Shown here in pieces: positions 1 through 64,000 of a DNA stretch of 64,000 nt; position 1 is the first letter of the stretch; each line of letters starts with the position of its first letter. The notes under the pieces are model-generated. The model ran no database searches. It saw only the letters and a program-made list of their open reading frames with translations, and was not told where the DNA came from. Made by a program: the position numbers and the translations under genes. The DNA lies in contig OX597819.1 of NCBI GenBank assembly GCA_951406725.2, positions 108,934,001 to 108,998,000 on the forward strand, read 5' to 3'. The DNA comes from Octopus vulgaris (taxonomy: Eukaryota).

Positions 1-239
1 GACGTATAATTCTATTCAATACCTTCTGTGAGCGGTGTTATCAAAGCTATGTGTGTGCTTGTGCATGTGTGTGTGTGCGTGTGTGTGTATGTGTGTGCGC
101 GTGTGTGTGCACGTATGTGTGTGGGTGTTCTTTTATTCTTTTACATGCATCAGTCATTTGACTGCGGCCATGCTGGACAGATCAGAGATTTCTCAAGTTA
201 CACGCTGGCTGTTAGAGTGGGAATACCGTCCAGGTGTGT

Positions 240-513
240 GTTTTTGGTTATTGTAATTTGAGAAACGCTGTTATCCAGAAAAAGAAACCTAATCTTAAGC
301 ATTGAAAAGTTGATTGTGTCTGAGTGTCGAAGAAAGATATTGTTTTACTGGCGTGGTTGTGTTGTAAGAGGCTTGCTTCCCAACCACATTGTTTCGGGTT
401 CAGCCTCACTGCGTGGCACCTTGGACAAGTGTCTTTTACAGTAGCTTCGGGTCGATCACTGTCTTGCGACTGGAATGGGTAAACCGAAACTGAAAGAAGC
501 CCGTTATATGTAT

Positions 514-560
<47 letters not shown>

Positions 561-2130
561 ACACCACCACCACCACCACCACCACTTGACAACCGGTGTT
601 GGTGTGTTTATGTCCATGCAACTTAACAGTTCAGCAAACTGTTCAGACCGACAGAATAAGAACCATCTTAAGAAACAAGCACTATGGTCGATTCGTTCGG
701 CTAAAACTCTTCAATGTGGTGCCCCAGCATGACCACTGTCTGATGACTGAAACAAGTAAATGATAAAAGATAAAAGATGAAAGATAAAAGATGAAGAGCA
801 TTCCTGGTTATAATAACTAACGCACTTAGGTTGCATGGTGGATTATACAAGGATGCCGTTCTCTTAGTTTTTCAACTGTATGTGAGGAGTGATAAGGTAC
901 TCCTTGAATACTAGTTACTTTGTAAAACCACTTCTAGCTAGCTCATCGTTATGATAGAGAGAAAACTTGTTAAAGACATCTCTGTCGGAGGATAGATCAA
1001 ATACTCTTCTGCTTATTCAGCTACAAAATTTCTGATTATGGCAGAGATAGCAGGAGTTTGTGTGCGAGTTGATGATGTCTTCGTTTGACATTTTCTGGGA
1101 TTAACATTTACCTGTCTTCAAAATGTAGTATGATGTCTAAGAAGTTAAGCACCTTTAAGTTTGGTACTGATTATTATGTTTAAATCAAGCTCTGAATATT
1201 CTTATTCAGCCCTTTCTAAATCTACACAGAGCAGGTCTATCCATTGGTATATAAGATCGCTAAGTCATCATCTCGTATATTTCAGAATTATGTAGTGTCG
1301 TGCGCTTTCTAAGAGTGTTAAGAATGAATAATCCCCTGAGGTTTGGCTATCTGAGCTCTATCGAAACCCTTCATAAGTGGTCAAACAAAAGATTACTCTC
1401 TTTTTCAACCCAGTTGGAATCGTTTTGACATTATACAAACAGAGTATAGTATTCACTATTGTCCGGCTGTCTAGAACTTTAATTGTGGGAAACTGGATCT
1501 TCTCTCCTTGTAATTGCAAAAAATCTTCAACCACGCAACTAAGAGGATCTTATCTTTCTACAGCTGTAGTAAAATATAGAGCATCGATAACATCTACACT
1601 TGGTATAGGAAGGAATAATACGGGACTCCCTACAAACATATTAAAAAATTGTGTTACCCGCATCTACATGCATTCAGGTCAAGAAATAGTAAAACATTCG
1701 ACACTTTTGTATAATCCATCTGGAAACTCAAGCCATGGTTTAGAAAGTAGTCAAATAACATAGAGCATCGTCGACAAATTCATACAAGTTCTCCTGTGTT
1801 AAATCAGCTTGTGGCATTAGTTAACCAGATGCTCAAAATATTATCCAGTTGCCGTCATCCAGGAAGAAATTCATTTTCGCTAGCTTCCAAATTTATAAAG
1901 GTTCATACCCAATCAGTTCAAACTGATAACTCACTGATTCAAAAGCATTCCGGATTAGCTATCCTTTGTCAGTGGTCAGGACTGGATGTTTTCCCTTACA
2001 CCATAGCAGTCCATTTTTGTCTGTCACTTATTCAATCACGTAACTCCCTCATCCGACCAATTAGAATTAGCTTGTTTGCTGTCTTACAAACATGCAGCTT
2101 CAGACATTCTCTAAGTGTTACCTGATCGAT
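240..2130 (-). mobile_element. Degraded Penelope-like retroelement (RT region), interrupted by a SINE
   Basis: Minus-strand fragments, across stops and frameshifts, read WVEKESNLF..MKGFDRAQIA (cf. WVKK..FDVTMGSFDGAE), RDDDL-like, VLNFLDIIL, SRRVFDLSSDRDVFNKFSLYHNDELARSGF and YNPPCNL (cf. IIWFNPPYS), in the order expected for PLE RTs. Boundaries are approximate. Confidence 0.6.
345..795 (+). mobile_element. SINE family A (tRNA-like head, internal microsatellite, tail CAGCATGGCCGCAGTCAAATGACTGAAACAAGTAAAAGA)
   Basis: Colinear with many other copies in the window. Confidence 0.9.
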
Positions 2131-2224
2131 CATGCACGAAACTCTGAGTAGTAATGGAATGAATTATAAACTGATTCTTAATATTTATAAATTTTCCACT
2201 GTGTATTGAGTATACTTTTTCATT

Positions 2225-2256
<32 letters not shown>

Positions 2257-2510
2257 GTATATATATATCTTCTTTTATTTGTTTCAGTCATTTGACTGCG
2301 GTCATGCTGGAGTGCTGCCTAGAAGGGTTTTAGTCGATCAAATCAACTCTAGGACTTATTTTTTCAAGCCTTGTACTTATTCTGTCAGGCTCTTTTGTTA
2401 AACCGCTGAGTTACGGGGACATAAACACACCAACATCGGTTGTCAAGACACAAAGACACAGATACATAGATATATACATATATGTATGTGTGTATACATA
2501 CATACATACA

Positions 2511-4184
<1,674 letters not shown>

Positions 4185-4872
4185 ACACACACACACAAGC
4201 ACACACATATATGCATGTATGTATGTACGACAGGCTTCTTTCAGTTTCTGTCTACCAAATCCCCTCACAAGGCTTTGGTCAGCCTAACGCTATAGCAGAA
4301 GACACTTGCCCAAGATGCCACGCAGTGGGACTGAACCCGGAACCATGAGGTTGAGAAGCAAGCTCCCCACCACAGAGCCATATATAACCACCAATACAAC
4401 TGATGATGTGAACATGATCTCCACCCATGGAACATCGTGTGATATGCAGCAGTTAAGTTAAGTTAAGTTAAGTTGTTATTAAATACTTAAAACTGCAAAT
4501 TACTTGCTTTCATTTGCTTACTAATTACCTAGTATACATAGCCTTTATTTTCTTCTTAAAACGTGACCAGATGTCATACTTTCGTTTCCTCAGAGAAGTC
4601 TTCTCTGGAGCAACGAGAGTTGTCCCATATCTAAACATCTAGCTATATTGTAAGAAGTCAATAAACACAGAGTATCCTTATTCTGCTTGTATCATTTCTT
4701 TTGTATTGCAGATCACAGTGATCATTTGACCGATACGTATTTGCCTGCTTGTTTGCCTGTCTGCCTCTTTGCCTGTCTATCTGTCTGTCTCTAGATAAAT
4801 AGATAGACAGATGTGTCTGTGTATGTGTGCATTTGTAATTATATATACATACATATGTATGCAAGTATGCAA

Positions 4873-5010
4873 GTATGTATGTATGTATGTATGTATGTAT
4901 GTATGTATGTATGTATGTATGTATGTATGTATGTATGTATTATGTATGTATTATGTATGTATGTATGTATGTATGTATGTATGTATGTATGTATGCATGT
5001 ATGTATGTAT
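4873..5010. repeat. (GTAT)n microsatellite
   Basis: Seen directly; many more such tracts occur across the window. Confidence 0.95.
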
Positions 5011-5226
5011 ATGTGTGTGTGTACACATACGTTAACGCGATTAAAATTCAAGCCAAAACCTATGTAGTTTAATTGCATTTAAACATACCTATATATTTAC
5101 ACACGTGCGCGCGCACACACACACACACATATCTATATATGCAATATATCTCTGTATATGTACACATATATATGTGTGAATATATGTGCATATCAGTTGG
5201 CAGGTAGGTAAGTAGGTACGTAGGTA

Positions 5227-5228
5227 GG

Positions 5229-5321
<93 letters not shown>
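5227..5321. repeat. (GATA)n microsatellite
   Basis: Seen directly. Confidence 0.97.
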
Positions 5322-5574
5322 GTGGTACTGGTAATAGGCAAGACAGATTTATGATGTTGGTGGGAATTAAAAGAGTGATGATTGAGATTGTTAGTGGAGG
5401 TGGTTGGTTGTGGTGGTGGTGGTGGTAGTAGTTGTGGTAACAATATATGACCCAATAGACCCTGAGAAGGAGGAAGTGACGATGGAAAAGGTAGAGATGA
5501 GGGGGGAAGAGGTTAGCAAGTGACCTTAAGCAGTTGACATTTCTCTAGATTGATGCTGAATAGAACATCACTAG

Positions 5575-6294
5575 CAATCACCACCACCACCACCTCCACC
5601 ACCACCAACAACAACAACAACACCACCGCCACCACCACCAACAACACCACCACTGCTACCATCACAAGCCCCATCACCACTAACACTATTACTACCACCA
5701 CCACTACCACCATCATCACTACCACCACCATCGTCTGTGTCATCATCACCACCACATCCAACATCACCACCATAACCAAAGCCTACACCACCACCAACAA
5801 CACCAATACCAACACCGTTACCACCACTACCATCATCCTCACCGACAGCAACACTATTGCCATCAACACCACCACCTCCACCATCACCGTCCTCACCACC
5901 ACCACAACCACCACCATCACTGCTGCCATCACCTCCACCAGTTCCACCACTGTAGACATCCAGTTGACATTTTGCTATAGATGACTGATCAATGTTTGGT
6001 CAGTTGTGAATAATATTATGTAGAAGTAGAGGTGGTGGTGGTAGTGGTGGTTGTGGTCGTGTGGGTGTAGTTGTGCTTGTAGGGTGGTAGGTAGTGACAT
6101 TGGTAGAAACAGAAGTGATAATAGTAAAGGTGATTATGATTGTGATGATACTGGTGGGGAGGGCAGTGTGGTAGCGTAGGGGTGGTGGTGGTGTGATGAG
6201 GGTGTGTGGTGAGTGGTATGGTGGTGTGGTACCTGTGAAGGTGTGGTGCAGGTAGCTGAGTAGCTTGCTACAGCCGGTGATGGTAGTGGTTGTT

Positions 6295-6326
<32 letters not shown>

Positions 6327-6490
6327 GGTGGTGCTGTTGCTGCTGCTGCTGCTGGTGATGGTGGTGGTGGTGGTGATGGTGGTAGCAGTGTTGGTGGTGG
6401 TAGTGTTGGTAGTGGTAGTGGTTGTGGTGGTGGTGGTGGTGGCAGCGGTGGCGGCTGTGGTGGTGGTGGTGGTGCTGGTGCTGGTTGAAG
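5575..6490. repeat. Degenerate (ACC)n tract (5575-5950) followed by degenerate (GGT)n tract (6030-6490)
   Basis: Low-complexity trinucleotide tracts; source of the poly-T, poly-V and poly-P ORFs. Confidence 0.9.
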
Positions 6491-7019
6491 CAAGATACAC
6501 TTCTATTGGCCAGATCACCTTTTCAAAACCAATAACAATCCCATCACCAATTGACTATTCAGAAGGAAGCGGTGTGTGTATTAGTGCTCTGGGAGAAGTA
6601 GAAAGAGATTGATGTTTTAAATGATAGTATTCATAATGTAACAGAAATATAAACTATCATTGATCCAACTCATGACACACCTGCATACACAAGCCAACAA
6701 AGTCACCCAATCTGCTTGAAACTGTCCAATATGTATGGCAGATCTATATGTAAAAAGCATTCTAAGCATAAAAATCTCATCTATTTTCTGACAATGTGTA
6801 TCTCAAAGTACATTATCTAATGTATCCTTTTTGCAAATCAATAGTGTATGATGTAAGAGAGATCTGACTACTATTTTTAGCAGATTGCATGACAACATAG
6901 AATAGTGGTTTTCAATAGTTTTGACTTTGTGGAATGCTGGAAATCGAAAATGAAATTTCTTGAGCACTTTATTTTCAAAGTTTAAAACTTTAACATAAAA
7001 ATATGACCCCTCTATGGAG

Positions 7020-7244
7020 GAATCTTGCCTTGCAAGTTATTTGATGATCTTGCAGTGTTGATACCATATAAAAAGCACCTAGTACACTCTGGACAGTGGT
7101 TGGAAGGATGGACATATAGCCAAAGCTGTATATCCTTCTCAAAAGCCAAGGCAAGCAATAAAGCTTGGAGCAGTCCTCAGGCTTGCCAGCTCTTGTCAAA
7201 CTGTTGAACCCAGACTATCTTAGGAGGCAGACATTAAATGAGGA

Positions 7245-7247
<3 letters not shown>
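7020..7247 (+). mobile_element. Diverged RTE-type LINE 3' end
   Basis: Resembles 60198-60372 and the tail of 16735-17520; ends in GATGAT. Confidence 0.6.
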
Positions 7248-7302
<55 letters not shown>

Positions 7303-7303
7303 T

Positions 7304-8221
7304 CTAGCTGACATACCCAGTAATTTCCTGGAAAGCTGGGCTTATCCCTTGGTTCCATTCTCATAATTGTTTTGCTAATCCAATAACAACAATACAAAGT
7401 ATGTAGCCCTTTTTGTGCATTTACAGAGAATACCAAACTGTCTTATGCAGAATCTTGTTTTTTGGAATTCCCAATAAGTTATGAATACTCAAATTGTGAA
7501 GTCAGTTATGAAATTATAAAATGATAAAATTATAAAATTAGTGACCCAATAGTAAGAATTCAAATAAAGTAGCCCCGGAAAGGGCTTTAATGTTTTCCCA
7601 GAGTATATAGAACTTAGGAGGAAATACTAATAAAATACTAAAATCGTGAAGCATGTTACGTAATAACAGGCTAATCAGATATGTGATAATAATACTTCAA
7701 AGAAAATAACTCTGAAAAGGGATTTTGTACACTCCCAGAGAATATTACCCTCAGCTGTGCTAGTGTTGGTATATTCGTGAATAAGTCACTAACCAAAATA
7801 AGTGGATCTATTGTTTAGGAAAATACTATTTACTTGTTTAAGGGTTGTACTGGATAAATAGCAAAAATACTAAGAAATAGTTCAAATACTAAGAAATAAG
7901 CATACTCAATTTGATTTATACCAAATAATTTAGGAAAATGAATAAATTATTTCCCTTGGCTGTTAAAATCTGGGCGAATGGGTTAGCTACCTTGATTGGT
8001 AAAATGAAATATATTAGATATATATATTTAAGGATCCCTTCCAGGGGCCCTATTACTGACCTTTTTTCAACAATCTGAGTAAACCATGAGGTTTTCAAAC
8101 ATGAGTTCTACTCACGTGTCAAGTTTCATCAAAATCATTAAAACGATGTAGGAGGAGTTAAATAACAACTCCACAAACACACCCACAGACAGAATTTCCC
8201 ACATATGTGGTATATATAAAG
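7304..8221 (-). mobile_element. Non-autonomous Helitron-like element H2
   Basis: CTAG at 7304-7307 with nearby hairpin CCAG-taatttc-CTGG; far end has AAGTTTCATCAAAATC..ACAGACAGA..TATATATA, typical of Helitron 5' ends read in reverse. Confidence 0.6.
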
Positions 8222-8604
8222 CTTTGATTTATATTTTTAAAAATCCATGATAGACTTAATCACCATTGAGGTGATCTGTTTAAGAACCACTAACATACAT
8301 GCGCTTTCCTTGGTTTCTTCTAAAATGGAAAGTTGTCTACCTATGTTTCAGTGATAAATTTTTACAATTTATCCCTGACTTTATTATCCAACATAACCTG
8401 TCCTTTTTCAAGATAGTAAGGCATGATTTGATGCATTTTTTGCTGCTATTTTTGGTAAGTGGAGACCTCAATGGTTCAAGTATCCTTTGTCTTTAAAAAG
8501 GGTTCTGTACGACCTATCAAAGAAGCCTCTTTGTAGCTCCTTTTCCTGCTCTATATAACAATGAAACCTTTCTCTATAAATTCTCAGCAGTATTTAACGC
8601 CTTT

Positions 8605-8837
8605 AAGGCGGTGAGCAGGCAGAATCGTTAGCCCGTTGGGCGAAATGCATAGCTATATTTCGTCTGCTGTTACGTTCTGAGTTCAAATTCCACCGAGGTC
8701 GACTTTGCCTTTCATCCTTTCGGGGTTGATAAATTAAATACCAGTTACACACTGGGGTCGATGTAATCGACTTAATCCATTTGTCTGTCCTTGTTTGTCC
8801 TCTCTGTGTTTTGCCCCTTGTGGGTAGTAAAGAAATA
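8605..8837 (+). mobile_element. SINE family B with 16-bp TSD
   Basis: AAGGCGGTGAGCAGGCAGAATCGTTAGC..GAGTTCAAATTCC (B box); flanked by AGTATTTAAC(G/T)CCTTT at 8589-8604 and 8838-8853. Confidence 0.9.
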
Positions 8838-8842
8838 AGTAT

Positions 8843-9039
8843 TTAACTCCTTTCTTATCATATTTTTGTTGAAATATGCTGTTTTGTTTCAATTAATTTT
8901 GGACAAAATAACTGTCGTCATCAAGCTAGTGTTTGAAACCTAAATTAAAATGAAATTTTCATGGCAAGTTCTCATTTGGATCTTTTAAAACAAGAAGTTT
9001 GCTTCATAGAACTAGTTATATTGGTATGAAAAGCATTAA
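8843..9039 (-). mobile_element. piggyBac-like (TTAA) MITE, uninterrupted copy
   Basis: TTAA at both ends; reverse complement aligns to 63094-63155 plus 63420-63575. Confidence 0.6.
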
Positions 9040-9313
9040 ATTAAGGACCAAATACTTTAAGTCCTGAACAGTGAATCTCTATGAAAAATATCTACTGATT
9101 ATTTTTCACTAACCAATCACATATTTCCTGGTTGTTGTTGTAGTTCGCCTGATGAACTTAGTTTCAATAAACCTATGATTAAAAATATTCCCGCCATGAC
9201 CACCCCAAATTTTAAGGTGTATTTAGGCACTGTGTTATCTGCTGTGTCCCTTCTTGCTTGTGACAATGGGATGGTTTTGTGTGAAATCTGAGAGATACTT
9301 CTACATCAGCTGT

Positions 9314-9349
9314 AATAACAACAACAACAACAATTGTAGCAGCAGCAGC

Positions 9350-9383
<34 letters not shown>

Positions 9384-9450
9384 GCAACAACTACTACTAC
9401 TACTACTACTGCTACAGCTACAACTACTACTACTGCTGCTGCTGCTGCTG

Positions 9451-9522
<72 letters not shown>

Positions 9523-9530
9523 TTACTACA
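9314..9530. repeat. Compound trinucleotide microsatellite (CAA/CAG/CTA/CTG)
   Basis: Seen directly. Confidence 0.95.
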
Positions 9531-10121
9531 CTAACAGAAGAAGCAATACCACATAAAAACACTGCCAGCATGAACATCTATCTTACACATGCACATACAC
9601 AGTACATACTTATTATTCTTGCAAACTACACTACACACTCACACACATACACACGCACACACACACACATACATACTATATCTTTACTATTCATGTACAC
9701 TACACTACACTGACTCACACACACATACACACATGCACTCAAATACATACATACATTGATACATACACACACATGCATACATACATGCATGTACACACAT
9801 ACATGTGTACACGCTCACACTGCGTATGTTATGCATAAACAATGCATACACACCCATACAACATCACACGCAATGTTACATGCATACATCACAAGTACAG
9901 CACACTTGATAACGGTCATCCATCAAATATGAAGATGGCTGTCTTCTCCTTCATGTCTGGATCCTTTCATTACTTCAACATCTCGATTCTTGATACCCAG
10001 GTTTGGTCACAGACAGAACATACAAATAATTGGTTGGTAAAAGCTAGGCATTACATCTCAGCCCCTCACCTCTTTTCTCACTCCTTTTGTCATTGCTGAG
10101 TGAGATTCTCCTCCTTCTTTT

Positions 10122-10535
10122 CCTTTACTGTTCGCTTGTTTCACTCATTGGACTGTGGCCATGCTGGAGCACTACCTTGAAGGGTTTCATCAAACAGACT
10201 AACTCCAGTACTTATTTTAAAAATCTGGCTCTTGCCCTATTGTTCCTTTTTTTGCTGAACAGCTGAGTTACGGGTAATGTAAACAAACCAACACTGGTCA
10301 TCAAATAGAGGTGAGGAACAAACATAAGCATTAACACTCACACACACACACATAAACATTTACATAGATTTATATGTATATGATGGGATTCAACACAGTT
10401 TCCATCTGCCAAATTTACTCGCAAGACATAGTTCTCAAGCTATCATAGAAGACACTTATCTAAATTATTATGCAGTGGGATTGAACCTGAAACTTTGCAG
10501 TTGAGAGCCAAGCTTCTTAGCCACACAGTGCCTGT
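10122..10535 (-). mobile_element. SINE family A, diverged
   Basis: Full head-to-tail colinearity with other copies. Confidence 0.8.
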
Positions 10536-10544
10536 GCTCATGTT

Positions 10545-10719
10545 TCCATGTTTCCAAAATGCTTCCAACTGTGAGACCACTGAAACAAATGGTCGATAAT
10601 CATGTCTCCCATCTTTGAAGGGCTGCTTTTTTTTCAAAATAATTTTCAGTTGGTCTTTGAGCCACTTCTTTTGTCCTCCAACCAAGCACTGACTATAGAG
10701 CAGCTGGCCAAAGTGGTTC

Positions 10720-10720
<1 letters not shown>
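10545..10720 (-). mobile_element. RTE-clade LINE C-terminal fragment
   Basis: QLLYSQCLVGGQKKWLKDQLK matches the RTE C-terminal pattern QLLYSxL..GGQKKRFKD. Confidence 0.65.
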
Positions 10721-10753
<33 letters not shown>

Positions 10754-10829
10754 ATATACACACACATACCTATACGCACGTGCACACACACACACACACA
10801 CACGTGCTCAGACCTATGGATTCAGCTAG

Positions 10830-11030
10830 TAAGGGAGCCTCTGTCTGATCTCTCAGTCTCTGCTAAAAATAGTAATCAAATCTCCCTCAATTCATATCCT
10901 ATCATTTTGAATAAGGAAAAAATACATTGGATAATGTAGTCTTTGATAACATTAAAATGATAGGGTTGTCACGGTTGAAATGTCTTTTATCATTCAATCA
11001 ATGCTACCTACACAGGGCTAAACAGTAACA
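10830..11030 (+). mobile_element. Old dispersed ~200-bp repeat, family E (GCTAGAAATAGCAGCCAAATCTCCCTC..GCTAAACAACAAC)
   Basis: Representative copy. Others near 12470-12645, 37610-37820, 39370-39830, 41650-41800, 45520-45730, 56150-56500 (+) and 6700-6900, 9130-9260, 50370-50660, 54030-54195, 59095-59310 (-). Confidence 0.75.
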
Positions 11031-11356
11031 ATGACCTACAGACAGTCTTTGTCCTAAACAATATCACATACATAAACTATATCATGTCACGTAACATACA
11101 TAGCCCGCATTACATACTACATACACACATAACCACACATACACCAACTCACACACATATTATATGTATAATGACACACCACACACAGCTTATGAAGCAT
11201 AGACACCATACATAAAGCATGAATACGCAATTATATTCATACATGATGAATATACAGAGACATTCACATATAAAACAGGATCTGATATAACTATACTTAC
11301 ATAAGCACACACAGACATTTAACATCTTGCACACACACACCCATACACAAAGAATG

Positions 11357-11527
11357 TAGGCGCAGGAGTGGCTGTGTGGTAAGTAGCTTGCTTACCAACC
11401 ACATGGTTCTAGGTTCAGTCCCACTGCATGGCACCTTGGGCAAGTGTCTTCTACTATAGCCTCAGGCCGACCAAAGCCTTGTGAGTGGATTTGGTACAGA
11501 AACTGAAAGAAGCCCATCGTATGCATG

Positions 11528-11561
<34 letters not shown>

Positions 11562-11812
11562 TGTATGTATTTATGTATGTATATATATGTATGTATGTAT
11601 GTGTGTGTATGTTTGTGTGTCTGTGTTTGTCCCCCAACATCACTTGACAACCGATGCTGGTGTGTTTACATCCCCATAACTTAGCAGTTTGGCAAAAGAG
11701 ACTGATAGAATAAGTACTAGGCTTACAAAGAATAAGTTCATTTCTTTGACTAAAAGGTGGTGCTCCAGCATGGCCACAGTCAAATGATTGAAACAAGTAA
11801 AAGAGTAAAAGA
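11357..11812 (+). mobile_element. SINE family A
   Basis: Full length, from AGGCGCAGGAGTGGCTGTGTGGTAAG to the (GTAAAAGA)n tail. Confidence 0.93.
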
Positions 11813-11941
11813 GCATCTCTCATATACATACAGGAAGTACATCACAGACACACTCACACACTTCCTTCACACATATACATATAACAAGGACATTACACAA
11901 GCATGCAAAAAATCATCATAAACACGTATGTAAAAGAACAT

Positions 11942-12007
<66 letters not shown>

Positions 12008-12010
<3 letters not shown>

Positions 12011-12325
12011 TAAAATATTAGGGAATAAATCCAAACTTACAGGGAAAAATCAGATTTAGGATTGAATCCAATTTTATAGTAAAATATTATATTATATTAA
12101 ATTAGAGATTAAACCACTATTAGGCAAATCATACAATGAAAAGCTTAAGCCAATACATAAGATTAATTAATTTATATTATTTTAAATATATATCAAAATT
12201 ATTAAAATTAATTATCTTTTTTTAATAATTTTGATATATATTTAAAATAATATAAATTAAATAATCTTATGTATTGGCTTAAGTTTTTCATTGTATGATT
12301 TGCCTAATAGTGGTTTAATCTCTAA

Positions 12326-12334
<9 letters not shown>
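12008..12334. mobile_element. AT-rich element embedded in (TA)n with ~115-bp fold-back
   Basis: 12093-12207 is the near-perfect reverse complement of 12220-12334; a second copy of the long arm lies at about 47750-47940. Confidence 0.8.
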
Positions 12335-12372
<38 letters not shown>

Positions 12373-13597
12373 ACACACACATATATATATATGCACACAC
12401 ACTCACACACATGCAAACACACATATAATTGATGATACACATACAAATACTACATTACGTACATAGACCCAATGAGGGATTCCTTGTTCTGCTAGAAATA
12501 GCAGACAAATCTCCCTTAGTCGACATGCAGCAGTCCTAGACCACAAAAGGATGAATTAAATAATGCAGTTAAGATACACTTGAAACAAGGAGACAGTCAC
12601 ATTTAGAATGCTTCTCATCATGAGTTTCCTAGGGCTAAACAACATCACACAAAATGTATGTTATACACATACAGATGTAGATGGAACATTATATGCACTC
12701 TCATAGGACCCTCACACACGCCCATAAACACATTCAAACAAACAATAACATACTTGTACACATATACATATATAGATTTAATATGATACAAATAAACAAC
12801 ATGCAGAGAGAACCTTCACATGCACATACATACATGCACATGTTAAGTCTCTCTCTCTCTCACACACACATACACACACACACACACACACGCATATGCA
12901 CATGTTGCATAACACACATACACATGTTAAATGACTTTCACATATACTGTACACATATATTGGCCAATTATAATGAACACATACCCACATGCGCATACAT
13001 GTACACACAAGTGCATACATACACCCACACATCTGCACACATACACCCACACACATCTACATATACACACAGGTACATAGATGCCTAAATACATTATATT
13101 GCAAACATATGCACACATGCATATTCATGCATACATAGATATATTATATCGCACACAGATGCACACAGACGCATACGTATTACATCAGATATGCACATAA
13201 ACATACACATGTATATCACACACACTGACATACATACGTTCACATATGATACATCACTTATGCACACACACACACACATTCATGCAAACTGTATGTAGAT
13301 GTCAGGCAGCAATCATTCCGTTGAGTTGTCTGTGTTATTTTCTGTGGGAATTTTATCACAGACCGACATGGCAAATTTTTGGTAAGTGTCTTTGTCTATG
13401 TGTGTGTATATACACATAGCACATTTACATACATATCATGCATATATTCATACACAAGGACACACACACACACATCATTAATATATATGTACACACATAC
13501 ATGTGCACACATATATACATACACAAACAAATGCATATATATATACATACAATTTTTGCTTACATACACATGTGGACGTATATGTGTATATAAATAA

Positions 13598-13666
<69 letters not shown>

Positions 13667-14139
13667 TACGTGTGTGTATGCACAAGCACATGCACATACA
13701 CACATGCACAAACATGTATATTTGCATGAATGCATCTGTATGTGTATGTATATGTATCTATTGATGTGTGGGTGTATATATATATATAGACACATATATA
13801 TATATACATGCATACACATGTATGTGCATATGTATGTGTGTGTACATATACACACACACATATATGTATGTATGTGTATATGTATATATATATATATCTA
13901 CATGCACATGCATACGCACACACAAACTCACACACACACACATACACGTATGCATGTGCGTGTGCGCACAGACACACACACACACACTTATGCATACATA
14001 CATATTACAGAGGTAAATACCAGGCTGGTGTCTGGCACAAGATAACTCACTTCATGGGCAGATGATTGCTGTTTAGTTTGGCTGGCAAAGTATTTAAGAA
14101 ATGAAAAACTCTTAAAAGAAAACCACATTTTATATATAC

Positions 14140-14552
14140 GTAGGCGTAGGAGTGGCTGTGTGGTAAGTAGCTTGCTTACCAACCACATGGTTCTGGGTTC
14201 AGTCTCACTGCGTGGCACCTTGGGCAAGGGTCTTATTCTCTAGCCTCGGGCTGACCAAAGCCTTGTGAGTGGATTTGGTAGACAGAAACTGAAAGAAGCC
14301 CGTTGTATATATTTATATATGTATATATATATGTGTATATGTTTGTGTGTCTGTGTTTGTCCCCCATACATCACTTGACAACCGATGGTGGTGTATTTAC
14401 GTCTGCGTAACTTAGCGGTTCAGCAAAAGAGATCGATAGAATAAATACTAGGCTTACAAAGAATAAATCTTGGGGTCGATTTGCTCGACTAAAGGCGATG
14501 CTCCAGCATGGCCGCAGTCAAATGACTGAAACAAGTAAAAGAGTAAAGAGAG
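14140..14552 (+). mobile_element. SINE family A
   Basis: Full length. Confidence 0.93.
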
Positions 14553-14554
14553 TA

Positions 14555-14596
<42 letters not shown>

Positions 14597-15311
14597 CATA
14601 CACATATTTTTTCAAATGTATGTACATATATGTGTGTATATATATATGTGTGTGTATATAAAGTCGATTAAGTCCTTCTCAAAATTTTGAAATATACAAG
14701 AAGCATAAAAAAACTGCATTATTCATGGGATGACCCAATATATATACATATGAATACATGTGTGTGTGTGTGTGTGTGTGTGCGCGCACGCATGCATGTA
14801 TGTATGCACACGCATGTGTGTGTATACACATGTATTTATATAAGTATGTATGTATGTCATTTTCAGTTTTATTTCAAGATTTCTTGTCAATAAAGATCTT
14901 GTTTTAACTTAGATCCAAGACCCCTTCATTAGAATTTCAACATCAACAGGGTATTTTTATATGTACGTACGTATGTATGTATGTATGTATGTATGTATGT
15001 TTGTATGTATGTTTGTATGTATGTATGCAGACTTGTATGTTTTGTTTTACGTATGTCTTCTCATGCATATACTTGCATATCTAGCTATGTTCATGTTTAT
15101 TTAAACGATAAACTTCAGGAAAGCTTTACATATTTTTACAGTTCCAGTGATGGCTTGGATCTGTAGTCTTTGAATCAACTTGCCCCTTTCTGGTTTTGAG
15201 ATGCCTAATTCCTCAAGGTTAGCATTTAGGCAATGTGTTGTACGTCCTAGTGCCATGTATGTATGTATGTACGCAATGGGCTTCCTTCAACTTTTGTCTA
15301 CCAAATTAATG

Positions 15312-15475
15312 TATCATCATTATCATCGTCCTTTAACACCCATTTTCCATGCTGGCATAGATTGGGTGATTTGCACCAGGTTCCAGTCTAATTTAGCTTG
15401 GTTTCTACAGCTGGATGCCCTTCCTAATGCCAACCACTCAACAGTGTGTGCTGGGTGCTTTTAACGTGGCACTGA
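15312..15475 (-). mobile_element. RTE-type LINE 3' tail fragment
   Basis: (CAT)n then TTTTCCATGCTGGCAT..TTTCTACAGCTGGATGCCCTTCCTAATGCCAACCAC, as at 16735-16920. Confidence 0.8.
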
Positions 15476-15890
15476 CATATTATCCTACTTTCCAAACGGT
15501 ACGGTATCATTTAAGGATGATATAGTTCTTATTTCTAGCAGATACATCAAGGTGCTATATAGATGCTTATTTGTTGTCTTAGTTTTGGTGTTTGACATCA
15601 TGATGATGGTAGCAGTTATGGAGGGTTGAGGCTATTGTTTCATTCCATGTCAGCCCTGAACCAGCAACAGGGTAGTCATGGTAAAACACAGTCCACATGT
15701 TTACTTGTCACTAATGTAGAGTTTGACTCTAGTGAGTATCTCCTATTTTAGGTCATTCAGTGTATTGAACCTTTCGATCAGTGATATCATTGGGTGGGCC
15801 GGGTATGCAGAATGAAAGTACAGCCACTTTAAACATGTTTGCTGTAGTCAAAGGCATGTTACATTTAAGAAAGCGGGTGTCTAATTTATA

Positions 15891-15931
<41 letters not shown>

Positions 15932-16489
15932 CTGTATATACATACATATATATAGATACATACATACATACATACATACATACATACATACATACATACA
16001 AACATGCATGCATACATACATTCACACACACACACACACACACACGCATGCACGCACTCACACACACACATGCATACACATATATATAGTATGCATGTAA
16101 ATATAATATATAAATCTCGTGAAATGTTGACTGCACCATGCAAAATGTCATGGAAAACCCTGACATGAATCATACATGTCATGAAGAATCATGACAAGTT
16201 ATCCACAAGTACTTATTATTATATATACTTATTTAGATATATATATTTTTAATTACTATTATATCAGCCTGAGACTGATAATCACAATGTAATCTATGTA
16301 CGCTGCGGGTAAAGTTTAAATGTTTTGTTATACTTGAGTTCTGATAGTCTTTAGGGTTGTCCTTTTAAAAAAATAAGTGCTTATACTTATCATATCCAAT
16401 AAATGATAATACTGCGGTATAAATTATTTATGTAATCCGAACTTAATGTTATCATATAAAAATAATGCATTAAGTTATTTTTTCCCTTT

Positions 16490-16699
16490 TGCTTTTACTT
16501 GTTTCAGTCATTTGAATGTGGCCATGCTGGGGCACCACCTTGAAGAGTTTTAGTTGAACAAGTCAACGCCAGGATTTATTGTTTTTTAAGCCTAATATTT
16601 ATTCAATTGGTCCCATTTGCCGAATTGCTAAGAGGACATAAACACACCAACACCAGTTGTCAAGCAGTGACAACACAAAGATATGCACACATAGATATA

Positions 16700-16733
<34 letters not shown>

Positions 16734-16734
16734 C
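16490..16734 (-). mobile_element. SINE family A 3' half
   Basis: Tail motif plus (CATA)n; truncated where the LINE begins. Confidence 0.8.
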
Positions 16735-17520
16735 ATCATCATCATCATTGTCATTTAACGTCTGTTTTCCATGCTAGCATGAGTTGGACTGTTCGACCGG
16801 GGTCTGTAAAGCCTGGAGGCTGCACCAGGCTCCAGTCTGATCTGGCAGTGTTTCTACAGCTGAATGTCCTTCCTAACACCAACCACTCCGTGAGTGTAGT
16901 GGGTGCTTTTTACGTGCCACTGGCACAGGGGTCAGAGGAGGCTAGCAACGGCCACAATTTGTTGGTGCTTTTTACGTGCCACCGGCATGGAAGCCAGTCA
17001 AGGCAACGCTGGCATCGGTCATGTTTGGATGGTGCTTTTTACATGCCACCGGTACAGGTACCACAACTACAATTTCCATTTGATTTTTATTTTGATGTTG
17101 ATTTACTTGACTCAATAGGTCTCCTCAAGCACAGCACGTCACCCTACAATCCAAGGTAAGCACAGCAGGTCTTCCTACAATCCAAGGTACTTTTGAATGG
17201 GCTGGAGCTGGTTATGTGAAAGTAGTGTAGGATACAGCTATGAACTCACTTTATTTGTCGAGTCTTCACAGTCACAGCATATCTCCAGAGGTCTCGGTCT
17301 TTTGTCATTGCCTCTGTGAGGCCCAATGAGCGAAGGTCATGCTTGACCACCTCATCCCATGTCTTCCTGGGTCTACCTCTACCCCGGAATCCTTCAACTG
17401 TTTGGGAGTGGCACTTCTTCACACATCTCTCCTCATCCATCCATAGTACATGATCATACCAGCACAAATGTCTCTCTTGCATGCCACATCCGATGTTTCT
17501 TATGTCCAACATTTCTCTCA
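16735..17520 (-). mobile_element. 5'-truncated RTE-clade LINE (ORF C-terminus, 3' UTR, (GAT)n tail)
   Basis: ORF 17246-17512: RHLCWYDHVLWMDEERCVKK..VEGFRGRGRPRKTWDEVVKHDL..DRDLWR, a typical RTE C-terminus. Confidence 0.9.
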
Positions 17521-17565
17521 GGGTTTATGTTCCTATAACCTGTGTTAATTCTGTAACCCTTTAAA

Positions 17566-17820
17566 ATGGAAGATAAGAAAGTTCATTTTCAGCACTTGAT
17601 GCTTTGGGAACCAGACAAAAATTGCTGCAGCTCAGCTGGGATGTGTTACCCCACCCTCCATATTCACCAGATATTGCTCCTTCGGATTTCCACCTATTCA
17701 GGTCTCTGCAGAATAGTCTTAATGGTAAAAATTTCAATTCCTTGGATGATGTAAAAAGATACCTTGATGAATTCTTTGCCATGAAACCACCTCAATTCTG
17801 AGAAGAGGGTATTTTCAAGG
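17566..17820 (+). pseudogene. Internally deleted mariner transposase remnant
   Basis: WDVLPHPPYSPDIAPSDFHLFRSLQNSL (the YSPDLAPSD motif) preceded directly by N-terminal-like MEDKKVHFQHLML. Confidence 0.9.
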
Positions 17821-18849
17821 AGAGAACTGCAATTTGTCTGTAGAAGGTTAGCTGTGGTATATTGTAGGTGAGTACTCAAGAGCATCTGCACGAATGTCTG
17901 AGGTTGTCTGTCAAGGCCATCTATTTGAGTTAGGCACCAAACGGTTTTTATAGGGTACAGAGGAGGCAAGTTTTAGATAATTTGAGGAGCTATTTCATGC
18001 CACAGCTTCATGTGAAACTCTGGTGACTCACTTGAGGATTCTTGCTGTTGCAGATCAAATCCCTACAAGTGAAATGCAGTTTGGTAGATGGAAAGTAATT
18101 AGTAAAGGAGTGTTAATTGAAAGTTATTTATAGTACAAAATATATGATATTGCTCTAGAGAATAAGGATACCTATTCTATATGATTCAAGAATGCACCAA
18201 AATGAATCTAATTGCTAAATATTTTCGAGAAAAGTGAGGGATTTACACAGTCGGACTCCAGTTGTTGGGTTTAACAGTGCTTGCTTGACATCCCTTCACA
18301 CAGTGCTTCACGAAAGATACGATAATTTTAAAGTTCAACACACTTTGTATAAGATGCAATGGACGCCCTGCATTCTGGGTGAAATTCTTTTTTGTACAAT
18401 GTTAGAATCCTATGCAGTGTGAGACGTACGCTCCAATCGTCAGAAACATACAAATTAAGTTTTGACTCAACCAACAAGACTTTTGACTTGTCTAACGACA
18501 TCCAATTCTCATACTTGTCCAACCAGTATAACACTGCTGGTACAACTGCTGCTTATTGTCAATATTGCTACAGACGATGACGGCAATAGTAAAAGTGACG
18601 ATGACAGCCAAATATTGCAACAACAAAAATAACAAACCGGAACAGAAATAAATAAAAAATATGTATGAAACCCAATGCAATATAACAAAGTGAGCATTCC
18701 TGTTGTTAATCCAAGCATGACACACACACCCATGCACACAGACGCACACACACACACTCACACATACACACACAAAAGCACACATGTACGCGCACACACA
18801 CATATGACAACAAACATGCATTCATACACAAAACATTCTTCTTAAAGTG

Positions 18850-19400
18850 ATTGCAGCCAAGATGCTTTTCACCATCCCTCATGAAGAATCTGTCCTCCGT
18901 TAGCTTTATCAGATCCATAATTTCACTCATATCTCAACCAACGATATGAAAGTAGGTGAGTAGTTTTTCTTTTATTACGGGACAGACGTCTCCATAATAT
19001 AACATCTGGTATGGCCGGGTGTTCAGAATGAGAGCAGTGACATGAAAAACCTACTCTGCGTTGAGCAACAATAGTAAGGATAAATTTGAATGTGTCAATA
19101 AATTTCTTCTTTGGTCCTTTTCTCACAAACAAAACATTTTGAGGTCTCATGGTTAGTCTGGAGAATACAATCATAACGATTTTTAAAACTCTTTCTACAT
19201 AGTTCAGGTTTTGGCCCAGAAGTACGCCATTTTTGTTCACTTTGAAATAATTGATTGCCAGATATTGTAAAGCATGCTAAAAGCACTTTGTCCGATGCAG
19301 TTAAAAATGTCTTTCTTACTATCACTAATATAGTGTATGGATTCGAACCCCAACTGTAAGATAGTCAGTTAAGCATCATGTGTGGACTACCACAGTTTCA
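18850..19400 (-). mobile_element. Degraded RTE-like LINE C-terminal fragment
   Basis: VAQRRVGFSCHC..DVILWR and LIKLTEDR resemble RRLRFAGHC..VLLW and the terminal DRxxWR. Confidence 0.55.
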
Positions 19401-19590
19401 CGCGATTGTTCTATAAATCAATCAATCAGTGTGAAGGTGTGCATGATATTGCTCCTCGAATGATTTAAAATGGCCTCTTCTTCACCCTATAAAAACCGTT
19501 TGGCATCTAACTCAGAACAGATTAACTTCCACCATACGTACACACATACATAGGTGTGTATGTGTAGATGTAATATGAATATATATATAT

Positions 19591-19806
19591 AGTTAATACA
19601 AACATGAAAACACCAATAGAAAACACAGCAACGCGAGGACGTGGAACAAATATAGTATTATTGGACGCTCAGGAAGGAAGGGAAGAAGGAGGGTTTTACG
19701 TTTCGAGCGGAGCTCTTCGTCAGAAACATAGGAAAAGGAAAGATCCAGAGAAAGGAAGACGGAGGAAAAAAATCGCCAACGGTACACAAACGGTCACATT
19801 TTGAAT
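19591..19806 (-). mobile_element. ~200-bp hammerhead-bearing element (probable Penelope-like pLTR), flanked by (TA)n
   Basis: Closely similar to both arms at 47152-47642. Confidence 0.8.
19693..19727 (-). ncRNA. Minimal type I hammerhead ribozyme motif
   Basis: Reverse complement reads GTTT-CTGACGA-A-GAGC-tcc-GCTC-GAAAC-GTA-AAAC: intact core, helix II, palindromic ACGT helix III, GUA triplet and helix I GTTT/AAAC. Confidence 0.75.
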
Positions 19807-19823
19807 ATAGATATATATATATA

Positions 19824-21232
19824 CTAGACTATCAGTGACCTGTTGGGTCACCTGGAAAGTATCAGTTTCCCAGCAATGGAGTTTTGTTTCATAGTTTTTT
19901 TCTCCAGGTTATTTCGCTTGCTTTCAACGAACGTGACAAGGAAATCACGTGTAAATGGTTCTTTTCCCCAGAAATGGAAAGAGTTAGCTGCTATTTCTTG
20001 CACGCCCTGCTATCACGTAACGCGTATTTCGGGTCCTTTATCGTAAATAGCTGTTACGTGGTAGCAGGTCATGCTAGAAATAACAGCCAAATCTTTGGAA
20101 TTGAGATACGTTGAATGCACTAAAAAAATTTTTTGTAATGGTATTCCTTTGGGGGCGATCTTTTGTTTTGACTCTCAGAACTGTCATCCAGATCAGCTGA
20201 TCTTCGTTAATTTTCGTAAAAATTTGTTATTTATTTACTTTTGTTTTAAAGTGAAAGATATGAGAAAGTAAAAGATATATAAATGTACATATGAAATGGA
20301 CGTGTGTGTATGTGTGTGTGGGAGAGAGAGAGATAGTACCACTTACACATACATGAGAACACACACGTTCACTCACTCTCTCTCTCTCTCTCTCTCACTC
20401 ACACTCACACACACGCGCACATGCACACATACATACAAAAAAGATGTACACATGCATTGATGTATGTACGTATACATGACAACACACCCCTTCACTCACT
20501 CTCTCTTTTTCTCTCTCGTTTCCTCTCTCTCGTTTCCTCTCTCTCTTTCTCTCTATCTCCCTCGTTTCCTCTCTCTCTCTCTCTTTCTCTCTTGCACACA
20601 CACGTCCATTTCATATACATATACATACATCTTTCACTTTCTCCTCACTTTCACTTTAAAACAAAAGTAAATAAAAAAAATTGCGGAAATTAACGAACTG
20701 CGGATGACAGTTCTGAGAGTCAAAGCGAAAGATCGCCATTCACTTGAAAATAATATTTTAAAAAAACATTAAAATATTGTCTGTTTAAAGAAAGCTTAAA
20801 TATAAATACTTACTGTACAAACAACTTACATTTTTGAACTCACATTCAGTTAAAAATATTTCTAAATGATTAAAATATCGTGTACGTTTTTTCTTTTCTT
20901 AGAGACGTTCTTTTTTCTTAGAGAGCGCGATGACTATGTGTGTGTATATGTCACAGACAGCGGGCGTGTGTTTGTGTTGATTATCAAGCCATGACATTCG
21001 TTATATGCGTCTGTGTTGACGTCACGGAAGCCATGTTTTTTTCGTCAAGAAATAACAAACAGGAATTGTGTTTAATCCTTTTCGTTAATAAATAGAAGCC
21101 CAAATATCACAAAAATTTGTACTGTATTGCCGAAAATAGATATGTAAAAAAAAATTAAGATAAAAATATACTATTTTTGAGATATTTCGGGTACACTCAA
21201 ACCTCTCTAGACTTTTAATATTATATATATAG
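19824..21232 (-). mobile_element. Non-autonomous Helitron-like element H3 with internal inverted repeat
   Basis: A|CTAG at 19823-19827 plus hairpin GTGACC-tgttg-GGTCAC; far end TAATATTATATATATAG; inverted arms at about 20153-20310 and 20596-20737. Confidence 0.6.
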
Positions 21233-21655
21233 GTACAAGAGTGGCTGTGTGGTATGTAGCTTGTTTACCAACCACATGGTTCTGCGTTCAGTGTCACTGC
21301 GTGGCACCTTGGGCAAGTGTCTTCTACTATAGTCTCAGGCCGACAAAGCGTTGTGAGTGGATTTGGTAGATGGAAACTGAAAGAATCCCGTCGTATATAT
21401 ATGTGTGTGTGGGTGGGTGTGCATGTGTTTGTGTGTATGGATGTATATTTGGGTATCTGTGTATGTCCCCCCACCACCACCATCGCTTGACAACCGATGC
21501 TGGTGTATTTACGTCCTCGTAACCTAGCGGTTCGGCAAAAGAGACCAATAGAATAAGTACTAGTCTTCCAAAGAATAAGTCCTGGGGTCGATCTGTTCGA
21601 CTAAAGGTGGTGCTGCAGTATGGCCGCAGTCAAATGACTAAAAGAATAAAAGAAT
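21231..21655 (+). mobile_element. SINE family A
   Basis: Full length. Confidence 0.9.
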
Positions 21656-22006
21656 GTGTGTGTGTGAGCGGTGCTGAGGGGTGCCGCCCTCAAGAAAGGA
21701 AGTGCACCTTTCTAAATAGTGTTACTACGCTCTTTTCTTCTGGAATTGTATTCCTTATGACCTTGTACCTTCCCTTCGAAAAAATCCTGGTGTGTGTATG
21801 AATGGATGGATGGATACGCAAACAGACACACACATGCGTATGTGCACTCATGTCTAACACTAAGACGTGGGAAGACCTTTCACTGCAGAAATCGTCCTAT
21901 AAGCAAAATTATATGCGTGTGTGTGTGTGTGAATATTTATGTCTGTATGTTTGCATATGTCTATATATATATGTATGTATGCATATAATGCATATATACA
22001 CACATT

Positions 22007-22072
<66 letters not shown>

Positions 22073-22108
22073 TATATATACGCTTATATATGTGTATGTA
22101 TGTATGTG

Positions 22109-22152
<44 letters not shown>

Positions 22153-22789
22153 TGTGTGTGTGCTTGTATGTGTATGTATGTATTTAAAATTCACTAATAA
22201 GGCTTTCAAACATATAACTGTAGAGTTATCTACATTATACATGTTTCAAGTATTACGAAGTGTTCTCTATATTATATATCTACATTTCACATATACACGC
22301 ACGTACTCGAACACACAAAACGCATACTCACGCACGCGCACCACACACGCACACGAATAAATTTGGAAAGTAATACGTAGAATTCGTTATAGAAACAATA
22401 ATACAATCGCAAATCAACGGCTGAGACATATTAAACAAAGTAAATATATGGATTAGGCTTATCTTCTCAGAGACGTAGAAATAATTCTAATCCACAGATG
22501 TATATTAATATTTGTCTCGATTGTTGATTTGCTATTGTACCACTCTTTGTATAACGAATTCTCTCTCTCTGTCTGCCTCTGCTTGTCTGCCTGTCAGTCT
22601 CTCTTTGTTATACATGTATACATACATAAATGCATACATGTGCGTGTGTGTGTGCGCGCGAGTATACAGACATACACACACATATTAGTATAAATGCATA
22701 CAAATAAACATACATACAGACACACATACACACGGATAAGACCTTAACAATCCAGTTTTCACACGGATAAAACTAGAAAAGAAGATTAG

Positions 22790-23880
22790 AATAAAAACCA
22801 TTGATGCTGCACTAGTGAGTTCCTATGAAGAAGAAAGATCATAGAAAGAACACTTGATGCTTAAGCGGATAAAATCATATCCGAGAGATTTCTTCCGCTA
22901 TGCACGATAGTTTCTGGTTCTGAAAGCAAAATCAGTTCGCATCAATACCAAGATGAGGCGTATATGGAAGATCCTTCACATATGCATTGCCTGCTTAAAG
23001 AGCAATATGAAAGTATCGTTTCTCAGCTAAGGAATGAACAATCTGTTGAACACCCAAATATATTCAACAAGACATCGGCTTTTCACAGCGACTTAACGAA
23101 TAAAAAGTTAACCAGAACAAGATTTCATCAAATCAAAGAGCTATCTAGACGCAAATTTGAACCCAAGACCAGACAGCCTTCTAGGTCTGCTCCAAAAATC
23201 AGAGCTATTTAGATGATGGACGACTACCAGAAAGGCTGAAAGAAATGCTGATACGGACTCGTAAAGGTAGCATAGTGCACAAATAAACAATTGCATACCT
23301 GTGTAACTTACATCATACCTTTCGAAAGCCCTGGAGAAACTCAGAAGCAAAAGAGGTAATAAACTGTTTAGACCAATAGAAGCTTTTTAACAATACCCTG
23401 AAAACACTGTCACGGTAGTTTTTTTACCATTAGGACAACTAAACTCTGAAAAGTCTGTTTTCTGGATTTATGATTGACTGTGTATGCTTTAATTTTGCCA
23501 ATTTTTTTTATGAGGCCGACTGTGGAATCTGAAAAACATTGGCATAATAGGAAGGTGAGTATTTGGATTTCTGATTTTCTAAAAAGCCGAAAGAAATCAT
23601 GTAGAAGCCATAGGAATCCCGTTCGTGGTGATAATTGAAGTGGTATATGACACCGTTCAGAGTCCTGTTTTGTTCCTCATAATGTTGTCAGACATAGTAA
23701 AAAATATAAATTAAGCCGCATTCAGTAGCCAAGCAGACGACACTAGAGAGACGCTCAAGATCAAAATAAGTAATATCTGTACGCACCCACGAAACCTAGA
23801 CGCCATATACAAATTGGATAAATGACAATGATATATCGTTCAACACCACAGAATTCCATGCCTTCGATTACAGCAAGATT
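22790..23880 (+). mobile_element. Degraded CR1/Jockey-group LINE RT remnant
   Basis: IKSYPRDFFRYAR, and SPVLFLIMLSDI..FSSQADDTR (cf. GPLLFLI..FADDT); many stops. Confidence 0.7.
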
Positions 23881-24902
23881 TGCAACTGTTTAGTTTGAGT
23901 CTTTCGTTTCACCACCCACTCCTGACATTCTACCAACTCTACCACCTTTACAAATAATAATAATGATTTCTAATGTTGGTACACAATTACATACACTCGA
24001 AATCGCTTGTTACCAAGTGATCATTGCCATCAAAATTTATAGGACCCTTTGGCAGAATCGTTACCACGTCGGACAAAAAGATTAGCTTCCGAATTTATGC
24101 TCTAAATTCTAATACCACCGAAATCCACTTTGCTTTTCATTCCTTCGTGGTCTATGCAATCGACTTAATCCTCCCCAGAAATTACCGGCCTTGTGCCAAA
24201 ATTTAAAATCAAAATGAATAGGACCCAAAGTTATTTGTTTAATGTTATCAGCCGATTATTTTTACGGAAAAAGTTTCATCCGAAGTTATCATAATAAATG
24301 GCTTTCACCGAATTTGTTGGTAGAATACTAACTTAACTACTACTTTTATTTTATCAACTCTAGATGTAAAATTTCTGAACTAATGGTTTACCAAATATAC
24401 AACAAATCCAATAAGAACGTCCATAAACAGATTGGGGTACAAAGAATTGAATTACTTAAAGTAGCTGTCTCCTCTCATTTGTAGCATATTCTTTCAACAT
24501 CGCTACCTGGCCCTTGTTTAATGCCATAAGTGGCAAATGAAGTTATTGGGATGTCGTTCTGATGCACATCTGTCTTTGACAAAAATTTCAGACCTGTTGA
24601 AGCCTACTACACTCCGGGTTTCAAAACAGCAGTTTCTTCTAGAAAGAGAAAGAATCAAAGAAACAAAAATAAAGAATGATGAATCGATCCTCGTACGGTG
24701 CTGGTACTTTATTTATCGATCCTGAAAGGACGAAAGGCCGAGCTAAGTTTACTCTACTCTCAGAAACCATTGGTTGTACTCTTTTTTTCACATTGATTTG
24801 TTTCTGCACATGTTGTACCAGTTTGGGTTGTGCAATTATCCTGTGCAGCAACATAAGTTGTAACCCATCGTAGATTGATGGCTAGTTTTTGACATGCAGA
24901 CG

Positions 24903-24976
<74 letters not shown>

Positions 24977-25717
24977 CCACTCACACGCACACACAACCAC
25001 ACACACGCACACACAACCACACACACACCGCCGCCACCACCACAACAACAACAATACAATAACATAAGCCATGTGGCAGTAACGAAATAGTTCTGGTCTT
25101 ACGGCATTGTCTGGTATGTACTGATAATTAAGTTAACCGTGTATTCGGAATGAAATATAGAAAGAACATATGACAGGAAGGACCTAAAATTTGAAGTAGT
25201 TAGGGAGACGAGTAAAACACGATGATGGTCGTATACAGCGCTTCAAGTAACGAAAGTAAGTTGGTTGTCATGCTCCAGTTTTGTAGGTAGATTCATGAAG
25301 GATGGCATTGGACTTGGGAAGGAGAGCCGAGAAGTGATTCAGAAACAGATAATGCATCGTTTCATAGGTTTGTAAGGAGAAAAAAAACAACACCGAAAAG
25401 TACACGCGTCAGATGTTATCTATTTGGAAACTGCAGCCATAAAAAAACCCGTGGTTCCCAAAATTTACTGACACAACTCCTGTGCACCCTTTCTCCTTTG
25501 TGGTTCTCTTACAGCTTCTTTCTTGTCTTTTTCTTTTTGTTTTTTTTATTTTGTCCTGTGCATGCACATTTGGCTTTCATTGCTACTTTTTTTGGTTGAT
25601 TTATTGCTGCTTTCTGTTCCCTCTTTTACCCTTTTACGACGAGTTGTAGTACACTTGAGTACTGCATACAATAAACGCGTTGTTGTGGTTGTTCTTGTTG
25701 TTAAGGCGGCGAGTTGG

Positions 25718-25949
25718 AAGGGCGGTGAGCTGGCAGAAACGTTAGCACGCCGGGCGAAAAGCGTAGCCGTATTTCGTCTGTCGTTACGTTGTGAGTTCAA
25801 ATTCCACCGAGGTCGACTTTGCCTTTCATCCTTTCGGGGTCGATAAATTAAGTATCAGTTACACACTGGGGTCGATGTAATCGACTTAATCCCTTTGTCT
25901 GTCCTTGTTTGACCTCTCTGTGTTTAGCCCCTTGTAGGTAGTAGAGAAA
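25718..25949 (+). mobile_element. SINE family B inserted into the head of an older family B copy
   Basis: Perfect 16-bp TSD TAAGGCGGCGAGTTGG at 25702-25717 and 25950-25965; the older copy continues to about 26060. Confidence 0.9.
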
Positions 25950-26379
25950 TAAGGCGGCGAGTTGGTAGATACTTTAGTGCTTCGGACAAAATGCTTAGCG
26001 ACATTTCTTCCGGCTCTTTACGTTCTGACTTCAAATACTGCTGAGGTTAACTTTGCCATAAGCTATAATTAAACACACACACACACTTATTTATCAATGC
26101 GACACGCACATCCGGTACAAGAGTGCAAGTTTATCGCATGCACTCGCATATGTACAGCACACACAGGTATATGCACACCTAATGCAATTCAGATAAAGGC
26201 TAAACTCCAAGAGCTGTCTTGACTTAAACAAAAGAGCCTTGCTGCTTTATAGTGATCTGCTTGAATTCTGCAGAAGAAAGAATTCAAATAAATTTCAAAT
26301 AAATATATTTGCAAACATATACTTACTCACTCACTCGCGCACGCATGCATACCTGAACGCACACGCACATAGAAACGTG

Positions 26380-26850
26380 TATCTTTTATCTTTTATTTGT
26401 TAAAGTCATTAGATTGCGGCCATGCTGGGGCACCGACTTGAAGAATTTTTAGCCAAATGAATCGACCCCAGTACTTATTGTTTTAAAACCTGGTACATTT
26501 TCTATCATTTCTTATGCCGAACTGCTAAGTCACGGGAACATAAACACACCAACACCGGATGTCAGTTCGTGGTGGGCGAAAAACACAGACACAAAGACTC
26601 ATACATACATGCATGCATGTATGTATGTGTGTACCTATGTATGTATGTATGTATGTATGTATTTATGTATGTATGTATGTATGTATGTATGTATGTATGT
26701 ATGTATGTATACATGCATGTACGTACGTATGTATGTATGCATGTGTATATGTAATGTATGTATATACAACAAGCTTCTTTCAGTTTCCATCTATAAAACC
26801 CACTCAGAAGGATTTGGTCGACCCGTAACTACATTAGAAGTCACTTGCCC
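26380..26850 (-). mobile_element. SINE family A, head truncated
   Basis: Tail and body motifs with central (GTAT)n. Confidence 0.8.
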
Positions 26851-26998
26851 AAATCTATTAGGGTAATAAAGATTTTAGAAATGTTTACTACCAGTGGCCT
26901 AGCGTATAGAAAGATTAGTCAATAGACTGTATATTATTCATATAAAATACTATATACATACATACGTACATACATACATACATACATACATACATACA

Positions 26999-27052
<54 letters not shown>

Positions 27053-27053
<1 letters not shown>

Positions 27054-27520
27054 CTTTTATCACCTTTTAGATCTTAAATTGCTCTATATTTTGTATTGAG
27101 AACTTAGCTCGCGTTTGCATTGAATAAGTTGAATTCATTTATCTATGCAAACACGTGTGTTTGTGTGTCTGTACGTATTATATATATATATGTATGCACA
27201 GACACACCAGTGAGCTAATCTTGACGAAACTTTGCATATATGTTGAATTAACATCCATTTCAATTATAGGCTAATTGGATTTCAATAATGGGCGGGGTTG
27301 GGCTATTATTTGATAAGATGAGAAGGGTGAAAAGAGTATTAGTGTGAGGAAAATGTGGTAGCATAGTGAGTGTGGCTGATATCAGGGAAGGAAAGAACAG
27401 CGTTGTGTAAGCGATAAATATGGAGTGGCAGTGGGATGTTAACGTTAATACAGCTGTCATTCACGGATATACTCCGGACTCTGCATACATACTTTCGTAA
27501 ATACATAGATACATGCATAC

Positions 27521-27601
<81 letters not shown>

Positions 27602-27731
27602 CACACATGCACATAACTACTAAAACGCCGGAGAAGGAAAAAAGGTGGGTGTGAAGAATACGTAGCTTTAAGGAGAGAGGGGTAGGGGGGTTTCTGCTGT
27701 CCATTGCAAAAAAAAAAACACACACACACAC

Positions 27732-27762
<31 letters not shown>

Positions 27763-28485
27763 CATATTATATACATATACATACATACATAAATACATAC
27801 ATATATACATACATACATATGTATACACCATTTTAAACTCGTGATTATCAATGTACGTTTGTAAATGTGTGCGTGTTTATGTTTCAGTGTGTGTGTGTGT
27901 GTCACACCCTATAACTATCAGTCTCTCTACATTTGTAGGGTCTTCCCTGTTGCTGTCACATATTGTGAAATTTTAAAATTACGTCAAAATTTTCAAATTT
28001 GGTATATTGAAATAATTTTCTACGTTAAATCCGATTTTGTTATTTATTTATTCCAGAAAAATTGCAGAAAAATGTTACTGTGTTTTAAAATTTAAGCAAT
28101 TTTACCTCATCAGAAAACAGGATTTGGAAGCTGACATTTTCTGCATGATAGCTATCTATCACAAGATGAAAGCAAAATCATTGTGAGGAGGAATTTTTAT
28201 TAAACAAACGAAAGCAAAGCAATACGACGACCAAAGTTGTAGGAATTTCTGAAGTTTTGATAAGTTTTAATGAATAAAGTCATCTGAAACGGTCGAACAG
28301 ACATGTAAATAATTTTAAAAGGCAAGGAATCCTCAACGAAGTGTTTTTGCGAAAAATTGCACGAATCTTTCCTGGTCAATAGGCCTATCTGTCGGAGAAG
28401 GCATGGTCTGATATGGAATAAACAAAAATTTATATAAGACATTCTAGTGTAAAAGTTACCCGGCAACGACGGGCCATTCAGCTAG
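27053..28485 (+). mobile_element. Non-autonomous Helitron-like element H4
   Basis: 3' ACCCGGCAACGACGGG hairpin identical to H1, then CTAG|T at 28482-28486; 5' end uncertain (A|TCTTTT at 27053). Confidence 0.6.
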
Positions 28486-28505
28486 TACATACATACACAC
28501 ATACA

Positions 28506-28541
<36 letters not shown>

Positions 28542-28579
28542 TATACATAAATATATGTATATACATACATACACATATA

Positions 28580-28887
28580 TATCACGTGACCACGTGACCG
28601 ACCAGACCATCAGATGTTGTTACACATCGCTGGTCACAATGCGTTCGCATTGTTTTAGATTTCGAATGACGCCACCCCGCTGGCTAAGCGAGCAGGCCAA
28701 CAGAAGAAAGAGTGAGAGAAAGAGTGGTGAAAGAGTACAGCAGGGATCACCCCCCACCACTGCCGGAGCGTCGTGGAGCTTTTAGGTGTTTTCGCTCAAT
28801 AAAACACTCACAACGCCCGGTCTGGGAATCGAAACCGCGATCCTACGACCGCGAGTCCGCTGCCCTAACCACTGGGCCATTGTGCCT

Positions 28888-28889
<2 letters not shown>
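28580..28889 (-). mobile_element. SINE family D, tail variant 1
   Basis: Reverse complement TGGAGGCACAATGGCCCAGTGGTTAGGGCAGCGGACTCGCGG..GGTTTCGATTCCC has A and B boxes. Confidence 0.9.
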
Positions 28890-28931
<42 letters not shown>

Positions 28932-29399
28932 TTATATATATATACATATATACATAAATATATATATATATATATAATATATTATAAATGTGCGTAGGTA
29001 TGTATGTACATGCATACATACATACATACATACATACATACATACATACATACATACATACAAAAACATGCGCGTACGTGCATCAAAACTGTCTCCATCT
29101 AAATTTATGGAATCCAGTGAAAGTGGGTACAATAGAATGCTAGCCGATCTTGATTTTTGCAGACGATCTGGTGATGAATACAACAGAAGAGATGGAACTA
29201 ATATTGGATAATTTTGTCTGGTTGTTAGCTATTCAAAGACAGATATGGCGGATATAAATTATGCCAATCCTTCCAATTACAGTGTGCAAGAACCAAAGAT
29301 ATCTTAAAGTACTGGCTGACAATACTGGTTCACTGGTTTGAGGTTTGTGGAAGGAATTAATAAAGCTGAACAAGCAATGTTAAAATTTATTTGAAAGTT

Positions 29400-29640
29400 A
29401 AAATTTATATGGAAGTTCTAACTGCATCTCGACAAGGTGAAAATATATGTATTCTGTGTAAGATCAATATTGTTTTATGAGCATCGATCTTGGCACAATA
29501 CCACTGCACCTGACACTAAATTTCTAACTTTTGAGCACAAGGTCTTGTACGGAATATTAGGAATCAGGTGGTAAGACGATATTATCAACGAAAGAGTTAG
29601 AGAAATTGTTAATGCAATAATATTTGATAAGTTTATAAGA
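29400..29640 (+). mobile_element. Degraded RTE-like LINE fragment
   Basis: KVKIYVFCVRSILFYEHRSW..TFEHKVLYGILGIRW*DDIINERVRE. Confidence 0.65.
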
Positions 29641-29643
29641 TTG

Positions 29644-29704
29644 TCTAACCCCACTTTTTGTAATTCAACGGAGTAAAAATGAAATTACAAAAAGTGGGGT
29701 TAGA
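29644..29704. repeat. Perfect 22-bp inverted repeat with 17-nt loop
   Basis: TCTAACCCCACTTTTTGTAATT / AATTACAAAAAGTGGGGTTAGA. Confidence 0.92.
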
Positions 29705-30314
29705 ATATAAATATGACTTTAGGGTGCTAACACAAAATCAGTTTGTTTGAAACGCACCTATTTTGTACCATCTGAAGTTTTGTGAAAATTTACCGAAACC
29801 CAATGCGCTCCATAGGTGTGAGAGGATTTCTTCATCTTAGAAATTCAGACAAATTTTAACAGATATAGAAAAGAATCAAATTTTATTCTTTCGCTGGCTT
29901 AACTTGGTTTAGCTTGGTTTGAGCCCTCAACTTCCAATAGAATCGTATGGATTATAATGATTTCGATTATAATGTAATGGATTATAACAATTTTTTTTTT
30001 ATCTCATGAGATGCAAGGGTTATTCCATTGCACTTCTTATACTTCGAAGAATTTATATTTTTATATTCCATGTTTTTGCTCCATTATCACGGAGTAGAAG
30101 GATGTCAATCCATTATCAACTACATTTGTAAACCAAATATAATAAAATTGTTAACATGAATGATAATACACGTAGATAGATATGTGGAAGTAGTACAACA
30201 AAGAAGTTCCACAGTAAACTCACGTTAGCTTGGAAAATTCTTTGACCGAAGAATTTCTACAATGTCCTTCTAAAACAAAAGCCATAATATGGAGTTGTGG
30301 TATGTGTACTGAAC

Positions 30315-30670
30315 GCCAGTCCTCGCCATCTGGCACGGTCATGTACCAGAACTTGGATCTCTGCTAATCCTCTGCCTGTCTATTCTTTGATGGTTCCAAT
30401 CCGCTTTTCCTCTGTTCGCCTCTCCTTCTTTTCCTCTCCATAGTTCCATAAAGAATGACTTTTCAAGGCCACTGGATTTGGCTTCGTGTTCCCGTCATTT
30501 TACCTTTGTTTCTTTCACCGTTGTGAAGTCATCGTCGAGATTAATGCGAAGCGGGACGGTTTCACACACCTGCTCATTAGTGATGTGGTTCAAATATGAG
30601 ATTTCTAAGATGTTTCAATAGTATCTAATTTCCAGTGGTTATCAAAGATCCCCAACTCTGGCATACAACA
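30315..30670 (-). mobile_element. Degraded RTE (BovB-like) LINE C-terminal fragment
   Basis: ILEISYLNHITNEQV..ILYGTMERKRRRG..HDRARWRGL. Confidence 0.7.
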
Positions 30671-31783
30671 ACGACAGATGGACAAGACTAGTGAATAATA
30701 TATATGTCACAACGGTATTAGTACGACTCCATCGGAAGTTGAGAACTCAAATCGCTGTATCTCTACCGTGAGGGTTCATATGACTACAAGATGAAGAGTA
30801 CCATGGCACGCAGAAGTTTGAAATTACTCTCCATCATGATGTTTCTATTTCTCCATGGTAGCTTTATCGTATGAAATGGGTCCAATACTTAGCAATGTCA
30901 ATATGCAAAAATTTCGTTGGCTAGGAACGGGCCATATTCCCCCCCCCCTTCTTTTTTGTTCACAATGATACGGTTGAAATGTTGAATGAATGAAAAAAGT
31001 AGGCTTTCATTTTGAATTTATTAATTTTATTGCTAAAAGTTTAAATGGAACATGACGGTTCCAGGAAAAGAAAGTAAAGCAAAGCTGAAGAGTTTTGTTC
31101 ATAATGGTACAATGTGTGTCAAGAGAAAAGCAAGAATGTGTCTGTAAAAGGTGATGAGTGTGGTACCGTTAGTGTAGAGGTTATTTTTACAACACATAGT
31201 TTTGGCAGTTGTAACTGTGGAAACTCTGGTAAATACAAGAATTTTCTGGCCTTTATTCTTCGCTGCTCGCGTCGCTAAGCTCTTGCCATCGAGACTGTTT
31301 GCTTATGAAGCTGTGTCATTTTTCTTCAGATCTGGTTTCATTTTATGTGCTGAACAACAAATCTGATTGGACAGATCTGTGGTGACGTCAACATTAAAAA
31401 ATCGAAGATATGTTTATATATAATTTCACTGGTCAGATTTTTGCTGACGTCATTACTCAATATTGATATTGTTCATGAAAATATTTGCAATTGGAAAACA
31501 GTCTTGATTCAAATTGAAGCTGAGACCTTCTATACCTTAAACTATAGTCTATCACAGACTAGCGGTTTGGAATTACCTGTATATTATTATGGAGAATATC
31601 TGGAAATTATATTACTATTTGTTCCAATGAGGGTGGTAGTTTGACAGAATCTTTGGAGCGTCAAACAAAATGCTTTGCAGTATTTAGCTACAATGATTTA
31701 AGTTCTCAGTTCAAATCCTGCCGAAGTGAACTTTACCCTCCTATACTTTCGATGTTGGAAAAGTTTGTACTAGAGTCCGATTT

Positions 31784-31784
<1 letters not shown>

Positions 31785-31864
<80 letters not shown>

Positions 31865-31901
31865 TACTCGGCCGCTCTCTCAGTCTCTCTCTTTTACTCG
31901 T

Positions 31902-31942
<41 letters not shown>

Positions 31943-31972
31943 TCTCTCTCTCTTACTCTCTTACTCTCTCTC
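31785..31972. repeat. (CT)n microsatellite, interrupted
   Basis: Seen directly. Confidence 0.95.
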
Positions 31973-32201
31973 CCCCCTTTTCTCAGTCATTCATTCTTTC
32001 TCGCCGAAAGAAATCGACTATAATCAGTCCTGGTGAGGGATGGGTTCCGCCAGGTTTTTAAAACGTCCAAGACACTCCATAGGTCACGATGACGCCCTCT
32101 ATGACCCCTTCATGAGTTAAGGTCGTCTGGAATCTTATGGAATCATATGGAATGTATAATGCATACGTACACACACACACACACACACACACACATGCAG
32201 A

Positions 32202-32233
<32 letters not shown>

Positions 32234-32814
32234 CTGTGTCTGTCTGTCTGTGTGCGTGCACATGTATGTATCCATTATATGTACGTATTTATATAGACAC
32301 ACACATAGGCTCATGCATTCCCACAAATACATGCGCATATATGCAGAATGAACAACTACACTGCACATACTCAGACACACACAGATACGCACATACACAC
32401 ACACATACACATACACATGCACTCTATCTCTTTCTGTCTCTCCATACATGCACGCGCGCAAATGCAACCACACACTCACACATGTGTGTGTATATGTGTG
32501 TGTGTATGTTTGTCAGTACATGTGTTAGTGCGTCTGTGCTTGCGAATACGCGTGTGTGTATGCATGTGTGTGTTTTTGTGAGTGTGTTTGTAGATAAACA
32601 TTTTTTTAAATTTAGGAACGAGAGGAAAAGATCTTTAAAAAAAAAAGACGAAGGAGAAATGAAAACGTTTATTATCTATATAGATTGATAGCTAACTTGT
32701 TAATAAGCTATATAAGTGTGTGTATATGTGTGTGTATTGATAGAGAGACGGACACAGACAGACACACTGATAGTAAGAGGTTGTTAAAGGAAAAATATGA
32801 CGAGATGACAAGAA

Positions 32815-33032
32815 GAGAGAGAATTGGGAAAGAGAAAAGAGAGAGGGAATGGGAAAGAGAAAAGAGAGAGAGAATGGGAAAGAGAAAAGAGAGAGAGAAT
32901 GGGAAAGAGAAAAGAGAGAGAATTGGGAAAGAGAAAAGAGAGAGAATGGGAAAGAGAAAAGAGAGAGAGAATTGGGAAAGAGAAAAGAGAGAGAGAATGG
33001 GAAAGAGAAAAGAGAGAGAGTATGGGAAAGAG
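32815..33032. repeat. Purine-rich minisatellite, ~9 units of GAAT(T)GGGAAAGAGAAAA(GA)n
   Basis: Seen directly. Confidence 0.92.
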
Positions 33033-34684
33033 AACGAAAACAAAATGACAGGAAAATGGAAGGGATGCATGAAAACGGGCGGGAGAAAGGAAGCAACAGA
33101 TAAATAAGGGCTTGTAACAGGTTTTCTTACAGATTTTCAAGGAAAGAACAGCCGATGAGATCGGTACTTTATTTTACCCTTCACAGAATTTACATTCGGA
33201 ATATAAAGGGACGTAACTAAACAGTTACATGCTATTTTAATCCGACACTACGGATTCTGGTTTTTATAACAGTTTTGGTAAGGAGATACAGAAATATAAG
33301 ATGTGATAAAGACAGGAGAAGGAGAAATGGAGTGAGAGAGAAAGAGAAGTAACAAAGAGAAAGAAACAGTGGAAAGGGAAAGACAGGAAGAGAGAGATAT
33401 GTGAGTGAATGTGTGCGTGTGTTTGTATGCGTGCGTGCGTGCGCATGCTTGTGAATGTAAGGTTAAGGGAGAGAAAGGGGGCGAGTGCGAGAGCAATTGG
33501 CAAATTGGAGAAAAAGAATTACGAGTTATAGAGAGAAAATGTATGTGTACGAGAGAAAGAGAATAAGGGAGAAAAAAGAGAGGAGAGAGAATCAAAGAGA
33601 AAACGTGCGTGAAAGAAAGTGTGTGACTGAAAGAGAGACAGAGAGAGGTAAAGAGGGAGACAAAGAAAGTTAACTCTAACTTTCTTTCTTTGCCTTTCTC
33701 TTTACTTCTCTCTTCCGCAAGTAAAATAGGAAAATATAAGAGAGAGTATGGTAATGTATCAAACAGAAAGAAGAAAAGAGAATGTTAGAGATGGAGAGAG
33801 GGAGAAAGAGAGATAGAGAGGGGGAGAGAAGGGAGAGGGGAGAGAAACAGAGAGGGGAGAGAGAAGGGGAGAGAAAGAGAGAGAGAGAGACCAGATTACA
33901 GTGGAAAGCAGTAGTAAGAGTGTGTCAGAAACGAAAAAAAAGCAGATAAAAATTAGAAATTGAAGAAAAAAGAAAATGACTCCTCACCTTTAACAATCAA
34001 ACTACATCTAACTATTTCTACTAGACTGAAACATATCCATAGCTGTCATCGTGTAACAAATATCAGATCGCCCCCACTAAGACTAAAATTTAAAATTCAA
34101 GTGAAATTTTAAAATTCCGTGAAATTATTTCCCCTTGTTGTTGTTATTGTTATTATTAAAGTTATTAACAACTGCTGCTAAGTTGTTCTTTTATTTTAAT
34201 TTTGTTTCTTTTCCGACAGCTACCTAAATCATATAAATTCATGCCTTTGGCCCGCTTATGTTTTGTAATAATACAAATTTTATTGGCCACAATTATTTGT
34301 AACTGTTCCGCTAATGAGGTCAAGTAAGACGAAAACATGTTCACAGTTGTCTACCTTGCCTGCTAACAACGATCAAATTTTCCCTCTAAACACGAAATTT
34401 AATGTTGTTATAATTTAGAAGGGTTACATTAAAGTGAGAACACCAATTTATAACAATATCGATTTCAACACACGGTTTCAGATCAAAATTCTTACAAAAC
34501 AAATTGAAAAACAAAAAATAAAATTATCTATGAAATTAATTTCGTCAAATTATCTCCCCTCTCTAGATAGTAGCTAGAAATTGCCGCTAGGCTTTCGTCT
34601 TTCTCCCCAGCTAAGAGACAATTTCAACTCATTGAAATTTTTTCTTTTTTTTTTGCGTACGTCATTTAGTACATCACCAAATAC

Positions 34685-34781
34685 TTGATCTCTTTCTATA
34701 TTCCTTCCAATTTCTCTTCCTCCTTTCTCTATCATACTTGCTACCCCTCCCCATATTTTTTAAAATCTCTCTTCGTCTTTC

Positions 34782-34838
<57 letters not shown>

Positions 34839-35964
34839 TTTCCATTTATGCTAGTCTCTCTCTCTTTTCCTACTCTTTCATCATTCCAGCCGGCTTTATC
34901 AATGTTGACCTCTGTCTCTCTCCTGTTATCTACATCTATTTTAACTACTTTCGTTTTCCCCTTCTTTCATTATTGTCTCTCTCTCTTTCTCTCTCCTCTC
35001 TGTTGTCTCCATCTAGGCTATCCTCTCTCTCTCCCTCTCTCTGTCTCATTACCGTCTTTCTTCCGCAGTGTTTCTTTCCTCTGCCGTCTCTATGTTACCT
35101 TCTCTCCTTCGATATTGTCTCTTTTACCTCTGATGTCTCTGTGTTGCCTTCTCACTCTCTCCTTCCATTTATTTTACCTCTCGCTCTCTCTATCTCTCCC
35201 TGTCTCTCTATCTCTCCCTCCCTTTCTCTCTATTTCTACCTACCTACCTATCTTTTCTTTTCTTTTCTTGTACGTTTTCCTAAATCTCTTTTTCGTCATC
35301 TACCAACCTCATTTAATTTCTTACTTTTGAGTTCCTTTCATCCCAAAATCTTTTGCCGTTATTCTTCGCCAATCTATCTTCTCGCCTCTCCATTTTCTTT
35401 TTAAAAAATTGACTTTATCCACCTCTGTCATTTGTCTTTATCTTTAGCACCCACTCAACTACATATCGCTTATATCTTTCTTCTATCTCTCGTGTCTTGC
35501 TTCGTCTTTCAAAATTATCCTTCTCTCTCTTTCTTGTTTCATTCCTTCTTTCTTTCTCGTTCTCTTTCTCTCTATCATTACTCCTCAGTATACTGTATAT
35601 TCTTCATTCAATCTATTTCCTCTCACCATACCTTTCGCTCGCTCTCCTCTCCCTCTCTTTCCTTATTTCTTTATCTTACACATTTTCCATTTTCTCAACT
35701 TCTGCCTTCTTTTTCCTTTCATCTCTCCCTCTCTTTTTTCTTCTTTCTCTTATTTCATATTTACTTTTTATTTTCCTTTCACTTCACTTCTTTTCTTTCA
35801 TCTTTTCCCTCTCTCTCTCTCTCTATCTGTCTGTCTTTCTCTTTCTCATTCTCGCTCACCACTTCGTCCTTCTTAACTTCCACTCATCCTGAACTTACCC
35901 TTCGCACTCGAAAGTACTTTCTCTTTCTCTTTATCTCTCTATCCCTCCCTCCCCGTCTCTCTCT

Positions 35965-36004
<40 letters not shown>

Positions 36005-36840
36005 ATCGCTTTCTCTTTCACACACACAAACATATGCACATACTCACACTTGCTCCTTTTATGTTCTACATATCTTTCATTTCTCAACCTTTCATTTTCG
36101 TCTGTCGTCAGTTATGGTTTTTGTCTCTCACACTTCGTTACATGCTACCTTTCTTTCACATGTCTTTCCTCTCACTCTCACTGTCTCTCTCATTCCTTGT
36201 CCCTCTCATTCCTTGTCTCTCTCACTCCCTATCTCTCTCACTCTCTCTCTCTCTCTCTCACTTTCACTTTCTGTCTCTGTCGCTATCACTACCTTCTTTT
36301 TCGTCTATCGTCTGTTATGTCTTTCCTCTCTCACTCACCCTGTCTCTCACTTTCTGTTCCTCATACTCACTTTTATCCTCCTCTCTCTCTCTCTCTAAAT
36401 GCTCACTATGTCTCATTCATTCTCTCTTTCCTTTTATATTCTATACACTCTTTATATCAATACCTTTCTCCTACATCTGTTGTCTGTCGTCTGTTTTTGC
36501 CTTTCCCTCTCACTCTCCCTTACATTTATCCTCTCTCTTTCTCTCAATCTCTCCCTTCCTTTATACTTTGTATACTCCCCCTCCGTTTCTCTATTGCCCT
36601 TTTTTATCTGCCGTCTGCTCCGTCTTCCACACTCACTATTTCTTTATCTATTATCTTTCTCTACCTTCCTCGTTCCTTTTCTTCTGGTTTCCTCACTCTC
36701 ATCTACCCCCCTTTTTTTTACATTTCTTATTTTCTACATTAAATTCTTCTACATCCTTCGTCTAAGCCTTATAGTCCCTTCTTTCTCTTACGCCTCTACC
36801 ATTCATATTTCATGTTTCGTCTTTTCCATCTCTTCATCTG
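34685..36840. repeat. ~2.1-kb polypyrimidine (CT-rich) low-complexity tract
   Basis: Strong strand asymmetry; source of the long S/L/F-rich ORFs. Confidence 0.9.
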
Positions 36841-37255
36841 TTATTCTATATATATATATATATATATAGAATAACAGTTGAAGAGATGGAAAAGACTAGA
36901 CAACATATATACATACATACATACATACATACATACATACATACATACATACATACATACATAGACATACATACATACATGCATACATAATACATACATA
37001 TGCATACTTATATATTTATGCCTATATGTATACTTACACATGTATATGTATATATATGTGTAAATATATGTATATGTATGTATGTGTGTGTGTGTGTGTG
37101 TATATATATACACACACATGTATCTATCTACTTAGCTTTTACACATACATAGATGCTTACACTTTACATTTACATGCACAACATACGCAATAAGCACGTG
37201 CATATATACACATATATGCGTTCACACCTGCACGTACACACTCAGACATATACAA

Positions 37256-37289
<34 letters not shown>

Positions 37290-38104
37290 ATGTATATATA
37301 TATGCACACACACACACACACACACATACATCAGTCAAAACTATGCATTACTCAATTCTATATACATACAGTTACGTAACACTATACATATACACATACA
37401 TATACTAATGCATACACTAACGTTCACTGCACATATGAACACCCATATGTACATTATTACACAAATTACTGATTTATATTAGGTATTTCCTACCTATAGT
37501 CACGTACACTGCCAGTGTACACTTCATAAATACACAACCACAGACTGTATACACATACATATACGCATACAGATAGTGTTGGCGACAATATATATGTATG
37601 CGATCAGATAGGGAAACCTCAATGTGGTTGTACGATCTGTTAGAAAGAGCAGCCAAATCACACTGAAATCACGGCCTGTCTTTTGGGGAAAGGAAAGGAC
37701 ATATTAGAAAATGCATGCCTATATAGTCCTTAAAAAGAAGGATGGCCATGGCTGGAATCTCTTTGAATATAAGCTTGCCTTACCAGTGATGACTTACGCT
37801 TAAACAAGAATGACAACATAGGTGCACACAAACAACACACACACACACACACACAACCATTCATAAAAAATCAATCAACATCTCACACAACCACACATAC
37901 ACACGCACACACGCACGCACACACGCACACACACACACACACACAGAGGTTTGCCTACAACATACATATACTATCAATTTCATACTCGCATGCATACACG
38001 CACATGCACAAACACTTGAGCACACATACATTCATGTACATGTATGTGAGCACGCATGCACGCTCTTGCACATACACATGCACACAAATGCAAACAAATA
38101 CATC

Positions 38105-38115
38105 GATAGACAGAC

Positions 38116-38177
<62 letters not shown>

Positions 38178-38182
38178 GTTGG

Positions 38183-38233
<51 letters not shown>

Positions 38234-38234
38234 G

Positions 38235-38279
<45 letters not shown>

Positions 38280-38280
38280 C

Positions 38281-38317
<37 letters not shown>

Positions 38318-38322
38318 GTTGG

Positions 38323-38385
<63 letters not shown>

Positions 38386-38388
38386 ATC

Positions 38389-38446
<58 letters not shown>
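38105..38446. repeat. (GATA)n array, ~340 bp
   Basis: Seen directly; repeated GGTTGG and ATCGAT variants. Confidence 0.97.
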
Positions 38447-38956
38447 CAATGTTCACATTATGTGTGTGTGTGCGTGTGTGTGATAGCATGTGTATGTGTG
38501 TGTGATAGCATGCGTGTTGTTGATGGGGACACACACGCTCAGGCAACATCGTACGTACAGTCAATGAAGAGCAAAATGCACAATAGCACCTGGCGTCGCA
38601 TACATACATAACATATACATACAGATAGACAGACAGATACATATATGCATACATATGCGCACTCACACATTTATACACATAGGCACCACTGTCACCTGCA
38701 CGAGATGCCAGAATCAAAACATTGTTGATAAGAACGCACTGCATCTGTCTTACACATCTCTTCTTTGCTTTCTCTCCTCCTTTCTCCCTTCTCTCTCTCT
38801 CTCTCTCTCTCCCTCTCTCTCTCTCCTTGTCTTTCTCTTGTGATTGTTATAATTCTTCATCATCTTCGTCGTCTTCATCATCACGATAATCGTTATCTTC
38901 GTTGTCGGCGTCATCGCTGTTGTGGTCGTCATCATCATTATCATCATCAATCTTCA

Positions 38957-39054
<98 letters not shown>

Positions 39055-40768
39055 TTTCCAATTCCTCTTTTCCTGTTTCTTCCCATCCTGTTCCTTATTC
39101 TTGTCTTCCTCACCAAGATCTACATTTTCATCTGTTCCACATAAATCAGCACCCCCCCACACACACACATCATTCTCCCCTTCCCCTTTCTCAGTCGCCC
39201 TTCCTTGGCTGACTTTAACAGTTTCGCTCTGTTGCATGCTTGCAAACCCTTCCTCTTAGTTTGAGGATAAAAGCAAATACGGGATCTCGAGAAGGTCTCA
39301 AATACAGGATCTCAGCTGCGGACCACTGACTTACACTTTCAACACTACGATCTAACACAGGAGTATATACTGGACACTTGAACTGCTAGAAATAGCAACC
39401 AAATCTCCCTCAGATCACTCCTTGATACCGTTTTCAAAAAGGGTAGTTGGACAACGTAATACTGGGGGGCCCCCAGTTGCAAGGAAAAAGACAGGACGGT
39501 CATATCTGGAATGCTTTTAATCGTATGTTTGCTAAATCAGAGATTGATCTGGCGTTAAGTAACAGCAGCAAGAATATCAGCTGACACCACCTTACTAACA
39601 CATAGCCGAGTCAGTTATAAAAACATTCACTTGGTTACTTAATTTATTAAAAAAATTACAGTAAAGACCTCCTTCTAATCACACCTAAATCTTCTTAAAA
39701 ACGGAATGATGCACTGGATATATGCAGTCCTGGATATAAAATGTCTGAATAAAAAAATGAGATGATAATAGTTGAAACTTCTTTGATCGTATGTGTCCTG
39801 GGTCAGCCATGAACTGGACTTAAAACAACAACTAAGCACATAAACCATAACTCTTTCTCCTTTGGAACACGAGTTTCCTAAACTTTATCTCTTACCTATC
39901 TCTACAACCAGGCTATAATCGCTCTTAAACCGCTCTTTGTCTTTTTACCAAATATTTTTTTTTACCTACATTTCAGAAACAAAAACTTCCATTTACTCTA
40001 TCTTCCTCTAAATTCATCTGCTCCCCAATACAGCCTGCAACCATGACACGACCATTTTGCAGAGTTTCAAAGACATGTGGAGAAAAAGTAGGAAGAAACC
40101 TCGAACCGAAGAACTTATCTGAAGCCATATAATAGAATGGCCTCCACCAAAAGCGCCTAACGATCAGGTGATGGTATTGCAGCAGGAAACGGATTACATC
40201 TTCGATTGTATCTCAAATTGTTCTTCAATTCCCACTCTTGTGACTTCTACGTATAAAACTCTTCCTGTCCTCTTTCATTCCTTCCACACCGAGACTGCTG
40301 GCTTAGAGCCGAAATATTTGATTTTCTAAACTGACTGCACCAATTATTATCCACTCCTATCCGTATTATCCTTGGCCGACACACAAACTGTCCAAGCAAT
40401 CTAAATGCCCCTCTTCACCGCCAAACCCACTTTTACTCCGCTATCGCCATCGCTTTTCACGTTGGATCGTCTCACCACTGGTAACACACCTCACACCTTA
40501 CTGAACATAAGTTTCTGCTTCGTGAGTCTTCAGGTACATAAATTCAGCAAGCTGTTTGGAGCTCTGCCAATACTACGTTGACGATCTTTGGCAGCAAATG
40601 TGCTTCACTAGCAACTCTGTATCATCTGAGATAGCTAAGCGGGAAACCGTAACTATCTTTTTATGCCTGTCTCTTCACATTTTTCACGCAACTAAAGTTC
40701 CTCCAAGGCTACCAGAGTATTCAATTACAGTTGAACAAGTCACCAATCATAACATAGTTAACTTAGGC

Positions 40769-41096
40769 CAAAGTCGGAATAAAACACATAGGGGAACTAA
40801 GCACTCAGGAGATTTTGGAGCCGCCATATATGCATAATTCAAAATATAAACAATAATAATAAATTAAAATTAACAATAATAATAAATAAAAATAAAAATA
40901 TAAAAATTCTAAAAATTAAAATAAATTATTATTTTTGTAGGAGTGGCTGTGTGGTACCACATGGTTCCGGGTTCAGTCCCACTGCGTGTCTTCTACTATA
41001 GCCTTGGGCCGACCGAAGCCTTGTGAGTGGATTTGGTAGACGGAAACTGAAAGAAGCCCGTCGTATATATGTGTATATGTATGTGTGTGTGTATGT

Positions 41097-41137
<41 letters not shown>

Positions 41138-41639
41138 TGTATCTGTTTTTGTCCCCACAACATCGCTTGACAACTGATGCTGGTGTGTTTACGTCCCCGT
41201 AACTTAGCGGTTCGGCAAAAGAGAACGATAGAATAAGTACAAGGCTTACAAAGAATAAGTCCTGGGGTCGATTTGGTCGACTAAAGGCGGTGCACCAGCA
41301 TGGCCACAATCAAATGACTGACACAAGTAAAAAAAAATTTTTTGAAAATGAAACAAAACTAAGATGGAATATAATGTTTCTTTTTGTAATCTTGCACTTT
41401 GTATTTGAAAAGTTTATCCTACGTTTTTAATTGCAAAATCTTTGATCAGATTCTCACTATGACACCATGAATACTTTGAAATAATATTTCCAATCATATA
41501 AACCAATACGAATATTATCTTAGCAAGTTTCAAGTGATTTCTTTTGTGTTGTAAATCATTTACCATTTCTGTGGCTCCAACTCCTTCCTTTGATGCCCTA
41601 AGCAAGTACTTATTTTGCTTAATGGTTAATCCACCACTG
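40769..41639. mobile_element. hAT-derived MITE containing a nested SINE
   Basis: Termini CAAAGTCGGAATAA / TTAATCCACCACTG; 8-bp TSD ACTTAGGC / ACTAAGGC; colinear with 57106-57544. Confidence 0.8.
40938..41335 (+). mobile_element. SINE family A
   Basis: Near full length, inside the AT-rich part of the MITE. Confidence 0.92.
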
Positions 41640-41999
41640 ACTAAGGCGTTTCTGTATGGTCACTCGACCCTACCGTCTTAAAATAGGATAATGATGTACA
41701 TAATTCCAGGATAACATATGAAATTATTATGGATCGATAGCACTGGATCATAGGTCTGCTCGATCAGACCTGATTTAGGGTTAAACAACAAACGACAACT
41801 TGGAAGCAACGCTTGCAAAGTGACCAGCAAGTAAACAAACCATAGTGCAGTACATTGTACAGCCTACAAGTCTTCTAGCTTACCTAAAGGCCAGCTAGAC
41901 TTTCTGATCTCTTGCTTAGAGAGTCCCTTATAACTTCGCAGGATCCCTCTCACCTATTACTGCTCAGCCAGCGGATAGTAACTTGGCACATTGTAAGCA

Positions 42000-42520
42000 T
42001 CTTCCGATTTTGAATTTGTTTTGCAAGAATTTTGATGTGAAACTGTGCTGAAACCCATATTGTTGTATTCTAGGAAGGTCATAATTAATAAAGCCTATAA
42101 GTACATTCCCGGTTCTTGTTTGTCTATATTTCACTGCACTTTCTTTTTCCAAATAACCTGATGCTTGTTTGTGGACTCCAGAATATGTTTCGCCCCATTA
42201 ATTTTATAGCTTTATCAATGGGTATACTGTGTAAGTCATACCTATTTAAGAAGACACCTTGCACCGACAACAACGATAAAGTATGCCCAACTCACCTTCC
42301 AAAAGCAAAGAAAGAGAGATGGGGGAATTATACTCATTGAGAAAGCTACGGATTGGTGCAGCAAATAATATTTCTGAGGACAATTGACAAAATATTTTTA
42401 GGGATCAACAACAAATGCTTAGAAAAAAAGTGAAGTGAAATATAGACAAGCAACAACCGGTGAGTATGTTTAAAGGGTTTATTAATTATGATTCTTCTTA
42501 AATATAGTGAGAAAACCAGC
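42000..42520. mobile_element. Old fold-back element with diverged long inverted arms
   Basis: About 42065-42150 is an imperfect reverse complement of about 42420-42505; a fragment of the same sequence lies at about 34450-34510. Confidence 0.65.
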
Positions 42521-42528
42521 ATCAAATA

Positions 42529-45465
42529 CTATGGCGTACCGATGTTTATTTGGCCACCCCTTAAAAGTTCTAAAAGTTCAAAACGCCAAAAACCGAATAA
42601 TACAGGTATATATGTATGCAAAATAAGAAGACAAACTGTAGCAACTATTTATTCCCCCCAAATTTACTTTTATTATGTTTATACACAAAAAGTAATAGGA
42701 AAAATATGTCAAAGAATAGAAGATGAGTGAATTACAAAAATAAATGACTTACAAATTGATTTTACGTGCCTTCCTCTTCGCGAAATCTTGAATGATTTCA
42801 TCAAAATTAATTTTATCCGCAAGGTCGCGCTTATTTGACTTATTGTTGACCTGAGGTGGTTTAGTTTAGAAAAGGACCGCTCGCAGCTAGAAACACTAAT
42901 GGCACGAGTTAGGAAGACTCTTAAAAGTATTACAATATTTGGCAATGAATCAATAAGATTATATTTCTGAATAAACTGAAGAACTTGCAAAGGCCCTTCC
43001 ATGTCTTCAGCGTCAGCAGCTCCCAAATAATTTTGCAGTCTTGCCCTTTCGACTAGAAAGTCTTCTCTTTTAATATTCTTATCAAAAGCATCTACATCAC
43101 AATTACACACTTTATCTAACAAATTGGACGGTGTGGGAAAGGTGTATTTCTTTGCAATATCGTGAAGTCTTTCGAATCTATAGGTTTTTTCTTCAACCAG
43201 TCTATCTATCACTGACAACATTTCTCTTCTTAGCTCAGCGTCGTAACTGAGAGTGGAATCGATACTTTCTTCGTAGCCCATTCTTTTCTTTTTGCGAATT
43301 CGACGCTCTGTGCTGATTCCCATATCAGAGTAATTTTCGCTTGAATAGGGCAACGCGTCATTTACTGTTTTGTTTCTGCTAACAAGTAGAGAAGTTTTTC
43401 AAGGCTGATAGTTTAATGACACATTGTTGCAATTCCAGACCTTTCGTTTGGAGGTACTTTTGAGTGTCATTAATTTCAGGAAGTATATCTCTCCAAAGGC
43501 CAAAAAATGACAAGAAAGAAAATGGCAGCATCGCCTGAAGAATTAAACCTGCATCAGACCTCGTAGTTGCGTTTTCTGCATTTTCCATCAACCGTTTAAG
43601 CGCAGCGAAGATTTCCGTGAATTTTGTATGTACAGCTTTCACTGCATCTGCTCGACTACTCCATTTCGTTTCCCCAGCCTGTTTGATAGTTGCACTTGTT
43701 ATCTCAATCAAAATATCCCATCGATGAGTTGAGGCTGAGAAGAATGAAAATAAACGGTCCAATGTACCAAAAAATGTAACTGGATCTGCACCAGCTGAAG
43801 CTGCATACACAGCTGCTAAATTCAGAGAGTGATCGGTACATGGCACAAATACAATCTTTGGATTAACTTCTGTGATGCGCGCTTGAACACCGAATCGATG
43901 ACCTGCCATTACTGACGCATTATCAAATGCTTGTCCACGAAAGTCTTGAATGTTAATGTCTTCCATTTCTAATTCATTCAGAATCATTGATGTAATTTGC
44001 TCAGCATTTTTGCCTTTCATCTCGATAAAACGAACAAAGGATTCTTCTACTTTTACTTCTTTTTCACCTGTTTTAACATAACGTAGCACCTGAGAAATTT
44101 GGTCAATATGAGAAATGTCTGGAGTACTATCAAAAATAATGCAATAGTATTTACTCTGTCTCACTTCATCGATAACTTTCTTTCTCACTTGATCTCCCAA
44201 TGGGAAGTTGTAAACTTATCAATTTTTACTTTTACCAAACGTTCATGTAGCATTGGGTCGAATTTTCCAATAAGTTGAACAAGCTCCAAAAAATGTCTTT
44301 TATTTTCATTTGCCTTCTCAACTCGAATGTCTTTTCTCTGGCCTCGTAAAGCTAGGTTTTGCTTAGCAAGAAACATAATTATGTTCAAAAATCTAGTCAG
44401 GATTTGCTTCCATTTCTTTGTTTCATTTTCAACAAGAGTTTGTTGTTCTTTGTCTATTACCTTGCCTTTGAAAAGGCGAATTTCTAGCTCTTTCCACTGA
44501 GTGAACGCATTCTCATGTGCATGGCTAGATTCATGTTCTTGTATCTTGGGATTCAATTTCCACCAAGATTTGAAACTATCAACTGAACAAAACTTTGAGT
44601 TTTCACTCGAAAATAGCTTACAACAAAAGCAAAACACGGCTTCTTTCGATGGAGAGTATATCATTCAAGTTCTCAAGATTTTTCCCCGTTTTGTAAAGTT
44701 CGAAAAAATAAATTTCTTGACAGTCTTCTAGTCTCCCCTTTCAGTTTTGCTATTTGTCCTGGAGGTACAACTTCTTTAAATTCACAGTCAATATTTTGCA
44801 CAGCGTTCGATCCTTGTTATACAAGGATTTCCCGAATACCGTCATCATGATTAAACTTAGCAGGCTACATCCCAATGTCTTCCAAATTAATATTAGAGTT
44901 TTGTTCTTCAGTAGTTTGTGGTGGATCAACATCAACTTCATCTTCTATCTTCTTTTCAAGTTGCACTTCATTAACAATATCATCTCCATGACCTTCTACA
45001 GTAATACCAATTTCGTCTGGACGGTCGGGTCTGATGAGAAATTTAATTATGGCACCTTCGTTTCGCCTTTCTTTTTCTTCTCCCGTTTTTCTTTTCATTT
45101 TTTCTTTTTTCGAAATGCTGCATCGCTGTCCTTAATTCGCTTCATCTCAAATTATATCAGTGATATCGTAAATTTATATGAATAAAACCAAATAGAGTAT
45201 AGACCAACCTAAAAATTAATCAACTTTCTGAATATCATCGACACAAACACAACATTACTGTATTAACAATATTTTACTGTATATTACACAATATTAACAC
45301 ACAATACAAGTTTACCGATGATAGATTTAAATTTCAAAGAAATCTTAATAGCAACTATACATTATTAAAGTCTATAATATTTATACTGCATTTTTATTAA
45401 TGATATATCAATACAAATAAATTGTGCCGCCCGGGGTGGACAGCCCCCGTCTTGGTACGTCACTG
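42529..45465 (-). mobile_element. Full-length hAT DNA transposon (2937 bp)
   Basis: Perfect 8-bp TSD ATCAAATA at 42521-42528 and 45466-45473; imperfect 12-bp TIRs CTATGGCGTACC / GGTACGTCACTG; internal transposase. Confidence 0.93.
42749..45145 (-). pseudogene. Frameshifted hAT transposase (ZMYM1-like: TTF-type Zn finger, DUF4371-like region, hAT dimerisation domain)
   Basis: Fragments YSPSKEAVFCFCCKLF..HESSHAH, FLAKQNLALRG, IIFDSTPDISH, GQAFDNASVMAG, CTDHSLNL, TKWSSR, SCERSFSKL, INFDEIIQDFAKRKARK are split over five or more frame segments. Confidence 0.93.
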
Positions 45466-45782
45466 ATCAAATAATACACAATAAACTTCAAATAAGCCAT
45501 ATAATTTGCAAAACATATCTGGGAACGAGTAACCAAGAGATCCTCTAAGTATTTACTCGACTGGCAAGAAATAATAACCAATTCTACCTCAAATACCACC
45601 CAGTCACCTTAAAAGAAGGAAATGGTTAGGGACAGTAGGTTCCTAAATGCACAGTGTCTGAAAATTATCTGATTGGAACCGGAACACCTTTCACCAAAGA
45701 TCTGTTCGGTCCGTGCCGCCAAACAGCAACATGCGACATGCGTGGATTAGAGCTAAAGCTCATTCTCTATATTGGCTCTAAA

Positions 45783-46112
45783 TCGCATGGCTCAGTGGTT
45801 AGAGCGTCGAGCTTACGATCATGAGGTTGTGAGTTCGAATCCCGGACCGGGCTGCGTGTAGTGTTCTTGAGCAAGACACTTTATTTCACGTTGCTCCAAT
45901 TCACTCAGCTGTAGAAATGAGTTGCGACGTCACAGGTGCCAAGCTGTATCGGCCTTTGCCTTTCCCTTGGAAAACACTGGTGGCGTGGAGAGGGTAGGCT
46001 GGTATGCATGGGCGACTGCTGGTCTTCCATAAACAACCTTGCCCAGACTTGTCCCTGGGAGGGTAACTTTCTAGGTGCAATCCCACGGTCAGTCATGACC
46101 GAAGGGGGTCTC
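45783..46112 (+). mobile_element. SINE family C, tail variant 2
   Basis: TGGCTCAGTGG (A box), GAGTTCGAATCCC (B box), CORE-like CTTGAGCAAGACACTTTATTTCAC..CAGCTGTAGAAATGAG. Confidence 0.88.
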
Positions 46113-46392
46113 AAAATTGGTTAGTGTCGCATATCTCTTGTTGGTACATGGATTTAAAACACTCGTCTTTCAACAACAGGCAAGAACTGTGCAACGCTAA
46201 TTGGTTCATATAACATTACCAATCTGGGATGTTAGTCATACCACTATTCGTCCACACATATCTGTGAGGATCAGAGTTAAATCTCATTATCTATTTTTCA
46301 CTTGATAATGGCTTTATTTTTAAACCGAAATATTGAAATATAAGATAAAAGAAGTAAACCTTTGTTTTTGTTTAGCTTTGTTTTACTCCTAT

Positions 46393-46599
46393 ACTCTTAC
46401 TCTTTACTCTTTTACTTGTTTCAGTCATTTGACTGCGGCCATGCTGGAGCACCGCCTTAAGTCGAGCAAATCGACCCCGGGACTTATTCTTTGCAAGACC
46501 AGTACTTATTCTATCGGTCTCTTTTGTCGAACCGCTAAGTGACGGGAACGTAAACACACCAGCATCGGTTGTCAAGCAATGCTAGGGGGACAAACACAG

Positions 46600-46644
<45 letters not shown>

Positions 46645-46785
46645 TACGACAGGCTTCTTTCAGTTTCCGTATACCAAATCCACTCACAAGGCATTGGTCG
46701 GCCCGGGGCTATAGCAGAAGACACTTGCCCAAGATGCCATGCAGTGGGACTGAACCCGGAACCATGTGGTTGGTTAGCAAGCTAT
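46393..46785 (-). mobile_element. SINE family A
   Basis: Near full length. Confidence 0.92.
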
Positions 46786-46920
46786 TTCAAATTTGCATCG
46801 TTGTGGCAGTCTAAATCATTTTTAATTACATGCATCTAAACATCTACATACGTATATATATCCACCTATATATGTGTTTATATGTGTGTGTATAGATATA
46901 TATGTATGTGTGTAAATATA

Positions 46921-47139
46921 AGAGAGGGTGCTGAAAAGTTCATGGCTTTGGGTAAAAGAAAGTACAGCAGGATCTGTTAATTGTGATTTTACTCAACATA
47001 TTCCCCGCTCAGATTCGCACACTTATTGCAGCGGTCCTTCAGTTTTTCTAAATCCTGTAAAAGAACTCGGAAGATTGGGCCTCCAACCAAGCCTTTCACG
47101 ACACCCTTAAAGCCAGTGACTTTTTCCAGTACACCCTCG
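46921..47139 (-). mobile_element. Mariner-derived MITE
   Basis: TA-flanked imperfect ~28-bp TIRs GAGGGTGCTGAAAAGTTCATGGCTTT / AAAGCCAGTGACTTTTTCCAGTACACCCTC; the minus strand keeps a transposase-like end LEAQSSEFF..KDRCNKCANLSGEYVE. Confidence 0.8.
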
Positions 47140-47151
47140 TATATATATTCA

Positions 47152-47345
47152 AAATGTGACTGCGTGTGTACCGTTGCCGATTTTTTTTCCTCCGTCTTCC
47201 CTTCTTTGGATCTTTCCTTTTCCTATGTTTCTGACGAAGAGCTCCGCTCGAAACGTTAAACCCTCTTTCTTTCCTTCTTTCCTGAGCGTCCAATAACATT
47301 ATACTTGTTCCACGTCCTCGTGTTGTTGTGTTTTCATGTTTGGAT

Positions 47346-47433
<88 letters not shown>

Positions 47434-47642
47434 AAGTTAATCCAAACAAGAAAGCACAAAAAACACAACAACGCGAGGACGTGGAACGAATATAGTATTA
47501 TTTGATGCTCAGGAAAGAAGGAAAGAAAGAGGGTTTAACGTTTCAAACGGAGCTCTTCGTCGGAAACATAGGAGAAGGAAAGATCCAGAGAAGGGAAGAC
47601 AGAGGGAAAAAAATCGCCAACGGTACACAAGAGGTCACATTT
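47152..47642. mobile_element. Inverted pair of hammerhead-bearing ~200-bp elements around (TA)n
   Basis: 47152-47350 is the reverse complement of 47435-47642, with an ~84-bp (TA)n spacer. Confidence 0.88.
47227..47261 (+). ncRNA. Minimal type I hammerhead ribozyme motif
   Basis: GTTT-CTGACGA-A-GAGC-tcc-GCTC-GAAAC-GTT-AAAC. Confidence 0.72.
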
Positions 47643-47749
47643 ATATATGATTTTTTTTTTGATTTTTCCAGTTTCAGCTAATGAGCTGTGGCCATGCTGG
47701 GGCACCGCCATTTATATATTAATAATTAATATATATATTAATAATTAAT

Positions 47750-47933
47750 ATTTTTTGATAATTTTGTTACATATTTAAATAATATAAATTAATCATATGT
47801 ATTGGCTTAAGTCTTTCATTGTTTGATTTGCCTAATAGTGGTTTTGTCTCTAATTTAATATAATATAATATTTTACTATAAAATTGGATTCAATCCTAAA
47901 TCTGATTTTTCCCTGTAAGTTTGGATTTATTCC

Positions 47934-47940
<7 letters not shown>
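47750..47940 (-). mobile_element. Second copy of the AT-rich (TA)n-associated element
   Basis: Reverse complement of about 12015-12207. Confidence 0.8.
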
Positions 47941-48003
<63 letters not shown>

Positions 48004-48585
48004 AGAGAGAGAGAACTTAGGTTTGTGGGACGTGCTGCACGTAGCTCTACATTTACCTGATTACGTTTTGTGAAATTTCGGTTACCCGATTGACTGCCAT
48101 GTCATTTTATTCTTTTCGAACTTCAATGAACGCATTACATTTTGTTGAGAAACAAAAATTAGATACTCTGAATATTCTTCAGTGACGTTCATTTCTGTGG
48201 CGTCATTGATACAACCAATAATTGCATTAAGCTCATTTGGAAATTTTCCTTATGTAATTTAAACAAGGAAAAGTCTTTCTTTTCATAAACAGTTTGGATC
48301 ATAAATGATTATTCAAACGGAAATAATTGACTTTTGATAATCAATTACACTTATTGTCAATTAAGTATCGTCACTGTGTACATGTGTGTTTATTATGTGT
48401 GTGTACATATACATACATACATACATACATACATACATACATACATACAAACATATATACATACATACATACATACATATATACATACATACATATATAC
48501 ATACATATATACATCCATACATACATACATACATATATATGTACTATGTATACACACACAATAAACACTCACACATATATGTGTG

Positions 48586-48629
<44 letters not shown>

Positions 48630-48661
48630 GTATGTATGCTTGTATGTATGTATGTATTGTA

Positions 48662-48708
<47 letters not shown>

Positions 48709-49218
48709 CAAATTAAGAGGGAGTCTTATTAGCAATTTGAACCTACATATCTATATGTATATATATGTATACATACACACACATTACTCACAAGCACACA
48801 CATTCACCCTCGTACACATCCCCACGCGCACGCACACATACACACACAGTACACATAGAAGCAGAATGCATGCATATGTATATACATACTCACGCATGCA
48901 CACGTGCATGCACAGACATGCGCTTGGATACACACATGCATACATAAATGTATGCATACCTGCATAGGTACAGCCATACATGCATACACACACACACAAA
49001 CATACACATTTATGTGTGTGTTTGCGTTCTCTGGTGTTAACTGTGGTGTCGAATTGTGTCCCTTGACGTCAAAAAACGTGACTTAGCTATTCAATATATG
49101 GAAATCGATAAAATAATGGACTGAAATAAACACTACAACGATATGATCGATTAAACTCTTGAAAACGGTGCTTAGCATGGCCAAATCTCTGACAGAAACC
49201 AGTAAAAGGTTGTCTGGT

Positions 49219-50003
49219 TGTGTGTGTGTATAGATGTGTGTGTGTGTATAGATGCGTTTGTATAGATGTGTGTGTATAGATGTGTGTGTGTATAGATGTG
49301 TGTGTATAGATGTGTGTGTGTATAGATGTGTGTGTGTATAGATGTGTGTGGGTGTATAGATGTGTGTGTATAGATGTGTGTGTATAGATGTGTGTGTGTA
49401 TAGATGTGTGTGTGTATAGATGTGTGTGTGTGTAGATGTGTGTGTGTATAGATGTGTGTGTATAGATGTGTGTGTATAGATGTGTGTGTGTATAGATGTG
49501 TGTGTATAGATGTGTGTATAGATGTGTGTGTGTATAGATGTGTGTGTGTATAGATGTGTGTGTGTATAGATGTGTGTGTGTATAGATGTGTGTGTGTATA
49601 GATGTGTGTGTATAGATGTGTGTGTATAGATGTATGTGTATAGATGTGTGTGTGTATAAATGTGTGTGTGTATAGATGTGTGTGTGTATAGATGTGTGTG
49701 TGTATAGATGTGTGTGTGTATAGATGTGTGTATAGATGTGTGTGTGTATAGATGTGTGTATGTATAGATGTGTGTGTACAGATGTGTGTGTATAGATGTG
49801 TGTGTATATAGATGTGTGTATATATAGATGTGTGTGTGTATAGATGTGTGTTTGTATAGATGTGTGTGCGTATAGATGTGTGTGTGTATAGATGTGTGTG
49901 TGTATAGATATGTGTATAGATGTGTGTGTGTATAGATGTGTATGTGTATAGATGTGTGTGTGTGTGTATAGATGTGTGTGTGTATAGATGTGTGTGTGTG
50001 TGT
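49219..50003. repeat. Minisatellite TATAGA(TG)n with variable unit length, ~780 bp
   Basis: Seen directly; source of the 366-aa HTHIY ORF. Confidence 0.96.
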
Positions 50004-50519
50004 ATTTGTCTATGTATATCCGCCTCTCACTCCCCCTCTTTCTATATATATATAGAGAGAGAGAGGGGGGAAGAGAGTGACGCACATATACGCACATATA
50101 CGTACACCCATACCTGCACATATGAGCACACACACACACACACACATACACACACATACTTCTTCTCCGCAACCTGTGCTTCAACACATCTCCTCAGTGA
50201 TTATCTTCCATATATCAATGTTGTTGCTGAAGTTGTTGTTGTTGCTACTGCTGCTCCTGCTGCTGCTGTTGTAGCTGTCGTTGCTATAGTGTCGTTGTTA
50301 TTATGGCGAGATTTCTTACATTTTGCTGCTACTGCAGATGCAGCTGCTGTAGCTAACGACGTTATTGTTTAGTCACATGTCTGCTCTGATTGAGTAGATC
50401 GAAATCCTTCCAAGCGTGACCGTCCTGCCATTTCTGTTTTGTTTTTTTTTGCCTCGGTACAGTGCATCAAACAGTGATTTATCCACTGAGCCCTTATTTT
50501 TCAAGACAATGTCCAGGGA

Positions 50520-50660
50520 TGACATAAGGGAGATTTTTTTAGCTGTGGTTTCTAGTGACCACATAGGGACTTCTTTGTTACATCGAACAGTGACATAAGG
50601 GAGATTCTTTAGCTGTGGTTTCTAGTGACCACATAGGGACTTCTTTGTTACATCGAACAG
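50520..50660. repeat. Near-perfect 70-71-bp tandem duplication within a family E copy
   Basis: TGACATAAGGGAGATT..CATCGAACAG occurs twice. Confidence 0.92.
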
Positions 50661-50694
50661 TGGTTCGCAATGTTGATGTAGTTCTTTACTTTTT

Positions 50695-50873
50695 TGTCTT
50701 TTACTTGTTTCAGTTATTAGACTGCGGCCATGCTGGGACACCGCCACGGAGGGTTTTAGTCGAACAACTCGAACCGCTAAGTTATGGGGACGTAAACAAA
50801 CCAACACCGGTTATCAAGCGATGGTGCACAAATGCAAACACAAGGGGCACCTACACACACACATACATATACG

Positions 50874-50905
<32 letters not shown>

Positions 50906-50925
50906 TTTTCTGAGTACCTCATTTC

Positions 50926-50963
<38 letters not shown>

Positions 50964-51112
50964 CGACGGGCTTCTTTCAGATTCTGTCAACCAAATCCAC
51001 TCACAAATTAAGTCGGCCCGGGCCTATAGCTAAAGACACTTGCCCAAGGTGTCACGCAGCGAGACTGAAACCGGAGCCATCAAGTTGGGAAACAAGCTTC
51101 TTACCACACAAC
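50695..51112 (-). mobile_element. SINE family A, diverged
   Basis: Tail and head motifs present. Confidence 0.82.
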
Positions 51113-51117
51113 ACATA

Positions 51118-52135
51118 GTGTTGTTGTTATAGCTAATAACGTTTTTGATGTAAGAAAATGTTGCTATCACCAACGTTATTGTTGTTGCTAACTTTGTTGC
51201 TAACAGTGTTTGTCATAGCAATGTCGTTGTAGCCAACAGTATTGTCGTAGTTAACAGCGTTGGTGTTGTAGCTTAATGTCGTTGTAATTACCAGTGTTGT
51301 AGCTAATGTTATCGTAGCTATCGGTGTAGTTGTTACTGAAGCTACTGATGTTGTTCTTGTAACTAGCGACATTGCATAACACTGTTAGTATTGTAGCTGT
51401 GTTCTTGTTATTATGGTAGGTGACACTGTTCTTGTAGGTAGTAACATTTTTGTTGTAGCTAACAATGATGTAACAAACAACCTTTTTTTTTCTTCTTACA
51501 GTTGCTAAAGCGTTGCTATTGCAGCTGACGATATTGTTGTAGCTAACAAAGTTATTTTGTAGCGAAAGTGCGACTATTGTAGCTGACAGTGTTGTTATGG
51601 CAGCTAACTCTGCACTACTTGTAGCTAATAGTGTTTTATTGCTGCTTCTAATAGTGTTGCTAAGGTAACTCTGTTCTTGTGGCTAACAGCGTTGTTATTG
51701 TAGCTAATAGTGTTGTTATGGTAGTTAACACTGTTATAGACGTGGTTTGTGATATTTCTGCTGTAGTTAGCAGTAACACTATTAACTACAAGTAAAAGCT
51801 GTCAACTACAACTATAACAGTGTGGATTCCTTGTTGTAACTAACAATGTTTTTATTGTAGCCAACAGTGTTGTTACTGTAAGTTAACCGTGTATGACTGT
51901 AACTAAAGCCCTGTTGTTGTAGCTAACAGTGTTGAAGTTGTAGCTAACTTTATTCTTATAGCTAACGATATCTCTGTTATAATTAACAAATACTGTTGTT
52001 GCTAACATTATTATTGTAGTTAAGTGTTGTTGAAGCGTAACAGTTTCGTTTTTATCATTGAATAGTTATGTTGTTCTTTGCTAACACTGTTACGGTTAGT
52101 GATGTTGTTCTTATAGCTAGCATTGTTGTTATCTA
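51118..52135. repeat. Degenerate ~21-bp minisatellite (GTTGTTATTGTAGCTAACAGT-like)
   Basis: TAGCTAAC variants recur at roughly 18-24-bp spacing over 1 kb, with traces to about 54000. Confidence 0.8.
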
Positions 52136-52370
52136 ATAATTATTAGATAATAGAAGACTACGTTATCTAATGTGTCTTTCCTTATTTAAGACGGTGCGGT
52201 GTGATTTTAGGAAGATTTCGCTGGCCTGTTATTGTATTCAATGTTTTTATACCTGGTGCTGCTGTTATTACTAATAGCCAGTGTTGGTCTATCCTGTGTT
52301 TTTCTTATTGTATCTAATGTAGTTATTTTCGCAAGTATTATTGTGTTTATTGTATCTGGTGTCGCATCAA

Positions 52371-52766
52371 CTCTTTTACTTGTTTCAGTCATTTAACTGC
52401 GGCCATGCTGGAACACCGCCTTTAGTCGACCAAATCGACCCCAGGACTTATTCTTTGTAAGCCTAGTACTTATTCTATCGTTCTCTTTTGCCGAGCCGCT
52501 AAGTTACGGGGATGTAAACACACCAGCATCGGTTGTCAAGCGATGTGGGGCGGGGACAAACACAGACACACAAACACACATCACACACATATACATATAT
52601 ACGACGGGCTTCTTTCAGTTTCCGTCTACCAAATCCACTCACAAGGCTTTGGTCGGCCCGAGGCTATAGTAGAAGACACTTGCCCAAGGTGCCACGCAGT
52701 GGGACTGAACCCGGAACCATGTGGTTGGTAAGCAAGCTATTAACCACACAGCCACTCCTGCGCCTA
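52371..52766 (-). mobile_element. SINE family A, young copy
   Basis: Full length with CpGs retained. Confidence 0.94.
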
Positions 52767-53089
52767 TCTAATGATTTTCGTTGTTGTTACGGCTAATTTT
52801 GTTGTTGTTGCTGTTGTTTTAGCTAGCGTTGTAACTAATGATTTTCTTGCAGCGATGGTTGCAGTTAAATTTCTTGTTGTTGTTGTTGTTATGGTTATTC
52901 TAGTTAGCATTGTTGTTGCTGTTTGCTTTATTACATGTAAACTTTCATCTTCGTCGTCGATGTTGTCATTGTTGTTCTTGCTGTCGTTGTTGTTCTTACC
53001 GTTGTTGCTGTTCCTGTTGTTGTTATTGTCGCGGTTGTCATTGTTGTCGCTGGTTTTGTTGTTGTTGTTGTTCTTCTTCTTCTTCTTGT

Positions 53090-53255
53090 GGTGAAAGAGT
53101 ACAGTGGAGTTCACACCCCCACCCCACCCCTGCCGGAGCCTCGTGGAGCTTAGGTATTGTTGCTCAATAAACACTTACAATGCCCGGTCTGGGAATCGAA
53201 ACCGCGTTCTTACGACCGCGAGTCCGCTGCCCTAACCACTGGGCCATTGCGCCTC
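53090..53255 (-). mobile_element. SINE family D, 5' portion only
   Basis: Matches about 28725-28889. Confidence 0.88.
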
Positions 53256-53454
53256 TACTCTTGCTGTCGTTGTTGTTCTTATCGTTGCTGTTGCTCTTGT
53301 TGTTGTTATTGTCGCGGATGTCATTGTTATCGTCGCTGGTTTTGTTGTCGTTGTTGTTGTCGCTGTTGTTGTTGTATTTGGTCTTGTACTTAGGTGTAGC
53401 TAGTGTTGCTGTTTTTGAATCTAGCGATGTTGTAACTAGACTAACTAGTATAGA

Positions 53455-53857
53455 TCTCTTTATTCTCTTTTACTCTTTTACTTGTTTCAATCATTTGACT
53501 GCGGCCATGCTGGAGCACCGCCTTTAGTCGACCAAATCGATCCCAGGACTAGTATTTATTCTATCAGTCTCTTTTGCCAAAGCGCTAAGTTACGGTGACG
53601 TAAACATACCAGCATCAGTTGTCAAGCGATGTTGAGGAGGCAAGCACAGACACACACACATACACACACACACACACACACATACATATATACGACGGGC
53701 TTCTTTCAGTTTCCGTCTACCAAATCCACTCACCAAGGCTTTGGTTGGCCCGAGGCTATAGTAGAAGACACTTGCCCAAGGCGCCACGCAGTGGGACTGA
53801 ACCCGGAACCATGTGGTTGGTAAGCAAGCTACTTACCACACAGCCACTCCTGCGCCT
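53455..53857 (-). mobile_element. SINE family A, young copy
   Basis: Full length. Confidence 0.93.
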
Positions 53858-54240
53858 AGCTGTTGTTTTTGTTGATGTTATTGTATTCAGTGTTGTTGTT
53901 GTTATTGCAGCTAATCTTATTTTTACTGTTTAGCGTTGCATTTATTGTTGCCATTACTGTTGCTTGTAATGTCGTTGTTGCTGTAGTTATTATGGTCTTG
54001 TTCTTATAACCACTATGGTTGCTGTTGTTGTTTAACCCCAGGTCAGCACTGATTGAAGCTGACTTAAAAATAAAAGTTGTTCCAATCGTGACCATCCCAA
54101 CTTTTGTTTCTCGGGGACAAGTGTCCATAGAATGCTTTTTTTTATTATGACAGTGAAAATTTGTAGTTGTTATTTCTAGCAGTTCGAGTGACCATGGTAG
54201 TCGGTGTGTGTGTATGTGTGTGTGTGTCTGTGCCAGAGAA

Positions 54241-54278
<38 letters not shown>

Positions 54279-54301
54279 TAATAAATCCACACTCGCATAC
54301 A

Positions 54302-54361
<60 letters not shown>

Positions 54362-54739
54362 CCCCCATTCCACCTCACACATGCCCCACCCCTCACACAA
54401 ACATCCAAGTCTCTGATAACACACCGGAGAATCAATTTTTACTCTGAGAAACGAACACCTTCGCCATCACCACTACCATCCGCAACATCGACGCCATCAC
54501 CACCACCACCACTATCACCATCATCATCACCGCCACCAATACCATCACCTCTATCAACATCACTATCATCACCAACGCCATCACCACCACCATCACTACC
54601 ACCAGCACCATCACCACTGCCGTCACCTTCACTATCACCACCACTATCATCAATCCACCACTCTTACTACCACCAACACCATCACAACCTACAACAGCAA
54701 CAACGACTACTACCATCACCACCAACACTACAAACACTA

Positions 54740-55740
54740 ATAGCTAAGTGGTCTATATCTCACAGAGGTACCTACTTACAGCCTGGTGAACCGTGCCTCA
54801 CTTGCACCTAGGTGGGTTCTTTATACATAAATACGACGAGCTTCTTTCAGTTTCCATCAACCAAATCCACTCACAAGGCTTTGGTCGGCCCAAGGCTATA
54901 GTAGAAGACACTTGCCCAAGGTGCCACGCAGTGGGACTGAACCCGGAACCATGTGATTGGTAAGCAAGCTACTTACCACACAGCCACTCCTGTAAACTGT
55001 ACTGCACAGTGGCACCTATTTACAGCTAGATAGACTGTATCTCAAAGAGGTGCCGACTTATCGCTAGGTAGACTGCACCAGTGGTACCTACCTACAACTT
55101 GATGGACTGAACCTTAAAGTGGTACCTGCTTACATCTATGTGGACTGTACCTAACAGTGGTACGTACTTACAGCTAGATAGACTACGTCTCAAAGAGGTA
55201 CCACCTACTTACAGCTAGGTAGATTGCAGCACACAGTGGTACCTACTTGCAGTCAGATGAACCATACCTGACAGTGGGACCCATATGCAATAAGTTGAAG
55301 TCATCTCCACGTAATGGCTACTTCCAGTTATGTGAACTGCACCCTATATGGTACTTACTTACAACTTGGTAGGTTGTACTCCAAATTACTACTTACAATA
55401 AGGTGAAATGATCTCCTTGTGATACTTACTAACAGCCAGGTGGACTCTACCAAACAGTAATACTATTAAAGATAGATACTGTACCACAAGCGTACCTACT
55501 TGCAATTTGGTGGGCTGTACTTAGTACTACCTACTTATACCTAGATGAACTGAACGTCATAGTGGTACCTACATACTAGATGGACTGTACTTCATAATAG
55601 TAATTAATTACAGCAAGGTGGATTATAGTTCTCAGTAGTACCTCCTTGGACTGTACCTCATTAAATGTAGATATCCCGCTATGGTCACTACGGTATATAC
55701 AGCTTCAAGGACTGTACTTCACTGTGCTACCTACTTACCT
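54740..55740. repeat. Degenerate ~38-bp tandem array (GGTACCTACTTACAGCTAGGTGGACTGTACCTCACAGT-like), roughly 20 units
   Basis: GGTACCTACTTACA and GACTG recur at regular spacing; interrupted by a SINE A 5' half. Confidence 0.85.
54825..54991 (-). mobile_element. SINE family A 5' half
   Basis: Head to microsatellite only. Confidence 0.88.
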
Positions 55741-56632
55741 TTGAGCGGACTCAGCTACTGAGAGCGAGTCTCTTGACCACTGACTCAACTCAGCATTGAC
55801 AAACAGGACTTGAAGCATAGTCCTCTGACCAAGCAGCTCTGTAAGCTATCGTCTCTTCCATAATACTCTCTGCAAACCAACTGTAAGATCAGTTTAAGAA
55901 GAGCTGGAGGTTGGGTATCAAGTGACTCAAGCAGTTGTCATCTTCTACTTAAAACAATTTTGCTCCAGCTTGGCTGTCTTGCAAAAGAGAACTGCCTTAC
56001 TGAGCAGCAACAAAACCAGAAGCAGCAGCAACAACAACACTGGTCGTCATTGCCGTCGTCGTCACCGCCACCACACCCTCATCATCGTTTCATCATCGTT
56101 GTTGTCATCAACGTTATTGTCAGTATCATGTCTGAAGCACTTGTTTGTAAATATAGTCCTAGATAGGCGTGTCCAAATCAAAATGATAAGATTGTAACAA
56201 TTGGGAGGTCTTTGATCCTAGATTTGCTTGATCAGAGCTAAACTAAACTGAGATTAAACAACGAAACAACAACAGCAATAACCACAAACATCATTATCAC
56301 CTCACTATGAAAACATAACGTACTTGAACCAACAATGGAGCCTCTTAACAAATATAGCAGCCAAATCTTCCTCGAATCACATCCTACCTTTTTAAAGTGA
56401 CACGTTAAATAGGTGTCTCTTAAAAAAAGATGGGCGGGTTGAAATATCTTTCATTATAGTTCTGTTAAGTTTTGGCCAGCTTTGATGAAACAACAACAGG
56501 AAATACCCCAAGAGAAAGACAGATGTCCATATTGAGAAAATAATGACCAACCAACTGATTTGTTTGGAGAGATGTTGTTATGACATTCGCCTGTTTATAA
56601 AGTGAGATCTGGGCAACACAGCAGCAGCAACA

Positions 56633-57002
56633 GTGGAGGCGCAATGGCCCAATAGTTAGGGCAGCGGACTAGCGGTCGGAGGATCGCGGTTTCGATTCCC
56701 AGACCGGGCGTTGTGAGTGTTTATTGAGCGAAAACACCTAAAGCTCCACGATGCTCCGGCAGGGGGTGGTGGCGACCCCTGTTGTACTCTTTCGCTCCAA
56801 CTTTCTCTCACTCTTTCTTCCTGTTTCTTGTCCCCGACTTCCTACGCAACCGCTGAGCCTGAATGCGCATTCACCCATCCGTCGATGCTCTCGGTATCGG
56901 GGGTTGACCTGCTTTCTCTTCTGCGGGTCTTACGAATAGCAAAGGACCACGTTTCGGACTTCTCCCATCTTGCGAGCTCTGGGACGAAGACCGTTCGCTC
57001 AA
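56633..57002 (+). mobile_element. SINE family D, tail variant 2
   Basis: Head matches the 28889 copy up to about 56820, then an unrelated tail; possible TSD CAGCAGCAACA at 56622-56632 and 57003-57013. Confidence 0.88.
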
Positions 57003-57105
57003 CAGCAGCAACATCAGTGGCAGCTTTTGCAATATAAAAGAAATACTATCGTCAGCAGACTAGCACCACTGACATTATCATTTCTCTCCTATCATCACCA
57101 CTACT

Positions 57106-57544
57106 CAGGGCCGGATTAAGACCCATAGAGGCCCTAAGCACTTAAAAGGTTTTGGTGCCCTCAAGTATATGTAAATGATTCAAAATGTAAACAAAAATAA
57201 TTCAAAATGTAAACAGTAATAAACTATAAAATAACTTTTTATTTTTCAAGACGAAACAAAACAGTAAGATGGAAAATAATGTTAATTTTTGTAAGCTTCC
57301 ACTTTATTTATATTTGAAAAGTTTCCTCCTCGTTTTTTTTTTTCTTGCAAAGTGTTCGATGATATCGTTAAAATCAATTTTACGATACTTCTATACTTAA
57401 TAGCGATAAGGTATTACGAATATTATTTTAGCAAGTTTAAAGTGAATTCTTTTGTGCCGTAAACCATTTTCATTTCTGTGGTGCCCCTGTCCCTTGATGC
57501 CCTAAGCACGTGCTTATTTTGTTTAATGGGTTAATCCAGTGCTG
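57106..57544. mobile_element. hAT-derived MITE
   Basis: TIRs CAGGGCCGGATTAA / TTAATCCAGTGCTG (11/14 match); degenerate TSD CCACTACT / CCACAACG; the minus strand keeps KIDFNDIIEHFARKK. Confidence 0.82.
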
Positions 57545-57549
57545 CCACA

Positions 57550-59590
57550 ACGTCCATCAATACCATTATCATCGTCACCAACTTCATCATCATTACCACC
57601 GCTATCTTCATCACAATGACTATCAACACCAACATTATCGTACCATTACTATCACACCGATATTATCATCATCACCACCACTACTATCTCCATTATCATC
57701 CCAACATTATCGTTACCAAAGCTATCACACCAACACTATCATCATCACAATCACTATCATCGCCAACATTATCGTTACTAACGCTATCACGCCAATTCTA
57801 TCATCATCACCACTATTTTCATTGTCAACATTATTATCACAATCACTATCATCACTAACGCTATCACTATCAACACTATCACTTCAACACTATTACCAAC
57901 ACCACTATCATCAACATCACAATCACCGTGTCCACCACTATCTTCATCAATAGCGCTATTGCCGTTCCCACTATTATAATCAACATTATCATCACCATCA
58001 CTATCATCACCAGTATCATCATTACCAACATTATCACTTCAAAACTATGATTAACGCCACTATAATTACCACTACGACTATTATCGTTAGCACCACATTA
58101 TTGTCCACCAACATTATCATCACCACAACAACTATTGGCACCACCGCCACCACCACCAACGCCGCTGCCGTCAATTCTGCAACTACCTCCAATGCTACAG
58201 ACACACAAAGTACACATAACCTTCAAAACTTGCAACACTGCGGTAAGAAACAGCTGCAGTATCAACAACAACATTGACAACAATAACAACAACCACAACA
58301 TTGACGACAAAAACAGCCATCAAAGAGCGGCGTCTCAAAATAACATCACAGCTTCCTTCTTTCGCTTTGTTGTTGTTATTTAACACCGGGACGCGTAATG
58401 ACTGACCATTGTCACTTTTTAAATAGCTGCGACTACATTGTCTTGGTGTGTGTCCAGATTTATTTTAAGAGTGGCGTGCGTGATCTGGGGAGAACTTTGA
58501 CTACTGTTTCTAGCAAGTTCAGCGATCGTGTAAAGGCTTCCTCGTTGATTCAGTGCAGTCGAGAAGACGATGGTGATGGTGATGGTTATGTTTGTGACAA
58601 TGTAGGTGACATCAATGAGTGTTAGTTGTTGTGACGACGGCGGCGGTGGCGACGGTGGTGGTGATAGTGGTGGTGCTGGTGCTGGTGGTGCTGGTGCTGG
58701 TGGTGCTGGTGATAGTGGTGGTGGTGGTGGTGGTGGTGATAGTGGTGGTGGTGGTGGTGATAGTGGTGGTGGTGGTGGTGGTGGTGGTGGCGGTGGTGGT
58801 GGTGGCGGTGCTGGTGCTGGTGCTGGTGCTGGTGGCGGTGGTGGCAGCGGCGACAGTGACGGTGGCGGCGGCGGCAGTGGCAGTGGCGGCAGTGGCTGCG
58901 GCAGTGGCGGCGGCAGTGGCAGTGGCGGCGGCAGTGGCAGTGGCGGCGGCAGTGGCAGTGGCGGCGGTGGTGATGGTGGTGGTAGTTTTGGTGGCGGTAG
59001 CGATGGTGATGGTTGTACTGGTATCGTTGTTTGTTTTTGTTGCAGTTGTTGCTGTTGCGGTGGTGGCGAAGGTGGTGATGTTACGGTGATGATACGGTTG
59101 TTTTTGTTTAAACTCGTCAACCCTGATCGAGCAGAGCTATGAGTCAAAGACTTTCGGACCTTAACCATCCGGTCTTTCTTGTTTGTTTGTTTCTTTCTTT
59201 CTTTCTTCACATCTTTCGTATGTCCAGAACCACATACTTTTTAAAGACGATACAATGTGAACCGAGAAAGATTTGGCTGCCATTTCTAGGAGGTCAAATG
59301 ACCAAGTAGAAGCTTCTCTTTAATTGTGAAGTTTAGGCCGGCTCTTGTGGTGGCGATGGTGGAGGTGGTGGCAGTGGTGTTGGTGATGGCAGTGGCGGTG
59401 GTGTTGGTGGTGGTGGTGGTGGTGGTAATGGTAGAGTAGGAGGAGATGAAGAGGGGTGATGGTTGGCAGTAAACGGTTATAGTGAGATGATGATGGTGGT
59501 GTTGGAAATGAAGATGATACAAATGTTGTTGTTGTTGTTGTTGTTGTGGTGGTGGTGGTGGTGGTGGTGGTGTTTGGTGGTTGAGGTGGT
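57550..59590. repeat. Degenerate (CAT/CAC)n tract followed by (GGT/GGC)n tracts
   Basis: 57550-58320 is C/A-rich; 58570-59090 and 59345-59590 are G/T-rich. Confidence 0.9.
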
Positions 59591-59944
59591 GATGACTGAA
59601 GGAGATTAGTCAATGGAAGAGTGGACAGTTGCCCGTACCCAGGTGATACTGATGTGATGAGGAGTTCAGTTTGATACCTATGGACCTGAGTAGGGATGAT
59701 GTCCTAGAGCATCAAAACTTCTAGGGAAGCAATGTTGAGCAAGTTATTCAATGCTGCATAAGAGTGAATGAAGGGTTGCACAATTTGCTGCAGCTAGGAA
59801 TAGGTACCCTTGAAGCTTTTGTCATCACAACCCGCATGAGGTGAAGGAAGAAAGAGAAGCAGGTTTTTCAGATGTGCAGGAATGGAGGGCAGATGTGCTA
59901 GATGAGTGCTGTGCACTCGATAAAGGTTTTCTTTGATTTTTTTC

Positions 59945-60135
59945 CTCTTGTTTCTGTCATTGGACTGTGGGCATCCTGAGGCTCCATCTTAGAGTATTCA
60001 GTCAATCATATCAACCCCAGTGCTTTTTTTTTTTTGAGCCTGATACATATTCTCGTGGTCTCTTTTGCCAAAATGCGAGGTTATGGAAACATAAACACAC
60101 CAACACTGGTTGTCAAGCAGTGGTGGGGACAAACA

Positions 60136-60182
<47 letters not shown>

Positions 60183-60368
60183 GTGTGTGTGTGTGTGTGG
60201 CACGTAAAAAGCACCCACTACACTCTCGGAGTGGCTGGCGTTAAGAAGGGCATCCAGCTGTAGAAACTCTGCCAGATCAAGATTGGAGCCTGGTGCAGCC
60301 ATCTGGTTCGCCAGCCCTCAATCAAAATCGTCCAACCCATGCTAGCATGGAAAGCGGACGTTAAACGA

Positions 60369-60424
<56 letters not shown>

Positions 60425-60570
60425 GACAGGCTTCTTTCGGTTTCCAGCTGCCAGATCCACTCACAGGGTTCTGTGTAGAAAGCACTTGCTCAAGGTGTCA
60501 TGCAGTGGGACTGAACTCAGAACCATGTAGTCGGGAAACAAACTATTTACTACACAACCATGCTTGCACC
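59945..60570 (-). mobile_element. SINE family A with nested LINE tail; further head remnants to about 60843
   Basis: Tail at 59945-60135, head at 60420-60570. Confidence 0.8.
60198..60372 (+). mobile_element. RTE-type LINE 3' tail
   Basis: Reverse complement of about 16735-16920; ends CATGCTAGCATGGAAAGCGGACGTTAAACGATGAT. Confidence 0.85.
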
Positions 60571-60960
60571 TATCCATACCTAGTACGAATTCTGCCAGTT
60601 CTGTTTTTACCAAACTGCAATGGGCTTCCACATAGTTTCAATCTACCAAATTCACTTACAAGATATTGGTTGACCTGGAGTGAAAGAAGAAGATATTTGC
60701 TCAAAATGCCTCTGCACATTGGGATTGAACCTGTTACCATGTAGTTGCTAAACAAACTTGTGCACGGTACCATACAGTGAGACTGAACCTGAGACTGAAT
60801 CGTTGGGAAGGAAACTTCTTACCATACAGCCACGCCTGTGCCTATAATTTGGTCATAATTTATTTTCAACCCTAATACAACACAAAGTCAAAAACCTAGA
60901 TTAAATGAGGTTGAAATCTAGGCTGCTGATGTTACAATATCAGCTGTCATTTATAGACTA

Positions 60961-62451
60961 CTAGCAGCTAAGCCCGGTTTCACCCGGTCTGTTTGGACGA
61001 TATGGCTGTGATCGTTTTCGGTTAGGCAACAGCGTTTCTCAACCTTATCATTTCGGGTCCCCTGTTTCGATTGATGCCTCCAAGTGTATGAAAATTTCCT
61101 GACCTCGCCACCTTGTCAGAAAACAGCTTCAGGAGTTGTGAAGAACGAACTTGTACGTAGTCTGTTTCTGAGAACTATTCTATTGGACCTCTGTCTAATC
61201 ATTAAAACATTGGGCGATCTTTCGATATGGGAACACATGACTTATAAACCACGTGTGTTTATTTATATTTTTGAAGATGATCGTCGGTTTCCGTAAAACT
61301 TTGTGGGGAACGGGGATCTTTTGAAGTCGGTGTGAAAGCGAAAGAGACAGGGAGGGCGCGATTGTATGAGTGTTTTTATTGAAGCATGAAGAATTGATGT
61401 GCGTGCGTGTGTGTGTGAGAGAGAGAGTGTGTGTGTATGTGAGAGACAGTGTGTGTGTGAGAGAGTGTGACTCAGTGTGTGTGTGTTTGATGGGGTGTGC
61501 GAGACAGAATGTGTGGTATGTATGTGAATTGCTTTTGTGAGTGTGCGTGAAGAGACAGAGAGAGTAATGTTGCTGGTGTGTGTGTGTGTATGAGAGAGAG
61601 AGAGAGATAACTGAAATTTTTCATCCACTTTTTGTAGTGAGTGAATGTGTGAGTGATTGACAGAGAAAAAGTGAGAGAGGTTATGTATGTATGTATAAAT
61701 GGCTTCAGTGACACACACACACATGCATGCATACACGCAGGTTGTTATGTATGTATGTATGTATGTATGTATGTATGTATGTATGTATGTATGTGCTTAT
61801 GTATCTATGAATGGCCAAGAGAGAGTTAACTGAAATTTTTTATTCACTTTTTGTAGTGAGTGAATTTGTGAGCGACTGACAGAGAAAAGGAGAGAGAGGT
61901 TATGTATGTATGTATGTATGAATGAATGGCTTTGGCTGACTTTCATCCTGTACTCACCTTGTTGCTAGCGAAATGGTATATAAGGCGGCGAGCTGGCAGA
62001 AACGTTAGCACGCCGGGCGAAATGCGTAGCCGTATCTCGTCTGCTGTTACGTTCTGAGTTCAAATTCCGCCGAGGTCGACTTTACCTTTCATCCTTTCGG
62101 GGTCGATAAATTAAGTACCAGTTACGCACTGGAGTCGATGTAATCGACTTCATCCGTTTGTCTCCTCTGTGTTTAGCTCCTTGTGGGTAGTAAAGAAATA
62201 GGTATATGCCGGCTGTGTGAGCAACTGGTTGTTTTAATGGTGGAACAAACAGGGGAATTCTATTAGAAAAAGTTTTAATCGATTTTCTTGGTAACTATGG
62301 GGTCTAGGAAAAAAATACAAACTGCATTCCAATCTATGCACCCGTCTTCACATGTGTGCCATTTTCCACTTGAATCTACCCTGACATTTGGCTGTGAACC
62401 TCAAGACAAGAAAGAATACAACGATTGCCCATGTCCAATTTATATTATAGA
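60961..62451 (-). mobile_element. Non-autonomous Helitron-like element H5
   Basis: A|CTAG at 60960-60964 plus hairpin CCGG-tttcac-CCGG; far end TATATTATAGA (5' TC on the minus strand); internal ~110-bp duplication at about 61600-61710 and 61815-61935; nested SINE B. Confidence 0.75.
61982..62200 (+). mobile_element. SINE family B
   Basis: Full length; flanked by GGTATAT on both sides. Confidence 0.92.
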
Positions 62452-62757
62452 CTAGCTATTTTGACCCGTGCTTCGCACGGGTTTTCATGGTGATGTTGTT
62501 TTGTGCGTGTTGTCTCCTTTTCCCTTTCTTCTTTTGTTCGTCTTCTTTGCCTTTCCCATATTCCTCACCATGGCAACCAAACGGTAGCCCCGAGCGACTT
62601 GCAACCCTCCTCATACCATTGCCCACCCCATTTTACTCCCCAGTGTAAATTTTGGTGCCAATCCGACCCCATCAACCGCCCCTTAAACCTTTCCCATCCC
62701 AAAATGAGACAAATAACCAAGAAATCAAACAACTTTTTCGCATTTCAGCTTTATAGA
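62452..62757 (-). mobile_element. Short Helitron-like element H6 abutting H5
   Basis: CTAG at 62452-62455 plus hairpin ACCCGTGC-ttc-GCACGGGT; far end TTTATAGA|T (may extend to 62763). Confidence 0.78.
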
Positions 62758-63093
62758 TATTGATAAGAAATTTACTTTATTGATGCATGACAATTCATAA
62801 TCATTTGATATAAGCAATCTGTAAGTAACTTGTAGTTTATTTCTTTAGTTTTTTCAGTCATGGCCAAATGATTAAGTAGTTTCCTATGCAATGACATGAT
62901 CTTGGGTTCAATTCTGTAGCATGGTATCTTTTACCACAACATTAGGTTGGCCTAAGCTTTGTGAATGAAAATAGATTGGCAGTAGCCTGTCTATCCAGTT
63001 TGAATCACTTGTATAGAAGTTCATCAAGTAGATTCAGAGGTACAGCATTATCACATACAGCATCAAGCTAATTCTGTCTGATGGTTACATTAA

Positions 63094-63575
63094 CTTTTGA
63101 TACCAATCCACCTGAAATTGCCCATGGGTTTTGTGATACAAACGTCCTGTTTTAACCCTTTAGCATTGTCAAATGTAATGTTTATTTATACACATTAATC
63201 ATCATCATCATCATCATCATTATCATCATCCTCACTTAATTTCTGGCTTCCATGGTGGCAATTAATCATACATTATCACATAGCTTCAAGATTTCAAAGA
63301 TGTGATTGCTTAGAATGGCATTGTTGGGTAGGTGTAAGAGGCCAGATTTTGACAGTTTGAACATAAAACAAGGAGAATATTTGGGCCAGATGTGGCCAGT
63401 TTAAAAGCTAAAGAGTTAAAATGATCTTAATTAAAACCTTCTTGCAAAATTTCATGTTAATTCAGGTTCCAAATACCAGCTTAATAATAATAAAATTATT
63501 TCAATAAATTCTTTATTATTTTCAAAATTAATGGAAAGAAAAACAGTAGTTCAACAAAAATATGATAACAAAGGG
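63094..63575. mobile_element. piggyBac-like MITE containing a second TTAA MITE (63156-63415)
   Basis: Outer TTAA-CTTTTGATACCA..TGATAACAAAGGG-TTAA; inner TTAA-CCCTTTAGC..GCTAAAGAG-TTAA. Confidence 0.72.
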
Positions 63576-63824
63576 TTAAAGGTATCTTTGGAATACTCAG
63601 CCACTTAATTGTTAATTTAATTAGCAAGTAATTCACTTGATTGAACAACTGATTCCTCATAATCAAACAGAGATTCAGTCAATATTTACACCTGAGTTGT
63701 TGGCTCAGCACAGCATCTCCCTTTATTACAGCAGCAACCAATTGAATGATGACTACTATTATCTTCAATTATTGTACTTAATTATTTTTATTCATTTTAT
63801 AATGTCTAACATTGGCATCATTTT

Positions 63825-63970
63825 GGCGAGCTGGCAGAATCATTAGCATGCTAGGCAGGTATGTGTCCATCTTTATGTTCTGAGTTCAAATTCAACTTTG
63901 TCTTTCACCCTTTCAAGATCAATGAAATAAGTACCTGTTGAGCCCTAGAGTTGATATAATCAACTTAACT
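63825..63970 (+). mobile_element. SINE family B, diverged and partial
   Basis: GGCGAGCTGGCAGAATCATTAGC..TTCTGAGTTCAAATT. Confidence 0.75.
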
Positions 63971-64000
63971 AGTCCTAGGTAAGAGCATAAAAACAGCATC

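Follow-up and report, generated by a model that had tools for sequence, protein, structure and literature searches.

In the available text of PMC8557442, EN+ Penelope-like elements (PLEs) of the Neptune/Nematis type carry a single ORF that encodes a reverse transcriptase (RT, with DKG and YIDD), a C-x4-C-xx-C linker and, at the C terminus, a GIY-YIG nuclease with CCHH. Their pLTRs form direct repeats and partial tandems, copies are 5′ truncated, and linker-bearing clades are associated with (TA)n. The octopus element analysed here is alike in all of these features. It is unlike them in that the pair of copies we describe stands tail-to-tail rather than as an inverted copy at the 5′ end, and in that the optional tail of 30-40 bp is not evident at the 3′ ends we sampled, which have only a 2-nt variant. 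Minimal PLE hammerheads, as far as the available parts of PMC4209133 and PMC6765202 describe them, are type I with a short helix I, an extra base between positions 9 and 10.1, a G10.1-C11.1 pair and a palindromic 15.2-16.2; they are mostly solo, with some opposite-strand pairs 100-700 bp apart. Our motifs share these properties and differ in the core, where the majority base at position 4 is C and one of three related families (family C) has U at position 6. The text available from PMC4209133 gives low in vitro activity for PLE hammerheads and no evidence of cleavage in vivo, whereas here genomic 5′ ends step at the predicted cut.

Three other systems bear on the comparison. In the anole Poseidon element PAc (PMC11167929, available text), reverse transcription initiates at an internal site of the RNA, downstream of the pLTR hammerhead, as it likely does here; in both, targets are AT-rich and genomic 3′ ends mark the start site. 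The Poseidon internal priming site is not homologous to the target, whereas we find a match to the TA-rich target in three families; hammerhead cleavage was dispensable in vitro and neither reads nor RNA ends were found at the cut, whereas here stubs begin at the predicted cut. Among precedents for inferring the position of a ribozyme cut from junctions in the genome, the closest is R2 with its 5′ HDV-like ribozyme, where, in the part of PMC3774820 available, 5′ junctions reflect the template cut and variable junctions show microhomology. R2 differs in ribozyme, element class and target, and its cut defines full-length copies, whereas here the cut is the mark of a minority class among the stubs. 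Non-LTR retrozymes (bioRxiv 10.64898/2026.07.22.740005, available text) are likewise short and non-coding with a type I hammerhead and are related to PLE pLTRs; however, they are tandem hammerhead units, and the 200-bp unit here is dispersed and forms the end of a coding element.

The inverted pair and its parent element

The window is a stretch of 64,000 nucleotides of the Octopus vulgaris genome (GCA_951406725.2, contig OX597819.1, positions 108,934,001 to 108,998,000). A repeat search of it found inverted arms at 47152-47334 and 47460-47642 (183 nt, 90% complementary), and alignment of 47147-47349 (+) with 47642-47436 (−) gave 179 identical bases out of 198 plus one 9-bp indel. The left arm (47147..47349, +) is a solo pLTR stub of PLE family A, U4 sub-lineage, whose 5′ start is the A of the initiator-like TCATT of this family. 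Its nearest copy elsewhere is 98% identical, and its sequence also flanks ORFs in long copies. The right arm (47434..47642, −) is a solo family A stub of the C4 sub-lineage, 9 bp longer, with two extra T at its 3′ end as in the element's own continuing sequence; it is 95% identical to its nearest copies elsewhere and 90% to the left arm. Between them lies a (TA)42 target tract (47350..47433) common to both insertions, which confirms the earlier description, made without database searches, of two ~200-bp copies facing each other across ~84 bp of (TA)n. A third family A stub (19592..19806, −) is unpaired, has the same 5′ start as the arms, a GUA triplet and TA on both sides.

We assign no function to the inverted layout. 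If transcribed, it would give a 200-bp double-stranded stem; folding (−350 kcal/mol) supports the proposal that a read-through transcript would pair sense with antisense as a long hairpin rather than form a ribozyme dimer. The locus itself is ordinary, a single TA tract in which two stubs of an abundant retrotransposon lie. By eye, no host exon was recognised among the 82 open frames of ≥110 codons in the window. Another abundant short repeat (family D6; 47650-47709, 46397-46456 and 50686-50745) flanks the pair. The left neighbour (46923-47139) has gapped end similarity and TA on both sides and looks by eye like a small Tc1/mariner-derived element, and the repeat finder detected no inverted repeat in it. 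Three overlapping open frames on the minus strand (42709-44664) read like what we take to be a decayed hAT-type transposase.

From its sequence context, we identify the arm as the direct terminal repeat (pLTR) of an ORF-bearing Penelope-like element. Searching the same genome with the arm gave 2,574 first-look candidates, of which 40 were scored. All 30 loci retrieved end at the same base, most run into TA and 7 extend further 5′, and a walk upstream reached a 2.3-kb broken ORF, then a CA-rich 3′ UTR, then the arm. At locus L061, a broken RT-GIY-YIG ORF is followed by ~1.1 kb of 3′ UTR, the arm and TA. Among the 20 long copies examined (20 of 40 listed), the arm is in ORF orientation in 18 and on both sides in 10, and open frames of 1008-1009 codons are found in three, all of family B. 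The element combines a single ORF with PLE-type RT and C-terminal GIY-YIG, pLTR direct repeats or partial tandems and a hammerhead inside the pLTR, the hallmarks of EN+ PLEs. Pfam returned RVT_1 and then GIY-YIG matches in that order, with only the RVT_1 of L215 above the curated cut-off, and most of those listed among 733 homologues have the same domains. The translations of L075, L078 and L080 contain the RT-EN linker C-x4-C-xx-C and a CCHH nuclease; the label Neptune, over Nematis, is our presumption from motifs. Both motifs fall within the CX2-5CxxC linker and CCHH by which Neptune/Nematis are defined in the available text of PMC8557442. The link to Penelope-like elements suggested in the sequence-only reading is thus borne out, as the arm flanks an RT and GIY-YIG ORF; genome-wide, in copy number, flanks, tandems and ORF linkage, it is abundant, TA-flanked, found in partial tandems and linked to RT/GIY-YIG.

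Three related families were distinguished. Family A, that of the window, has no complete ORF in the 10 long loci examined. It counts at least 9,507 copies, and 6-7 matches in 5 of 60 sampled 10-kb stretches give an estimate of ~28,000-33,000 copies for the 2.8-Gb genome, with a 95% range of 10,000-67,000. The family B arm is 73% identical to that of family A, and 3 loci are open. The RT region of family C is 66% identical to that of A, and its 40 listed copies are 99% alike. Family C (L214-L221) is very young, with open frames of up to 966-1024 codons and a full tandem at L218, yet it has the U6 hammerhead core.

The hammerhead and the ends of copies

The left arm contains a minimal type I hammerhead (47227..47261, +) with intact helices and core, a GUU triplet and a predicted cut after 47257. 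Its 5′ half consists of helix I GTTT (47227-47230), the core CTGACGA (47231-47237) and an extra A (47238), a feature typical of PLE minimal hammerheads; its 3′ half consists of helix II GAGC/GCTC (47239-47249), GAAA-CG-TT (47250-47257) and AAAC (47258-47261). The core C3-U4-G5-A6-N7-G8-A9, G12-A13-A14, the NUH triplet, helices I and II and the palindromic helix III are all present. A descriptor that checks helices I and II and the palindromic helix III gave 14 matches in 600 kb of evenly spaced genome versus 0, 0, 0, 0 and 1 in five shuffles, and the motif is therefore not due to chance. Sequence and descriptor scan together verify the complete left hammerhead with palindromic helix III that had been proposed. 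The proposed check against Rfam came out negative, with no hammerhead match at the gathering score nor at E≤10; the E-value matches obtained were long-hairpin models (miRNA, snoRNA) that fit the inverted repeat, and we rejected them as artefacts. Minimum-energy folding of monomer or dimer, a method uninformative here, did not recover the hammerhead fold.

The right hammerhead (47533..47567, −) has the core CCGACGA and a damaged helix II (GAGC/GTTT), in which two G-C pairs, including G10.1-C11.1, are now G-U and the helix is no longer sound. It had been described as mutated in core and helix II. The helix II part stands; the core part does not, as 71 of the first 100 family A matches listed have C at position 4, 27 have T and 2 have A. 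Since CCGACGA is the commonest family A core, the right-arm core is normal and not a mutation of that copy, and the private damage, judged from these alignments, is in helix II only. C4 also occurs in family B copies with open ORFs. U4C is a natural variant with lower in vitro activity in the available text of PMC3088659. We rejected an origin of U4 solely by CpG decay, as T is found in 27/98 copies against 25/400 for four other cytosines in CpG context, and as copies with U4 group together in the tree. Across families, the hammerhead is identical at 32/35 positions between A and B and at 29/36 between A and C, versus 41-47/70 in the 70-nt flanks, so that the core and helices are better conserved than their surroundings. 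In family C a helix I pair is swapped from G-C to C-G, which we count as one compensatory event, not many; loop II is changed and helix II kept.

Several further motifs were seen alongside. The motif TTTCCTGAGC (47278-47288, ~20 nt after the cut) is invariant in seven aligned copies from families A, B and C, and the GAGC within it might act as a competitor for the 3′ strand of helix II or as a binding site for the element's protein. At least three more hammerhead-like families occur in the sampled DNA (L093:968, L109:9801, L135:9957, L021:2868), some with a long helix II. A tandem array with a 359-bp unit, 98-100% identical, lies at L088:2745-4770 (G000:C1, ~20.003 Mb) and L088:7000-7700 minus; each unit has a type I hammerhead with GUC and a palindromic helix III, and an inverted copy lies on the 5′ side of the array. 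The array has the look of a genuine non-LTR retrozyme, one with no relation to family A.

We mapped 5′ junctions with a pattern of eight TA bases (a perfect 8-nt run), ≤30 free bases and an exact family anchor. Joins were counted by hand among the first 100 matches listed per search; overlapping plus-strand matches were collapsed per locus, and minus-strand totals were counted as one per locus. The 5′ ends of short copies cluster at two positions, the initiator-like TCA and the predicted hammerhead cut. The TCA lies ~110 nt before the predicted cut, and both window arms and the 19592..19806 copy start there. Of the 35 loci listed for family A, 13 have their start at −4 to 0 and the others 3′ of that, with 0/35 in the 9 positions upstream; in family C, 0/20 listed loci start in the 15 positions upstream, and in family B the wall is leaky (3/21 upstream, P 0.057). 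Because the C preceding the A is part of many starts, the start cannot be fixed to an exact base. Transcription of Penelope in D. virilis starts inside its pLTR (PMC2377424, available text), which makes transcription start the likely cause of this wall; by that analogy, the TCA is likely a transcription start site. One of the 27 long copies with mapped 5′ ends starts near the TCA. Four contigs from presumed RNA runs, of a kind that cannot show a pile-up of begins or ends, showed none when compared with pLTR-5′ UTR. At one family B stub (G000:C25:15685926-15685967), an extra G directly precedes the putative start A, a single case, as cap copying would give.

The second pile-up is a step at the cut in the three related families, ~10-fold at the GUC site and 3-6-fold at the GUU sites. 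Only 2/36 family A loci start in the 9 positions upstream of the cut (P 5e-4), 0/38 family B loci in 12 positions (P 8e-9) and 10-12/42 family C loci in 16 positions (~3-fold step, P 2e-3). Over the whole genome, the minus strand of family B has 15 junctions in 31 nt upstream versus 87 in 19 nt downstream (9.5-fold), and that of family A has 78 upstream versus 318 downstream, with 146 and 191 in controls. Per base, minus-strand junctions of family A number 4.7 at arm positions 45-75, 2.5 at 71-101, 2.0 at 100-108, 13.7 at 109-130 and 6.2 at 126-156, and the anchors of these windows matched at similar rates (48-51 of 78). Relative to the two outside control windows, the excess that follows the cut is no more than 2-3 times. 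The ratio of cut-type to TCA-type stubs is 87:11 in B (GUC) and 318:1630 in A (GUU), and since the A TCA anchor matches less often (28/78), the gap between B and A would only widen. GUC cuts faster than GUU. Taken from these junction counts, the pile-up at the predicted cut likely records in vivo hammerhead cleavage.

It is possible, though we consider it rather doubtful, that the stubs have the same identity and the pile-up reflects RT stalling at the folded hammerhead, or T-rich microhomology, instead of cleavage. An RT arriving from the 3′ side would be halted by any stable fold close to the 3′ strand of helix I; however, the largest step is in family B, where helix I contains a U-U mismatch but the triplet is GUC, and helix II, the strongest hairpin, would halt RT ~8 nt upstream of the cut, in the stretch with the fewest junctions. 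Stalling also agrees with the spread of junctions over ~20 nt after the cut rather than on one base, in T-rich sequence that favours microhomology joins, but the TCA wall has the same wall-and-tail shape, and junctions at +1 or +2 after the cut are present in 3/36 (A), 4/38 (B) and 7/42 (C) cases, which TA microhomology blurs. A pyrimidine-rich control window with 4.7 junctions per nt versus 2.5 inside the hammerhead favours stalling, as do the absence of RNA ends at the cut in the element of PMC11167929 (available text) and the long copies, among which 0/27 with mapped 5′ ends start at the cut; the idea that full-length copies start there is not supported. A literature search, with most subscription papers, Repbase reports and supplements outside it, found no published report of a 5′-end step at a PLE hammerhead cut.

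At the other end, 38 of 52 sampled family A 3′ ends run directly into TATATA (21) or TTTATA (17), the registers of the left and right window arms, respectively, and these counts uphold the suggested preference for (TA)n sites. Where copies stand in tandem, a TA-rich word follows the arm and precedes the unique 5′ UTR; the word is TTTATATA in family A, ATTATA in B and TTATATAT in C, and insertions stop at it. We infer that the nicked target would pair with the TA-rich word and prime synthesis inside the RNA.

Stub or separate element, and the origin of the pair

It seems unlikely that the 200-bp unit is a separate SINE- or retrozyme-like element whose short masters are transcribed from a start site of their own into the TA tract and are copied by the PLE protein. 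Most top-match loci (23/30) are solo copies with a common 5′ start, and a stub contains the putative start site as well as the 3′ junction, as such an element would; however, short, 5′-extended and ORF-bearing copies are mixed in the same clades, and the same TCA wall is found in family C, whose RT-region copies are 99% identical. PLE-derived retrozymes have been published (bioRxiv 10.64898/2026.07.22.740005, available text), and locus L068 has two extra stubs in tandem with TA between them, but we saw no retrozyme-type tandem array of the 200-bp unit, whereas the different 359-bp hammerhead unit forms one. Instead of the head-to-tail hammerhead units without an ORF of their own that mark non-LTR retrozymes, we observe dispersed solo copies and ORF linkage. 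The stand-alone non-coding derivative or retrozyme-like unit of the sequence-only reading has to be given up, as ORF-bearing elements carry this very sequence as their direct terminal repeat.

For the pair, the PLE terminal repeat stubs likely represent two independent insertions into opposite strands of one (TA)n tract, as judged from sequence. The arms fall into different clades of a tree of 78 unique copies (of 91 extracted) and differ in core base, 9-bp indel, 5′ start and 3′ TT; being of different sub-lineages, 90% identical and tail-to-tail, they are likely independent. A PLE inverted pLTR, truncated, is joined at the 5′ end in one event (PMC8557442, available text, for the 5′ position); here it is the 3′ ends that point towards one another, and the two arms belong to different sub-lineages, which removes the proposed match to the inverted pLTRs left by PLEs. 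Genome-wide, we found 37 tail-to-tail junctions with a 20-50 bp spacer; four of these, on one contig, are one repeated unit, leaving 34 other pairs. These comprise 14 twins (96% or more identity over 40 nt or more), 8 unlike pairs (83-95%), the class to which the window pair belongs, and 12 that overlap too little to call. With 273 TA tracts of ≥20 bp per 600 kb, rough arithmetic that assumes 10,000 ends per strand gives ~40 unlike tail-to-tail pairs expected at any spacing, so independent hits on one tract suffice, and both strands are equally good targets because (TA)n is its own complement. A MITE reading of the pair was rejected, as the arms occur singly elsewhere.

A single event followed by divergence, whether one protein-RNA complex priming both strands or a fold-back duplication, is very improbable for the window pair and already largely refuted: 14/34 pairs elsewhere are near-identical twins, the L212 arms share private changes and a Poseidon protein has been found to cut both strands and extend them in vitro (PMC11167929, available text), but the window arms differ at the sub-lineage markers and each is closer to copies on other chromosomes than to its partner. 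The twins (L177-L210, L212) often have one long and one short arm, and the two arms at L212 also have the same 5′ start; twins could come from priming of both strands in a single event, from fold-back at a later time or from an artefact of assembly. L211 and L213 are head-to-head pairs whose 5′ ends have a short TA tract in common, which is the arrangement described for inverted copies of PLEs.

A proposed route of insertion

As a whole, the observations are best explained by pLTR stubs of a Neptune-type PLE, inserted independently into opposite strands of (TA)n and produced by run-off from RT primed ~200 bases inside the RNA, a reading to which we give a probability of about 0.75. In this scheme, the GIY-YIG nuclease would nick (TA)n, and the nicked end would pair with the UA-rich word in the RNA and prime synthesis, after which RT would run off the RNA 5′ end, either capped or ribozyme-cut. 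Uncut RNA would yield a 200-bp stub with a whole hammerhead, as in both window arms, and hammerhead-cut RNA a stub of ≤ ~92 bp. A jump or ligation across the RNA 5′ end would give the long partial tandems, a step in line with the circular-template proposal in the available text of PMC4209133.

A more detailed joint reading stands at about even odds. It holds that the stubs, tens of thousands in number, may be a record of the RNA ends used by the element, that hammerheads, including those with U4C, may cut the template in vivo with GUC ahead of GUU, and that the microsatellite may be primed via the UA-rich word. Neptune-type priming would then resemble telomerase template alignment, unlike the homology-free priming of Poseidon.

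The family bears on the role of PLE hammerheads. A route of this kind would also provide a way to target microsatellites and to regenerate pLTRs, two points that the available text of PMC8557442 and PMC2377424 lists as unresolved. The three families, two of which have open ORFs, differ in triplet (GUC, GUU), core (C4, U4, U6) and helix I, and these natural differences among families A, B and C give a graded prediction that is open to a cleavage assay and an end-mapping library.
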